64,000 nt of DNA, from contig JAYZQJ010000125.1 in the NCBI GenBank assembly GCA_036149055.1, positions 1 through 64,000 on the forward strand. Direction: 5' to 3'. Positions within the stretch are counted from its first letter, which is position 1; the number at the start of each line of letters is the position of its first letter. This document shows, piece by piece, positions 1 through 64,000 of the stretch. The stretch is from Myxococcota bacterium. GTDB taxonomy: Bacteria; Myxococcota_A; Polyangia; Polyangiales; Sandaracinaceae. The position numbers and the translations under genes are program-made. The notes below the pieces were generated by a model, which ran no database searches, was not told the DNA's origin, and was given only the letters and a program-made list of their open reading frames with translations.

Positions 1-23
1 TAAGCTGCGGGTCCTCCGAATTA

Positions 24-163
24 CTCGCGCAAAGACGCGAAGACGCAAAGGGACACGCGGCCGCGGGATGGTGCCTCGCCACCACCCACCGACCGGAACC
101 CGCCGGCCAGCCGCCACCCCGCCGCCAACCCCACCCCTTGGCGGCCTTGCGCCTTTGCGAGAG
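24..163. repeat. REP/REPIN-like imperfect inverted repeat pair
   Basis: ctcgcgcaaagacgcgaagacgcaaag (24-50) pairs with cttggcggccttgcgcctttgcgagag (137-163) at 21/27 positions; intergenic, just past the 3' end of the dioxygenase gene. Confidence 0.55.
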
Positions 164-189
164 CCAATTCCTTGCCCGATCTCGAGCGA

Positions 190-888
190 TCAGACGATCA
201 GCCGAGCCCGGGCGAGCCGCCCGTCCACGCCTCCGACCCGCGCTGGCTCGGTCGGCATCACTCGCGCCGCGTCGTCCGAGAAGCAGGTGGGTGGGCCGCA
301 GCTGTCCGCCTCGCCCAGGTAGGGGTCGCCCTCGAAGTAGAGCTGCGTGATCAGCCGATCGGCGCCGGCCGGATCGTAGACGCGCACGTGCAGGTGGGCC
401 GGGCGCAGGCCGCCGCCGGTCGCGTAGCGCCCGGGCACGATCGTCTCGAAGCGGAAGCCTCCGTCCGCGCCGGTGACCACGCGCCCCCGCAGCCGATGCC
501 CGGGTCCGCTGTGGTAGTTGCCCTCGGCGTCGGCCTGCCAGACGTCGAGCACGTACCCCTCGAGCCCCCGATCGCAGCGCGCCGCCGACCGCAGCGTGCC
601 CTCGACGAGCAGGCGCTCCCCGGGCTCGCCGGCCTCCGCGAGCATCATGCGCGCGGGTGACCCGTCCTCGAAGAACGGCCCGAGCGCGTCCGCCTGGCTC
701 GGCTGACAGCCGCCGCCGTCGACGTCGCCGAGCGCAGCGTCACCGAGCGCAGCATCACCGGGGTCGGCGCCCCCATCCAGTCCCCCGTCCATCCCCGAGG
801 GTGAACCCGCGCACCCGTGGAGCGCGATCCCGAACGGAGCCGCCGCGAGGAGCCGCAGCGCGCCGCGGCGAGCGATCAGTCGAGCCAT
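190..888 (-). CDS. Intradiol ring-cleavage dioxygenase-like protein, probable Tat-exported lipoprotein
   Basis: Motifs GPFF, DVWQADAEGNY, FETIVPGRY, RPAHLH, LITQLYF; N-terminus ARRGAL...LHGC; GGAGG SD before ATG 888. Confidence 0.85.
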   Translation of the reverse strand: MARLIARRGALRLLAAAPFGIALHGCAGSPSGMDGGLDGGADPGDAALGDAALGDVDGGGCQPSQADALGPFFEDGSPARMMLAEAGEPGERLLVEGTLRSAARCDRGLEGYVLDVWQADAEGNYHSGPGHRLRGRVVTGADGGFRFETIVPGRYATGGGLRPAHLHVRVYDPAGADRLITQLYFEGDPYLGEADSCGPPTCFSDDAARVMPTEPARVGGVDGRLARARLIV

Positions 889-1013
889 GTGAAGCCTCCC
901 ATCTCGACCGCAGCTTGCCCGCGGCCGGCGCCCCGCGCCCATCGTGACGCACGATAGCCGCGATAGACCACCCCCATGGAGACGGCGCTTCAGCGGGCGC
1001 GTACCCTCGCCGT

Positions 1014-1805
1014 GTGGAGTCGTCATGCGCCGCATGCATCGCCTGCTTCGTTGCGCTGATCGCCGGCTGCGGAGCGTCGCCGGACCTTCGCCGTCACGGC
1101 GAGGCGTTCGGGGGGCGAACGCTGCCGGCCGAGCGTCCATCCGCGGCCGAGATCGAGGACGCGGTCGCGGCGGGCCAGAGCCTCGAGCCCGTCTCCCGCG
1201 CCGAGGCCGAGCGGCGCGTGGCGAACGGGCTCGAGTGGCTCCGCGTCTCCGGCTGGCTCGACCGGCTGAGCGGTGACGCGTGCGCGCCGCGAGCGGTCGA
1301 GGTCGCGCGTGACGAGGGCGATCTCATCGGAACGCTGCCCGAGAGGGTGTCGCCCCCGGGGTGCGATGAGGCGCGGGAGGTCGTCCGCGCGCTCGGCGGG
1401 GTGCGCGACCGCCTCGAGCGCGCCCCCTTTCCTGGCGCGGTCGCGCCCCTCCGGGCGGCGATCGCGGAGCTCGCCGGCCCCTGTCCGGCGACCGAACCCG
1501 ATCCGATCGAGCGCGCGGCCCGGAGGTATGTCTGGGAGCTCGCCCTCCTCGGCGCGCCGGGGTGCCCGAGCGGGGGTTGGTGCGCGACGGATCGGGTGCG
1601 CGTCGGTCCCGCCGCGCCGCTCGGGACGAGCGGGCTCGGCGACCAGCCCGGGTGGACGCGCGGCGCGGTGCCCGAGGGCTTCTCCGATCCCCGGGTCGTG
1701 GAGGTCGTGACGCTCGGCCGACACGCGGCCGAGATCTTCACGCTCCTGGTCGCGCGGCTGGGCGAGGAGCTCCGGGTGGTCAGGGCCCGAGAGGGGGCCA
1801 GGTAG
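1014..1805 (+). CDS. Hypothetical lipoprotein
   Basis: Hydrophobic stretch plus ALIAGC lipobox; GC3-rich frame; TACCCT -10-like hexamer 6 nt before GTG. Confidence 0.6.
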   Translation: MESSCAACIACFVALIAGCGASPDLRRHGEAFGGRTLPAERPSAAEIEDAVAAGQSLEPVSRAEAERRVANGLEWLRVSGWLDRLSGDACAPRAVEVARDEGDLIGTLPERVSPPGCDEAREVVRALGGVRDRLERAPFPGAVAPLRAAIAELAGPCPATEPDPIERAARRYVWELALLGAPGCPSGGWCATDRVRVGPAAPLGTSGLGDQPGWTRGAVPEGFSDPRVVEVVTLGRHAAEIFTLLVARLGEELRVVRAREGAR

Positions 1806-1832
1806 ACTTCCACTACGCCCGGTGAGCTCCCG

Positions 1833-2651
1833 TCACTCGTAAGGCGGGAACTTCGGGACGTCGTCGGGGATGGGCCACTGGTCGCCCCAGATGGACTGGC
1901 CGCCGTCGATGTAGAAGCTCTGGCCGGTGATGAAGTCGGCGTAGGTCGAGGCGAGGTAGACGATGAGGTGGCTGACCTCGTCGGCGTGGCCGAGCCGGTG
2001 GAGCGGGGTCATCTTCACCGCGTTCTCGAGCAGCTCCGGGGGGTACTGCTTGGTGCCGGTGGTCTTGATGACGCCGGGCGCGACCGCGTTCACGCGCACG
2101 CCGAATTGCGCCCACTCGACGGCGAGGCTCTTGGTGAGGTTGTCGACGCCCGCGCGCGCCGCGCCGGTGTGGGCCATGCCCGGGAAGCCGCGCGCGACCT
2201 GCGCGATCACGTTGACGATGCGGCCGCGACGCTGCGGGATGAGGAAGGTGTTGGCGACCGCGTGCGTGAAGTTGAAGGTGCCGAGCAGGTTGTTCTTCAC
2301 CACCGCGGCGAAGCCCTTCGGGCTGATGTGCTGCGCCGGCGAGGGGAACTGGCCGCCCGCGTTGTTGACCAGGATGTCGACCCGGCCGAACGCCTCCTTC
2401 ACGCCCTCGAGGTAGGCGGCGATCGAGTCCGGGTCGCGGATGTCGGCGGTGCCGTGGTGCGCGGTGATCCCCTCGGCCTCGAGCGACGCGGCCGCCTCGG
2501 CGAGCGGCTCGGGCCGCCGCCCGCAGATGGCCACCTTCGCGCCGAGCGAGCCGAGCTCCCGGGCGACCGCGAGCCCGATGCCCGTGCCGCCGCCGGTCAC
2601 GATGGCCGTCTGTCCGTCGAACAATCCCGCCCTGAAGACCTGATCCGCCAA
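1833..2651 (-). CDS. SDR family oxidoreductase (trans-2-enoyl-CoA reductase/citronellol dehydrogenase-like)
   Basis: TGGGTGIG, NNAGGQF, HTGAARAGV, VRVNAVAPG, IDGG; TTG start with GGAGG SD. Confidence 0.9.
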   Translation of the reverse strand: MADQVFRAGLFDGQTAIVTGGGTGIGLAVARELGSLGAKVAICGRRPEPLAEAAASLEAEGITAHHGTADIRDPDSIAAYLEGVKEAFGRVDILVNNAGGQFPSPAQHISPKGFAAVVKNNLLGTFNFTHAVANTFLIPQRRGRIVNVIAQVARGFPGMAHTGAARAGVDNLTKSLAVEWAQFGVRVNAVAPGVIKTTGTKQYPPELLENAVKMTPLHRLGHADEVSHLIVYLASTYADFITGQSFYIDGGQSIWGDQWPIPDDVPKFPPYE

Positions 2652-2695
2652 AGCTCGCCTCCGGCAGGGCGTATAGCACGGGGTAAGCTGCGGCC

Positions 2696-4114
2696 GTGAT
2701 CGAGGCCGAGCCGCTGCCGTCGTGGCCGATCGCCCGGGACGCCTGGCGGACCGTCCGCGCGCACCCCGTGGTCGCGACCGCGCTCGGCGCGGCGGTGCTG
2801 CTGTCGATGGCCTCGATGCTGTTCGGGATCGGGATCCTCGTGACGCCCTGGTTCGTCTGCGAGATCTTCGCCTTCCAGCTCGCGGTGCTCGCCGGGATCC
2901 CGCCGCGACGCGACCAGGCCTGGTTCCGGGCCGGCTTCCTCGTGCTCTGCGTGGTCGGCGTCGTCGCGTCGGCCACCTGGCTGGCGGCGCTGATCATCGG
3001 CCCCGACGTCGCCACCGCCGACCGCGCGCTCGCCCCGCTGCCGCGCGGGGAGGCGCTCGAGCGGGCCGGCCTCATCGCCGCCGTGACCCTGCTCGCCGTC
3101 GGCTTCATCGCCCCGTTCGTGTACGCGCCGCTCATCCTGATCGAGCGGGGCACGACCATCGGCGCCGCCGTGCTGGAGAGCGCCTGGCTGGTGCGCCGCG
3201 GCGGGCTGCTCCGGCACTGGGGCCTCGCCTTCGTCGCCCACCTGCTGCCGATCGCCCCCGCGCTCATCGCCGCGGTGGTGGTGGCCCGCACCTTCGAGCG
3301 CGCGGCCACGCCCTACGGAGTGCTGATCGGGCTGCCGCTCGTGCCGCTGACCATCCCCCTCGGTCAGGGGCTCGTGAGCGCGGCCTACGCGCAGCGCCGG
3401 CACCTGCTCGCCGTGCCCCGGTGGACCCGCGCCGAGGGGCGGCCGCCGCGCGCCCTCGTCGCGACGCTGATCGCGCTGGTGGTGGCGCCGATGGCGAGCG
3501 TGGCGCTGCTGACGCTGACCGCGCTGCGACCGGCGCCGCCCCTCCCCGGAGAGGATCAGCCGCTGGAGGGAGAGGTGCTGCTCGACGGGCGGGTGCCCGA
3601 GGGCGAGAACCGCACCTTCCACGTGCCCGGCACCACGCTCGAGATCCGCACCGACGGCAAGCGGGTCGGCGTGCGCGCGGGGGACGGCGGCGGCGCGGGC
3701 GCGCTCCCGTCGGCGTGGCGGGGCGCGGTCGAGCGGGTCCAGGTGCGGCGGACCCGGGACGCCTACCGGGTGCGGCTCCGGGCGGACGACGGCTGGTGGT
3801 CGGTGATCGTGGACCGGGCGGCGACGCGCACCGACGACACGATCTCGCACCGGCTCGAGGCGCGCCTGCCCGGGTTCACCTGGCCCGCGGTCGGTCTGAG
3901 CTTCCTGCTGAGCGCGCTGCTGCTCGCCCGCGCGCTCGAGCCGCTCGGCGAGATCCGCCGCGCGTTCGGCGCCCCCGCGACCGAGCGCCCTCCCCTGCCG
4001 GAGCTCCGCGCGGCCCGCCAGCGCGCGCTGCGGACCGCGTGGACCGTCGCCGCCGCGCTCGCCGGGCCGGCGGCCCTGGCGGTCCTGGGCGGGGTGGTCG
4101 CGCTCACCCGATGA
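2696..4114 (+). CDS. Multi-pass membrane protein, hypothetical
   Basis: Many hydrophobic segments and one soluble beta-rich domain; GC3-rich. Confidence 0.75.
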   Translation: MIEAEPLPSWPIARDAWRTVRAHPVVATALGAAVLLSMASMLFGIGILVTPWFVCEIFAFQLAVLAGIPPRRDQAWFRAGFLVLCVVGVVASATWLAALIIGPDVATADRALAPLPRGEALERAGLIAAVTLLAVGFIAPFVYAPLILIERGTTIGAAVLESAWLVRRGGLLRHWGLAFVAHLLPIAPALIAAVVVARTFERAATPYGVLIGLPLVPLTIPLGQGLVSAAYAQRRHLLAVPRWTRAEGRPPRALVATLIALVVAPMASVALLTLTALRPAPPLPGEDQPLEGEVLLDGRVPEGENRTFHVPGTTLEIRTDGKRVGVRAGDGGGAGALPSAWRGAVERVQVRRTRDAYRVRLRADDGWWSVIVDRAATRTDDTISHRLEARLPGFTWPAVGLSFLLSALLLARALEPLGEIRRAFGAPATERPPLPELRAARQRALRTAWTVAAALAGPAALAVLGGVVALTR

Positions 4115-4466
4115 AGCGCGCCGCGAGATCCAGGATGTCCTGCACCTCGAAGGGCTTCTCGACGGTGGCCACCGCGCCGCAGCGCTCGGCCACCTCCCGG
4201 CGCGCCAGCGACGCGGTGACGAAGACCAGCGGCGGCGTGGCCTCCTGGAGATCGGCCCGCAGCGCGAGCCCGAACGCCTCGCCGTCCATGCGCGGCATCA
4301 TCAGGTCGGCGAAGACCAGGGCGGGCGCCTCGCGCCGCGCCGCCTCCAGCGCCTCCCGCGCGTCGGTGAAGGCGACCACGCGCCGACGGTCGTGCTCGAG
4401 CACGCGGGTGATCAACCGAACGATCTCGACGTCGTCGTCGAGGACGAGGATCGGACCTCCGGCCAC
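4104..4466 (-). CDS. Single-domain response regulator (CheY-like)
   Basis: ILVLDDD, FADLMMPRMDG, FVTAS, EKPF; start reassigned to GTG 4466. Confidence 0.88.
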   Translation of the reverse strand: MAGGPILVLDDDVEIVRLITRVLEHDRRRVVAFTDAREALEAARREAPALVFADLMMPRMDGEAFGLALRADLQEATPPLVFVTASLARREVAERCGAVATVEKPFEVQDILDLAARFIG

Positions 4467-4558
4467 ACGTTCACGGTAGCACCCGCTTCCCCGCAAGGCG
4501 ATTGGTCGGCGCGCGCTCCCCTGGTGACGGGGGCGACGGGCGCGTATGCTCCGCGCCC

Positions 4559-8042
<3,484 letters not shown>

Positions 8043-8045
8043 CGC

Positions 8046-9188
8046 TCACCGCTCGACCGGCGTGACGCGGCCGCAGCACTCGATGGTGTCGGCCGCGCGC
8101 TCGCTGCAGGTAGTGACCGCGTGCACGTCCATGCGGCCCGCGATCGGCGTGGCGTGAGGCCGAGCGCGCGGCACGCGGGTGCCGTCGTAGAGCTCGCCGT
8201 AGCGATTCTCGCCCCAGCAGAGGGTCTGGCCACGAGTGACGGCGCAGGTGTGACGCCCGGCGTGGACCGAGGTCACGTCCGTCAGCCCCGCCACCGAGGC
8301 GGGCGTGAGCCGGTCGACCGTGGTCCCGTCCCCGAGCTGTCCGTAGCGGTTGCTCCCCCAGCAACTCAGCGTGCCATCGTTCATCAACGCGCAGGTGTGA
8401 GCGTCTCCCGTCGCGATCGCGACCGCCGGACGGTCGAGGGGGACGCGCACCGGCGCGAGGGCGCGCTCGCGGCTCCCGTCGCCGAGCTGCCCGGCGTCGT
8501 TCCCACCCCAGCAGTGAACGGCGCCGTCGCGGTCCAGGCCGCACGCGTGCTGATAGCCCGCGTCGATCTGGACGAGACGCGAGAGCCCGTCGAGCCGCGC
8601 CTGGACACCGCCCGCCCCGGCGCCCCAGCAGCGCGCTCGTCCCCGCGCATCGAGCGCGCAGGCCAGAGCAGCACCGCTCGCGACGTCCACCGCGTCGTGG
8701 AGCCCCGGTACGGGCTCCGGCGTGGTGGACGCCGCGACGCCAGCGCCGCTCCCGGGTCGCGGCCCCGCCCCGAGTCCGCCCCAGCAGGCCACGCTCCCAT
8801 CCGAGCGCACAGCGCAAGTGAAGCCGCCTCCGGCGCTGACGCGGCGCGCGTCGGAGAGGCCGGACACGTCGACCCAGCCGCGGCTGCTGGTGCGACTGCC
8901 GTCACCGAGCTGTCCCCCCTCGCCGCTCCCCCAGCAACGCACGCGGCCATCGACGCCGAGCGCGCACACGTGATTGGCGCCCACCGACAGCTGCGTGGTG
9001 TCGACCGGCGCGACCCAGGTCGCGCACCCGGCGAGGTCGCTGTCGTCTCGGTTCGACGCGCGCTCGCCTCCACCGTCCACGATCACGCGCTCTCGCTCCG
9101 GCGGCTCCTCGGGTGGGTGCGACCGCGTGCACCCTCCGGCGAGGAGCATCCCCATCACCACGAACCTCGACCTCCTGCTGTCTCTCAT
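8046..9188 (-). CDS. RCC1/BLIP-II repeat lipoprotein
   Basis: Repeated G..HxCAL..DG.V.CWG.N..GQLGDG units; LLAGGC lipobox; GGAGG SD before ATG 9188. Confidence 0.88.
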   Translation of the reverse strand: MRDSRRSRFVVMGMLLAGGCTRSHPPEEPPERERVIVDGGGERASNRDDSDLAGCATWVAPVDTTQLSVGANHVCALGVDGRVRCWGSGEGGQLGDGSRTSSRGWVDVSGLSDARRVSAGGGFTCAVRSDGSVACWGGLGAGPRPGSGAGVAASTTPEPVPGLHDAVDVASGAALACALDARGRARCWGAGAGGVQARLDGLSRLVQIDAGYQHACGLDRDGAVHCWGGNDAGQLGDGSRERALAPVRVPLDRPAVAIATGDAHTCALMNDGTLSCWGSNRYGQLGDGTTVDRLTPASVAGLTDVTSVHAGRHTCAVTRGQTLCWGENRYGELYDGTRVPRARPHATPIAGRMDVHAVTTCSERAADTIECCGRVTPVER

Positions 9189-9244
9189 CGGCACCTCCCG
9201 AGCGCGTCGCTCGAGCTGGCGGTGCCCGACGAGCCGGGAGCGTT

Positions 9245-9568
9245 TCAGGTTCGTTGGCGTCGAGCGGGAGTCGTCTCGACCTCTCGCGTGGTCGAGCCGA
9301 GGACAGGCGCGGGAGCAGAGGGAGCCGTTCGCGCGACCGGTACGCTGGCGGAGACGCGGCGCCGGGGACGCTGCTCGGCCTGGTCCTCGTCCCCCGCCTC
9401 GACGTCGCACCCCTCGCCGCGGTAGCCGCCGCAGCGGACGTGCCCGGCGTCGGCGCGCTGCGTCAGGCCGGGCTGGTAGCTGGCGACCAGCGGCATGGCG
9501 GCGCCGAGCGCGAGCAGGAAGGTGTAGAGGGCCATCGTGAGAGCCTGGCTGCGGTGCGTCCTCGTCAT
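9245..9568 (-). CDS. Small secreted/membrane hypothetical protein
   Basis: Hydrophobic segment MALYTFLLALGAAMPLVA; lies directly behind a sigma54-like promoter; start could be 9536. Confidence 0.5.
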   Translation of the reverse strand: MTRTHRSQALTMALYTFLLALGAAMPLVASYQPGLTQRADAGHVRCGGYRGEGCDVEAGDEDQAEQRPRRRVSASVPVARTAPSAPAPVLGSTTREVETTPARRQRT

Positions 9569-9583
9569 CGTGAGCCCTCTCTG

Positions 9584-9599
9584 AGCAGGCGCCGTGCCA
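9584..9599 (-). promoter_or_regulatory. Putative sigma54 (-24/-12) promoter
   Basis: TGGCACGGCGCCTGCT on minus strand, correct GG-N10-GC spacing; adjacent to a sigma54 activator gene. Confidence 0.7.
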
Positions 9600-9698
9600 G
9601 GGCGCTCGCCTACCGAGATCACTCACGTTTTCGGGAGCCGGCGTCACGCTCCGCCGGGATCGTTACGCTCGATCGGCCGGGGATCGTAACAGCGGGTG

Positions 9699-11024
<1,326 letters not shown>

Positions 11025-11186
11025 GACAGGCGAGGTTGCCCGAATCCCGGGGCCAGTGCCACCGGGGCACGCGATGGCACACCGAGATCGGCCTCTGCGG
11101 CGACCCGCGCGGTGGCACGCCTCGTGAAACCCCGTGCGGGTGTTGGAAAGAGGCGGCCCGCGGGACGACCTCGGGGAGAGGTGAGC

Positions 11187-11918
11187 ATGCGATTCGTGTG
11201 GGCGGTGGGTTTGATCGGGCTGCTGGGCTGCGCGCCGACCGGCAGCGCGCCGGCGGCGACCTCGGCGCAAGCGGACATCGCCCAGTCGCTGCGACGCCAG
11301 CTCGCCGGGCACCTCGAGCGCGCGCGCGGCTGCTTCGGCGAGGCGCGCCTCCGGGACCCGAACGCGAGCGGCCTCGTCCGCCTCGGCTTCACCATCGAGC
11401 CCGACGGGCGCGTCGACGACGTCGCGGTCGAGGCGTGGTCGCGCGACGAGGCGATGCTCGCGGCGTGCGTCCGGAGCCGGATCGGCAGCCTCTACTTCGA
11501 CCCCGCGCCCCCGACCGAGCCGGTCCGCGTGGAGCGCACCTTCTATTTCTGCCCCGACGAGCAGGGCGGGCTCTGCCGGCTGGGCGGCGCGCGGCCGCTG
11601 GACGCGGAGGCGGACGACGCGCTCCTCGCCCGGATCGACGCCGGCCTGAGCGCGCGCGACGAGCAGCTCGAGGCCTGCGCCCGTGAGGTCGGCGGCCGCC
11701 CCGCGGTGCTCGACGTGCGCCTCGAGGTCGGGACCGACGGCCGGGTGATGGCCGGCCAGCTCAGGGACAGCTTCCCGAGCGCCACCGGCCTGCGACGGTG
11801 CGCGGTGGGCCCGCTGCTCGGCGCCCGCATCGAAGGCGAGCTGCCCGCCGAGCGCATGCACGTCCGCTACGTGTATCGCCTGGGCGCGGTCGGCGACGTG
11901 CGCAGCGCCCGTCGTTGA
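11187..11918 (+). CDS. Lipoprotein with two AgmX/PglI-type (TonB-C-like) domains
   Basis: GLLGC lipobox; CF..ARLRDPNASGLVRLGFTIEPDGRV...CV; a second similar domain follows. Confidence 0.75.
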   Translation: MRFVWAVGLIGLLGCAPTGSAPAATSAQADIAQSLRRQLAGHLERARGCFGEARLRDPNASGLVRLGFTIEPDGRVDDVAVEAWSRDEAMLAACVRSRIGSLYFDPAPPTEPVRVERTFYFCPDEQGGLCRLGGARPLDAEADDALLARIDAGLSARDEQLEACAREVGGRPAVLDVRLEVGTDGRVMAGQLRDSFPSATGLRRCAVGPLLGARIEGELPAERMHVRYVYRLGAVGDVRSARR

Positions 11919-12054
11919 GCCACACCCAGTCCGTGCAGATCGTCCGCAAGCATCGGCGCGTGATCCTGTTCCTGTTCTCGCTCCTCGCGCTGCTCGGGAT
12001 CACCTACGGATTTCTGAGGCGCGTGGGCATCGATCCTCTGCGTATGCTCCTGGG

Positions 12055-13527
12055 GTGAGCCGCAGGCTGAAGATCGGGAGCGGGCTCGGGGTCCTCGCGC
12101 TGGGCGCCGCGCTCTTCGTGCCCGGGCCGACCCCCGACGTGGATCCGCCGCCCCATCATCCCTTCGTCTGGGGCCAGGACGATCTCTGGGCCCGGCTGGA
12201 GGCGCGCTTCGACGCCGCGCGCGAGCGAGGCTGCGCGTCGAGCGACCCCGCGATCGAGGCGGGGCTCGCGGGGCTGGACGACACGCTGGCCGGGATCGAA
12301 GGCGCCGAGCTCGGCCCGGCGGACGCGCGCTGGGACACGCTCGAGGCGCAGCTCTTCGAGGTCGCGCCCCTGCTCGGCGCCTGCCCCGCGCGCGTGCCCG
12401 CGCTGCTCGAGCGCGCGAGCCGGATGCGGCGCGCGGTGAAGGACCAGAGCGTCCGGTGGGACGTGCGCGGCGACCGGGAGGCGCGCGACACCCTCTATCG
12501 CCTGCTCTACGGGGCGCGCGCGGCGGTCGAGGAGCTGCTCCTGCAGATGCCGGAGGGGGAGGCGCCCTCGGTGACCCACGGGGTGGCCGAGCCCTCCGAG
12601 GCCCCGTCCTTCACCTACCGCGGCGTCACCCTCCACAGCGGCGACGTGCTGCTCTCGCGAGGGGGCGCGCCGACCAGCGCGCTGATCGCCCGCGGCAACG
12701 ACTACCCCGGCAACTTCTCGCACGTCGCCTTGCTCCACGTCAGCGAGGACGGAACCCCCACCGTCGTCGAGTCGCACATCGAGAGCGGGGTCGGCGCGTT
12801 CACCGCGGAGCGCTACCTCGAGGACACGAAGCTGCGGATCCTGGTCCTGCGCCTGCGCGCCGATCATCCGGCGCTCGAGGGCGATCCCGGCCTCCCGCAC
12901 CGGGCGGCGACCGCGCAGCTCGAGGCGGCGCGCGCCGGGCACATCCCGTACGACTTCGCGATGGACTACGGCGATCCCTCGGAGATGTTCTGCTCCGAGG
13001 TCGCGTCGGCCGCCTACGCGCGCGAGGGCGTGGAGCTGTGGCGCGGGCTCTCCACCCTCGGCGGCGAGGGCCTGAGCCGCTGGCTGGGCGCGGTCGGCGT
13101 GCGGCACTTCGAGACCCAGGCGCCGAGCGACCTCGAGTACGACCCGCAGATGCGCGTGGTCGCCGAGTACCGCGACCCGGAGACGCTGTTCTCGGACCAC
13201 GTGGACAACGCCATCCTCGACGTGCTGCTCGAGGGCGCCGAGGCCGGCGAGGAGCTCGAGGTCGACGTCGCGCGGCTCCCGCTCGCCCGCCTCGCCAAGG
13301 CCTACAGCTGGGTCCTGAACCGCTTCGGCGCGGTCGGCCCGATCCCCGAGAACATGAGCGCGGCCACCGGGCTGCGGGTCGAGTCGCTCCGGCAGCGGCA
13401 CGCCGCGGTGCGCGAGGGGCTCGACCGGCGGATCGCCGACTACCGCGAGACGCACGGGCGACGCCCGCCCTACTGGACGCTGGTCCGCCTGGCGCGCGAG
13501 TCGAAGGCAGCGCTCTCCGGCAACTGA
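12055..13527 (+). CDS. YiiX/YebB-like permuted NlpC/P60 cysteine amidase
   Basis: SGDVLLSRG, FSHVALL, PYDFAMD, MFCSEVA (His before Cys, permuted papain-like); N-terminal anchor. Confidence 0.8.
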   Translation: MSRRLKIGSGLGVLALGAALFVPGPTPDVDPPPHHPFVWGQDDLWARLEARFDAARERGCASSDPAIEAGLAGLDDTLAGIEGAELGPADARWDTLEAQLFEVAPLLGACPARVPALLERASRMRRAVKDQSVRWDVRGDREARDTLYRLLYGARAAVEELLLQMPEGEAPSVTHGVAEPSEAPSFTYRGVTLHSGDVLLSRGGAPTSALIARGNDYPGNFSHVALLHVSEDGTPTVVESHIESGVGAFTAERYLEDTKLRILVLRLRADHPALEGDPGLPHRAATAQLEAARAGHIPYDFAMDYGDPSEMFCSEVASAAYAREGVELWRGLSTLGGEGLSRWLGAVGVRHFETQAPSDLEYDPQMRVVAEYRDPETLFSDHVDNAILDVLLEGAEAGEELEVDVARLPLARLAKAYSWVLNRFGAVGPIPENMSAATGLRVESLRQRHAAVREGLDRRIADYRETHGRRPPYWTLVRLARESKAALSGN

Positions 13528-13762
13528 AGACGCGGCTACCATTGCTGCAGCTTCCACGCGCGTCAGCGCGCGAGATGGGGTGGGAGCACCTGGGTGATCG
13601 CTCGCTTCAGTCTGGCTTCGTCATCGAGGCGGTCGACGTCCGGGACTCGTGGAGGACGCCCCGACGGCACGCTCGGCAGCTTGCGTGGCCCTCACCGGAC
13701 GACGCGAACGTCTCGGAGGCATCGCTCCCGGAAGGTGAAGCGCGCCTTCTTCTGCCGGCCGG

Positions 13763-14461
13763 TCAGGCGCGGTACAGGAAGACGCGTAGCCGGGTCAGGG
13801 GAGCCAGCTCGGCCAGTCGCTCGAAGGCTTCCGCCCGGTCCGCGCCCAGGATCTCGACCACGCTGCTCTCCCAGGTCACTGGCACCGGGCGGTGCGGCGG
13901 GGCGCTCTCCCATAGATGACGCGCGCGACCGCTTCGCTGGTCGATCGCAGCCGAGACCTGCGCGGCCACGCGCTCCAGCTCGTCGACCTCCCGTGGGCTG
14001 CCCAGGCGCGCCACGAGCGCCTGGCGGGGAAGAGGGCGTCGACCGTCTCCGAACAGATCCGCCGCGGACGCCCGCACCTCTCCCCCGAGCAGCAGCCGCG
14101 TCTCCCGCCAGCACTCGATGAGGAGGTCCGAAGCGTCGATCCAGCGGGCGCCGATCTCTTTCGCCCACCCCGCGCCGAGGCGCTCGCCGTAGTGCCGACA
14201 GAACGTCGACCGCTCCGCGTCCGGGGGCGCCCCGGCGCGCATCCCGACCACGCTGCCCTCCCCGCCCTCGACCCGACCGGTGAAGAGCTCGACCGCGCAC
14301 CGGCGGGAGCGCGGCAGCCAGGTGAGCTGCGCCCGCCACGGCGGCGAGTGGCGCCGAGGGTCCCGCAGCGCCTTCGGCGGGGCCCAGCCCTCCTCGCGAC
14401 GCTCCTCGACGGCGAAGTACCAATCGACGCCCACCCTCTCACTGTATCGCGGGTCTGCCAC
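13763..14461 (-). CDS. Hypothetical protein
   Basis: Best frame in the gap (aromatic-rich, ends LRVFLYRA); start uncertain. Confidence 0.5.
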   Translation of the reverse strand: MADPRYSERVGVDWYFAVEERREEGWAPPKALRDPRRHSPPWRAQLTWLPRSRRCAVELFTGRVEGGEGSVVGMRAGAPPDAERSTFCRHYGERLGAGWAKEIGARWIDASDLLIECWRETRLLLGGEVRASAADLFGDGRRPLPRQALVARLGSPREVDELERVAAQVSAAIDQRSGRARHLWESAPPHRPVPVTWESSVVEILGADRAEAFERLAELAPLTRLRVFLYRA

Positions 14462-14532
14462 GCTGCTGAACGAGCAGCCTACCCAGGCCGCGCGGTCGGC
14501 GACTCGAGGCTCCGGGTGTATGCTGTCGCGGG

Positions 14533-15582
14533 ATGGCTCTTCGCGCCTGGTGCATGGGGTTGACCCTGCTCGCCGCGTCGTGCGGCGGTGAGGTCGCCCC
14601 TGACGACGCCGCGACGTTCGCGGACGCCGCGGCCGCGCCGGACGCGCGCGTGGTCGGGCTGCCGGACGCGGCGGGGCGGCGCGACGCGGGCCCGGACCGG
14701 CTCGGCCCGCCCTACCCCATCGTGCTCGCGCACGGCTTCTTCGGCTTCGAGGACTTCGCCGGCGTCTCGTTCATCACCTACTTCTACGGCGTGAAGGACG
14801 ACCTCGCCGAGCGCGGCGAGCCGCTCGTCTTCACCCCCGCCGTCGACCCCTTCAACGACTCGGAGACGCGCGGCGAGCAGCTGCTCGCGCACGTGGAGCG
14901 CATCCTCGCCGAGACCGGCCACGCGAAGGTGAACCTCATCGGTCACTCGCAGGGCGGGCTCGACGCGCGCTACGTCGCCGCGATGCGCCCCGACCTCGTC
15001 GAGTCGGTCACCACCTTCGCCACGCCCCACCGCGGCACCCCGATCGCCGACGTCGTGGTGGGCCTGGTCGAGGACGAGCGCGCTCGTGACCTCGCCGACC
15101 GCCTGGTGCGCCTCATCGGCGCCGCGCTCTACGACGCCGCGGGAGAGGAGACGAGCGTCTTCGCTTCGCTCCGCCAGCTCTCGACGCCCGGCATGGACGA
15201 GTTCAACGCGCGCTACCCCAACCAGGAGGGCATCGCCTACTACTCGCTCACCGGCCGCTCCGACCGCCACGACGGTGACCCGGACTGCGACGCCCCCGAT
15301 CGCCCGCGCTTCGTCTACACCCACGACCGCGACCTCGACCCGATCGAGCCGCTCCTCGACATCGCCGAGCAGATCGTCGACGGCGGCAGCGCCGACATCG
15401 TCAACGACGGCCTCGTCCGGGTCCGCGACGCCCGCTGGGGTCGCTTCCTCGGCTGCGTGCCCGCCGACCACTTCGACGAGATCGGCCACCTCTTCGGCGA
15501 CTCCCCCGGCCGCGGCAACGACTGGGACCACCAGGCGTTCTACGCCGACCTCGTCGCCTACCTACGCACTCAGGGGCACTGA
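14533..15582 (+). CDS. Triacylglycerol lipase (family I-like), lipoprotein
   Basis: YPIVLAHGFFG, NLIGHSQGG, TPHRGT, NDGLV, DHFDEIG; LAASC lipobox. Confidence 0.92.
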   Translation: MALRAWCMGLTLLAASCGGEVAPDDAATFADAAAAPDARVVGLPDAAGRRDAGPDRLGPPYPIVLAHGFFGFEDFAGVSFITYFYGVKDDLAERGEPLVFTPAVDPFNDSETRGEQLLAHVERILAETGHAKVNLIGHSQGGLDARYVAAMRPDLVESVTTFATPHRGTPIADVVVGLVEDERARDLADRLVRLIGAALYDAAGEETSVFASLRQLSTPGMDEFNARYPNQEGIAYYSLTGRSDRHDGDPDCDAPDRPRFVYTHDRDLDPIEPLLDIAEQIVDGGSADIVNDGLVRVRDARWGRFLGCVPADHFDEIGHLFGDSPGRGNDWDHQAFYADLVAYLRTQGH

Positions 15583-15589
15583 GGTTTTT

Positions 15590-16001
15590 GGAGGGTTTGG
15601 TGCAAACCCTCCCCCCATTGGGCAAAGCGCCAATGGGGCCCCCCTCCCGACTCCGTCGGCGCCTCGCGCTGCGCGCTCGCGCCGCGACCCCAGCGACGGG
15701 GCGCTGGGGGCCCCTGCGGCTCGCGCTCGCGCTGCGCGCTCGCTGGCCGCCCGCTGCCGCGGGATCGAACACGGGTCGTAGTGCGTGCGGCGACCTCGCT
15801 GCGCTCGTCGCCTGCCGCGCAGTGGTTTGCCCCCTCCCGACTCCGTCGGCGCCTCGCGCTTCGCGCTCGCGCCGCGACCCCAGCGACGGGGCGCTGGGCG
15901 GCCTGCGGCTCGCGCTGCGCGCTCGCTGGCCGCCTGCTGCCGCGGGATCGAACGACTCGTGGGTGGTGCGTGCGGCGAACTCGCTGCGCTCGTCGCCTGC
16001 C
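15590..16001. repeat. Two tandem imperfect ~180 bp repeats (period ~190 bp) preceded by two hairpins
   Basis: cccctcccgactccgtcggcgcctcgcgct...gggatcgaac...tcgctgcgctcgtcgcctgcc at ~15641-15816 and ~15831-16001; hairpins at 15590-15612 and 15613-15638. Confidence 0.85.
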
Positions 16002-16185
16002 ATCGTCTCGGGTCAGTCGCCGCGGAGGCGGGCTTGGACTGCCCCGGCGCCACTGCTTGCCATCAGTCGAGCGCCTACGGAGAACTCTCACTCGACTTCG
16101 AACGTCACGTGCCGATGCGGCACGAACGTGTTTGGTTGCGTGCGGTCGGTCTGGCCCTACCTGGACCCTCGCCCACGGAGTCCGA

Positions 16186-18477
16186 ATGCGTCGCCTCGAG
16201 ATCTTGCTTGGTTGCTCCCTCCTGCTCGTCACCGCCTGTGATGGCGACACCATCCCGCCGCTCCCCGATCGCCCGGTGGTCGACCTCGACTCCGGCGTCG
16301 ACGCCGGCCCGCCGGTCCCCGTCTGCGACGACGGGGTGAAGGGCGGCGACGAGACCGGCATCGACTGCGGCGGCTCGTGTGGGCCGTGCGAGGCGGGCGA
16401 TCCCTGCCGCGTGGCCCAGGACTGCTCCACCGGCGTGTGCGAGCGCAGCTTCTGCCTGCGCGCGAGCTGCACCGACGGCGTGCGGAACGGGGACGAGACC
16501 GGGACCGATTGCGGCGGCGACTGTCCGCTCTGCCCGGGCGGCGAGCCCTGCACCTCCAACGACGAGTGCCTCTCGGATCGCTGCCGCGGCGGCATGTGCG
16601 AGGGCTCGAGCTGCGAGGACGGACGTCAGAACGGTGACGAGACCGACGTGGACTGCGGCGGCGACACCTGCCCGGCCTGCGCCGGGGAGCTGCGCTGCCT
16701 CGACCGCGACGACTGCCTCTCCGGGATCTGCGCCGGGGGCCTGTGCACCACGCCCTCGTGCAACGATCGCCGTCAGAACCAGGACGAGACCTCGGTCGAC
16801 TGTGGTGGCAGCACCTGTCCGGCGTGCCGGGACGGCCTCGCCTGCATGCTCGACATGGACTGCGAGAACAACCGCTGCCTCGACGGCGGCTGCGTGTCCT
16901 GCGTCGACCGGGTGCGCAACGACCAGGAGACCGGCACCGACTGCGGCGGCCCGCTCTGCGATCCCTGCGGCGACGGTCAGACCTGCCTCGTCGACGGAGA
17001 CTGCCTCAACGGCGCCTGCGTCGGCTCGCTCTGCGTCTCCTGCATGGACGGCGAGCTGAACCGCGACGAGACCGACGTCGACTGCGGCGGCACCCACTGC
17101 GCCGGCTGCCTCGTCGGTCAGACCTGCTTCGTCGACGGGGACTGCGCCTCGAACGACTGCGACGCCGGCATCTGCCGCGGCCGCGGCGACACCTGCGCGC
17201 CCGGCGACATCATCACGCTGACCCCCGGCACCCAGACCATCAACTGGGTCGCGAGCGGCAACGACTACCTGTCCGGCGGCGTGAGCTGCACCGGCACCAG
17301 CGTCGACGGCCCGGACGTCGTCATGGAGTACACCGCGACGGTCGACGGCTTCCTCAGCTGGGAGATGACCAAGCCCGCCTCGACGCGCTACGCGGTGGTG
17401 GTCAGCGACGCGCCCTGCGGCACCACGACGCCCGAGGTCCAGTGCGTCTCCGACTTCTCGCCGACGGTGCTCCGCGGGCAGTTCCCGGTCACCACCGGCA
17501 CCACCTACACGTTCTACGTCATCGATACGACGTCGGGCACGATGCCGCTGGTCAACCCGTTCGACTTCACGGTCACCGAGGTGGTCCCGCCGTGCACGCC
17601 CGGGAGCGGCGGCATGGTCGGCACCACGGTCACGCGGTACCCGACGAGCCTCTCCGGCACCTCGTTCACCGAGTACTACCTGGTCGCCGACGACGCGCCC
17701 GGCGGGTTCGTCTACGTCGGCGGCACCGGCAACACCTACCGGCTCCCGAAGGTCGGCGGCACGGCGACCGACATCGAGGCGCTCGGCGGGCTGACGTTCT
17801 CGGAGCAGGGCTACGAGCTGGCGGTGGCCGGCTCCGAGGTCTTCACCGTCGACTCGATCACGTCCGGCACCTCCGGCCGCCTCTACCGGGTCACCAGCGA
17901 CGGCGGGGCGACCTGGACGCGGCAGGACTACGCGACCTTCTCGCCCTCGCCCCAGGACGACTTCCGCAGCGCGGTGTCGGACGGCACGAACCTCTACCTG
18001 ATCACCCACGAGTTCACGACCACGGTGGGCTCGGAGATCTGGAGCGTGCCGCTCGCGGCCGGGTCGGTCCCCGCGACCGCCACCCTCATCGGCTCGATCC
18101 CGCACAACAACTGCAGCGGGCTCGCGGTCGACTCGCGCTACTTCTACACCGCCTGCCAGACGAACGACGAGGTGGTGCGCGTCGACCGGACGACCCTCGC
18201 GACCGAGGTCGTCAGCGGGCTCCTCGATCTCAGCTCGACCCGCAACAGCGTGCAGGCGCACGACACCGACATGGACGGGGTGGCGGACATCCTCTACGTG
18301 AACGCGTCCACCGAGGACGTCTTCTTCGTCTGCGGCCTCGGCACGCCGACGCCCTTCACCGGGCCCCTCGTCAGCTGGGGCGGCTCCACCTCGAACTACG
18401 GCCTCGGCTTCGACGCGGCGACGAGCACGCTGTACGCCTGGGACGACGACACCCGCGAGCTGCTCGAGATCCGCTGA
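16186..18477 (+). CDS. Cysteine-rich repeat surface lipoprotein with beta-rich C-terminal domains
   Basis: LVTAC lipobox; six C.DG..N.DET.VDCGG..C..C..G..C....DC....C....C repeats; Thr/Ser-rich C-terminus. Confidence 0.9.
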   Translation: MRRLEILLGCSLLLVTACDGDTIPPLPDRPVVDLDSGVDAGPPVPVCDDGVKGGDETGIDCGGSCGPCEAGDPCRVAQDCSTGVCERSFCLRASCTDGVRNGDETGTDCGGDCPLCPGGEPCTSNDECLSDRCRGGMCEGSSCEDGRQNGDETDVDCGGDTCPACAGELRCLDRDDCLSGICAGGLCTTPSCNDRRQNQDETSVDCGGSTCPACRDGLACMLDMDCENNRCLDGGCVSCVDRVRNDQETGTDCGGPLCDPCGDGQTCLVDGDCLNGACVGSLCVSCMDGELNRDETDVDCGGTHCAGCLVGQTCFVDGDCASNDCDAGICRGRGDTCAPGDIITLTPGTQTINWVASGNDYLSGGVSCTGTSVDGPDVVMEYTATVDGFLSWEMTKPASTRYAVVVSDAPCGTTTPEVQCVSDFSPTVLRGQFPVTTGTTYTFYVIDTTSGTMPLVNPFDFTVTEVVPPCTPGSGGMVGTTVTRYPTSLSGTSFTEYYLVADDAPGGFVYVGGTGNTYRLPKVGGTATDIEALGGLTFSEQGYELAVAGSEVFTVDSITSGTSGRLYRVTSDGGATWTRQDYATFSPSPQDDFRSAVSDGTNLYLITHEFTTTVGSEIWSVPLAAGSVPATATLIGSIPHNNCSGLAVDSRYFYTACQTNDEVVRVDRTTLATEVVSGLLDLSSTRNSVQAHDTDMDGVADILYVNASTEDVFFVCGLGTPTPFTGPLVSWGGSTSNYGLGFDAATSTLYAWDDDTRELLEIR

Positions 18478-18486
18478 CGCTCGCGT

Positions 18487-21400
18487 CTATTCGGTGCGGG
18501 ACGGCGGCGGCGCGGTGGGCTCGTCGTCGTCCAGCTCGACCAGGCCGCTGATGTCGTCGAGGGGCTCGAGCTCGTCGATCTCCTCGATCTCCTCCAGCTC
18601 CTCGTCGAGCTCGACCACGTCGGAGAGGGCGTCGAACGACTCGAGCTCCTCCGGCGCGTCGTCGATGAGCTCGATCTCGCCGGTCCCGAGCGCCTCGACG
18701 TCGGGCTGCACGTCGTCGTCGCGGAGCTGATCGAAGACGTCGTCGGCCACCGCCGTGTAGTCGTCCTCGAAGTCCGCCTCCGGCATGCCCGGCATCGGCG
18801 CCGAGACGAAGGCCAGCGCGTCGTCCATGCCCTCGCTCGGCGGGGCCTCGGACGGCCGGCGCAGGTCTCCGGGGGAGAGCTTCTTGGTCTCCCGCGGCGC
18901 GAGCGGCTCGGGCCCGGGTGGGGGCGGCGGCTCCGTCACCGGCTCCGCCTCGGCGGGCGGCGCGCGGAGCTGCGCGGTCTCGGCCTCGCTCCCGGCCGTC
19001 GGCGCGACCTCCTCGTAGGCGGCGTCCTGGAGCGCCGCCTGGAGCTCCTCCCGCAGGCCGTCGTCGAGCATCGTGGAGGACGAGTCCACCGACTCGGGCG
19101 CGGTCAGGTCCGCGAAGTCGGGGGCCGGCGTCTCGTCGCTCGGCGGCGCGAGGCTCTCGTCGGTGGAGTGCGGGAGCGAGATCGCCAGGTCGCTGATCTC
19201 CTCGCCCCGTCGCCCGCCCTCCTCGAGCCGCGCGATCGCGGCCGTCGCCTCCGGGTCGCCGGGCGCCTCCCGCAGCACCTTCTGCCACGCCTCGAGCGCC
19301 TCCCAGCGGTTCTGCAGCGCGGCGTCCCACACCCGCGCGACCTCGCGGCGGAGCTCCAGCTTCTGCGCCGGGTCCTCCTCGCCTCGCAGATCGCGCTGGA
19401 GCGCCACCAGGAGATCCTGGTGCTTGCCCGCCGCGCGCAGCGCCTGGCGCAGCCGGCCCCGGGCCTCGGGCGACCCGGAGGTGACGGTGGAGAGGCGTGA
19501 CCAGACCTCGGCCGCGTCCTCGTGGCGCCCGAACGCGCCCTCGAGCAGGTCGCCGCGGCGCCGGAGCAGGCCCGCCGCGGTCTGGCTGTCGAGCGCCTCC
19601 TCCACGAGGTGGGCGAGGTGATGGTCCAGCTCCCCGAGCTTGGCCTGGGCGTGCGCCTCGGCGGTCAGCGCGTCGAGCACCTCGTCTTCGCTCGGGGCGA
19701 AGCTGGCCGCGCGCTTGAGCACCGCGAAGCCGTCGCCCGGCGAGGCGAGCTGCTCGCGGAGGATCCGGGACGCCCGGAGCAGCAGGCGCGCCCCGCCGAC
19801 CGGATCCTCCTCCATGTCCTCGGCCAGCCCGGCCATGATCTCGACCAGCGCGCGCTGCAGCCCCTCGGCGCCCGGGCGCGCGTCGAGCTCGGCGGCGAGG
19901 GCCTCCACCGGCTCGAGCGTCTCGGGGGCGCGCACGCCGAGGGCGACCGCCTGGGCGAGGTAGTGCACGGCGCGCTGCCGGTCGCGGAGCTCGGCCTCGC
20001 AGAGCCGCGCCGCCCGGAGCAGCGCCTCGACTCGCCCGGTGTCGGTCTCCGCCGCGCTCTTGCGCTTGTCGTAGGTGATCAGCAGCTCGTCGGCGCGGCC
20101 GGCCCGCGGGGCCCGGGCCTCCGCCAGCGCCAGCACCGCGTCGTCGTCGGGCGCGAGGGAGCAGGCCCGCAGGGTCTGGTCGAGGGCGCCCGAGGGGTCG
20201 CCGCTCCGCTCGTCGAGGAGCTGCGCGTGCCGGAGCAGCAGCTCCACCTTGCGGGGCGCGTCGTCCGCCTTGCGCACCAGGGTCTCGTAGACCTGCCCGA
20301 GCCGCTCCCAGAGGTTGCCCTTCTCGGCCAGCCGATCCGCCTCGTCGAGGATCTCGGGGTCGTCGAGATCGACCGCGAAGGCGCGGAGCGCGGCCTCGAG
20401 CGCGTCGGAGAGCGCGTCGAGCTCCTCCTCGTAGACGCGCGCCGCGTCGAGCCACCGCCGCCGCTGGGTCGCCGGGTCGGGGCTGTCCTTGGCGAGCCCG
20501 ACGTAGAGCTCGGCGAGCTGCTCGCCGCGGCCCGCGCCCTTGGCCAGCGCCCGCAGATCCGCCTCGGCCTCCTCGTCGCCGGCGTCGACCCGCGGGGCGA
20601 GGCGGGCCCAGGCGCCGTCCACGTCGCCGAGCTGGCGGTAGGCGATCTCCGCGCTGCGCCGGGTCAGCTGCGAGGCCGCCGACGGGTCGTCGCGCCGATC
20701 GGCGAGCGCGTCGAGCACCCCGACCAGGTCCTGCCAGCGGCTCGCGCTCTCGAGCAGCGGGGCGAGGCGCTCGAGCGGGCTCGGGTCCGCGGGGTCCGCC
20801 TGCGCCCAGGCGTAGAGCGCGTCCACCGCGCGGGCGACCTGAGGCGCCTCCGACTCGTGCAGGTCCGAGAGCCGTCGCGCGACCGGGACGCGCAGCCCCG
20901 GATCCTCGACCACGTCGAGCTGGCGCCAGAGCGCGTCCGCGAGCCCGTCGAGGTCGCCCTGCGCCTCGGAGAGCTGGGCCAGGTGCTGGAGGGCCCCGAG
21001 GTGATCGGGGGCGAGCTCCTTGACCACCCGGCGCAGGCACACGATCGCGTCCTTCGGGCGGTCGAGCCGCTCGGCGAGCACGTCGGCGCGCTCGAGCAGC
21101 ATCTCCTTGCGCTCCTCGGCGTCGCCGGTGAGCGGCTCGAGCCGGGCGAGCGCGTCGGCGAGCGCCTCGGGGTCGTCCTTGCGGGTGGCGTGGCGGCGCA
21201 GGAAGCGCAGCGCCTCCTCGTCCTCGCCCGCCGCCAGGACCTCGCGCCAGGCCTCGGCCGCGCCGTCGTGGTTGCCGACCGGGTGGGCCAGGGTGCGCGC
21301 GATCCGGCGATAGAGCTCCGCGCGGCGGGTCGCGTCGTCCTCGCGCTGGGCGGTCTCGCGGAGCAGCACCACCAGGTCGCGGAACCGCTCGGCGCGATCG

Positions 21401-23607
21401 TAGACGGCGCAGAGCGCGTCCAGGATGCCGACGCTGCGCGGGGACAGCTCGAGGGCGCGCCCGTAGAGCTCCGCCGCCCGATCCAGGTCGTTGAGCGCCT
21501 CGTCGGCGATGCCGGCCATGCGGACCAGGACCGCGGACTTCTCGCTCTTCTCGAGGACCTCGGCCTTGTAGGAGAGGGTCGAGAGCAGGCGCTCGTGGCG
21601 CCCGGCCTGCTCGTCGATGCCGACCATGTGCGCGATCGCCTCGGGGTCGGCCGGGTTCTCGTCGAGCAGCCGCGCCCAGGTCTCGAACGCGCCCTCCTCG
21701 TCGCCCACGTGCTCCTCGAGGATCGTGGCGAGCAGCCGGAGCAGCCGCGCGCGCTCGTCCCCGCCCGTCTCGTCGATCCGGCGGCGAAGGAGCGGGATGG
21801 CCTCGAGGTAGGCGCCGGCCTCGACCAGGGCGTCGCTCAGCGCGTCGCGCGCGTCGACGTCGCCGGGGAGGAGATCGCGCAGGTTGCGCCACGCCTCGAT
21901 CGCCGCCTCGAGGTCGCCGCGGTGATCGCGGTGCACCTCGGCCACCTGCCGATAGAGGTCGGCCTTCGGCTCGACCTCGGTCACCGTCAGCGCCTCGCGC
22001 TCGAGCAGCTCGACGAGCTGATCCCAGCGCTCGGCCTGCCGGAGCAGCCGCTTCAGGTGGGAGCGCGCCTCGACGTCCGCCGGGTCGAGCGCGGTGACGC
22101 CGCGCCACGCGCTGATCGCGCCGTCGACGTCGGCGAGGTGCTTCTCGCTGAGGGAGGCGACGTGCTTGAGGCGCTGCGTGCGCTCGGCCGCGCTCAGCCC
22201 GCTGACCCGGGAGGCGGCGAGGAGCGCGTTCCGGAGCGGCGTCCAGTCGCCGGTCTTGCGGCAGCTCTCCTCGAGCAGGTGGAGCGCCTCGGGGTCGCCG
22301 GGCTCGATGTCGAGGATCTGCGCGCCGAGCTCCCCCGCCCGCTCGAGCTCGCCGCGATCCCGCAGCGCCGCGACCAGCTCGCGGAGGCGAGGGACGCGCT
22401 TGTCCGGCGGCAGGCCCTGAGCGGCCACCCCGAGCGCGCGCACCACGTCGTCGTGCCGGCCGACCTGCCGGTAGAGCGTGACCAGCTCCTCGGCCGCCTC
22501 CGGGTCGCCCGCCTCGAGCAGCCACTCCAGGCAGGTGATCGCGTAGTCGACCTGGCCGGCGTCGAGGTAGGCGCGGGCGAGCGCCTTGCGGCGGCGCCCG
22601 CTCTCCGGGCGGTCCGGCGCGTGAGCGAGGTAGGCGACCCAGCGCTGCGGCAGCCGCCCACGCTGGCCGACCTCGTCCACCATGCGCTCGTAGAGGAGCA
22701 TCGCGCCGTCGTGATCGGGGCGCGCGTCGAGCGCCTGCTCCAGGTAGGCGAGCGCGTGATCGGTCGGGACCTGCTGCGCCATCTGGTAGAGCAGGTCGGC
22801 GGCCCGGTGCCGGTCCGAGGCGCGCACGTGGTCGTCGCCGGTGCGCTCGGCGCGGGTCAGGTACACCCGCGCGAGGTCGCGCATGATCTCGAGGTCGCCG
22901 GGCGCGTCGCTCAGCGCGCGCTTGAGCGCCCGCGCGGCGCCCTCCTGGTCGTCGAGGTGCTCGGCCCGGAGGTGGGCGAGCTCGCGCCAGAGCGCGTTCT
23001 TCCGCGCCGCGTCGAGCTCCGCCTTCGCCTCCTTCTCGAGCAGGGTCGCGGCGGCCTTCATGTTGCCGGCGGCCCGGTAGATCTCGCGGGCCGCGTAGAG
23101 CGCGGCGACGAAGCTCGGGTCGAGCTCGAACGCGCGGCGGTAGTGGTTGACGGCCTTGTCGACGCGGGAGAAGCGGTGCTCCCAGATCTCGCCCAGCTGG
23201 TGATAGAGCAGCGCGACGTCGCGCGGGTCCGCGCCCGCCTTCTGGAGCGCCCCGGCCTGCTTCTCGAGCAGGTCGGCCAGCCGCCGCATCTCGCCGCCGT
23301 CCTCGAAGAGGCCGCGCAGCCGGAGGAAGCTGTCCTGGTGGCGCGGGTCGAGCGAGAGCGCCCGCTCGTACATGCGGACCGCCCGCTCGCGATCGGAGAG
23401 CGCGCCGAGCACGAGCTCCCCCGCCTCGTACATCGCGTGGGCCCCGGCCCCCCGGTCGGAGGCGCGCCCGGCCCAGCCCTCGAGCAGGTTGGCGAGGGAC
23501 GCGTAGTCGCCGATCCGCTGGTAGTGCGCGCGCAGCGAGGCGAACGCCTCCGGGTCGTCCGGATTGCGCCTCAGGCGCGCGATGAGCTCTTGCGCGGTGG
23601 CGTCCAT
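18487..23607 (-). CDS. Giant TPR protein (AgmK-like myxobacterial family) with acidic tail
   Basis: About 1700 aa of helical repeats (A...Y..AL.LDP); Asp/Glu-rich C-terminus. Confidence 0.9.
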   Translation of the reverse strand: MDATAQELIARLRRNPDDPEAFASLRAHYQRIGDYASLANLLEGWAGRASDRGAGAHAMYEAGELVLGALSDRERAVRMYERALSLDPRHQDSFLRLRGLFEDGGEMRRLADLLEKQAGALQKAGADPRDVALLYHQLGEIWEHRFSRVDKAVNHYRRAFELDPSFVAALYAAREIYRAAGNMKAAATLLEKEAKAELDAARKNALWRELAHLRAEHLDDQEGAARALKRALSDAPGDLEIMRDLARVYLTRAERTGDDHVRASDRHRAADLLYQMAQQVPTDHALAYLEQALDARPDHDGAMLLYERMVDEVGQRGRLPQRWVAYLAHAPDRPESGRRRKALARAYLDAGQVDYAITCLEWLLEAGDPEAAEELVTLYRQVGRHDDVVRALGVAAQGLPPDKRVPRLRELVAALRDRGELERAGELGAQILDIEPGDPEALHLLEESCRKTGDWTPLRNALLAASRVSGLSAAERTQRLKHVASLSEKHLADVDGAISAWRGVTALDPADVEARSHLKRLLRQAERWDQLVELLEREALTVTEVEPKADLYRQVAEVHRDHRGDLEAAIEAWRNLRDLLPGDVDARDALSDALVEAGAYLEAIPLLRRRIDETGGDERARLLRLLATILEEHVGDEEGAFETWARLLDENPADPEAIAHMVGIDEQAGRHERLLSTLSYKAEVLEKSEKSAVLVRMAGIADEALNDLDRAAELYGRALELSPRSVGILDALCAVYDRAERFRDLVVLLRETAQREDDATRRAELYRRIARTLAHPVGNHDGAAEAWREVLAAGEDEEALRFLRRHATRKDDPEALADALARLEPLTGDAEERKEMLLERADVLAERLDRPKDAIVCLRRVVKELAPDHLGALQHLAQLSEAQGDLDGLADALWRQLDVVEDPGLRVPVARRLSDLHESEAPQVARAVDALYAWAQADPADPSPLERLAPLLESASRWQDLVGVLDALADRRDDPSAASQLTRRSAEIAYRQLGDVDGAWARLAPRVDAGDEEAEADLRALAKGAGRGEQLAELYVGLAKDSPDPATQRRRWLDAARVYEEELDALSDALEAALRAFAVDLDDPEILDEADRLAEKGNLWERLGQVYETLVRKADDAPRKVELLLRHAQLLDERSGDPSGALDQTLRACSLAPDDDAVLALAEARAPRAGRADELLITYDKRKSAAETDTGRVEALLRAARLCEAELRDRQRAVHYLAQAVALGVRAPETLEPVEALAAELDARPGAEGLQRALVEIMAGLAEDMEEDPVGGARLLLRASRILREQLASPGDGFAVLKRAASFAPSEDEVLDALTAEAHAQAKLGELDHHLAHLVEEALDSQTAAGLLRRRGDLLEGAFGRHEDAAEVWSRLSTVTSGSPEARGRLRQALRAAGKHQDLLVALQRDLRGEEDPAQKLELRREVARVWDAALQNRWEALEAWQKVLREAPGDPEATAAIARLEEGGRRGEEISDLAISLPHSTDESLAPPSDETPAPDFADLTAPESVDSSSTMLDDGLREELQAALQDAAYEEVAPTAGSEAETAQLRAPPAEAEPVTEPPPPPGPEPLAPRETKKLSPGDLRRPSEAPPSEGMDDALAFVSAPMPGMPEADFEDDYTAVADDVFDQLRDDDVQPDVEALGTGEIELIDDAPEELESFDALSDVVELDEELEEIEEIDELEPLDDISGLVELDDDEPTAPPPSRTE

Positions 23608-23700
23608 GAGCGAGGCGGATCCCCGGGCAGCCAAGGGGCCGACGGCCCGCCGGAGCGCGCTCGCAACGTACCACGGAACGTCCCGAACCGGACGCCCGGA

Positions 23701-24177
23701 TCACTCGGGGGAGCGCGGGGGGACCAGCTGACGGCTGCGGAAGAAGGCGTGGCCCTCGACCGGGCGCCGGTCCACGAAGGCGGCGTCGACCTCGTGCCAG
23801 TGCGTGATCTGCCGCTCGCCGAGCTGCCAGCTGAGGAAGACCTCGCGCTGGCCGTCGATGACCGAGCGGAAGGCCACCCGGCCGCGCTCGAGATCCTGGA
23901 CGACGACGCCCATGCCCTCGAGGATCCGGCCCTGCTCGATCGCGGTGTCGCCGAGCGCGATGGCCTTGTGGAGCAGGCCGGCCAGCTCGGGGCGATCGTC
24001 GGGCAGATCGTCCTCGTCCGGCGCTCCTCCGGCCAGCGCCGGGGGCTGCACGCCGGCCTCCGCGAGCTGTCTCGCGATCCGCTGCGCCTGCCCCAGCAGC
24101 TGCGTGCACCGGCCGAGCACGGTGGCGATCCGGGGGATGAGCGCGTTCGCCTCCGCCAGGGTGAAGGTGCGCGTCAC
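23701..24177 (-). CDS. DUF2203 family protein
   Basis: FTLAEANALIP, GVVVQDLERGRVAF, REVFLSWQLGE..ITHWH....F..RRP. Confidence 0.8.
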   Translation of the reverse strand: MTRTFTLAEANALIPRIATVLGRCTQLLGQAQRIARQLAEAGVQPPALAGGAPDEDDLPDDRPELAGLLHKAIALGDTAIEQGRILEGMGVVVQDLERGRVAFRSVIDGQREVFLSWQLGERQITHWHEVDAAFVDRRPVEGHAFFRSRQLVPPRSPE

Positions 24178-24208
24178 GACTGAATGGGTAACGCTCTTCG
24201 CGCAGGAA

Positions 24209-24952
24209 TCAAGAGGTCCACTCGCCGAGATACTTCGGGAGCATCTCGCGCCAGGTCTCCCAGTCGTGGTGCCAGCTCGGGCCCCAGGAGTCGACCCAGT
24301 TGGGGACCTTCCGGTCGCCGAGGATCCGGGCCATGTTCCAGCTCTCCTGGACCGCCTCCGCCCGCCCCTCGCCGGAGGCCAGGAGCACGAAGCGCTGCCG
24401 CAGGAGGGCGAGCCGCGGATCGTCCTCGCCCAGCTCGGGCAGGAAGCGGAGCGGCACCGACACGAAGTAGTCGTGGGTGTAGCGATCGACGCCGGCGAAG
24501 CGGAGGATGTCGTAGGTGCCGCTCATGCCGAGGGCGCGGTGGAAGACGTCCGGGAAGCGGCAGACCATCGCCACCGCGTGCAGGGCGCCGATCGACGCGC
24601 CGGCGGTCCAGATCGGCAGCCCGTCGGTCCGGCAGTCGGCGTAGATCGCCGGCACCACCTCGTGCCGCACGTACTGATGGAACTGGTTCATCAGCCACAT
24701 GCGGTGGCCGAGGTCCCCCTCCTCGGCGAACCAGGCCTGCCCGGCCACCGAGTCGCAGGAGTAGACCTTGACCTTGCCGGCGGCGAGCAGCGGCCGGAGC
24801 GCCCGGATCATCTGCCAGCGCTGGATCTCCTCGGCGTCGCCCCCCGCGGTCGGGAACACGAGCACCGGGACGCCGAAGTGGCCCCAGCGGCTGAGCCGGA
24901 CCTCGCGCCCGACCCGGTCGCTGTACCAGACGCTCGTCTCGTAGAGGCTCAC
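24209..24952 (-). CDS. Esterase family alpha/beta hydrolase
   Basis: WGHFGVPVLVFPTAGG, GASIG nucleophile elbow, MSGTYD, HHDWETW; GTGA overlap with upstream gene. Confidence 0.88.
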   Translation of the reverse strand: MSLYETSVWYSDRVGREVRLSRWGHFGVPVLVFPTAGGDAEEIQRWQMIRALRPLLAAGKVKVYSCDSVAGQAWFAEEGDLGHRMWLMNQFHQYVRHEVVPAIYADCRTDGLPIWTAGASIGALHAVAMVCRFPDVFHRALGMSGTYDILRFAGVDRYTHDYFVSVPLRFLPELGEDDPRLALLRQRFVLLASGEGRAEAVQESWNMARILGDRKVPNWVDSWGPSWHHDWETWREMLPKYLGEWTS

Positions 24953-26196
24953 GCGCCCGCCTCTTCTTCGCCGCGCCACCGCTGGATGCGGCCCCAGAAC
25001 AGGTCGGTGAAGCCCTCGACCTCGTGCTCGGGGTAGAGCGCCGCCACCTTGGTGCGCACCGCGCGCTTGGCCTCCTCGGTGCCGAAGTAGGTCCAGGCGA
25101 CCTCGTCGAGGTGCCCGAGGTGAGTCGCGCAGAATTCCTCGAAGCGCTCGGTGTCGAAGCGCTCGGCCGCGATCGCGTCGTACCGCGCGAGCTTCTCGGG
25201 GTAGGGCGCGTCCTCGTCCGCCACCGCGTAGAAGGCGTCCCAGTCGAGCCCGCGGCGCATCGGTCGGCCGGTCGCGGCGCAGAACACGCTCCAGCGGAGC
25301 AGCGACTTCACCAGCCACGGGAAGTGGTAGTGGAGCGACGTGACCTGCGAGTCCGGGCAGGCGTTCGCGAAGTCGATCGGGTGCCAGACCCCCTCGCTCC
25401 GCATCAGCTCGCAGCTGTTGAACTCCCAGCCGAAGAAGCTGTTGATCGTGAGCGTGGTCTGCCGGATCTCCCGCTCCTCCTCGGGGGTGAGGAAGCCGGT
25501 CTCCATCGTGTAGCGGTCGTGGAGCGGGGCGTTCAGGTCGTACTTCACGTAGCGGACCTGCGGGCCGATCCCGATGCAGCGCACGAACATGTCGTGGGGG
25601 TGCACCGCCTTCTGCACGTGCATCACCAGGCTGCCGCTCGCCTCGTAGGCCCGCCTTAGCGCCGCCTCGTCCTCGGCCCGGGTGACGGCGCGCCAGCCGC
25701 CGCCGTCGTAGGGCTTCATGATCACGGGGAAGCCGAGCTCGTGGCCCACCCGGCCCACGTCGAAGAGCTTCGCGTAGCGGTGCAGGGTGTCGCGCAGATC
25801 GGGCACCGGGGCGTACGACTTCGGCGGGATCATCCACGTCTCGGGGATGGCCATGCCGAGCTTCATCATCGCGCAGTAGGTGGTCTGCTTCTCCATGGAC
25901 TGGAGCGACCACGGGTTGTTGAGGACGTAGAGATCGTCCATCAACACGGCTTTCTTAATCCACTCCCGGCTGGTGTGGTACCAGTGGGTCAGCCGATCGA
26001 TCACGAGGTCGTAGCGGCACTCCTGCCGCAGATCGAAGGGCTCGATGGAGACGCGCTCGACCTCGAGCGACACGGTGTCCCCGCCCACCGGGATCGCGAG
26101 GTCCAGCCGCTTCAGCAGGTCCTCGTAGCAGAGCGGCCAGCACAGGTCGGCTCCCAGGGAGAGCCCGATCGTCTTCGTCACGTTCGCCATCGTCAT
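24949..26196 (-). CDS. ATP-grasp ligase (RimK/glutathione synthetase-like), divergent paralog C
   Basis: IDRLTHWY, LNNP, IPETWMIP, GFPVIMKPYDGGGWRAV, PIDFANACPD; TGATG coupling. Confidence 0.85.
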   Translation of the reverse strand: MTMANVTKTIGLSLGADLCWPLCYEDLLKRLDLAIPVGGDTVSLEVERVSIEPFDLRQECRYDLVIDRLTHWYHTSREWIKKAVLMDDLYVLNNPWSLQSMEKQTTYCAMMKLGMAIPETWMIPPKSYAPVPDLRDTLHRYAKLFDVGRVGHELGFPVIMKPYDGGGWRAVTRAEDEAALRRAYEASGSLVMHVQKAVHPHDMFVRCIGIGPQVRYVKYDLNAPLHDRYTMETGFLTPEEEREIRQTTLTINSFFGWEFNSCELMRSEGVWHPIDFANACPDSQVTSLHYHFPWLVKSLLRWSVFCAATGRPMRRGLDWDAFYAVADEDAPYPEKLARYDAIAAERFDTERFEEFCATHLGHLDEVAWTYFGTEEAKRAVRTKVAALYPEHEVEGFTDLFWGRIQRWRGEEEAGA

Positions 26197-27338
26197 CACT
26201 CGTAGATCATCGAGATCGGGCCGGGGAAGAGCCAGGAGAGCCCGCCCTGCAGTCGATCGCGCCAGTTTTCCCAGTTGTGACCGTCGCGCGCCTCCTCGAA
26301 GCGCACCTCCATGCCGCTCTCGGCGAGCAGCGGCACGAGCGAGCGGTTCTCGTAGATCAGCGACTCGTACACACCGCAGCTGAGGTACACGCGCTCGGCC
26401 ATCGGGCGCAGGTCGCGGCGCAGCTCGTTCATGAACGCGACCACCGGCGCCCAGAGCGGGCCGGTGCGGTTGCCCTGGCCGATGTCGGTGAAGGCGAACG
26501 AGCCGGACTGGAGCAGCAGCCGGCCGAAGAAGCCGGGGTAGCGCCAGGCGGTCGACAGCGCGGCCACGCCCCCGAAGCTCGCGCCCATCAGGCAGCGCGC
26601 GCCCGGCCGGGCGGAGAGCGGCAGCTCGCGCTCGAGGTGCGGCACCAGCTCCTCGCGGATGAAGCGGGCGTGGGGCTCGTGGTTCGCGTACTCGTTCAGG
26701 CGGTCCGGCGAGTCGGTGAAGCAGACCACGGTGTCCGGGATCGCGAGGCGGTGGATCAGGTTGTCGAGCACCGTCTTCATCGCCGCGAAGCGGAGGTAGT
26801 CGCTCCCGTCGTGCACCACGAGCAGCGGGTAGCGGCGCGAGGTGCGGTAGCGGGCGGGGTAGTAGAGGTGCCCGCCGCGCACGCCGCCGAGCGCCGCGCT
26901 GTGCATGCGGAAGGGCTCGAGCACCCCGGCGCGCGCCTCCGGGTCCGGCTGGGTCCAGGCCGGCACCTCGTAGCCCTCGCCGTGCGCGACCGAGTTGGCG
27001 CCGAACGGGTCGTGGGCGCGCTTGTCGTTGAGGGGATCCTCGACCCACCGGGCGTTGCCGTCCTTGTGCAGCTCGAGCTTGTACTCGACCCGCGAGCGCG
27101 GCGGCAGCTCCACGATGGCGTAGAAGAGGTCGGTGTCGCCGACGCGCTCGAGCGGCTGCGACGACTCCAGGCCGAAGATCCAGTGGCGGAGGTTCACCCC
27201 GTCCACCGCGCCGCGGTAGGCGAAGGTCACGCTCGGCCCCTCGACGATGGGGAACTCGTGCGCGCCGAGGAAGGCGTCGATCTTCTCGCCGGTGACCGGG
27301 CCGTCGGCGAGCAGCTGGTGAATCGCGAGCGTCCTCAC
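26196..27338 (-). CDS. Fes/enterochelin-esterase-like hydrolase with N-terminal CBM48/Ig-like domain
   Basis: VTFAYRG...LERVGDTDLFY...RVEYKL...WVEDPLN...FGANSV; YPLLVVHDG, MGASFGG, DGHNWENW. Confidence 0.88.
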   Translation of the reverse strand: MRTLAIHQLLADGPVTGEKIDAFLGAHEFPIVEGPSVTFAYRGAVDGVNLRHWIFGLESSQPLERVGDTDLFYAIVELPPRSRVEYKLELHKDGNARWVEDPLNDKRAHDPFGANSVAHGEGYEVPAWTQPDPEARAGVLEPFRMHSAALGGVRGGHLYYPARYRTSRRYPLLVVHDGSDYLRFAAMKTVLDNLIHRLAIPDTVVCFTDSPDRLNEYANHEPHARFIREELVPHLERELPLSARPGARCLMGASFGGVAALSTAWRYPGFFGRLLLQSGSFAFTDIGQGNRTGPLWAPVVAFMNELRRDLRPMAERVYLSCGVYESLIYENRSLVPLLAESGMEVRFEEARDGHNWENWRDRLQGGLSWLFPGPISMIYE

Positions 27339-28261
27339 GCCGCCGCCTCCAGGTCCGTCACCCGGCCGTCCGGGTGCAGGGTGAGCGCGCGCGCGCTCCG
27401 GGTCGGCGCGCCCTCGAAGATCGTCCAGCTGCGCCGCGGCAGCACCAGGCACGAGGCGGGGGCGAAGCGGCGCGCGTACATGCCGACCCGCTCGGCGTCG
27501 TCGAGCTTCAGGCGCGACTCCGGGTTGGGCAGCGCGACCACGTCGGCCACCAGCCCGAGGCCCGGCTCGAGCACCTGAGGCGCGTCGCCGCCGTAGGGCG
27601 GATCGTCGTGGAAGAGCACGATGCGCTCGGTGACCGCCATCGCGCCCGCCGACCAGGCGAACACCGGGCGGTCGCCGATCAGGTCCGTCATCCCGAAGAG
27701 CAGCAGCCGGTTGAGCAGCGAGGCGACGTGCCCGCCCGCGATCGCCACCGCGTCGCAGCCCGCGAGCAGGCGGGTCAGCTCCGAGCGGTGCCACGCCACC
27801 CGCCCGCGCGCGTGCGGATCCCACGACTCGACGAACTCGCGCCGCACCCCCTCGCAGCGCCGCAGGTGATGGGCGTCGAGCATGCGGATCGCGTTGACGG
27901 ACTGCTCGAGCTCCTCCTCGAGCAGCGCCAGCGGGGCCGCCCGGTGCGCGATCACCCGCGCCGACTCGATGAGGTGCTCCAGCCGGATCCGGTAGAAGTC
28001 CTGGAGCTGCCGGAGCCGGAGCTGCCGCTCGCGGTAGGCCGCGGCCAGCTCGCGATCGCTCCGGAACACGTCGTCGGCGCGCTGGTGGAGGGCGAGGTTC
28101 ACCGTCTCCCCGCCGAGGTGGGTGGACAGCTCCTCGTCCTCCGGCTCGCGCTCCTGCCAGCCGGCGGTGATCAGCGCGAAGCGCCCGGAGACGCCCGCCG
28201 CCTTCGCCGCCTCCGCCACGCTGGGATCGAAGCGCTGCGGCCCGAGGAGCACGACCTTCAT
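27335..28261 (-). CDS. Peptidase S51/cyanophycinase-like (class I glutamine amidotransferase-like fold) protein
   Basis: ITAGWQERE, DAVAIAGGHV, FAWSAGAMA, GLGLV; ATGA overlap with upstream gene. Confidence 0.75.
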   Translation of the reverse strand: MKVVLLGPQRFDPSVAEAAKAAGVSGRFALITAGWQEREPEDEELSTHLGGETVNLALHQRADDVFRSDRELAAAYRERQLRLRQLQDFYRIRLEHLIESARVIAHRAAPLALLEEELEQSVNAIRMLDAHHLRRCEGVRREFVESWDPHARGRVAWHRSELTRLLAGCDAVAIAGGHVASLLNRLLLFGMTDLIGDRPVFAWSAGAMAVTERIVLFHDDPPYGGDAPQVLEPGLGLVADVVALPNPESRLKLDDAERVGMYARRFAPASCLVLPRRSWTIFEGAPTRSARALTLHPDGRVTDLEAAA

Positions 28262-29481
28262 CGCGCGCGAACCTGCACCGTCTGGCCGACGGCGTCCAGG
28301 ATGCGGCGCAGGGTGTCGTAGTCGGGGTGGCGGAAGCGCATCCACGCGTTGGCCATGTAGCCCGCCGCCACCGGCTGGGTGGGGGTGCCGGGCGGGGGGA
28401 GGTGCGCGTCGATGAGGTGCTCGCCGAAGGCGCGCTCGACCTCGGCCACGCCGTCGTAGTGGTCGATGATCCCGTCGCGGTCGGGGCGGAGCGCGATGAT
28501 GCCGGCGGCGTAGCGCCGCGAGGGCCGCTGGCTCGGCCGGCCGTGCACCACCGCCATCGCCCACTCGCGGTAGAGGTCCATCTCGTTGCCCGCGCTGTAG
28601 AGGTCCCAGGCGCCCACGCCGGGCGGGCGGCAGCCGATCTCGCTGAAGCGCAGGCCCTTCGGCCCGAAGAACCACTCCATGTGGGTGGCGCTGGTGCCGA
28701 TGTCGAGCGCCTCGATGACCCGGCGGCCCATCGCGCGGACCTCCTCGTAGCCGGGCGCGCTCTCCAGGCGGTTGGTGGCGATGAACTGCGGCGAGATCCA
28801 GCGGGTGCGCATCGCCTCGAGCACGTTCGGGTAGTAGTGGCAGGCGAACTCGTGCACGACCCGGCCGCCGACGGTGATGGTGTCGTAGAAGCCCTCGTGC
28901 CCCTCGACGAACTCCTCGAGGGCCACCGACGCCCCGCGGCCGAGGCCGCTCTCCCGGATGGCCGCCTCGAGCTCCGCGTCGTGGTCCACCCGGAAGGTGC
29001 CGGCCGCGCCCGCGCCGTCGCGCGGCTTGAGGATCAGCGGGTAGCCGATGCGGGCGGCGAACGCGCGCGCCTCGTCGGGCGAGCTGGTCCCGGTCGACGC
29101 GGCGCAGGGCACGCCGGCCTCCCGGAGGGCCGCCTTCATCGACGGCTTGTCGCGGCAGAGGAACGCGGTCTTGGCGCGGGTGCCGGGGATGCCGCAGCGC
29201 TCGCGCACGTTGGCCGCGGTCTGGATGTGCGCCTCCACGGTGGCCTCGAGCCGCTCGGGCCGCGCGACGGTCATCACGAAGCGCACCGCCTCCTCGAGCG
29301 CGGCCTCGTCGCACACGTTCGAGACCTGCTCGTAGTGCGTCAGCCAGTGCCGGAGCGCGTCGTCGAGCGCCTCCTTCGGCCGCTCGCCGATGCCGATGAC
29401 GCGCGCCCCGACCGCGTGCAGCGCCCGGGCGAACTCGCGCTGGTTGTGCGGAAAGCACGGCTCCACGAGGATGACGTCCAT
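28258..29481 (-). CDS. ATP-grasp ligase, paralog B
   Basis: RDKPSMK, GYPLILKPRDGAGA, LEEFVEG, THMEWF, SEIGCRPPG; TGATG coupling with glgA. Confidence 0.92.
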   Translation of the reverse strand: MDVILVEPCFPHNQREFARALHAVGARVIGIGERPKEALDDALRHWLTHYEQVSNVCDEAALEEAVRFVMTVARPERLEATVEAHIQTAANVRERCGIPGTRAKTAFLCRDKPSMKAALREAGVPCAASTGTSSPDEARAFAARIGYPLILKPRDGAGAAGTFRVDHDAELEAAIRESGLGRGASVALEEFVEGHEGFYDTITVGGRVVHEFACHYYPNVLEAMRTRWISPQFIATNRLESAPGYEEVRAMGRRVIEALDIGTSATHMEWFFGPKGLRFSEIGCRPPGVGAWDLYSAGNEMDLYREWAMAVVHGRPSQRPSRRYAAGIIALRPDRDGIIDHYDGVAEVERAFGEHLIDAHLPPPGTPTQPVAAGYMANAWMRFRHPDYDTLRRILDAVGQTVQVRAR

Positions 29482-30926
29482 CAGAGCTCCCCCACGCGCC
29501 GGTACAGCGCCTCGTAGGTCTCCACCCGCCGCTCCCAGGAGAAGTCCTGGGCCATCGCGTTGTCCTGCAGCCGGCGCCAGAGCGGCGGCCGCCGGTACAC
29601 CGAGAGCGCCTCGCCGAGAGCCCAGCGGAGGCCCTGACCGTCGAAGTGCTCGAAGACGAAGCCGGTGCCCTCGCCGGTGCGCGGGTCGAAGGGCCGCACG
29701 CTGTCCTTCAGCCCGCCGGTGGCGCGCACGATCGGCGGCGTCCCGTAGGCGAGCGAGTACATCTGGTTCAGCCCGCACGGCTCGAAGCGCGAGGGCATCA
29801 GGAACATGTCCGCGCCGGCCTCGATCAGGTGCGCCAGCTCGTTCGAGAAGCCCCGGTAGAAGCAGACCTGCTTCGGGAAGCGGTGCTGGAGCTGCGCGAA
29901 GGCGTTCTCGTAGTGGGTCGCGCCCGAGCCGAGGACCACCAGCTGCATCTCGCCGCGCGAGAGGAAGTGGGGCGCCGCCTCGAGGATGAGCTCGAGGCCC
30001 TTCTGCGCGGTGAGCCGGGTGACCACGCCCGCGACCGGCAGGCCGTGGTGGTACGGCAGCCCCATGCTCTGGAGCAGCGCCTTCTTGTTGCGCTCCTTGC
30101 CGTCGAGCGCGCCGCGCCGGTAGCGGTGCGGGATGAGCCGATCGGTGGCGGGGTCCCACTCGGTGGGATCGATGCCGTTGAGCACGCCGACCACGGTGCT
30201 GGAGCGCTCGCGCAGGAGCCCGTCGAGGCCCATGCCCAGCTCCGGCGTCTGGATCTCCTTGGCGTAGGTCGGGCTCACCGTCGTGATCGCGTCGGCGTAG
30301 AGCAGCCCGGTGGTCAGCAGGCTGATCGCGCCCGCGCTCAGCTGATCCTGGTGGAAGAGGTGCGCGCTGTCGGCGAGCCCGGTGTCCGGCAGCACGTGGG
30401 CCCCGAACGCGCCCTGGTGCGCCAGGTTGTGAATGGTCAGCACCGTCTTGGTGCGCCCGAAGCGCGCCGCGTCCCAGTCGTAGCGGCACTTCAGCGCGAG
30501 CGGCAGCAGCGCGGTCTGCCAGTCGTGCACGTGGGCGACGTCCGGCGAGAAGCCGAGGCGCTGGCAGGCCTCGAGCGCGGCGTAGGTCAGCACGATGAAG
30601 CGCAGGTGCTCGTCGGCGTCCTGGGTGTAGATGCCGTCCCGCCCGTAGAGGTCGTCGCAGCGGACGAAGGTCACCTCCACCTCGCTGTCCGGCAGCGGCG
30701 CGCGATGGAGGGACACCCGGACCTGATGCGGCCCGAGCCGGAGGCGGATGTCCTGCGCCTCCGGCACCGGCGTCAGCTCGGCCTGGACCCGCCGGTAGAG
30801 CGGCGCGACGAGCAGCACCTCGTGCCCGCGGCGGGCGAGGTGGCGGGGGAGGGCGGCGGACACGTCCGCGAGCCCCCCGGTCTTGGCGAAGGGGGCGACC
30901 TCCGATGCGGCGTAGAGGATCTTCAC
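29481..30926 (-). CDS. glgA: Glycogen synthase (GT5)
   Basis: SEVAPFAKTGGLADV, HVHDWQT, TIHNLAHQG, TVSPTYA, RLTAQKG, MPSRFEPCGLNQM, TGGLKDSV. Confidence 0.96.
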   Translation of the reverse strand: MKILYAASEVAPFAKTGGLADVSAALPRHLARRGHEVLLVAPLYRRVQAELTPVPEAQDIRLRLGPHQVRVSLHRAPLPDSEVEVTFVRCDDLYGRDGIYTQDADEHLRFIVLTYAALEACQRLGFSPDVAHVHDWQTALLPLALKCRYDWDAARFGRTKTVLTIHNLAHQGAFGAHVLPDTGLADSAHLFHQDQLSAGAISLLTTGLLYADAITTVSPTYAKEIQTPELGMGLDGLLRERSSTVVGVLNGIDPTEWDPATDRLIPHRYRRGALDGKERNKKALLQSMGLPYHHGLPVAGVVTRLTAQKGLELILEAAPHFLSRGEMQLVVLGSGATHYENAFAQLQHRFPKQVCFYRGFSNELAHLIEAGADMFLMPSRFEPCGLNQMYSLAYGTPPIVRATGGLKDSVRPFDPRTGEGTGFVFEHFDGQGLRWALGEALSVYRRPPLWRRLQDNAMAQDFSWERRVETYEALYRRVGEL

Positions 30927-30934
30927 TTCGGCTC

Positions 30935-32161
30935 TCAGGCGTAGCGTACGCGAACGGCGTCGATCACGGCGCGCAGCGCGTCCTTCACGACGCGGGTCTC
31001 CGGGCTCCGCACGATCACGTAGCCGTCGCCCTCGTAGCTGTCGGACTTCGGCGCCCCGACGGTCGGCACCTTGGCCTCCACCACCAGGTCGCCGATCTCG
31101 CGGTGCACCCGGTCGAGGCCCTCGGTGCCGAGCACCCGGCCGCGCCCGAGGCCGCGCAGGAAGGCCGAGCCGCTCGCGTGACTCCGGACGAAGGGCCCGT
31201 CGAACGCCTCGTCGATCACCGCTCGGGCCCAGGCGCGGTACATGCTCGTGTCGTGGGCCAGCCCGGTGAGCCGGACGATGTTGGCGCCGGGCGGCCGGGC
31301 GGCGATCTCGCCGATGGCCAGCGACCCGTCGGCGCGGCGGAACCACTCCATGTGGGTCATGCCGCTGCCGAGGCCGAGCGCCTTCACCGCGCGCTCGGCG
31401 AGCGCCGCCGCCTCCTTCACGCCCGGGCCGTCCTGCTCGCGCGGGGCGACGACCGCCCACTGGATCCAGTCGTTCTCGACGACCTCGAGCGGCGTCGGGT
31501 GGTACTCGGTGCTCGAGGTCATGCGGACCTCGCCCTTCACCGTGATCGTCTCGAGGCTGTGCTCGCGGCCGACGAGGAACTCCTCGGCGAGCACCGGATC
31601 CTCGCTGCGCGGCTGCAGCGCCTCGAGGGCCGAGCGCGCGTGCTCGACGGAAGCGATCCGCCAGGTCGCCTTGCAGGCCATGCCGGCCGGGGGCTTGAGC
31701 ACGATGGGGAAGCCGACCTCGTCGAGGAAGTCGGACGCGTCCTCCCAGGACCGCAGCAGCCGGTGGCGCGCCGTCGGCAGCCCCGCCGCCCGCAGCGCGT
31801 CCTTCATCATCGCCTTGTCGCGGAAGAGCCCGGCCGTGCGCACGTCGGTGCCGGGCACCCCGAAGTGCTCGCGCAGCTTGGCGAGCTCGACCTGCATCGG
31901 CTCGAGGATGCCGAGGATCCGCGCCGGGCGGCCGTTGCGCTTCGCCAGCCGCTCGAGGGCCCCGGCGAGCTGGCCGAGGTCCATCGGGTTCTCCACCCGC
32001 TCGACGTCGTCGAAGAGCGCCGCGTCCTCGCCTCCGGGCGGCGTGTGCACGACGCCGAGGAGGCGGCCGCGTCCGCCGTCTTCGGAGAGGAGCCGCTTGC
32101 TCGCGCGCACGAAGCGCAGGGTGGTCTCGGCCGGGAAGGGGGCGATGAAGGCGACGTTCAT
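30935..32161 (-). CDS. ATP-grasp ligase, paralog A
   Basis: FRDKAMMK, GFPIVLKP, AEEFLVG, THMEWF, GEIAARPPG. Confidence 0.92.
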   Translation of the reverse strand: MNVAFIAPFPAETTLRFVRASKRLLSEDGGRGRLLGVVHTPPGGEDAALFDDVERVENPMDLGQLAGALERLAKRNGRPARILGILEPMQVELAKLREHFGVPGTDVRTAGLFRDKAMMKDALRAAGLPTARHRLLRSWEDASDFLDEVGFPIVLKPPAGMACKATWRIASVEHARSALEALQPRSEDPVLAEEFLVGREHSLETITVKGEVRMTSSTEYHPTPLEVVENDWIQWAVVAPREQDGPGVKEAAALAERAVKALGLGSGMTHMEWFRRADGSLAIGEIAARPPGANIVRLTGLAHDTSMYRAWARAVIDEAFDGPFVRSHASGSAFLRGLGRGRVLGTEGLDRVHREIGDLVVEAKVPTVGAPKSDSYEGDGYVIVRSPETRVVKDALRAVIDAVRVRYA

Positions 32162-32216
32162 GATCGGGGGCCCCGTCTACTCCAGCCGCGAGGGCGGTCA
32201 AAGGCCAGACCGTGAC

Positions 32217-34112
32217 CTAGCGCGCAGCCTCGGCCCCCGCGCTCGCCACCGCGCTCGCGACGGCGTCGGTCAGCTGCCGGATCCCGTAGGGCTTGCCGAG
32301 GAAGCTGGTGAAGTCGTCCTCGGTCGCGAGCTGGGGATCGGCCGCGTAGCCGCTGGTCCGGATCACCGGCAGGCGAGGAAAGGTCTCCCGGATGGCGACC
32401 AGCGCCCGGTCGCCGCCCATGCCCGGCATGGTCTGGTCGAGCAGCACCACGGAGACCGCGTCGCCCCGCTCCTCGAGGACCTCCAGCGCCGCCTCGCCCG
32501 AGCCCGCCTCGACGACCTCGAAGCCGAGCGGCTCGAGCGCGCGCCGGGCCAGCCGCCGCAGCAGCCGCTCGTCGTCGACCACGAGCACGCACGCCTCCTG
32601 CGCCATGCTCCGGGTCACCGGCGCGGCGGCGGCCCGGGCGATCGGCGCGTCCGAGAGCGGCAGCCACACCTCCATCGACGTGCCCACCCCGGGCCGGCTC
32701 CGCACCCCGACGCAGCCCCCGTGGCGCTCGAGGATGCCGAGCACCGCGGCGAGCCCGAGGCCGCGCCCCTTGCCCTTGGTGGAGAAGAACGGGTCGAAGA
32801 TGCGCGCGAGCACCTCGTCGGACATGCCGCCGCCCTCGTCCCGCACCCGGACGAAGGCCACCTTCGGTCCCTCGGGCAGCGTCCCGAAGACCTGGGCCCC
32901 CGGCGACGCCCCGGCGGGCTCGAAGGTCCCCGCCGACACCTCCACCAGGCCCCCGTGGTCCGAGGTCGCGTCGCCGGCGTTGACGATCAGGTTCATCACG
33001 ACCTGGCGGAGCTGCACCTGGTCGGCGGCGACCGGGATCGGGGCCGAGGGCACGTCGACGGTGAGCTCGACCCCCTTCGGCAGCGCGGTGCCGATCAGCG
33101 GCTTCATCTCGCCGACGAGCTCGGCGAAGTCCACCGTGACCCGCTCGGCGTTGCCTTCGCCCGCGTAGGCCAGCATCGAGGTGCTCAGCTCGCCGGCGCG
33201 CTGGGCCGCGAGCCGGATGTCGGACAGGGCCTCGGCGGGGGCGCTGCCGGCCGCGACCTCCCGCTCGGCGAGCGTCGCCGACCCGAGGATCCCGGTGAGG
33301 ATGTTGTTGAGGTCGTGGGCGATGCCGCCCGCCATCTCCCCCAGCGTCTCCCGCTTCTGGGCGCGCTGGATCCGCGCGTCGAGCCGGCGCCGCTCGGTCG
33401 TGTCGTGCAGGATGGCTTGCAGGTGTCCGGTGTCCTCGCCGCGGGCGATGCGCACGAAGGTCCCCTCGAGCCAGGCGGTCTCCCCGTCGGCGCGGCGCAC
33501 CGGGGCGGCGACGGAGACCCGGGGCGCGTCGCCCGCGAGCGCCTCGCGCACGGTCTGCCGCGCCTCCTTCGCCACGAGCTCGGGGAAGGACATCGCGTTG
33601 AGCTGCACCGGGGTCCGCCCGACGAGCTCCTGGAAACATCGGTTGGTGAAGTGGAAGGTCAGGTCGGGCCGGAGCCGGACGATGGAGTCGGTCGCCGCCT
33701 CCACCAGCGAGCGGTAGCGCTCCTCCGCGTCCGAGACCGCCTCCTCGCGCGACTCGAGCTGCGTCGAGTAGAGCAGCGCGGGCGCGCCGTCCCACTCGAC
33801 CTTGGCGACCCGGGTCCGCACGTGCAGGGTGCCGCCCCAGCGATCGACGAAGCGGTTGCGCACGAAGCCCTGGCTCACCACCTCGTCGCTGCCGAGGAAG
33901 GCGGTGAGGAACTCGGTCACCCGGACGACGTCCTCGGCGGGGATGAACGGGTTCTCGAAGCGCTGGAAGCGATAGTCGTCCAGCGTGTAGCCGGTGAGCT
34001 TCACCAGGGCGTCGTTCACCCAGAGCGAGTTCGCCTCGAGGTCGGTGATGAACACCATGGTGTCCGTCATCGCCGCGAGGCGCTCGAAGAGCGCGGTCTC
34101 TCCCCTCGACAC
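32217..34112 (-). CDS. Hybrid sensor histidine kinase (PAS-PAS-HisKA-HATPase-REC)
   Basis: AGGIAHDLNNILT, QVVMNLIVNA, DEGGGM, FDPFFSTK, GRGLGLA, VLVVDDE, LLDQTMPG. Confidence 0.93.
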   Translation of the reverse strand: MSRGETALFERLAAMTDTMVFITDLEANSLWVNDALVKLTGYTLDDYRFQRFENPFIPAEDVVRVTEFLTAFLGSDEVVSQGFVRNRFVDRWGGTLHVRTRVAKVEWDGAPALLYSTQLESREEAVSDAEERYRSLVEAATDSIVRLRPDLTFHFTNRCFQELVGRTPVQLNAMSFPELVAKEARQTVREALAGDAPRVSVAAPVRRADGETAWLEGTFVRIARGEDTGHLQAILHDTTERRRLDARIQRAQKRETLGEMAGGIAHDLNNILTGILGSATLAEREVAAGSAPAEALSDIRLAAQRAGELSTSMLAYAGEGNAERVTVDFAELVGEMKPLIGTALPKGVELTVDVPSAPIPVAADQVQLRQVVMNLIVNAGDATSDHGGLVEVSAGTFEPAGASPGAQVFGTLPEGPKVAFVRVRDEGGGMSDEVLARIFDPFFSTKGKGRGLGLAAVLGILERHGGCVGVRSRPGVGTSMEVWLPLSDAPIARAAAAPVTRSMAQEACVLVVDDERLLRRLARRALEPLGFEVVEAGSGEAALEVLEERGDAVSVVLLDQTMPGMGGDRALVAIRETFPRLPVIRTSGYAADPQLATEDDFTSFLGKPYGIRQLTDAVASAVASAGAEAAR

Positions 34113-34217
34113 GCCCGCATCGTACCGCCTCTCACGGCCGAGCGGTGGATGGCATCGGAGGTCGCGCGGTGACTTTCTCGGTGGCGGTCCACGTCGGCCT
34201 CCCGGTAAGCTGGCGCC

Positions 34218-35435
34218 ATCGACGTCCTCTTCCTCGCGCCGACCTATCCCCCCGAGATGCGGCAGTACGTGCGCGGGCTCGCCGAGGTGGGGGCGCGCGT
34301 GCACGGGGTGGGAGACACGCCGCCGGGCGCCCTGCCGGCCGACAGCCGCCGCTACCTCTCGAGCTACCTGCAGGTGCCCCGGCTGCTCGACGAGGACGAC
34401 GTGCTCGATCGGGCGAGCGCCTGGCTGCGCGGGCGGAGCCTGGACCGGGTGCTCTGCAACTGGGAGCCCCTCATCGTGCTCGCGGCGCGCATGCGGGAGC
34501 GCTGGGGCGTGCCGGGCATGTCGGTCGACGGGGCCATCGGCTTCCGCGACAAGGACGTCATGAAGCGCCGGGTCGAGGCGGCGGGGCTCCGGGTCCCGCG
34601 GGCCGCCCGCGCGCGGAGCGTGCGACAGGTCTGGGCGGCGGCCGAGGAGGTCGGCTACCCGCTGATCATCAAGCCGATCGCGGGCGCCGGCAGCGCCGAC
34701 ACCTACCGGGTGGACGATCCGGTCGAGCTCGAGCGGGTGCTCGAGGCGGTGCGTCACGTGCCCGAGGTGAGCGTCGAGGAGTTCGTCGACGGCGAGGAGC
34801 GCACCTACGACACGGTCTGCGTGGACGGCCGGCCGGTCTTCGAGAACGTGGCCCAGTACCTCCCGAAGCCCCTCGAGGCGCGCTCGAACGAGTGGATCAG
34901 CCCGGTGATCATCACCGTGCGCGACCACGAGCAGCCGGCGATCCAGCCCGGCCTCGCCCTCGGCCGCGCGGTGCTCGACGCGCTCGGCATGCACGACGGC
35001 TTCACCCACATGGAGTGGTTCCTGACCGACTCCGGCGAGGCGGTCTTCGGCGAGATCGGCGCGCGCCCGGGCGGGGCCCACCTCGTCGACCAGATGAACT
35101 ACACCTGCGACGTCGACCTCTTCGTCGAGTGGGCGCGCGCGGTGTGCTGGGGCCGCTTCGACGGGCCCACCGAGCGCAAGTACAACTGCGCCATCACCTT
35201 CAAGCGCGCCAAGGGCCAGGGCCGCATCGCCGCCGTCCGCGGCGTCGAGGCGCTGCGCCGCCGCTGCGGCCGCTGGCTGGTCGAGGAGCGCCTCCTCCCG
35301 GTCGGCGCGACCCGCCGCAACTGGCGCCACACCCTGGTCAGCGACGGCTACCTGATGTTCCGCCACCCCGACTGGGACGAGGCCAAGGCGATGGCCTTCG
35401 CGGCGGCGACCGACGTCGAGCTGATCGCCTCCTGA
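34218..35435 (+). CDS. ATP-grasp ligase, paralog D (apparent ATC start; first ATG at 34257)
   Basis: FRDKDVMK, GYPLIIKPIAGAGS, VEEFVDG, THMEWF, GEIGARPGG; similarity to paralog B extends to ATC 34218. Confidence 0.9.
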   Translation: MDVLFLAPTYPPEMRQYVRGLAEVGARVHGVGDTPPGALPADSRRYLSSYLQVPRLLDEDDVLDRASAWLRGRSLDRVLCNWEPLIVLAARMRERWGVPGMSVDGAIGFRDKDVMKRRVEAAGLRVPRAARARSVRQVWAAAEEVGYPLIIKPIAGAGSADTYRVDDPVELERVLEAVRHVPEVSVEEFVDGEERTYDTVCVDGRPVFENVAQYLPKPLEARSNEWISPVIITVRDHEQPAIQPGLALGRAVLDALGMHDGFTHMEWFLTDSGEAVFGEIGARPGGAHLVDQMNYTCDVDLFVEWARAVCWGRFDGPTERKYNCAITFKRAKGQGRIAAVRGVEALRRRCGRWLVEERLLPVGATRRNWRHTLVSDGYLMFRHPDWDEAKAMAFAAATDVELIAS

Positions 35436-35474
35436 CGCTGGCCTTCCCGGCCTCGCCGCTCTAGACGACAGGGC

Positions 35475-36050
35475 ATGGATCCCATCGCGCTCTTCCTCGA
35501 ACGCCGCGCGGCCGCGGTGGCGGCGGGGGCTCTCTTCGACGGCACCAAGGCGGTGCTCTCCACCGCGACGAAGGACGGGATGCCGTCGTCTCGCTACGTG
35601 CTGGTGAAGGAGGTCGGCGAGGACGGCTTCTTCGTCTACACGAACTACGAGAGCCGCAAGGCGCGGGAGCTCGACGAGAACCCGCGGGCCGCGATCTGCG
35701 TGCACTGGGCGGAGCTCGACGAGCAGTGGCGGATCGAGGGCACGGTGGAGCGCGCCGCCGCCGCCCGGAGCGACGCCTACTTCGCGTCCCGCCCGCGCGG
35801 CAGCCAGCTCGGCGCCTGGGCGAGCGACCAGAGCCGCGAGATCGACGGCCGGGAGACCCTGATGCGGCGGCTGGAGGAGGTCACCGCGCGCTACGAAGGC
35901 GAGGCGGTGCCGCGCCCGGCGCACTGGGGCGGCTACCGCGTGATCCCGACCGCCATCGAGCGCTGGATCAACGGCGAGGCCCGCCTCCACGACCGCTTTC
36001 GGTACACGAGGACCGACTCCGGCTGGACCATGGTCCGCCTCGCTCCCTGA
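35475..36050 (+). CDS. pdxH: Pyridoxine/pyridoxamine 5'-phosphate oxidase
   Basis: PSSRYVLVK, YTNYESRK, YFASRPRGSQLGAWASDQS, RPAHWGGYR, RLHDRF, RLAP. Confidence 0.95.
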   Translation: MDPIALFLERRAAAVAAGALFDGTKAVLSTATKDGMPSSRYVLVKEVGEDGFFVYTNYESRKARELDENPRAAICVHWAELDEQWRIEGTVERAAAARSDAYFASRPRGSQLGAWASDQSREIDGRETLMRRLEEVTARYEGEAVPRPAHWGGYRVIPTAIERWINGEARLHDRFRYTRTDSGWTMVRLAP

Positions 36051-36056
36051 CCGATC

Positions 36057-36629
36057 TCAGCGGCTCAGGTTGATCAGCGCGCGACGGTGGGCCTCGATCG
36101 CCGCGACGTAGAGGGCGAAGCCCGCGAAGAGGATCGCGACGCCGACCACGCCGACCTGGAAGACGACGAGCGAGGCGGCGAGGCTGCCGAAGACGAGCAT
36201 CGCCGGCACCGGCAGGCGCTCCTCCCAGGGCGTCTCGAGGGTGGTGGGGCGCGCGTCGAGCTCGAGCTCGAGGGCCCGGACCCGCGGATCCTCGGTGACG
36301 ACCGGTCGGCCGGCGGTGCGGTCGCAGAGGGCGACGCCGCAGCGCGGGCACTCCTCGGGGAACGGGAACGAGTCGCCGCAGCGGCCGCAGCCGTAGCGAT
36401 CGGGGCGCGGGCCCGGGGGCGGCGTGCTCGGCGCGCCCTTCTTCCGGAAGGCGCCGCTCGCGATCGCCCGGTAGGCGCGCAGCACCGCCTTGAAGCGCTC
36501 GGCGGCGGTCGGGTCCCCCGGGTTGAGGTCCGGGTGGTGCTTCAGGGCGAGGCGGCGATAGGCCTGACGGGCCTCCACCAGGGTCGCGTCGCGAGAGAGG
36601 CCGAGGGTGGAGAAGGGGTCGTGGCGCAT
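36057..36629 (-). CDS. DnaJ-domain membrane protein with zinc ribbon
   Basis: DPFSTLGL, AYRRLALKHHPDLNP; CGRC...CPRC; two C-terminal TM helices. Confidence 0.85.
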   Translation of the reverse strand: MRHDPFSTLGLSRDATLVEARQAYRRLALKHHPDLNPGDPTAAERFKAVLRAYRAIASGAFRKKGAPSTPPPGPRPDRYGCGRCGDSFPFPEECPRCGVALCDRTAGRPVVTEDPRVRALELELDARPTTLETPWEERLPVPAMLVFGSLAASLVVFQVGVVGVAILFAGFALYVAAIEAHRRALINLSR

Positions 36630-36682
36630 GTCGTGGTCCCTGGGACACCGAGCCGCGGCGACGGTTCCCGGAAAAGGATACG

Positions 36683-37834
36683 TCACGGGGCGGGGGCGGC
36701 TTCCTCGAATCGAGAGCCCTCGAACACGATGCGCCCTCCGGGGTGGAAGGTGAGGACGAGCTGGCCGAGCAGCCCCCACCCGACGCTGCCCGAGACCGGC
36801 GCCGCCACCGCGCGCGCGTGGCCCTCGTCGAGCACGCCCCGGAGCGCGGGGATGTCCTCCACCTGGAGCGCGCCGAGCCGGAGCGCCCCCACGGTCACCG
36901 CGTCGCTCCGCCAGCCCTCGAGCCCCTCGGCCGCGGCCGGGGTGAGCGCCAGCGGGTAGGCGCCCGCGGTGTCGAGGGTCAGCCAGGCCGCTCGCCCGTC
37001 CAGGGTCGCCGGCGCGGCGAGGAAGCTCCCGCCGAGGGCCATGCACGGAGCGCTCGTCTCGCCCGACGACGGAGGCGAGGCCCGGAAGGTCACGCGACCG
37101 CCCGGCCCGTCGAGGGTGGCCGCGAGCCGGAGGAGCAGCTCCGCGCCGATGACCATGCCGATCTCGGCGCCGAGCGCGGCGCTGATCGCCTCGAGCGAGC
37201 GGACCACGTGGGGCACGCCGCGGACCCGGAGCGCGCCGAGGCCGAGCTCGTCGATCGCGCCGGGCGCGTTCCGGATCGAGGGGTCGAGCACCGCCACGTG
37301 GGCGCCGGAGCCGAGGATCGCGAGCGTCTCGACGGTGTCCACCCGGACCGAGACGACGGGCAGGGGGAAGGGCGCGAGGGGCAGGGTCGCCTCGGCGCCC
37401 TCCACCGCGTAGGGCTCGGGCGCGGCGCGGAGCGCGGGGATCATCGCGCCCGCCCAGGGATCCGGCGCCCGGGCCCGACGCTCGGCCGCCTCGAGGGTGG
37501 CGAGCGCGCCCCGCCGATCCCCGGCCGCGATCTGGGCCGCGCCCCGCAGGCGGAGCAGCGCCTCGTCCTCGATCCCGGCGAGCGCCCGCACCGCGCGCTC
37601 CGGGCGACCGAGGGCCAGGGCCGCCCGCGCGGCGATCTCCCTCGCGTCCGGGCCGCCCCCCGCCTCGAGCGCCCGCTCCGCCTCCCGGAGCGCCGCCTCC
37701 GGGTCCAGCCCGGCCCAGGCCTCGGCGGCGCGCCTCGTGGCCACGTCCGGATCGACGGCGGGCGCGCGCGCGACCTGCGCTCCGCCGCAAGCGATGAGGA
37801 GCGCCGCCCAGGCGGCCCTCAGGCCGAGGGGCAC
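36683..37834 (-). CDS. Lipoprotein with TPR and two retropepsin-like aspartyl protease domains
   Basis: LLIAC lipobox; AILGSGA...MVIGAELL and LTLDTAG...GSVGWGLL. Confidence 0.65.
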   Translation of the reverse strand: MPLGLRAAWAALLIACGGAQVARAPAVDPDVATRRAAEAWAGLDPEAALREAERALEAGGGPDAREIAARAALALGRPERAVRALAGIEDEALLRLRGAAQIAAGDRRGALATLEAAERRARAPDPWAGAMIPALRAAPEPYAVEGAEATLPLAPFPLPVVSVRVDTVETLAILGSGAHVAVLDPSIRNAPGAIDELGLGALRVRGVPHVVRSLEAISAALGAEIGMVIGAELLLRLAATLDGPGGRVTFRASPPSSGETSAPCMALGGSFLAAPATLDGRAAWLTLDTAGAYPLALTPAAAEGLEGWRSDAVTVGALRLGALQVEDIPALRGVLDEGHARAVAAPVSGSVGWGLLGQLVLTFHPGGRIVFEGSRFEEAAPAP

Positions 37835-38676
37835 GAGGTCTCGAACCCTTCCGGGATGGAGAAGGCGTGCTCGGTGGGCTCGGCCCAGAGCAGGCGGTCG
37901 CCGCGGAGGATCTTGCGCACGTCGCGCGCGTGGAGCCTGCCCTCGACCCGCGGGCCCTCGATCGCCCAGGGCTCGAGCACGTCGACGAAGGGATCGCGGC
38001 CGGGGACCCGATAGGCGACGCGCACGGCTCGCCGCTCCTCGCGCGCCCGGCGGAGCACCGCCTCGACGTCCTCGCGGAAGCGGATCGGGTCGCCGCGCCG
38101 CTGGGCCTGCCAGAGCTGCCGCGGGGTCTTCGCCTTGAGCTCGGCGGCGACGACCTCGAGCAGCTTGCCGGCCGCCACCGCGTCGGGCTCGGCGCGGTGG
38201 GTGGGCTGCGGGAGCGACAGCTCGCTGGTGAGGGCGCGGAGCCCGTAGCTCGGGCGGTGCCAGGCGCGGCGGGCGAGCAGCCGGGTGTCGAGCGCGTGGG
38301 CCGGGGGCGGGTCGATCCAGTCTCGGGCGGCGGCGGCGGCGAGGAACTTCAGATCGAAGCCGATGGTGTGCCCCACCACGATGGCGCCCGCGAAGAGCGC
38401 GGCGAGCGGCTCGCGCACCGCGGAGAGCGGGGGCGCGCCTTCGAGCGCCTCGTCGGAGATCTGGTGGATCCGCTCGGAGTCCCCGACCGGGCAGGGCGGC
38501 TTCACCAGGCCGACCCAGCGCGCGGTCTCCACGCCCCCCTCGACGCGCAGGCCCGCGACCTCGCAGATGTGATCGGTGTCGGGGTCGGTCCCCGTCATCT
38601 CGAGGTCGAGCCAGAGGAGCGGGACCTCGCCGAGCGGCGCGTCCCAGAGCTCCCCGCGCGGCTCCTCGTCGGTCAC
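37819..38676 (-). CDS. DEDDh 3'-5' exonuclease fused to C-terminal WYL-like domain
   Basis: LDLEMTG, VGHTIGFD, HRAEPDA; C-terminal VRVAYR...VLEPWAI...RKILRGDRL. Confidence 0.82.
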   Translation of the reverse strand: MTDEEPRGELWDAPLGEVPLLWLDLEMTGTDPDTDHICEVAGLRVEGGVETARWVGLVKPPCPVGDSERIHQISDEALEGAPPLSAVREPLAALFAGAIVVGHTIGFDLKFLAAAAARDWIDPPPAHALDTRLLARRAWHRPSYGLRALTSELSLPQPTHRAEPDAVAAGKLLEVVAAELKAKTPRQLWQAQRRGDPIRFREDVEAVLRRAREERRAVRVAYRVPGRDPFVDVLEPWAIEGPRVEGRLHARDVRKILRGDRLLWAEPTEHAFSIPEGFETSCPSA

Positions 38677-39212
38677 GCGGCGGCGGCCACCGGCGCGGGG
38701 GGCGGCGCGTCCACCGGGCCCTTCGCCTTGCCGAGCAGCTTGTCCTTGATGCGGACGAAGTCCCAGACCGGGCCGGCCACGAAGCTGAGCGGGTCGTCGG
38801 CGAACGCGGGCGCGCCCTTCTCGAAGACGCCGTGCCCGACGAAGTTGAGCGCCCAGCCGACCGTCCAGCTCCCGTTGGCGAGCCACCACGGCGGCGTCCA
38901 GCGGGGCGCGGCGAGCATGCCGAGGGCGCCCCCGAGGATCATCGGGATGCCGACCGTGTGCAGCACCCGGTTGGTCGGGTCCTGGTGGGTCTCGTCGTAG
39001 AACGCGATGGCGCGGTCCCAGCGATCCTTCAGGTCGCCGTCCCAGTCCGGGTGCGCCTTGCGCCACTCCTCCTCGAGCCCGACGAGGCCGCGGGCCGCGA
39101 TCGAGAGCGCGCCCAGCTTGGCGCCGCCCATGAACCCCGCGGTGCCGACCGCGAGCATGGCCAGGTCGCGGTTCTTCTTCTCGGAGAGGGCCTCGGTGAG
39201 CTTCTCGAACAT
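38673..39212 (-). CDS. DUF962/Mpo1-like membrane protein
   Basis: FYDETHQDPTNRVLHTVGIP, GWALNFVGHGVFEKGAPAF; GGAGG SD. Confidence 0.85.
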   Translation of the reverse strand: MFEKLTEALSEKKNRDLAMLAVGTAGFMGGAKLGALSIAARGLVGLEEEWRKAHPDWDGDLKDRWDRAIAFYDETHQDPTNRVLHTVGIPMILGGALGMLAAPRWTPPWWLANGSWTVGWALNFVGHGVFEKGAPAFADDPLSFVAGPVWDFVRIKDKLLGKAKGPVDAPPPAPVAAAA

Positions 39213-39312
39213 GGCGGATCCTCCAGCGGATCGATGTAGGAGAGCCGGGAGACGGCTGCAAGGGCTGCCCGTTCGAGTTGCGCCGCGCGCCCGGCTCGAT
39301 CAAGCCGCGACC

Positions 39313-41241
39313 ATGCGGCTCGCGGACGTGCTGGCGTCGATGGATCCGAAGCGCTTCGAGCGGCTCTGCCGCCGGCGCGGCGTGGTCGTCGACGAGCGCA
39401 AGCGGCTGGCCCCGGCCGAGCAGGCCGCGCGCCAGCTCGCCGACTGGATCCGGGTCGTGCGCCTCGACGAGCTGCCCGGGCCCGCCCGCAAGGCCTGCCG
39501 CTACCTGATGGAGCACCCGGGCGGGGCCGACCGGCGCGAGCTCGGCGGCGGTCTGCTGCCGCTCCTCGAGCAGGACGTGGTCTTCGAGGATCCGGCGGAC
39601 TCCACCCGGGTGGCGATGCCGAGCGCGTACCGGGTGCAGCTCGCGCCGGCGAGCGGGGAGGACCGCACCTCGGCCCGGGCGCTGCTCGCGGTGCAGACCG
39701 ACGAGGTCGCGCACGCGCTCGGGGCCCAGCTGCTCGGCCGCCAGCCGGTCGGGCCGGCCCCGCTCTGGATGGGCGACCTGCTCGATCGGCTCGAGACGCC
39801 CGGAGAGCGGAGCGCGCTCCTGTCCGAGGTCTCGCCGAAGCAACGTCGCTTGCTCGAGGCCATCGAGGCGCGCGGCGGGCAGCTGGAGACCGACGAGCTG
39901 CTCGCGCTCGAGCGCTCGCCCACGCGGGTGCAGCTCGCGGGGGGCGCGGCGCTGCCCACCCGGTCGGCGTCGCACTTCCTCTTCGTCCGGGGGCTGCTGC
40001 TGCCGCGGGCGCGCGGGCTCTGGGCGGTGCCGCGCGAGGTGGCCGAGTCGGTGGGCGCGCCGCGCCGCACCACCGAGCGGGCCCGGCGCAAGGAGCTGCT
40101 GGCCCAGGTCGCCGAAGACGAAGACCTCAGCCCCGCGCGGGCGAAGCTCAGCGAGGACCCGGCGCCCCACGCCGTCGCGCTCCTCGCGACCCTGGAGGCC
40201 GGGGGGCAGCTCCCCGGCGGCTCGCGCGCGGTGCGGCGCTCGGCGCTGCGGGCGGCGGCGGCGGAGCACGGGGTGGCCGAGGACGCGGCGTCGTTGCTCG
40301 TGGCCCTGGCGCGGGACGCGGGGGCGCGGCTGGAGCGGGCGCCGATGCGGGAGGTGGGCGCGGTGCTCTTCCGCGTCTGGCGCGAGGGCGCGGCCTGGGA
40401 CGAGGCGCGCGAGGAGCCCGACGCCCACCGCGCCCAGCCCGACGTGGCCAGCGCGCCGACCCCGACCCGCGGGCTGCGCGAGGTGCTGGTGGAGCTGCTC
40501 GAGGCGATGCCCGAGGAGCGCTTCGCGCCGGTGGAGGAGGTGTGCCGGACGGCGGCGCGCGATCTGCGCAACCTGGGCGCGCCGCGCCTCCTCGAGCGAG
40601 CCGATGGGCGGCACCGGGGCGCGTTCCGTCAGAGCCCGGTGGAGATCGCGACCCGCATCGCGACCGTGTCGTTGCCCGCGCTGGGCGCCGCCGATCGCGG
40701 CGAGGTCGACGGCCGCGACGTGGTGCGCCTGTCTCGCCGGGCGCGGGCGTGGATCGCGGGCGGCGCCGATCCGGGTCCCGAGCCCTCGCGCTGGGAGGGC
40801 GGCGGGCGGCTCCAGGTCGGCCGGGCCGCGCGGGTGGGGACGGTGCTCGAGGCGGCGGCGGCCGCGCACGCGCTGCCGGTCGCCGGCGGCTTGGTGCTCA
40901 AGGTCGACGAGGCGTCGGTGACCCGGGCGCTGGCGGCGGGGCTGACCAGGGGCGACATCCGGGCGCGGCTCGAGGCGGCCGCGCCCGAGCTCGACCCGGG
41001 CGCGGAGCGCGCGATCGAGGCGGCGGCCCGCGCCCGCACGGTCATCGGTCGGGTCCCCGCGAGCGCCTGGCTGCCGATCGCGGACGAGGCGATCCGGCAG
41101 CGGCTCGTCGACGACCCCGAGCTCCGCGCGCTCATCGCGGCCGGCGGTCCCGAGGGCGGTGTCCTCATCCGGGAGGGCGTCTCCGAGGCCCGGCTGAGCC
41201 GCGCCCTCACCCGGCTCGGGATCGTCATCGAGAGCGACTGA
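39313..41241 (+). CDS. Helicase-associated domain-like (Helicase_C_3-like) winged-helix protein
   Basis: Long GC3-rich frame; C-terminal LKVDEASVTRALAAGLTRGDIRARLE resembles the XPB-associated domain. Confidence 0.65.
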   Translation: MRLADVLASMDPKRFERLCRRRGVVVDERKRLAPAEQAARQLADWIRVVRLDELPGPARKACRYLMEHPGGADRRELGGGLLPLLEQDVVFEDPADSTRVAMPSAYRVQLAPASGEDRTSARALLAVQTDEVAHALGAQLLGRQPVGPAPLWMGDLLDRLETPGERSALLSEVSPKQRRLLEAIEARGGQLETDELLALERSPTRVQLAGGAALPTRSASHFLFVRGLLLPRARGLWAVPREVAESVGAPRRTTERARRKELLAQVAEDEDLSPARAKLSEDPAPHAVALLATLEAGGQLPGGSRAVRRSALRAAAAEHGVAEDAASLLVALARDAGARLERAPMREVGAVLFRVWREGAAWDEAREEPDAHRAQPDVASAPTPTRGLREVLVELLEAMPEERFAPVEEVCRTAARDLRNLGAPRLLERADGRHRGAFRQSPVEIATRIATVSLPALGAADRGEVDGRDVVRLSRRARAWIAGGADPGPEPSRWEGGGRLQVGRAARVGTVLEAAAAAHALPVAGGLVLKVDEASVTRALAAGLTRGDIRARLEAAAPELDPGAERAIEAAARARTVIGRVPASAWLPIADEAIRQRLVDDPELRALIAAGGPEGGVLIREGVSEARLSRALTRLGIVIESD

Positions 41242-41360
41242 TATCCGCCGATGCGGACAGTGAGGACTCTCTCAGCAGATTGGTCCACCCCTGTTGGATC
41301 CAACGCCGTTCGGGTGTGCAGCACCAGCCTCAGAACCCCGTTTTTCTGGGCCAAATGACC

Positions 41361-41388
41361 TTGACTCGGTCTCTCCGAGTTCTACTCT
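41361..41388 (+). promoter_or_regulatory. Putative sigma70 promoter of cold-shock gene with overlapping inverted repeat
   Basis: TTGACT-16 nt-TACTCT; ACTCGG-N5-CCGAGT at 41364-41380. Confidence 0.55.
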
Positions 41389-41521
41389 TTCGCTGCCCTC
41401 GGGGGGGATCATTCGGGGCACTTCCAGCGTCGATTGCATTCCTCTCGAGCGAGCTGTCAAAGCTCGTTGCGCTCGATTTGGCCGGGCGTGAGGCCGCGGG
41501 TAGCGGACATTGGAGGGGTTG

Positions 41522-41737
41522 ATGGCAGTCGGTACCGTCAAGTGGTTCAACAACGCCAAGGGCTGGGGTTTCATCCGGCAGGACAGCGGACCGGACGTGT
41601 TCGTGCACTACTCCCAGATCTCTGGGGATGGGTTTCGCACGTTGCGTGAAGGTCAGGAAGTGCAGTTCGAGCTGCGCGATGGCCCGAAGGGTCCGCTGGC
41701 CGAGCAGGTCATGAAGGTCCCCCAGGCCGAAGCCTGA
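41522..41737 (+). CDS. Cold-shock domain protein (Csp family)
   Basis: [42 protein letters not shown]. Confidence 0.97.
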
Positions 41738-41761
41738 CGATCAGTTTCGGGGGGTAGGAAA

Positions 41762-41798
41762 GAAGGGGCTGCGACGCTGTCGCGGCCCCTTCGTTTTT
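41762..41798 (+). terminator. Rho-independent terminator
   Basis: gaaggggctgcgac-gct-gtcgcggccccttc followed by gttttt. Confidence 0.85.
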
Positions 41799-41819
41799 CC
41801 GTCGCTTCGTCCCTTCTTC

Positions 41820-41852
41820 GGGCACGGGCACGGGCGCGGGCAGGGGCACGGG
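41820..41852 (+). repeat. GGGCNN hexamer tandem repeat with six G-tracts
   Basis: gggcac gggcac gggcgc gggcag gggcac ggg. Confidence 0.8.
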
Positions 41853-41876
41853 CTGACAGCGCTTTCGCGCTGTCAG
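41853..41876 (-). terminator. Perfect 10-bp hairpin with GAAA loop (minus strand) at stop of the minus-strand gene
   Basis: ctgacagcgc-tttc-gcgctgtcag. Confidence 0.55.
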
Positions 41877-42304
41877 GGGGCGACGTATTTGTCGATCTCG
41901 AGCGCCCAGCGGACCTCTTCGACGACCGTGGACAGATCGTCGGCGGGCTTCGCGTAGGTGATCTCGTGCCAGGTGTCGAGCACCTTGGCGTCGTCCATCG
42001 GGTCCTTCACGTCGACGGTCTGGGCGCCCTCCTCGGCGTAGCCGCGCGCGAGCGCCTGCTGGCCGACGGTCTCCCGCACCCGCTCGAAGAGCGCGTCCGC
42101 GCCCACGCTCGGGTAGTCGGAGCGCTGGGACCGCGCGGTGAAGACCACGCGTAGGCCCTCCGCCATCCGGACCCGGATCCCGGAGTCCATGATGTGGAGC
42201 CTCACCCGCTCGGCGACCTGAATTTCGGCCTCACGGGTGCGGTACACCTCCAGGCCTGCGTCGAGGAGGTGCTTCTTGACCTGCTGAAGGTCCGTACTGC
42301 TCAC
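41873..42304 (-). CDS. Hypothetical protein
   Basis: GC3-rich frame, AERVRLHIMDSG...; AGAGGA SD before GTG 42304. Confidence 0.8.
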   Translation of the reverse strand: MSSTDLQQVKKHLLDAGLEVYRTREAEIQVAERVRLHIMDSGIRVRMAEGLRVVFTARSQRSDYPSVGADALFERVRETVGQQALARGYAEEGAQTVDVKDPMDDAKVLDTWHEITYAKPADDLSTVVEEVRWALEIDKYVAP

Positions 42305-42540
42305 TCGGGGTCCTCTCCTGACCCGGGACCGCTGCCCCGGGGCTCCGCTGAAACGGCTCCGCACCTTATCACCAGCGCACCCGAACCGGCAACGCGCGGG
42401 ATCATCGATGACGCGGTGCGGCGCGGACCGCCTTGCCGCTCCGGATCCGGCTTCGTATGGTCCCTCGTCGGTCCCCCGTCGGTCTTCGGACGGCGACTCC
42501 TCGCCTTTGGACGTGCGGCGGACCTCCACGGAGACTCGCC

Positions 42541-44040
42541 TTGGACACGATCGTCTACTTCGGATCCGCCTTCGACGCGCTCGCGCTCGACCGGCTCGAG
42601 GGCGCTCGCGCGGCCGAGGACGGCTCGATCCACTACCTCGGTCGAGACGACGCCGGGGTGGCCGCGCGGCGGCGGGTCGTCGGGATCGCCGATCTCCCGC
42701 GCGCGGTCAGCTACGTGCGGCACCGCCCGGTCGACGCCCTCGTGGTCGACGCCCGCGGCCCGGAGCTCGAGCGCGCCGAGCGCCTGCTCGAGGTGCTCTT
42801 CCCGCACGGCCGCATGGGCGGCCCGCTGCTGCGCCGCCGGGTGCTCGCGATCGTCGACGGCATCGAGCCCGCGCACCGCCTCGGTCGGCACGGGGTGGGC
42901 GGTGTGCTCGCCGATCCCGCGACCCTGCCCGAGCGCCTCGAGGGCCTGCTCGCCGGGCGCGGCCACGGCAAGATCGCGATCTGCCTCGCCGGCGGCGGCA
43001 TCGAGGGGCTCCTCTACGAGCTCGGCGTGCTGCGCGCGATCGATCACTTCCTCGAGGACCGCGCGGTGGTCGACGTCGATCTCTTCTGCGGCATCAGCGC
43101 CGGCGCGATCGTCGCGGCCCTGCTCGCCAACGGCGTCGGCCCCGAGGAGATCTTCGCCTCGCTCGACGGCGAGGGGCACCGCCTCGACCCGATCGACCGC
43201 TACACCCTCTTCGAGCCCAACCTCGCCGAGGTGGGGAGCCGGCTCTGGACGCTGCTCGGCGAGCTCGCCCGCGGAGGCCAGGGGCCGCGAGGCGTCATCA
43301 GCTCCTTGACCCGCGCGGTGCCGAGCGCGGCGTTCAGCGGGCGGCGGCTCGGGGACTGGCTCGAGACCCAGCTGAACCGCCCCGGGCTGAGCGACGACTT
43401 CCGCACCCTGCGCCGCCCGCTGTACGTGGGCGCGACCGACCAGGACACCGCGCGCGCGGTGCTCTTCGGCGACGAGCGTCACGACCACGTGCCGGTGCAC
43501 CAGGCGCTCCACGCGTCCTGCGCGCTGGTGCCCTTCTACCCGCCGGTCGAGGTGGACGGCCGCCGCTACATCGACGGCGCCTTCTCGCGCACGACCAACA
43601 TGCGCGAGGCGGCCAAGCGCGGGGCGACGCTCTGCCTCCTGATCGACCCGCTCGTCCCGGTGCGGAGCAGCGAGCCCGGCTACGTGCACGCGCGCGGGGG
43701 CATCTTCTCGGTGGCCCAGGGCCTCAAGGCGCTGATCAACGGTCGCTTCGACAAGGCCAACCACGCCATCGCGGAGATGCACCCGAACGTGGCCTTCCAC
43801 CTCTTCCGCCCCGAGGCGGACGAGATGCGCATCCTCGGCGGCTCGCCGATGAAGTACTTCTATCGCCGCGAGATCGAGGAGATCGCGTTCGAGACGACCT
43901 GCGAGAAGATCCGGGCCGCGCTGCCGCAGCTCGAGCGCGACTTCGCCCTCCACGGCGTGACCTTCCGCGATCCGGACGCGCGCCAGAGTCACCTCCCGCC
44001 GCCGATCCCGTCGCTCCGCCCGGGCGCGCTGGGCCTCTGA
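42541..44040 (+). CDS. Patatin-like phospholipase with N-terminal receiver-like region
   Basis: LAGGGIEG, GISAG, ASCAL, IDGA; TTG start with GGAG SD. Confidence 0.88.
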   Translation: MDTIVYFGSAFDALALDRLEGARAAEDGSIHYLGRDDAGVAARRRVVGIADLPRAVSYVRHRPVDALVVDARGPELERAERLLEVLFPHGRMGGPLLRRRVLAIVDGIEPAHRLGRHGVGGVLADPATLPERLEGLLAGRGHGKIAICLAGGGIEGLLYELGVLRAIDHFLEDRAVVDVDLFCGISAGAIVAALLANGVGPEEIFASLDGEGHRLDPIDRYTLFEPNLAEVGSRLWTLLGELARGGQGPRGVISSLTRAVPSAAFSGRRLGDWLETQLNRPGLSDDFRTLRRPLYVGATDQDTARAVLFGDERHDHVPVHQALHASCALVPFYPPVEVDGRRYIDGAFSRTTNMREAAKRGATLCLLIDPLVPVRSSEPGYVHARGGIFSVAQGLKALINGRFDKANHAIAEMHPNVAFHLFRPEADEMRILGGSPMKYFYRREIEEIAFETTCEKIRAALPQLERDFALHGVTFRDPDARQSHLPPPIPSLRPGALGL

Positions 44041-44849
44041 TGCGCGACGCGCTCGGCCGCGAGGTCACGACACCCGCGCCGCCGCGGCGGATCGTGAGCC
44101 TGGTGCCGAGCGAGACCGAGAGCGTGGCCGCGCTCGCCGGGGTGGAGCGCTTGCTCGGCCGCACCGAGTGGTGCGAGGAGCCGGCCGGCGCGATCGAGCG
44201 CGTCCCGACCTTCGGCGGCACCAAGAACGCCGACGTCGCGGCCATCGTCGCCGCGGCGCCGGACCTGGTGCTCGCCAACAAGGAGGAGAATTCCAGACGC
44301 GACGTGGAGCGGCTCATCGACGCGGGGCTCACCGTCTTCGTGAGCTTCCCGTGCACCGTCGAGGAGAGCCTGGATCACGTCGAGGCGCTCGCCGCGCTCC
44401 TCCACGTCCAGCCGCCGCCGCGGCCCTCGCCCGCCCGGCGGGCCGGGGCGCTGCCGGTGTGCGTGCCGATCTGGCGGGACCCGTGGATGACGATGGACGG
44501 GCGCACCTACGGGAGCGACCTGCTGGCCTGGCTGGGGTGCGACAACGTCTTCTCCGATCGCGCGCGGCGCTACCCGCTCGCGGCCGACGTCGGAGACGCG
44601 GCGCCCGCGGATCCCGGCGCGCGGGACACGCGCTATCCGCGGGTCAGCGAGGCGGAGCTGAGGGAGCGCGCGCCCCGGCTCGTGCTCCTGCCGGACGAGC
44701 CCTACCGCTTCGACGAGACCCACGTGGCGGAGCTGCGCGGGTGGGGGCTCGAGGGGCTGCTCGTGTCGGGGAAAGACCTGTTCTGGTACGGCGTCCGCAC
44801 GGCGGGGGCGCTCGCGCGCCTCGACGCGGCCCTCGCGCCGCATCGGTGA
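44040..44849 (+). CDS. Helical-backbone metal/cobalamin receptor (BtuF-like)
   Basis: RRIVSLVPSETE, GGTKN, PDLVLANKEEN, LLPDEPYRF, WYG; TGATG coupling. Confidence 0.85.
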   Translation: MRDALGREVTTPAPPRRIVSLVPSETESVAALAGVERLLGRTEWCEEPAGAIERVPTFGGTKNADVAAIVAAAPDLVLANKEENSRRDVERLIDAGLTVFVSFPCTVEESLDHVEALAALLHVQPPPRPSPARRAGALPVCVPIWRDPWMTMDGRTYGSDLLAWLGCDNVFSDRARRYPLAADVGDAAPADPGARDTRYPRVSEAELRERAPRLVLLPDEPYRFDETHVAELRGWGLEGLLVSGKDLFWYGVRTAGALARLDAALAPHR

Positions 44850-44914
44850 CGTTCGCCGCAGATCGTGCGCGTTCGCCCCGGTCCGTCTGAACGATTTCAG
44901 CGTGGACGCCCGCG

Positions 44915-44930
44915 TGGCGTGGCCCTTGCG
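44915..44930 (+). promoter_or_regulatory. Putative sigma54 promoter of PilZ gene
   Basis: TGGCGTGGCCCTTGCG (GG-N10-GC), 25 nt before ATG with AGAGGAG SD. Confidence 0.65.
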
Positions 44931-44955
44931 TTGCCTCACAGCGAAGAGGAGACCC

Positions 44956-45276
44956 ATGCAGCGCCTCGCCGAGCTCTTGCCCACCGGACCCGCCGACGAC
45001 TGGACGCACCGCGGCGCCCGTCGACGGGACACCCGCTACCCGGTGCACGCCAGCGTGCGCGTCCCCGACGTCGGCCTCGCCGGGGTCGTGCTCAACGCCA
45101 GCGCCGGCGGCCTACGCGTGGCCCTCGACGGCATGGTGCGCGAGGGCGACGCGCTGGCGCTCGAGCTCGAGTTCCCGAGCCGCGGCGCGGAGGCGAAGAC
45201 CGGCCGCGAGCGGGCCGAGGTCGTCTGGGCGCGCACCCTCCCGGACGGTTGCCTGGCCGGCCTGCGCTTCGTCTGA
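44956..45276 (+). CDS. PilZ domain protein
   Basis: RRDTR (RxxxR), NASAGG (D/NxSxxG), AEVVW, GLRF. Confidence 0.88.
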   Translation: MQRLAELLPTGPADDWTHRGARRRDTRYPVHASVRVPDVGLAGVVLNASAGGLRVALDGMVREGDALALELEFPSRGAEAKTGRERAEVVWARTLPDGCLAGLRFV

Positions 45277-45280
45277 ACGC

Positions 45281-45316
45281 GAAACGCCCCGGAGCCTGTC
45301 GGCGCCGGGGCGTCTC
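45281..45316. terminator. Hairpin between convergent genes
   Basis: gaaacgccccgg...ccggggcgtctc. Confidence 0.5.
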
Positions 45317-45336
45317 CGCGGGTCAGCGACGCGCCG

Positions 45337-48300
45337 CTACGGGCACTCGTCGCGGTTGCCGAGACCTCGGAAGCCGGTGCTGACGTCCCAGACCTCGCCG
45401 TCCCACTCCACCGACGGGTCGAACGCGTCGCCGCTGTTCGGGTCGCCGGTGGTGAGCGAGCAGTCGCGGGTGAGGCGGTAGTCCATCGTGCCGAGGCCGC
45501 CGCCCTCCCAGGCCATGCCCGGGTCCTCGCCGACGCGGCCGAAGCTGTCCACCACCATGCCGGCGCAGATCAGCTCGTAGGCGTCGTCGCCGTTGTGGTT
45601 GATGGTGCCGCTGGTCATGTCGCAGAGGCCGGGCATCGCGATGCTGCCGTTGCAGATCACGAAGACGTCGCCGGCCGCGAGCGTGCCCATGAGGGACACG
45701 CTGCTCGAGGACGTGCTGCCGTTGGTGTAGCGGTGGATCTCGCAGGCCGCGAGGTCCGCCGGCGCGCCGCCGACGTTCACGATCTCCAGCGCCTTGTTGT
45801 TCGAGTTGCCCTCGACGTACTCGCTGAAGAAGACCGCCGCGGGGGTCGCCACGGTCACGCTCGCGGTCGCCATGTCACCCATGTACGAGGCGGTGACCAT
45901 GCCGGTCGCCTCGAGCGCGCTCGCGGCGTAGTCGGCGCTCGCGCTGCGCATCCCCTCGGGCACGACGATGGTCGGCGCGCCGGTGAGGATGGTGGCCGGC
46001 GAGGGCGTGATGGTGACCGCCGCGCCCCCGACCGGCGCCGCCATCGGCAGCACCACGGTGAGGGTGACCATCGAGCCCGGGGGCGTGATGATCGCGGCCG
46101 GCGAGAGGCGGAGCGCGTCGAAGCCGACGTCGATGGTGTCGCGCGGCAGCATGCGGTTGTCGCCGAAGGCGAAGGTGAGCGGCCCCTGGATGAACGAGAA
46201 CATCTCGTCCATCGCCGGCGGCGGGTCGATGCTGAACAGCTCCTGCGCGATGCGGAGCGAGCCGTTCACCTCGAACTGGCCGAAGCCGAGGTCGGGGTTG
46301 GTCACCGTCACCGAGTCGACGCGCAGGAGCACGCTCTCGAGCGCCTCGGAGCGCGGGCCGCCGGTGGCCACGTCGCTGGGGCTGACGACGAGCGGCGCCG
46401 GCTCCATGTCGCTGGCGGTGACGGTCACGCCGGTGCTCTCCACCTGGGCGAGGCCGAAGAAGTCGGCCGGCGCGCCGGTGACCTCGACCACGTCGCCGCG
46501 GCTGACGGTCGGCGCGGCGCCGGTGAAGATGAAGAGGCCGCTGTAGTCCACGCCCGCGTAGTCGGTGGATCCCTCGAGCTGCTGCGCGAAGAAGCCGTTG
46601 TCGTCGAGGGCGGTGACCACGAGGTCGCTCAGCGTGACCGCGCCGGAGGTGGCGCCGCAGCGGACGGCGTAGACCGTCTGCGCGCCGGCCATCACCGCGA
46701 TGTCGGGGCAGCCGTCGCAGACGTCGCCGATGCCGTCGCCGTCCCGGTCCGCCTGGTCTTCGTTGGGCGTGGTCGGGCAGTTGTCGGTGTCGTTGTCGGT
46801 GCCGTCGCCGTCGATGTCGCTCGCGTCGACCGGGTCGGCGTCACAGGCGTCGCCCATTCCGTCGCCGTCGGAGTCGGCCTGCGCGCCGTTGTCCAGCGGG
46901 CGGATCGGGTTGAACACCATCGGGCAGTTGTCCGACGCGTTCATGATGCCGTCGCCGTCCATGTCGTCGGCCGAGCTCATGCCCGTGTAGTAGTTGCTGC
47001 CGTTGACCATCGCGTCGGGGCTGGTCATGCGCGTGCGCTCGGGGAGGCAGCTCGGCTCGCCCTCGGGCTCGCCACAGAAGAAGAGCGGGTACTGCATCTC
47101 GCGGCGGTTGGCCTCGCTCATGAGGTCGCCGAAGGAGGTCGACAGCTCCTGCAGACAGACGCTCTTGGCGCTGCCGCAGACGTCGCCGACCGTGTCGCAG
47201 CCGGAGCGCAGCCCGTCGATCACGCCGCTGTCGCCGAAGAGCGCGTCGCCGCCGCGCATCACGAGCACGACGTCGTCGGGGCCGGCGCCGAGGACCGCGC
47301 GGTGGTCGCGCGCGCTCGAGGCGTCGTAGATGGCGATGTCGGCCTGGGCGCCCACCGCGAGCACGCCGATCTGGCTCTCCATGCGGAAGGCGGTGGCGGT
47401 GTTGCGGGTGGCCATGAGCCACATCTGCTCGTCGGGGAAGAAGCCGGAGAGGTGGTTCGCGTTGAACTGGTCCACGCAGACGAGCTCGCGGAGCATGTTC
47501 ATCGAGCCGGAGCGCACCCAGTCGGTGCCGAGGCCGATCGGCACGCCGAGGTGGGCGTACTCGGTCACGCGCGCGGTGTCGCCGTAGAGCGTGATGTTGG
47601 TGCGGGGCGACCAGATGAGCTCGACGTCCTCGATCGCCATCTCGGCGATGTCGGCGGCGAGCAGGCCGACGCCGTGGATGAAGGCGCTGACCGGCATCAC
47701 GAAGTCGCGGTCGCCGTCGCGCATGCAGCGGAACTCGTTGCGCGCCTCCTCGTTGATGCCCTCGGCCACGTGGGGCACGAAGGCGTGGAGGCCCATGACG
47801 CTGCTGGCGGTGCAGCTGCTGCAGTAGGAGTAGCCGCAGCTGTCGGTGAACTGGGTCTCACCCGAGTCGCCGAGGGGGAAGGTCTCGTACTCCGCCTCGA
47901 CGCCGAGGCCGTTGCGGCCGTCGTTGTCGAGGTTGCGGAGCAGACCGTCGGGGCCGCCGCTGCCGAACACGCTGGTGGTGCCGCTCATCAGCTGCCGGAG
48001 CTCGTTCCAGAGCATCTCCTCGGTGGTGGCGCGACCGCCGCCCGCCGACACGCTGGTGTGCGGGGGGCTCGGCTCGTTGGTGCGCCAGTCGTGGCGGTGC
48101 TCGTAGCGCTCGTCGGTGAGCAGCCCCTCGGCCGGGTAGGGCACGGTGTTGTTGAACGTGATGTGGTCGTGGCCGTTGATGAGGCCGGGGCTGACCACGC
48201 TGTCGGGGCAGACGAGCTGGGTCGCGCCGCCCGCGCCCGCCTCGCCGGAGCAGTCGCAGCCGACGCAGGCGATCCGCCCGTCGGCGCCCACGAGGACCTG

Positions 48301-48621
48301 ACCGCCGCGGAAGACCTCGCCGGGGGTGAGCACGTCGCCCGTGATGAGCACGTTGTCGTCACCCGAGGTCACGTCGCACCGGCCGGAGCTCGGCGGCGGC
48401 AGCGCGTCGCCGGGGCAGGTGGTGATGATGGGCGGGGGGAAGAGGTCGCTCGGCGGCATGCCGCCGTCGCCGCCATCGGTGGGCGGGACCTCGCCGTCGG
48501 TGGTGCCACCGTCGGTGGGCACCATGCCGTCGACCGGCGCCGGCCCGTCGTCACACGCGACGAGGCAGAGAGAGAGGAGGAGCGCCGTCGGCAGCGCGTG
48601 AAGGAAGGATCGGTGAAGCAT
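45337..48621 (-). CDS. Amidohydrolase-family lipoprotein with TSP3 repeats, OB-fold-like and lamin-tail-like domains
   Basis: LVAC lipobox; [31 protein letters not shown]....DNCP...[28 protein letters not shown]. Confidence 0.88.
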
Positions 48622-48783
48622 CGCCCCCTTTGTCACGGGCGATCCCCCTTCGGTCAAGCGCACATTGGGTGACACCGTGCGTCCCCTCGCATCCGTGGGG
48701 AGAAGAGAAGGAAGGGAAGGGTGGGGCGGGATGCTTCGGGGCGCCCGTCCGGCGGGCACGGGGCTGGGGGCGGGGCGTTCGGG

Positions 48784-49041
48784 TCAGATCCGCTCGATCG
48801 AGTGCACGAGCTCGGGGACGAAGTGGACGCGGGGGCGCACCAGGCTCCTGCGTCGGTGGCGGTCGCGGACGTCGATGCGAGAGCCCTCCGGGCCGATGGT
48901 GCCGCCTTCGACGAGGTCGTCCTCGAAGGTGAACTCGGCGTCCGGCGGGGTCGAGGGGGCGGGGCGGCTCTGGGCGGAGGCGACGCCTCCGAAGGCGAGG
49001 GCCAAGGTCAGGGCGGCGAGCGTGGTCAGGATGATGCGCAT
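48784..49041 (-). CDS. CglF/GltF-like small secreted gliding-motility family protein
   Basis: Signal peptide (ASA-Q); FTFEDDLVEG...P.G..I......SLVRPRVHFVPELVHSIERI. Confidence 0.75.
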   Translation of the reverse strand: MRIILTTLAALTLALAFGGVASAQSRPAPSTPPDAEFTFEDDLVEGGTIGPEGSRIDVRDRHRRRSLVRPRVHFVPELVHSIERI

Positions 49042-49160
49042 GGGTTCCTCCTGCTCGCGCCTGACGGGCGGGGGCGGGATTGGATCCAATTTTCTTCGCT
49101 GCTACGTTCCCGCCGCGGCTGTACCGCCTCGCGGACGGCACGCGGAACGGAGTCAGAGCG

Positions 49161-49568
49161 ATGAAGCGCAGGATGTTCCTGGGGAAGATCCACCGGGCTC
49201 GGATCACCCACGCCGACCTCCACTACGAGGGCAGCGTGACGATCGACGGCACCCTGATGGACGCGGCCGGCATGCTCGAGCACGAGGAGGTGCACGTCTG
49301 GAACGTGACCCGCGGCACCCGCCTCGTGACCTACACGCTGCGGGGCCCCGAGGGCTCGGGCGTCATCTGCATCAACGGCGCGGCGGCCCACGGCAACGCC
49401 CCCGGCGACACCGTCATCCTCGCCACCTTCGGCGAGATGGAGGACGCCGAGGCCCGCGCCTGGCAGCCCAAGGTCGTCTTCGTCGACGACGACAACGCCG
49501 TCCGCGAGATCGAGGCCGAGCGGCCGGGCCCGGCGATGCCCCGCCACCTCGCCGAGATGCCCAGCTGA
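49161..49568 (+). CDS. panD: Aspartate 1-decarboxylase
   Basis: [36 protein letters not shown]. Confidence 0.97.
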
Positions 49569-49650
49569 CGGCTCCTGCCGCGGCGTCGCGGTCGACGAGC
49601 GTCTTGTCGAGATCGAACGCGACGGCTCGAACCCGGTCGGGGGCGCTCAC
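49565..49650 (-). pseudogene. Truncated HAD-family hydrolase (N-terminal fragment only)
   Basis: GTG overlapping the sulfotransferase stop; VRAVAFDLDKTLVDRDAA (HAD motif I), then runs into antisense panD. Confidence 0.65.
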
Positions 49651-50534
49651 GCCGGCTCCTCGAGCGCGGCGAGCACGGCGCGCGGATCGGGCGAGGGCCG
49701 CCTCGTCACCGGGGCGCCGCGCGCGAGCTCGCCGATCCGAGGCTCGTAGCCGAGCGCGGATGCGAGCCGACTCGTCTCCCGCTCGTGCTCCTCGATCTCG
49801 AGCGAGGTCCACGTCTCCGGTCTGCGCGGCGGGTTGGGCCCGGTGTGGACTCTCTTGTGCACCAGCTCTTCGAACGCCGGCGCCTCCAGCGTGGGCTCCC
49901 AGCCGAGGAAGCGCGCGAGCCGTCCATACGCGGCGTGGTCGAGATCTTCGATGCGCTGGATGCGCCCGCGGTCCTCGGGCAGGCGCGTGAGCTGCTCGAC
50001 GATGGCGCGGTAGCGCGCGTTCCAGAACCAGGCGAGCTTGCCGATCTGCGAGAGCCCCCTCCACCGATCCAGCTCGGGCTGGGTGCGGGGCAGGTTTCGA
50101 CCGAAGAAGTGTCGGGGCTCCATCGCGTCGGGCAGGGTGGGCGGCCGCGTCGCGTCGGCCCACGGGATGGGCTCGAGGAACCAACCGCGAGCGGCGAACG
50201 ACGCGACCGTGTGGTCGGGGCGGCGCACGAGCATCACGAACCTGGCGTCGTATCGCTCGTACAGCTCGGCGATCGAGTGCGAGAGCAGCGCGCTCACCTC
50301 GAAGGAGACGCGACGCGCGGCGAGGTCCTCCTGGACGACGGCGTCCCGGTCCCGGAGGAAGCCCTCGGGATCGATCGGGATGCGGTGCCACTTGCAGAAC
50401 ATGTGGAAGGTGGCGGCGCGGCGCAGGCGCTCGTGCGACGCCGCGACCGCAGGCTCGCGATCGGCGAGCCGCGACAGCAGCGTCGTCCCGCAACGTCCGC
50501 TGCCCACCCCGAACGCGACCGTTCCCTCGGGCAT
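49647..50534 (-). CDS. Sulfotransferase-family (P-loop-like) protein
   Basis: FGVGSGRCGTTLL, SHE, ARFVMLVRRP..TVAS, RIEDL, LARFLG, ASALGY. Confidence 0.78.
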   Translation of the reverse strand: MPEGTVAFGVGSGRCGTTLLSRLADREPAVAASHERLRRAATFHMFCKWHRIPIDPEGFLRDRDAVVQEDLAARRVSFEVSALLSHSIAELYERYDARFVMLVRRPDHTVASFAARGWFLEPIPWADATRPPTLPDAMEPRHFFGRNLPRTQPELDRWRGLSQIGKLAWFWNARYRAIVEQLTRLPEDRGRIQRIEDLDHAAYGRLARFLGWEPTLEAPAFEELVHKRVHTGPNPPRRPETWTSLEIEEHERETSRLASALGYEPRIGELARGAPVTRRPSPDPRAVLAALEEPA

Positions 50535-50647
50535 CCTCACCGGCAGAGGCGCGGCTCGGCCCCGCAAAGATGATGGTGGAGAGCGCACATGAACGGATAC
50601 TACACCCGCGCTTGGCAGCATCCGCCGCCGAGATTACGCTCGCGACC

Positions 50648-51562
50648 GTGCTCGAGCCCGCCACGCCTCGGACCGTCGGCACCGAGCTCGTCCGGAGAGA
50701 GAGCCGGTTGGACGCGTCGGTCAACTGGGTGCGCGAGGTCGACCGCGGGCTGATCGAGGCGCGCTACGTCCGCCGGAGCGATGACTACTTCGTCGTCTAT
50801 CTCTCCTCGCAGACCGGCTGCCGGCAGGCGTGCCGCATGTGTCACCTGACGGCCACGAAGCAGACGCGCATGCGCGACGTGACCCTCGAGGAGCTCCACG
50901 CGCAGGCCGACGTGGTGCTGCAGCACTACCGGCGAATTCGCGACGCCCGACCCGCTCGCGAGGTGCACTACAACTTCATGGCGCGGGGAGAGCCGCTGGT
51001 GAGTCCGGTCGTGTTGCACGACTCCGCGACCCTCTTCGACGGCCTCTGGCGACGGGCGCGCGAAGCCGCGGTCCGGCCGCGGTTCCTCGTCTCGACGATC
51101 CTGCCGCGCGCCCTCGGTGACCGCGCCCTCGAGGAGGTCTTCGACCGCTATCACCCGGAGCTCTATTACTCGCTCTACTCCACCGACGAGGACTTCCGGC
51201 GGCGCTGGCTGCCGAACGCGCTCCCGACCGGCGAAGCGCTCGACCGTCTGGCCGCCTGGCAGCGCGCCACCTACAAGATCATCAAGATCCACCACGCGCT
51301 GATCGACGGCGAGAACGACCGCGACGCCGACGTTCACGCCATCTGCGACGCGCTCGAGGCGCGCGGCCTCTATGTGCACGTGAACATCGTGCGCTACAAC
51401 CCCGCGTCGGAGCGGCTCGGCCGCGAGGCGCCGGAGCCCGTCATCGCCCGCCACGTCGACATCTTTCGGCGCCGACTTCCGAGTGCCCGCGTCAAAGTGA
51501 TCCCGCGCGTGGGCTTCGACGTCGCCGCGTCGTGCGGCATGTTCGTCGCGCCGGAGCGTTGA
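50648..51562 (+). CDS. Short RlmN/Cfr-like radical SAM protein
   Basis: YLSSQTGCRQACRMCHL (CxxxCxxC), NFMARGEP, GEND, NIVRYNP, VGFDVAASCGMF; start may be 50570. Confidence 0.85.
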   Translation: MLEPATPRTVGTELVRRESRLDASVNWVREVDRGLIEARYVRRSDDYFVVYLSSQTGCRQACRMCHLTATKQTRMRDVTLEELHAQADVVLQHYRRIRDARPAREVHYNFMARGEPLVSPVVLHDSATLFDGLWRRAREAAVRPRFLVSTILPRALGDRALEEVFDRYHPELYYSLYSTDEDFRRRWLPNALPTGEALDRLAAWQRATYKIIKIHHALIDGENDRDADVHAICDALEARGLYVHVNIVRYNPASERLGREAPEPVIARHVDIFRRRLPSARVKVIPRVGFDVAASCGMFVAPER

Positions 51563-51563
51563 A

Positions 51564-52349
51564 ATGCGGCGGTCGCCAGGGGCGGAACACGACGCGGCCG
51601 CGCGGCGACACCGCGCGCAAGAGGGCTTGTTGCTGCGGGTTGCACGTCGTGAGCCCGAGGCCTTCGCGCTCCGCGGCGGGATGCGCATGCGGCAGCTGAC
51701 CGTCGCGCGAGAGCGACCGGCTCTCGACGTCGATCTCGTGTGGCGCGGGGGCGCGGACTCGCGGGGGATCGCGGAGCTGCTGCGCGGCGCGCTGGCCGAC
51801 GACCAGGTGGGCGACGGGGTCGAGCTCGACCCGGCGCGGCTGCGTGTCGACGCCATGCAGGGGCCGCGCGGGCTGATGGGCTACCGCGCGATCACCCCCG
51901 CTCGCGTCGATGGTGTAGGCGTGGATCTGCGCGTCGATCTGCGCACCGATCTCCAGATCTGGCCGCCTCCCCGCGTCGAGCGGTTCCGCGCGACGACGGG
52001 GGAGGCGTGGCTGGCGCAGTGCGCGCCCGAGACGCTGCTGGGCCGCAAGGTGCAGGTCATCGTGGAGGCGGGGACCGATCGCTGGCGCGCGAAGGACCTG
52101 CTCGACGTGTCCCGGTTGCTCTCCGGGCAGCCCCTCGACGACGCGATCATCGAACGAGCCTGCGCCGACGCCTTCGCCACGGTGGGTTCGAGCCTGGAGG
52201 CGGCGCGTGACGTATGGGCGAGCCCCGACCTGCTGGGAGGTCGGCGAGCGCGGCTGCGGTGGCGGCGCGCGGGCGGCGCGCGAACGCTGGACGAAGTGGT
52301 CGCAGGGGTGCGACGAAGGTTGGCGCCGATCCTGGGAGGGGGCTCGTGA
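51564..52349 (+). CDS. AbiEii/AbiGii-like nucleotidyltransferase
   Basis: EGLLLRVA, FALRGG, LDVDL, PETLLGRK, RAKDLLDV, AFAT. Confidence 0.7.
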   Translation: MRRSPGAEHDAAARRHRAQEGLLLRVARREPEAFALRGGMRMRQLTVARERPALDVDLVWRGGADSRGIAELLRGALADDQVGDGVELDPARLRVDAMQGPRGLMGYRAITPARVDGVGVDLRVDLRTDLQIWPPPRVERFRATTGEAWLAQCAPETLLGRKVQVIVEAGTDRWRAKDLLDVSRLLSGQPLDDAIIERACADAFATVGSSLEAARDVWASPDLLGGRRARLRWRRAGGARTLDEVVAGVRRRLAPILGGGS

Positions 52350-53812
52350 ACCGTTCGCTGATGGAGGAAGTGATCGCGCGTCCCGACGACGACGACGTGC
52401 GCGAGGTCTACGCGGACTGGTGTGAAGAGCAGGGCGACCTGCCGCGCGCCAGCTTCATCCGGGTTCAGCTCGAGCGGGCGCGGCGCGATCCGTGGGACGC
52501 CCGCCAGGTTGCGCTGGAGGTCGCCGAGAGGGCGCTGCTCGAAGCGCACGGAGCGACCTGGCTCGGCGAGGTGGCGGACGTCCCCGGCGTCACCTGGACC
52601 GGGTTCGAGCGGGGCTTCGTGGCCCGAGCGGAGGCCGAATCCTTCGGCGCGCTCGTGAAGGGTCACGACGCGCTCGCCCGCGCGGCTCCCCTCCATCACG
52701 TGACGGCGCCCTGGCCGACGTCCGAGCGGGAAGCGGCCGGCGCGCGCGCCATGGGGACGTTGCGCGGGCTTCGGATCGAGCGCGCCATCATCGACCCGCG
52801 CGAGCCGCTCTGGCTCGCCGCGTCGCCGCTCCTCTCCACCCTCACGGAGCTCGCGCTGGTCGACGGCTACGCGGACGCGCCCGGGACCCACGCGCTGCTC
52901 ACCTCGCCGCACCTGCGGGGGCTGCGCGAGCTCAGCCTGGCGCGTCACCTCGTGGGCCGCGAGGGGGTCGTCGCTCTCGTCGAGGTGGATCTGCCCGAGC
53001 TGGTCGCCCTCCAGCTCGAGGAGCGCGGAACCACCGACGACAGCTGGAGCCACTGGGACGGCGGTCTCGACGTGCCGGCGATGGAGAGGCTCGCCCGGTG
53101 GCCGGGGCTCGCGCGCATCCGGCGGCTCGACCTCGGCGGCAACCGCATCGAGCCCGAGGGGTTCGAGGCCCTCTTCGAGTCCGAGCACTTCACCGCCGTG
53201 GAGAGCCTGAAGCTCCAGTTCGTCTACGCGATGCTCGCGGAGATTCCCTGGGGCAGCGCGCCGGGCGCGCTGAGGCTGAAGGCGCTCGATCTCGGGGACA
53301 GCTCCGTCTCGACCGAGGCGGCCCAAGTCCTCGCCGCAGCGCCGTGCCTCGCGGAGCTCCGCCAGCTGGATCTGCCGCGCGCACAGGCCGAGGAGGCGAC
53401 CGCTCTGCCCACGCTGCTGGACGGCGGCCTCGCCGAGACGCTCCAGGTGCTGGACCTCGGCGATTTCGACTCCGTCGAGGCGCCGGTCGTGAGCGCGCTC
53501 GTCGGCGCCGATCTGCCGCAGCTTCATACGCTGCGACTGGGATCGGCCTACGACATCGGCGATGGCGACGTCGAGCGTCTCGTGGGCTGGCGTCACCTCG
53601 AGCACCTCCGGTCGCTGGCGATCGCGGGAAAGAGCATCGGCTCGGAGACCGCTCGCGCGCTCGCCGCGGCGCCCCTCGACCAGCTCGAGCGACTCCGGGT
53701 TCGCGGGCTGCCCGAGGACGACCGAGCGCTGCTGCGCGAGACGCCGATCGGCCAGCGTCTGCTCCGGACGGGCGGGCTCGAGCTCTTGGCGCATCCGCAG
53801 CGCGGGTGGTGA
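52346..53812 (+). CDS. TIGR02996-domain leucine-rich repeat protein
   Basis: VIARPDDDDVREVYADWCEEQGD.PRASFIRVQ, FERGFV; LRR units such as LRELSL and IRRLDLGGNRI. Confidence 0.88.
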   Translation: MNRSLMEEVIARPDDDDVREVYADWCEEQGDLPRASFIRVQLERARRDPWDARQVALEVAERALLEAHGATWLGEVADVPGVTWTGFERGFVARAEAESFGALVKGHDALARAAPLHHVTAPWPTSEREAAGARAMGTLRGLRIERAIIDPREPLWLAASPLLSTLTELALVDGYADAPGTHALLTSPHLRGLRELSLARHLVGREGVVALVEVDLPELVALQLEERGTTDDSWSHWDGGLDVPAMERLARWPGLARIRRLDLGGNRIEPEGFEALFESEHFTAVESLKLQFVYAMLAEIPWGSAPGALRLKALDLGDSSVSTEAAQVLAAAPCLAELRQLDLPRAQAEEATALPTLLDGGLAETLQVLDLGDFDSVEAPVVSALVGADLPQLHTLRLGSAYDIGDGDVERLVGWRHLEHLRSLAIAGKSIGSETARALAAAPLDQLERLRVRGLPEDDRALLRETPIGQRLLRTGGLELLAHPQRGW

Positions 53813-53825
53813 TCCCGGGCCCCGC

Positions 53826-53854
53826 TTGATGCCCTTCCGGGCGTGGCGTACATG
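53826..53854 (+). promoter_or_regulatory. Putative sigma70 promoter of tRNA-Leu
   Basis: TTGATG-17 nt-TACATG, ~30 nt upstream of the tRNA. Confidence 0.45.
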
Positions 53855-53883
53855 CACGAAACCCATCACGACCACTCAGCAGA

Positions 53884-53967
53884 GCCGGGCTGGCGGAATT
53901 GGCATACGCAGGCGACTTAAAATCGCTCGGGGGTGACCTCATGAGGGTTCGAGTCCCTCGCCCGGCA
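53884..53967 (+). tRNA. tRNA-Leu (anticodon TAA), no encoded CCA
   Basis: Acceptor GCCGGGC/GCCCGGC plus A; D-arm GCGGAATTGGCATACGC; anticodon arm GGCGA-CTTAAAA-TCGCT; long variable arm; T-arm GAGGG-TTCGAGT-CCCTC. Confidence 0.95.
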
Positions 53968-53969
53968 GA

Positions 53970-54926
53970 TCACAGCCAGCCGCGCCGACGGTAGTCGGTG
54001 TAGGCCTCGCGCGCGCCGCGCTCGAAGTCGTGGGCGGGCGCCCAGTCGAAGGTCTGCATCGCGCGCCGCGGATCACAGCTCTGGTGTGGCTGGGTCGCGT
54101 CGGCCGCCTTGTCGCGGGAGAGCATCACCGGCCGATCGCGGAGCCGCCCGGTCAGCTCGGCCGCGGCGCCCAGCGCCTTCATCGCGAGCGAGGGCACCGG
54201 GAGCACTCGCACCCGCCGGCCCACCGCGGCGCCGATGAGGTGCGCGACCTCGGCGCGCGGGTAGGGCGCGGGCTCGGCGACGAAGTAGGCGCCGCGCGGG
54301 TGCTCGGTCTCGAGCGCCCGGGCGATGACCTCGGCGCAGTCGGCGCCGTGCAGCATCGACATCGTGCCGCTCGGGTGCACCATCGGCACGACGCCGCGCT
54401 CGGCGGCCCGGAAGAGGCCCACCATGCGGTGCTCGCCGGGGCCGTAGAGCGCGGGGGGGCGCAGGCAGGTGACGGGGAGGGGGCTGGCGAGCGCGAGCGC
54501 CTCGGCGGCGTGCTTGCTCCGGCCGTAGTGGCTCACCGGGGCGTCGGGCGCGCCGTCCGCGTGCGGTGTGGGCCCGGGCGACGGGCCGTGGGCGGCGAGG
54601 CTGGAGACGAGCACGAAGCGACGGAGGGTCGAGGGCGCGGCTTCGATCAGAGCGCGGGTGGTGTCGGTGTTGCCGCGGTAGAAGTCGGCGACCTCGCGCA
54701 CGATGCCGCCGCCCGCCGCGTGCACCACCGCGTCGGTCTCCATCGCCGGGCGCAGCGCCTCGGGGTCGCTCAGCGCGCCGCGCACGACCTCGACGCCGAG
54801 CGCCTCGATCTCGCCGGTCCGGCTGGTCGGCCGCGCGAAGGCGCGGACGGCGTGGCCGCGCGCGGTCAAGGCCCGGCAGAGGTGGAGGCCGAGGAAGCCG
54901 GTGGCGCCGGTGACGAGGACGCGCAC
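53970..54926 (-). CDS. NAD-dependent epimerase/dehydratase
   Basis: LVTGATGFLG, VSSLAA, YGRSK, LRP.ALYGP. Confidence 0.92.
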   Translation of the reverse strand: MRVLVTGATGFLGLHLCRALTARGHAVRAFARPTSRTGEIEALGVEVVRGALSDPEALRPAMETDAVVHAAGGGIVREVADFYRGNTDTTRALIEAAPSTLRRFVLVSSLAAHGPSPGPTPHADGAPDAPVSHYGRSKHAAEALALASPLPVTCLRPPALYGPGEHRMVGLFRAAERGVVPMVHPSGTMSMLHGADCAEVIARALETEHPRGAYFVAEPAPYPRAEVAHLIGAAVGRRVRVLPVPSLAMKALGAAAELTGRLRDRPVMLSRDKAADATQPHQSCDPRRAMQTFDWAPAHDFERGAREAYTDYRRRGWL

Positions 54927-54927
54927 G

Positions 54928-56001
54928 TCACTCGCCGAAGGGCGAGGTCCGCCCGAGCGCGATCGCGCGCGCCACCGGGAAGGACCGCCGGACGTGGGGC
55001 GCCTCCTCGAGCGCGTGGCGCGCCATGGCCACCGACACCCGGTAGATGGGCGCGACCTGCGCCCGGGAGGCGGGGCTGAGGTTGCGGGCCTCGCGCGCGC
55101 GCTCCTCCTCCATGATCGTCAGCACGGTGTTCCAGCCGAGCGCGGCGAAGATGAGGCGGTGCTCGGGGCGAGCGTCCCGCGCGCGCTCGCCGTGCTCGAC
55201 CAGGGCGCGCACCTCGGCGCGGCGCTGGCTCAGCTCCTCGTCGCTCAGCGCGGCGAGGAGGGAGATGGCGCGGGAGAGCTCGCGCTCGTAGGGCGCGAAG
55301 GTCGGCGTCTCGCTCGGGACCCGCCCGCGGGCCTCGCGCACGAGGTCGACCGGCACCGCGATGGTCAGGCCGGAGACGCCCTGGTCGGGGCGGCCGCGCA
55401 TGGACACGATGCCGATCAGCTCCCCCGCCTCGTCGATGACCGGGCCGCCCGAGTTGCCCGGGTTGACCGACATGCTCAGGTGCAGGAGCCCGTCGCGGGT
55501 GATGCGGCTGACCTCGCCGCTCGAGGCGGCCGGGTTGGGCTCGCGCACGTCCAGCGGGTAGCCGCTGACGCTGACCCGCTCGCTCATCGTCAGCCGCCGC
55601 GCCGCGTCCGGGAGCGCGACGTGGTGCGGCAGATCGCGGTCGACCGCGACGAAGGCGATGTCGTGCGCGATGTCGACGTAGACCGGACGCGCCGGGATCG
55701 GGGTGGACTCCCCGGGCGGGATCACCGTCCACGCGTGCATGCCCCACACCACGTGGCGGGCGGTCAGGACGAGGCGCGGGCCGATGGCGACGCCCGAGCC
55801 GTGCCCCATCGAGGGATCGGCGCCGACGCGGCGCACGCCGGTGGTGCGTCCGGTGCCCTGGGTCGGCGCGATGCCGGACACCCCGATGACGCGCACGGTG
55901 GCGCGGTCGATGGGGCGCAGCTCGACCCCCTGCGCGCGCGCGGCGCCGGCGGTGAGCGAGAGGCCGACGAAGAGGAGGGGCGCGAGGGTCGAGCGCGTCA
56001 T
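54928..56001 (-). CDS. Trypsin-like (S1C-type) serine protease, secreted
   Basis: Signal peptide; GSG, LTARHVV, DIA, GYP, NPGNSGGP. Confidence 0.9.
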   Translation of the reverse strand: MTRSTLAPLLFVGLSLTAGAARAQGVELRPIDRATVRVIGVSGIAPTQGTGRTTGVRRVGADPSMGHGSGVAIGPRLVLTARHVVWGMHAWTVIPPGESTPIPARPVYVDIAHDIAFVAVDRDLPHHVALPDAARRLTMSERVSVSGYPLDVREPNPAASSGEVSRITRDGLLHLSMSVNPGNSGGPVIDEAGELIGIVSMRGRPDQGVSGLTIAVPVDLVREARGRVPSETPTFAPYERELSRAISLLAALSDEELSQRRAEVRALVEHGERARDARPEHRLIFAALGWNTVLTIMEEERAREARNLSPASRAQVAPIYRVSVAMARHALEEAPHVRRSFPVARAIALGRTSPFGE

Positions 56002-57035
56002 CAGAGGATCCGGAAGGAGTCGAAGTAGGCCATCAGGATGCGGGCTCGGTCGCGGCTCCGCAGCGAGGCGCGCGAGCCGATCGCCTCGACCACGTAGAGG
56101 CGGGTCTCGGTCTGGTACACGCGGGTGAAGGCGCGGGTGCCGCTCTGGTCGGTGGTGAAGACGCGGCCGGGGTAGCCGTTGGTCTGCACCGGCCGCACCT
56201 CCCGCTGCAGGCGCAGCTGCTCGGTGAGCTGGCCGAACGCGTCCTCTGGGACCAACCGGCCGAAGGAGACGACGCGGACCCGGTAGCGCCCCCAGTCGTC
56301 CCGCGTCTCGTAGGTCCAGACGGGGGTGCGCTGCCCGCCGAGCACCAGCTCGCTCTCCTCGAGCGCCGGCGCGCGGGGCATGGAGATCGCGAAGTCGGCC
56401 TCGGGGAGATACAGCGGCGTCCACGTTCCGTCCGCATGTCGGGCGCCCTGGGCGGGCATGAGCGCGTGCTCCGGGTCGAGCTGGATCGAGCCCATGAACC
56501 GGCTCGCGATCCGGAGCGCGTCGCGGCTGCGGCGTGGCACGACGGCCAGCGCCACCACGACCCGGTCGGCGCCGACGAACTGCCGGATGGCGACGAAGGT
56601 GTCGTTCTCGCCGCGCCCGGTGTCCTCGCGGGCGTAGAAGCCCTGCACCGTCAGCCGCTGGCTGCGGTCGCGCTGCAGGTCCGCGTGCTCGAAGATGGAC
56701 TCGGCCAGCGCGGCGGCGGCGATGAGCGGGTCGCCCACGAAGCCGCCCTCGAACTGGTTCACGTGCACGGCGAAGAGGCCGTAGGGGGCCTCGACCGCGA
56801 CGCTGGTCTGCCGCACGCGCGCGCCATCGTCGGTGACGTCCTCGTCGGTCTCACCGGTCGGCGTCGCCGGCATGCTCACGCGGATACCGGTGCCGCGCGG
56901 GGACACGTCCTGCCAGCCCACCGTCTGCGCCGTGACCGGGCGGGCCCAGCCGTAGCGCTGGCGGGAGCGGCAGCTGGGGAGGAACAGCAGGCAGGCGAGC
57001 GCGACGAGCGCCCAGCCGAGGGACGAGCGAGCCAT
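56001..57035 (-). CDS. Hypothetical lipoprotein with two similar domains
   Basis: FLPSC lipobox; halves share W......G/D..ISMP..P and F..S..I/L; TGATG coupling. Confidence 0.75.
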   Translation of the reverse strand: MARSSLGWALVALACLLFLPSCRSRQRYGWARPVTAQTVGWQDVSPRGTGIRVSMPATPTGETDEDVTDDGARVRQTSVAVEAPYGLFAVHVNQFEGGFVGDPLIAAAALAESIFEHADLQRDRSQRLTVQGFYAREDTGRGENDTFVAIRQFVGADRVVVALAVVPRRSRDALRIASRFMGSIQLDPEHALMPAQGARHADGTWTPLYLPEADFAISMPRAPALEESELVLGGQRTPVWTYETRDDWGRYRVRVVSFGRLVPEDAFGQLTEQLRLQREVRPVQTNGYPGRVFTTDQSGTRAFTRVYQTETRLYVVEAIGSRASLRSRDRARILMAYFDSFRIL

Positions 57036-57116
57036 GGGTCTCCGGGTACGGCGAGGAGCGAGATTTGCACCCTCTCGCGCCTCGCCCCGCGGGTCAATCC
57101 ATTTTGGCCCGGCCGG

Positions 57117-58772
57117 TCACTCCTCCAGCAGGCGCTCCAGCAGGGCGGCGACGCGGATCTGCGATCGCTGCGGCGCCAGCACGGCTTCCACCGTGGAGCG
57201 GATGTCGCCTCCGCTCCGCCCGACCCGCGCGACGAAGAGCGAGATCTCGGAGTCCCGGCGGGAGGGGCTGCCGTGCCACGAGTGGTAGGGCCCGCTGAAG
57301 TAGGTGCGGTCCTTCTCCGGGATGTCGTGGCCGAGGTTCGAGATGAGGATCACGTCGCCGGCCAGGTGCCCCTGCGGGCCCACCGCGAGCTGCTCCAGGC
57401 GCCGGGCGACGTCGACCCAGTCGTCCCGCGGGTGGGATTCGAGCCAGGCGCTGACGTCGTGGGCGCGCTCTCCGTCGAACACCCGGAAAGGTCGCTGACG
57501 CTCGCCGGGGGCGGCCGGCTCCCGCACGAGCACCATCGCCAGGCTGCCCTGCAGCGACGGGAAGGGATCTCCGTCCTGCGAGGCGCGCCAGAACGCGCGA
57601 GCGGCGGCCAGGACGTCGTCTTCGTAGCGCGGCGGCGCCGACCAGTCGCAGCGCTCGCCCTCCGCCGCGCACCGGCTGCGGTCGGCGAGGTAGAGGTAGG
57701 CGAGCCCGCCCTGGTAGGCGAGCACGGCGTCGAAGTCGGCGTCCTCGGGGAGCGTCAGCTCGGGGGGGCGCGGGCGGAAGCCGGCGCGGCGCAGGACGGC
57801 GGGCGGGTCGTCCCGGGTGTCGTCGACGCTGAGCGCGTGCTGCTCGTCGTGCTGGACCGGGGTGTGCCCGTGGTCGCTGACGACGACGATCCACGTGTCC
57901 TCGAGCGCGTCGTCGGCGCGGTAGCGGTCGAACACCCGCCGGAGGCCGGGATCGATCACGTTCATCAGGTGCTCGTGCTGCTCGCCGAGCGGGTCCTCGC
58001 GGGAGTGCGCGACGAGGTCGACGCCCGGGAAGTACATCGTCTGCACGTCGGGCAGGCCGAAGGCCTCGATCGCCTCGAGGACCTCCTCCACCGAGCCCTC
58101 GTCGAGCTGGGCGTAGGCCTCCTCGCTCACGCTGTGCTCGCCTCGCAGGGACTCGGGCAGGATCGAGAACATCTGCACCGCGTCGAGCGCGTGCGGGGTC
58201 GTGTAGACGTCGGCGCCGCGGTGCACCGGGCCGAGGCTCGAGTGGCTGCGGAGGTCGAGCCGCTCGAAGATCGTCTCGACCTGGATCCGCTCGCCCATGA
58301 ACCCGTCGGTGTGCATCTGCATCGCGTGGTCCATGCCGCGCACCGAGACCGGGGCCGGGGCGAAGAACGCGGGCACGGTGCGGTCGAACCACTCGTTGCC
58401 GGGGACGCCGCTCTCGCCGGCGGGGGCCCCGGTGTAGATGGTCGTCCAGGCGGCCATGGTGGTGCTCGGCAGGATGCTGAGCACGCCGCGGGCCCGATAG
58501 CCGTGGGCGAAGAGGCCGGGCTCGTCCTGGCCTTCGCCCGCGATCGCCTCGAGGCTCCGGAGCTCACCTCCGTCGATCGCCGCGCCCAGCTCGTCGCCGC
58601 CGACGCCGTCGAGCCCGATCAGGATGAGGCGAGTGCCGCCGCGAGCCGCCCGCATCGGCCGGCGGAGCTGCTGCACGCCCGAGTGCTTGATGAGGGACAC
58701 CGCCTCGGACACGGAGACGCCGCTGCCGCAGGCGAGCGTGAGCGAGAGGGCCAGTGGGAGCATCCTGCGCAC
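57117..58772 (-). CDS. Alkaline phosphatase superfamily / nucleotide pyrophosphatase-phosphodiesterase lipoprotein
   Basis: LIGLDG, PSTT..AW.TI.TG, GVDLVAH, VSDHGH, WHGS; LAC lipobox. Confidence 0.88.
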   Translation of the reverse strand: MRRMLPLALSLTLACGSGVSVSEAVSLIKHSGVQQLRRPMRAARGGTRLILIGLDGVGGDELGAAIDGGELRSLEAIAGEGQDEPGLFAHGYRARGVLSILPSTTMAAWTTIYTGAPAGESGVPGNEWFDRTVPAFFAPAPVSVRGMDHAMQMHTDGFMGERIQVETIFERLDLRSHSSLGPVHRGADVYTTPHALDAVQMFSILPESLRGEHSVSEEAYAQLDEGSVEEVLEAIEAFGLPDVQTMYFPGVDLVAHSREDPLGEQHEHLMNVIDPGLRRVFDRYRADDALEDTWIVVVSDHGHTPVQHDEQHALSVDDTRDDPPAVLRRAGFRPRPPELTLPEDADFDAVLAYQGGLAYLYLADRSRCAAEGERCDWSAPPRYEDDVLAAARAFWRASQDGDPFPSLQGSLAMVLVREPAAPGERQRPFRVFDGERAHDVSAWLESHPRDDWVDVARRLEQLAVGPQGHLAGDVILISNLGHDIPEKDRTYFSGPYHSWHGSPSRRDSEISLFVARVGRSGGDIRSTVEAVLAPQRSQIRVAALLERLLEE

Positions 58773-58793
58773 GAGAGCGCAGTTAGGCCCCGA

Positions 58794-59405
58794 TCAACGA
58801 GGCTGCACCGTCAACCAGTTCGAGCCGGTCTCGCTGTCCCGATAGAGGTGCAGCCGGACGTTGGTCGGCCGCATCCGGTAGGTGAAGGTGTAGTCGATGA
58901 AGGCGTCGAGCTCGTCGCTCTCGACGCCCTTCTTGAAGCGTCCGTAGACGAGGCGGTTGTTGCAGCAGGGCGCGAGCTCCCCGAAGAAGTGCTTCCCCTC
59001 GGCGTCCTCGCGGGGGATGCCGCTGAACCGGGTCTCGGTGGCGTTGTAGAGGAGCACGTGGCCCTCGTCGCTGAGCTGGATGACGCCCACCGGGAGCACG
59101 TCGATCTTCGAGCGGGGCAGGTCCGGCAGGACGCGCGCGATCTCGTCGGCGTGGAGCCGGGCGTGACCGTTGATGTGGTCGCGCTCGTCTTCGAAGTCGC
59201 CGGGCGCGTCGATGCCCTCTTCGAGCAAGCTCTGGACGTCGCGGCGCCGGTACCGACGGTGGCCTCCCGCCGTCTTGCGCGCTGGCAATCGTCCCGCGTC
59301 GGCCCAACGCTTGATGCTCGTGGGGCTCACGCCGAGTCGTTCGGCGGCCTCACTGGTGGTGAGAAGCTCACCCTGCTCTTCGGTCGCGAGTTTGGAATCA
59401 GTCAT
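58794..59405 (-). CDS. Excisionase/MerR-type HTH fused to photoactive yellow protein (PYP) domain
   Basis: LLTTSEAAERLGVSPTSIKRWADAGRL...TAGGHRRY; GVIQL...G.VLLYNATE...SG, GKHFFGELAPC, YGRFKKGV, DYTFTYRMRPT.V..H; AGAGGA SD. Confidence 0.9.
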   Translation of the reverse strand: MTDSKLATEEQGELLTTSEAAERLGVSPTSIKRWADAGRLPARKTAGGHRRYRRRDVQSLLEEGIDAPGDFEDERDHINGHARLHADEIARVLPDLPRSKIDVLPVGVIQLSDEGHVLLYNATETRFSGIPREDAEGKHFFGELAPCCNNRLVYGRFKKGVESDELDAFIDYTFTYRMRPTNVRLHLYRDSETGSNWLTVQPR

Positions 59406-59628
59406 GGCGTCCTCTGATGAAATCGAGAAGCTCCTTCCGAAAGCGGAGGGGGACCTGGAGTCGCAGCTCGTCAGCCTCTACGCGGACCGGGCCAAGCTCT
59501 ACCGGGAGCTCGGGACGGCCGATCCCGACGACATCATCGCGATGGTGCGGCGGCTCGAGGCCCAGCTCGTCTCGCTCTACGAGGAGCGGGAGCGGGCCTT
59601 CGCCGGGCGCGACATCGAGGGGGACTGA
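59404..59628 (+). CDS. Small protein with internal LE(S/A)QLVSLY repeat
   Basis: GC3-rich; LESQLVSLYADR and LEAQLVSLYEER. Confidence 0.75.
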   Translation: MASSDEIEKLLPKAEGDLESQLVSLYADRAKLYRELGTADPDDIIAMVRRLEAQLVSLYEERERAFAGRDIEGD

Positions 59629-59837
59629 GCGCTTCACGTCGAGAACGCTTGGGCCAGTCCCCAGGGCTGGCCAACCCGACGCGAACAATCGCCCCGCCCC
59701 CCGGTGTGGCCATCCGGCGGGTGGCGCAAGATGCCTCGGAGCCCCGGTTTTCTTGACCGCGAGGCGTTCCGTCCGGCACTCCCCGAGGAGCCAGTGGCCT
59801 CGCGTCGGGCGAATGACGCGGGCCCAGGGAGGTCGAC

Positions 59838-60071
59838 ATGATGAAGGAAGAGCTTCTCGAGCGGGTGAGCGAGCTGGTCCGGCAGGTGACGGAGGCGCGC
59901 TTCGAAGGCGCCCTCTACGCCAAGCTGGCCCGAGCCCACGGCTACGCCGACGGGTACATGCGGGCGCTGATCGACGCGGGCCTCGTGGACCGGGACGAGC
60001 TGCTCCGCGCCGTCTCGGACGCGCGCAAGGACGCGCTCGACGCCGACGACGCCCGCCGCCACGCGGCCTGA
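59838..60071 (+). CDS. Small hypothetical protein
   Basis: GGAGG SD; GC3-rich; RAHGYADGYMRALIDAG. Confidence 0.8.
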   Translation: MMKEELLERVSELVRQVTEARFEGALYAKLARAHGYADGYMRALIDAGLVDRDELLRAVSDARKDALDADDARRHAA

Positions 60072-60082
60072 CGGAAACGAAG

Positions 60083-60113
60083 AGGGCGCGACCGGAGTCC
60101 CGGCCGCGCCCTT
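60083..60113. terminator. Hairpin between convergent genes
   Basis: agggcgcgaccgg-agtc-ccggccgcgccct followed by tt. Confidence 0.55.
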
Positions 60114-60131
60114 TCGGCGTCTGCGGGGCGC

Positions 60132-63100
60132 CTACTCGAGCGGGATCACGCGCACGCCGTTGAGGGTGTTGCGCATCTCGCGCTGCCGCCACCACATCAC
60201 CGCGTAGCTGACCGAGCCGAGCAGCTCCTGCTCGAGCCAGTATCCGGTCGAGCCCTCGGTGTCGAAGTGGAGGATGGCCCAGTCACCGCCGCCGGCCGGT
60301 CGGACCGCGACCACCGCGTCCTGCGCCGTGGCGTCCTGATAGACGACCCGCACGCCGCCGGCCTCGTCGACCACGAGCGACGCGTCGTCGCCGACGATGT
60401 GGCGGCCGTCGGTGAAGCGCTCGGTGCCGTCGGTCGAGCCGTCGTCGACGACCTCGCGGGTGACCACGGTGCCGTCGGCCTGGACCTGCGCGTAGCGGAG
60501 TGTCTCCTCGGTGCCGTCGACGTAGGCCACGTGCCAGAGGCCGGCCGCGTCGATGAAGAGATCGGCGCTCATGCCCGAGTCCCCGACGTCCGGGTCCATG
60601 CGGGCGTAGCCGTCGATGAGGAAGGGCGCGCCCCAGGCGGCCCCGTCGAAGTGCACGCCATGCACGTTGCCGGCCGAGCGGTCGTAGTACACGAGCGCCA
60701 GCTGCCCGCCGCCCATGTCGGCCAGCGAGGTGTAGAGCCCGAGCGCGGGCGGCATGTCCTCGACGTAGTTCATCGGGAGCGACGCGCGGCAGCTGCCGTT
60801 GAAGCAGACGTCACCGCCGGTGCACTCGGCGCTGCAGTCGGAGGTGGGCGTGACGCACTGGCCGTCCTCGATGCAGGTGGTGCCGAGCCCGCAGAACTGC
60901 GGGCGGCAGGCCATCGGCCCCGCGGCGACCTCGGTGATCGTCCAGTCGGTCTCGGACGCCGGGCTGCCGATGTTGGCCGTGGCCACCATGACCGCGCTCC
61001 GGATGTTGCCCGGCGTCTCGGTGTCCTCCGAGATGCGGAGGTAGGAGACGACCGGCACGCCCGCGTCGGTGAGGACGAGCGAGGCGTAGCGGCCGCTGTC
61101 GCCGGTCGCGTCGACGGTGTGGGTGGCCCACGCGCCGCCGGGGCCGCCGATCGCGAGCTTGAGGGCGCCGTTGCCGACGTCGTAGTAGGCGATCAGGAAG
61201 CTGCCGTCCTGGCGGACCATGCTGGTCCACTGGCCGACGTCGTCGCCGGGCGCGACCACGCCGCCGCGCCAGCCGCTCGGGCCGCGCGCCACCGGGCCCT
61301 CGGGCGCTCCGTCCACGATCTCCCACTCCACCTCGGTGCCGTTCCACGGGCCGAAGACCAGGTCGCCGTAGGGGAGGCCGGGGGTGCCCGGGCTGTAGCC
61401 GCTCACGAAGACGTTGCCGGCGTCGTCGATCACCGCGTCGAGGTGGGTCGCGAGCTGCCCGGGCGGCAGCGGCGGCTTCTCCTCGCACGCGGAGCAGGAC
61501 ACGCCGCACGAGCCGTCGAGGGTGACGTTGTCGACCGGGCAGGTGAAGCCCGGGTCGCACAGGTCGTCGACGTCGTAGGCGACGCACATGTCCATCGCCT
61601 CGCAGCAGATCTCACCGCTGGTGTCGGCCGGCGGGGAGGCCGGCGGGCACCCGCCGGAGCAGGGGCCCGGCGGGTCCATCGGGTCGCCGCACTCGCAGCC
61701 GCTGGCCAGGAGCGCGGAGAGCGCGATCACCGAGAAGAGCGACAGAAAGGGAAGGCGCCGGCGGCGACGCGGGACCTCCCGCGCCCGCCGTCGAGTCAGC
61801 GCGAGGCCGAAGAGCCCGAGCAGCGCGAGCGCGCCGAGGGGCAGCTTCGAGCCGGCGCCCGGAGCGGCGCAGCCGCAGCCGTCGCCCGAGGCGGCGTTGG
61901 GCAGCCCGCGGATGAGCGCCTGCTGCGAGCGGCCGACGTTGCCGGCCTCGTCGCGCGCCTCGACGAGCTCGACCTGCGCGTCGCCCTCGAGCGGCATCGC
62001 CCGCTCGGCGGTCCACGCGGTCCAGCTCCCGTTCACCAGGAAGCGGTACTCGAGGGCGTCCTGGGGCGAGACCACGTCGGTCGCGTCCACCTCGATGCCC
62101 TCGTAGGTGCGCTCCGCCACCACGGTCGGCGGCAGGATGTCGACCACGAGCTCGGCCCGCGCGGGCGACGCGTCGACGCTGAGCGGCTCGCCGGCCACCC
62201 GCGCCCGGGCCTCGATCTCGTGGCGGGCCTGGAGCAGCAGGATCTCGTCGGCGATCTGGATCCGCTCGTCGGTGGTCCAGGCCGACCAGGGCCCGCCGTC
62301 GATGCGGTAGCTGTACTCGTACTCGACGCCCAGGGGGCCCTCGGCCGCGAAGTGGAGCCACGCGCGGTTGCCGTCGCCCTCGGCCCAGGTCTCCGGGTTC
62401 ATCGAGGTCCGGTCGAGCTCGAGGTCGCTGACCTCGACCGTGGTCTCGACCGGCGCGGAGTAGGGCATCGGGCCGGCGAGCGCGAGGTTGGCGAAGATGG
62501 CGAGGAAGCGATCCTCACCCTCGGTCGCCTGGGTGATGCCGCCCTCGGGAACCTCGAGGTTGAAGCCCATGATCTCCGGGAGGTCGATCGGGCTGATGCC
62601 GCTGGTCAGCATGCCGGCGAACGAGCTGATGACCGTCTCCAGCGTGCCGGCGAGGGCCTCGGGGCGCTCCGCGAGCAGCTCGCTGTTGGTGACCATCGAG
62701 TTCTCGGCCTCGACGCCGAGGATCATCGGCACGATCTGTCCGTCCTCGACGACCAGGTTCATGGAGATCACCAGGTCGGTCTGGAAGGTCATGAAGCGCA
62801 CGTAGCGCTCGGTGCTCCAGACGTAGAAGTCCATCTGCGCCTGCGGCAGCGTGATCGTCAGGAGCGGATCGTCGCCGGTCCCCGTGCCGACCGTGAAGTC
62901 CGGCGGCAGCTGCGGCCGCACCGCGATGGTCAGCGCCGCGTTCTCCTCGGGGAAGGTCAGCTCCGGCAGCGACATGATCGCCGCCGAGACGAGCCCGGTG
63001 CTCAGCTGCTGGCTGAGCCGCGTCCCGGCCCCGATGCACAGCGCGCCGGAGTCGAAGAACCCGTACCCGGCGTAGTCCATGTAGTCCTCGGCGATGCCGA

Positions 63101-64000
63101 TGCCGAGGTGGGTCTCCGTGGTGGAGCCCGGGATGGTGTTCGCGCGGAACGCCGCGGCCCGTGGGATCTCGGGGAGCGGTGGCGGCTCCACGATGGGCAC
63201 GCACGGGTTGTGCGCCGGCGTCTCGGTGAACGTCCGGTCCATGCCCATGAAGCCTCCGTAGAAGAAGAGGCTCATACCCTCGTTCACCGCCTCGCCGTCG
63301 CCGCCCGACGCCAGCAGGAACTGGATGTAGGCGTGCGTGCCCGGCGAGAACCCACCGATGAGGTTGCCGCCGAGGTCGCCGCGGCCGTCGCTCCCCAAGA
63401 GGATGGGCACGCACTGCGCGTCCTCGTTGTTCTCGAAGCGGCAGGTGGAGTCGGGGTTCTCGTCCGGCACCGAGAACGTGCCGGTCGGGCAGCCGTACTC
63501 GCCGCGGGTCTGACACAGCGCGTCGTTCACCGCGTCGTCGACGAGCCCGTCGACCTGATCCTCGACCATGTCGATGATGAAGTTCTTGATGAAGCCCAGG
63601 TTGAGGGCTCCGCAGGAGCCGAGGAATCCGCCCGAGATGCGGATGTCCTCGTCCTCGATGCCCTGGCCCGGCGCCAGGGTGGCGTTCTCGACGATCACCT
63701 CGGTGTAGCCCTGCCGTGCGGCGCGCACCGGGTCGTCGACGGGGATGCCGGCGAAGCGGATGTCTGCGTCGAAGCCGACGATGGGGCGACTGCCGCGACG
63801 GCTGTCGAGGTCCAGATCGCACGTGCCGTTCCAGCGATCCCGCTCGCCGGCGCGATTGCGGCTGTCGAGGATGAGCTCGATGTGCGCTCGCAGGACGTTC
63901 GGGTCCGTGGGGGAGATCTCGAGAGAGTCGATCTCGAGGTGGGCCGTACAGTCGTTGTCCTCGCAGATCGTGATCGTGATGCCGGCGTCCACCTCCTGGC
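60132..64000 (-). CDS. Large secreted protein with internal MYXO-CTERM and internal lipoprotein signal (5'-partial, extends beyond window)
   Basis: Open frame >1280 aa; GCGCAAPG...ALALLGLFGLALTRRR then LFSVIALSALLASGC; C-terminal GQWTSM/GRYASL/GLYTSL/GMSADL blade-like repeats. Confidence 0.9.
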   Translation of the reverse strand, partial: QEVDAGITITICEDNDCTAHLEIDSLEISPTDPNVLRAHIELILDSRNRAGERDRWNGTCDLDLDSRRGSRPIVGFDADIRFAGIPVDDPVRAARQGYTEVIVENATLAPGQGIEDEDIRISGGFLGSCGALNLGFIKNFIIDMVEDQVDGLVDDAVNDALCQTRGEYGCPTGTFSVPDENPDSTCRFENNEDAQCVPILLGSDGRGDLGGNLIGGFSPGTHAYIQFLLASGGDGEAVNEGMSLFFYGGFMGMDRTFTETPAHNPCVPIVEPPPLPEIPRAAAFRANTIPGSTTETHLGIGIAEDYMDYAGYGFFDSGALCIGAGTRLSQQLSTGLVSAAIMSLPELTFPEENAALTIAVRPQLPPDFTVGTGTGDDPLLTITLPQAQMDFYVWSTERYVRFMTFQTDLVISMNLVVEDGQIVPMILGVEAENSMVTNSELLAERPEALAGTLETVISSFAGMLTSGISPIDLPEIMGFNLEVPEGGITQATEGEDRFLAIFANLALAGPMPYSAPVETTVEVSDLELDRTSMNPETWAEGDGNRAWLHFAAEGPLGVEYEYSYRIDGGPWSAWTTDERIQIADEILLLQARHEIEARARVAGEPLSVDASPARAELVVDILPPTVVAERTYEGIEVDATDVVSPQDALEYRFLVNGSWTAWTAERAMPLEGDAQVELVEARDEAGNVGRSQQALIRGLPNAASGDGCGCAAPGAGSKLPLGALALLGLFGLALTRRRAREVPRRRRRLPFLSLFSVIALSALLASGCECGDPMDPPGPCSGGCPPASPPADTSGEICCEAMDMCVAYDVDDLCDPGFTCPVDNVTLDGSCGVSCSACEEKPPLPPGQLATHLDAVIDDAGNVFVSGYSPGTPGLPYGDLVFGPWNGTEVEWEIVDGAPEGPVARGPSGWRGGVVAPGDDVGQWTSMVRQDGSFLIAYYDVGNGALKLAIGGPGGAWATHTVDATGDSGRYASLVLTDAGVPVVSYLRISEDTETPGNIRSAVMVATANIGSPASETDWTITEVAAGPMACRPQFCGLGTTCIEDGQCVTPTSDCSAECTGGDVCFNGSCRASLPMNYVEDMPPALGLYTSLADMGGGQLALVYYDRSAGNVHGVHFDGAAWGAPFLIDGYARMDPDVGDSGMSADLFIDAAGLWHVAYVDGTEETLRYAQVQADGTVVTREVVDDGSTDGTERFTDGRHIVGDDASLVVDEAGGVRVVYQDATAQDAVVAVRPAGGGDWAILHFDTEGSTGYWLEQELLGSVSYAVMWWRQREMRNTLNGVRVIPLE

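Follow-up and report, generated by a model that had tools for sequence, protein, structure and literature searches.

Described relatives of an HTH-PYP protein

The way in which PYP photoreceptors relay their signal is stated as a gap in the portions cited here of two surveys (Xing 2022, PMC9664959; Dohmen 2025, PMC12826048). The PYP family, represented by the H. halophila protein, the profile TIGR02373 and clade B of Xing 2022, shares with the protein studied here, HTH-PYP, its fold, a gapless alignment and Tyr42, Glu46 and Cys69; HTH-PYP differs in that the domain is fused behind a DNA-binding HTH and has no linked tal or pcl gene. An N-terminal MerR-like HTH followed by a C-terminal light sensor is also the arrangement of CarH and of CtMerR, a B12 photoreceptor that passes from tetramer to monomer in light, and the carotenoid and photolyase targets of that type are those predicted for HTH-PYP. 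In place of B12 domains, however, HTH-PYP has PYP, together with a separate small candidate partner gene, and it would respond to blue rather than green light. The HTH resembles that of Streptomyces BldC, which binds DNA head-to-tail on direct repeats (Schumacher 2018, PMC5859096), in its winged form, in the equivalents of Arg30, Trp31, Gly44, His46, Arg47 and Arg48, and in a predicted 9-bp operator near-identical to that of BldC. BldC is a stand-alone protein of 68 aa without a sensor, whereas HTH-PYP lacks the Arg22-Glu16 bridge and falls below the cut-off of the BldC model (NF033787). For the idea of a partner, PBP of Rhodobacter capsulatus is a precedent: its gene adjoins pyp, and its binding to PYP depends on light. 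PBP has 142 aa with predicted helices and sheets, whereas the candidate HTH-PYP partner is an all-helical repeat of 50-85 aa, a distinction drawn from descriptions. EL222-type LOV-HTH factors likewise fuse a PAS-fold blue-light sensor to an HTH; they differ from HTH-PYP in their flavin chromophore, LuxR-type HTH, opposite domain order and action as activators.

The HTH-PYP architecture is absent from the domain lists in the main texts of both surveys, as far as the portions consulted go. In the main text of Xing 2022 (PMC9664959), within that scope, 'HTH', 'MerR' and 'DNA-binding' have 0 occurrences, and HTH-type terms matched in its supplement (first two places per term) refer to neighbor genes; the paper also notes that neighbors of Leptospira and Salinibacter PYPs are often unannotated. 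The corresponding portions of text and Table 2 in Dohmen 2025 (PMC12826048) contain no HTH fusion, while one row of supplement 1 was parsed as HTH_17+PAS (MBX2811747.1) and supplement 3 holds a second 'helix-turn-helix' protein, so the architecture appears there to have been collected but not described. A term search of part of a 2026 PYP preprint gave no matches, and further sources were parts of Kim 2021 (bioRxiv) and PMC11796333. We found no paper on a natural HTH-PYP; subscription papers (e.g., Meyer 2012) or bioRxiv supplements may mention the fusion or the repeat described below. The modules of HTH-PYP are known, but their combination is undescribed; a candidate operator and a candidate partner family that has no name go with it.

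The HTH-PYP gene and its surroundings

The window (the whole stretch of DNA that was analyzed, 64,000 nucleotides) carries the following features.

58794..59405, minus strand: HTH-PYP fusion gene, 203 aa (ORF call, profile and phmmer matches; 55 relatives aligned)
59217..59366, minus strand: BldC-type winged HTH, aa 14-63 (profile matches, conserved BldC residues)
58803..59165, minus strand: PYP domain, aa 81-201 (TIGR02373, phmmer, fold match; Tyr120, Glu124 and Cys147 are PYP Tyr42, Glu46 and Cys69)
59404..59628, plus strand: 74-aa helix-hairpin protein with two LExQLxxLY units, candidate PYP partner (ORF list, repeat profiles, codon pattern)

The fusion ORF has exactly the extent that the original prediction gave it; it lies on the minus strand and encodes 203 aa. 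The genome (9.9 Mb, 73% GC, 96% complete) holds one PYP copy, and the nearest named relatives of the protein are from Sandaracinaceae. Relative to same-genus orthologs, nucleotide changes over codon positions 1, 2 and 3 number 20, 24 and 66 in the HTH-PYP gene and 6, 7 and 20 in its 74-aa neighbor; because they fall mostly on third positions, both behave as real genes. Contigs from two RNA runs of one sample span 58673-59760, and pieces occur in two metatranscriptomes, material from which strand, level and transcription itself are not deducible. The predicted structure (pLDDT 89) has two confident domains joined by a disordered linker (pLDDT <50 at residues 68-79). Elsewhere in the window, a radical SAM gene and, behind it, an AbiEii-type nucleotidyltransferase gene occupy 50570-52349 (plus strand), and a 77-aa orphan without family match lies at 59838-60071 (plus strand); in loci L001 and L186 the orphan is retained beside the repeat gene.

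The PYP domain

Profile and fold searches place the domain in the PYP family and not among generic PAS domains. TIGR02373 matches residues 86-201 (E 5.8e-29) as against only E 1e-6 for generic PAS, and in a Foldseek search with the predicted structure the top matches are all PYP (E 1e-12, TM about 0.9 by target), the first non-PYP PAS structure appearing only at E 3e-6. The TIGR02373 score of 100.7 bits misses the equivalog cut-off of 143 bits; this profile catches only about 20% of known PYPs, and the residue that defines the family is Cys69, the thioester site, according to the part of Xing 2022 (PMC9664959) cited here. The gapless alignment that had been made by eye to PYP residues ~23-109 is reproduced by phmmer over a wider range (residues 81-200 against 3-122 of a solved PYP, E 2e-22). 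At an offset of +78, Tyr42, Glu46, Cys69, Phe96, Tyr98 and Met100 are all in place, as are the predicted substitutions Thr50>Ser, Arg52>Ile and Thr70>Cys.

Across 56 aligned rows (the query and 55 relatives), the Cys69 equivalent, Cys147 in the window protein, is invariant (56/56), Glu46 is present in 56/56 and Tyr42 in 55/56. At position 70, Thr is the majority residue (43/56) and Cys occurs in 9/56. Eight of the nine pocket residues listed in the portion of Dohmen 2025 (PMC12826048) consulted are identical, the exception being Val66>Leu. The sequence shows a predicted pocket that can hold p-coumarate on Cys147. PYPs with Ser50 absorb at 432-434 nm in two cases in the same part of that survey, which suggests, by analogy, an absorption peak near 432-434 nm for the window PYP.

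The HTH domain

The N-terminal excisionase- or MerR-like HTH of the original prediction is matched by HTH_17 over residues 14-63 (E 7e-16, above cut-off). Among NCBIfam HTH models the best is BldC (NF033787; E 6e-16, 57.9 bits, below its cut-off of 77), and the closest solved HTH relatives are BldC (E 6e-11) and then CtMerR (PDB 8JBS). The equivalents of BldC Arg30, Trp31, Val23, Thr42, Gly44, His46, Arg47 and Arg48, residues that in BldC read DNA or make the head-to-tail contact (Schumacher 2018, PMC5859096, part cited), are invariant in 56/56 rows. BldC Arg22 is replaced by Gly in 51/56 rows, which removes the Arg22-Glu16 inter-subunit bridge; with the bridge gone, the C-terminal domain probably has to assist cooperative binding.

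The nearest HTH in the same genome belongs to a CarH-like paralog, with which 28 of 47 residues are identical (60%) and the recognition helix is common to both. A domain profile search found no B12-binding domain in the window HTH-PYP protein. The paralog has the following setting.

L090:1436-2302 (G000:C71): HTH_17+B12 CarH-like regulator gene, divergent from crtC/crtD-like genes; locus L090:1436-5082

Family and distribution

Among 536 candidates, 91 matches included 56 that span both domains, one of them the window's own protein, and the 55 relatives are 40-81% identical to the query. The family is compact: of the 50%-identity representatives, the top 150 include two full-length proteins and one fragment with both domains, and HTH-PYP occurs in 19 of 79 GTDB loci listed, mostly in Myxococcota-labeled MAGs. 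The nearest stand-alone relatives include PYPs of Leptospira, Salinibacter and Longimonas. In a quick tree, HTH-PYP domains group with stand-alone PYPs of these genera, of Planctomycetota, Gemmatimonadota and further groups, and are separated from 24 other PYPs (SH-aLRT 87), 23 of which are from the host's own order; 32 of 36 HTH-PYP rows share one branch (SH-aLRT 90). In the portion of Xing 2022 (PMC9664959) cited, Leptospira and Salinibacter PYPs form part of clade B and Gemmatimonas is in clade A, so the label 'clade-B-like' is approximate. Degenerate PYP copies in this group lose the Cys; HTH-PYP rows never do.

Some loci and proteins have more than one PYP domain. At L016:7327-8758, L096:5336-6775 and L098:1196-2635, two divergent HTH-PYP paralogs stand in tandem and are followed by one repeat gene; DUF523/DUF1722 precedes them, with TIGR01777 also in L016 and L096. 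Such paralogs could possibly form a heteromer. One MCP-like protein of 1174 aa (P0108) carries four tandem Cys-intact PYP domains.

A small repeat gene accompanies the PYP branch

The 74-aa gene is divergent from the HTH-PYP gene, and the two start codons overlap by 2 bases. It is single-copy in the genome, and its product has no match in Pfam, NCBIfam or the ESM Atlas and nothing usable in a PDB fold search. In 18 of 19 GTDB loci a relative of this gene lies beside the fusion, and the one locus without it is at a contig end. The gene stands to HTH-PYP in four kinds of orientation (divergent, convergent and both tandem ones); its products in HTH-PYP loci are all-helical and of 50-85 aa. A count over 171 distinct PYP domains, in which kin are not independent, used repeat profiles built from 15 of the counted neighbors plus repeat units of those loci. 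A repeat gene no more than 1.5 kb away accompanies 35/37 HTH-PYP domains (the other 2 are cut by contig ends), 97/107 stand-alone relatives (7 cut by contig ends, 3 without), 3/3 degenerate PYP copies and 0/24 other PYPs (2 cut by contig ends).

Two proteins (P0144, P0169) join the repeat to a Cys-intact PYP, and three loci (L045, L171, L172) encode long repeat proteins fused to Cys-less PYP-like domains, beside intact PYPs; these fusions make the repeat a likely PYP partner. The gene content of the loci points the same way. Stand-alone PYP loci contain a second unannotated helical domain in 82/105 cases, lyase genes in 42/105 and ligase genes in 50/105, whereas a profile search found each of the three in 0/32 HTH-PYP loci (the profiles had training sets of 9, 7 and 5 sequences from stand-alone loci). 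Because the repeat is kept when all else but PYP is lost, PYP itself is its likely partner and the HTH would replace the other output. The 74-aa protein is thus likely, from these patterns of occurrence, to partner the PYP domain. A complex prediction for the two scored 0.01 and counts neither for nor against.

That the 74-aa protein acts on the HTH as an anti-repressor was rejected, since the repeat accompanies 97/107 PYP relatives that have no HTH. The identity of the PYP domain, an HTH with the DNA-reading residues of BldC, and relatives located in photoprotection clusters that have a matching operator uphold part of the original prediction; its description as 'one-component' had missed the small gene and is probably too simple, because this partner travels with the fusion almost without exception.

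The second helical domain, with a YIELKSxW-like motif (L027:7272-7691, L038:7328-7741, L055:9907-11346, P0158), occurs by itself or in fusions with CheW-like domains, with the repeat or with PYP; of five long versions scanned, four are fused to CheW-like domains, and P0158 is the fusion to PYP. It is a candidate PYP signal relay. It was not found in the window's genome, and an ESM Atlas search with it returned nothing usable.

Chromophore supply

The reported absence of tal and pcl from the window agrees with our search, which found none among annotated ORFs (about 48-64 kb) or through genome-wide family searches. Elsewhere in the genome there is a candidate lyase and ligase pair, both below cut-off. 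One of the genome's two aromatic lyases is a clear HutH; the second scores highest with the model of BagA, a tyrosine ammonia-lyase (455 bits), and it lies three genes from the best match to the coumarate-ligase model TIGR02372 (125 bits), in this cluster.

L091:3654-15548 (G000:C22): polyketide cluster with ketosynthases, ACP, acyltransferase, halogenase-like oxidoreductase, coumarate-ligase-like and TAL-like genes

The cluster presumably resembles aryl-polyene clusters. Judged by sequence, its lyase and ligase could supply p-coumaroyl-CoA, though they are not PYP-dedicated.

A lyase or ligase gene was found in 0/32 HTH-PYP loci, and in 0/20 of those of at least 8 kb, whereas stand-alone loci of at least 8 kb have a lyase in 35/60 and a ligase in 42/60. 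The ligase typical of stand-alone relatives occurs in 0/9 carrier genomes (best ≤101 bits; control 309), a TIGR02372-like ligase in only 3/11 and always below cut-off, and the only lyase in 5/5 other carriers is of HutH type; these carrier genomes are MAGs, and for most of them no completeness is stated. The missing genes could be due to gaps in assembly, to general ligases or to scavenging. Chromophore supply is uncertain and the weak point of the photoreceptor reading.

Candidate operator and target genes

A tandem 9-bp direct repeat of the form GGTCGATTT was learned from 14 CarH-like upstream regions of other genomes, with a score of 194 as against 99-114 on four shuffled sets, and is near-identical to the published BldC 9-bp repeat. 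In a held-out test, the interval between the carH-like and crt genes of this genome ranks 14-15 of 8043 gene starts, and the top intergenic matches also include sites that precede genes for a fasciclin protein and for an RpoH-like sigma factor. The CarH-like family in this order is thereby predicted to have a conserved, BldC-like tandem operator. A 158-aa unannotated gene (L227:8379-8855) and the RpoH-like sigma factor gene (L226:6040-6346) each lie behind several copies of the 9-bp motif, and small genes similar by eye to the former flank CarH-like genes in L209, L211 and L218. Repeated palindromic intergenic elements of the CGTCGAATTCGACG type (G000:C70:23550-23660, C196:300-360) also score with the matrix; they are probably a separate repeat family.

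The matrix, learned on the B12 paralog family, was then applied to HTH-PYP loci, which taken together show enrichment of sites. Sites of at least 12 bits occur in 18/179 intergenic stretches, in 12/26 HTH-PYP loci (shuffles 1-5), and 14/26 loci have none; the comparison set of GC-rich stand-alone PYP loci has such sites in 4/454 stretches and 4/56 loci (shuffles 2-7). Carotenoid or photolyase linkage is seen in three loci. L018 has a site (14 bits) before a crtI-synthase-crtI operon and L019, with the same operon type, only 7 bits, while L017 has sites before a TIGR01777-photolyase operon, hemH and DUF2177. In L016 and L096, sites stand before TIGR01777-DUF523/1722 operons, which continue into the tandem HTH-PYP genes. 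Photoprotection-type neighbors occur in 4/19 GTDB loci (68 of 115 neighbors, and further ones, were annotated), and there are none next to the window HTH-PYP gene.

The HTH-PYP gene of the window lacks an operator, ranking only 1418 among 8043 gene starts, and autoregulation in this genome was rejected, with no site and no sigma-70 consensus promoter near the gene. Among the upstream regions of HTH-PYP genes themselves, 7/29 non-redundant ones pass the shuffle test (13 near-duplicates dropped), and a plus-strand site stands at one position (about -64) in 7/28, while the minus strand gives no more than 1. These regions are not enriched overall relative to other genes of the same loci (Mann-Whitney p 0.47), and de novo learning on them alone gave a different, weak motif (240 as against 200-223 on shuffles).

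A B12 protein with this HTH was not found in 8/10 carrier genomes checked, whose completeness is not given; the enrichment of sites extends to genomes of this kind, and in them HTH-PYP is the strongest candidate for binding. In genomes that do have the B12 paralog, this one among them, it could alone account for the sites.

Proposed mechanism and alternatives

From these sequence patterns, we consider it somewhat probable that HTH-PYP is a B12-independent, light-gated, partner-aided repressor of photoprotection genes that binds cooperatively in the dark and is released by blue light. The HTHs would bind tandem 9-bp repeats head-to-tail over a promoter, in the fashion of BldC, and so repress it; the partner, with its two units, would link a pair of PYP domains in one of the photostates; and blue light would isomerize the chromophore, loosen the assembly and release the genes. 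The release would parallel that of B12-dependent CarH and CtMerR, but without B12, and we infer a dark-bound direction of the switch by analogy. In this genome, targets would be common with the CarH-like paralog, namely the crt operon, the fasciclin gene and the RpoH-like sigma factor gene. More tentatively, the LExQLxxLY repeat may be a light-state-specific PYP binder that assembles BldC-type HTHs on tandem repeats, and the repeat and the second helical domain may be the missing relay of a large multi-phylum PYP branch.

The protein might instead sense chromophore availability, which we think unlikely. Here, p-coumarate or a related hydroxycinnamate would not be made by the cell but scavenged (from prey, algae or plant matter) and activated by a general acyl-CoA ligase, and loading of Cys147, with or without light, would switch DNA binding. 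That the pocket is invariant, yet most carriers have no linked or recognizable synthesis genes, speaks for such a sensor, and Dohmen 2025 (PMC12826048), in the part cited, likewise raises environmental uptake for pyp operons without TAL. The predicted targets, however, are photolyase, carotenoid and ferrochelatase genes rather than those of aromatic catabolism, and this genome does have a TAL-like lyase and a coumarate-ligase-like gene in one cluster, both below cut-off.

The partner-aided repressor has a simpler counterpart in a true one-component photoreceptor, in which unfolding of PYP would directly affect the HTH or the contacts between PYP domains, while the small protein would be no more than an aid to folding, chromophore loading or turnover. 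PYP is partly unfolded in its signaling state during the photocycle, and the linker from the HTH to the PYP N-terminal cap is short (8-32 residues in 54/56 rows), as direct coupling would have it; but the linker is also variable, and disordered in the model. Retention of the partner in loci that have lost lyase and ligase speaks against a part in loading, and we regard this reading as quite improbable.

A different chromophore or thiol chemistry appears very improbable. The HutH-type lyase that stands alone in the other carriers could speculatively provide another acrylate thioester, such as one derived from urocanate in a UV sensor, and the Cys found at position 70 in some rows would permit sensing by Cys147-Cys148 oxidation, redox neofunctionalization being proposed for other PYPs in the part of Xing 2022 (PMC9664959) cited. 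Yet the phenolate-holding Tyr42 and Glu46 are kept almost throughout, Thr is the majority residue at position 70, and a literature search for an imidazole-acrylate PYP found none. That HTH-PYP is a decayed or light-independent regulator with PYP as a mere dimerization module is hardly credible: the missed TIGR02373 cut-off and the unlinked chromophore genes would suit it, but that profile misses most PYPs, and the Cys that degenerate copies of this group lose is invariant here at 40-81% identity to the query.

Significance

In HTH-PYP, the output that is missing from accounts of PYP signaling is built into the protein; it comes with a candidate operator and regulon, and the unannotated partner family accompanies the whole PYP branch. 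The system is compact enough for in vitro work: it consists of two proteins, one of 203 aa and one of 74 aa, and a site of 18 bp. If the partner-aided repressor is correct, it would constitute a compact light-switchable repressor, and carotenoid and photolyase control in myxobacteria would have become free of B12 by a swap of sensors behind one HTH. As read from these genomes, HTH-PYP probably switches on sun-protection genes, such as those for carotenoids and DNA repair, in predatory myxobacteria.
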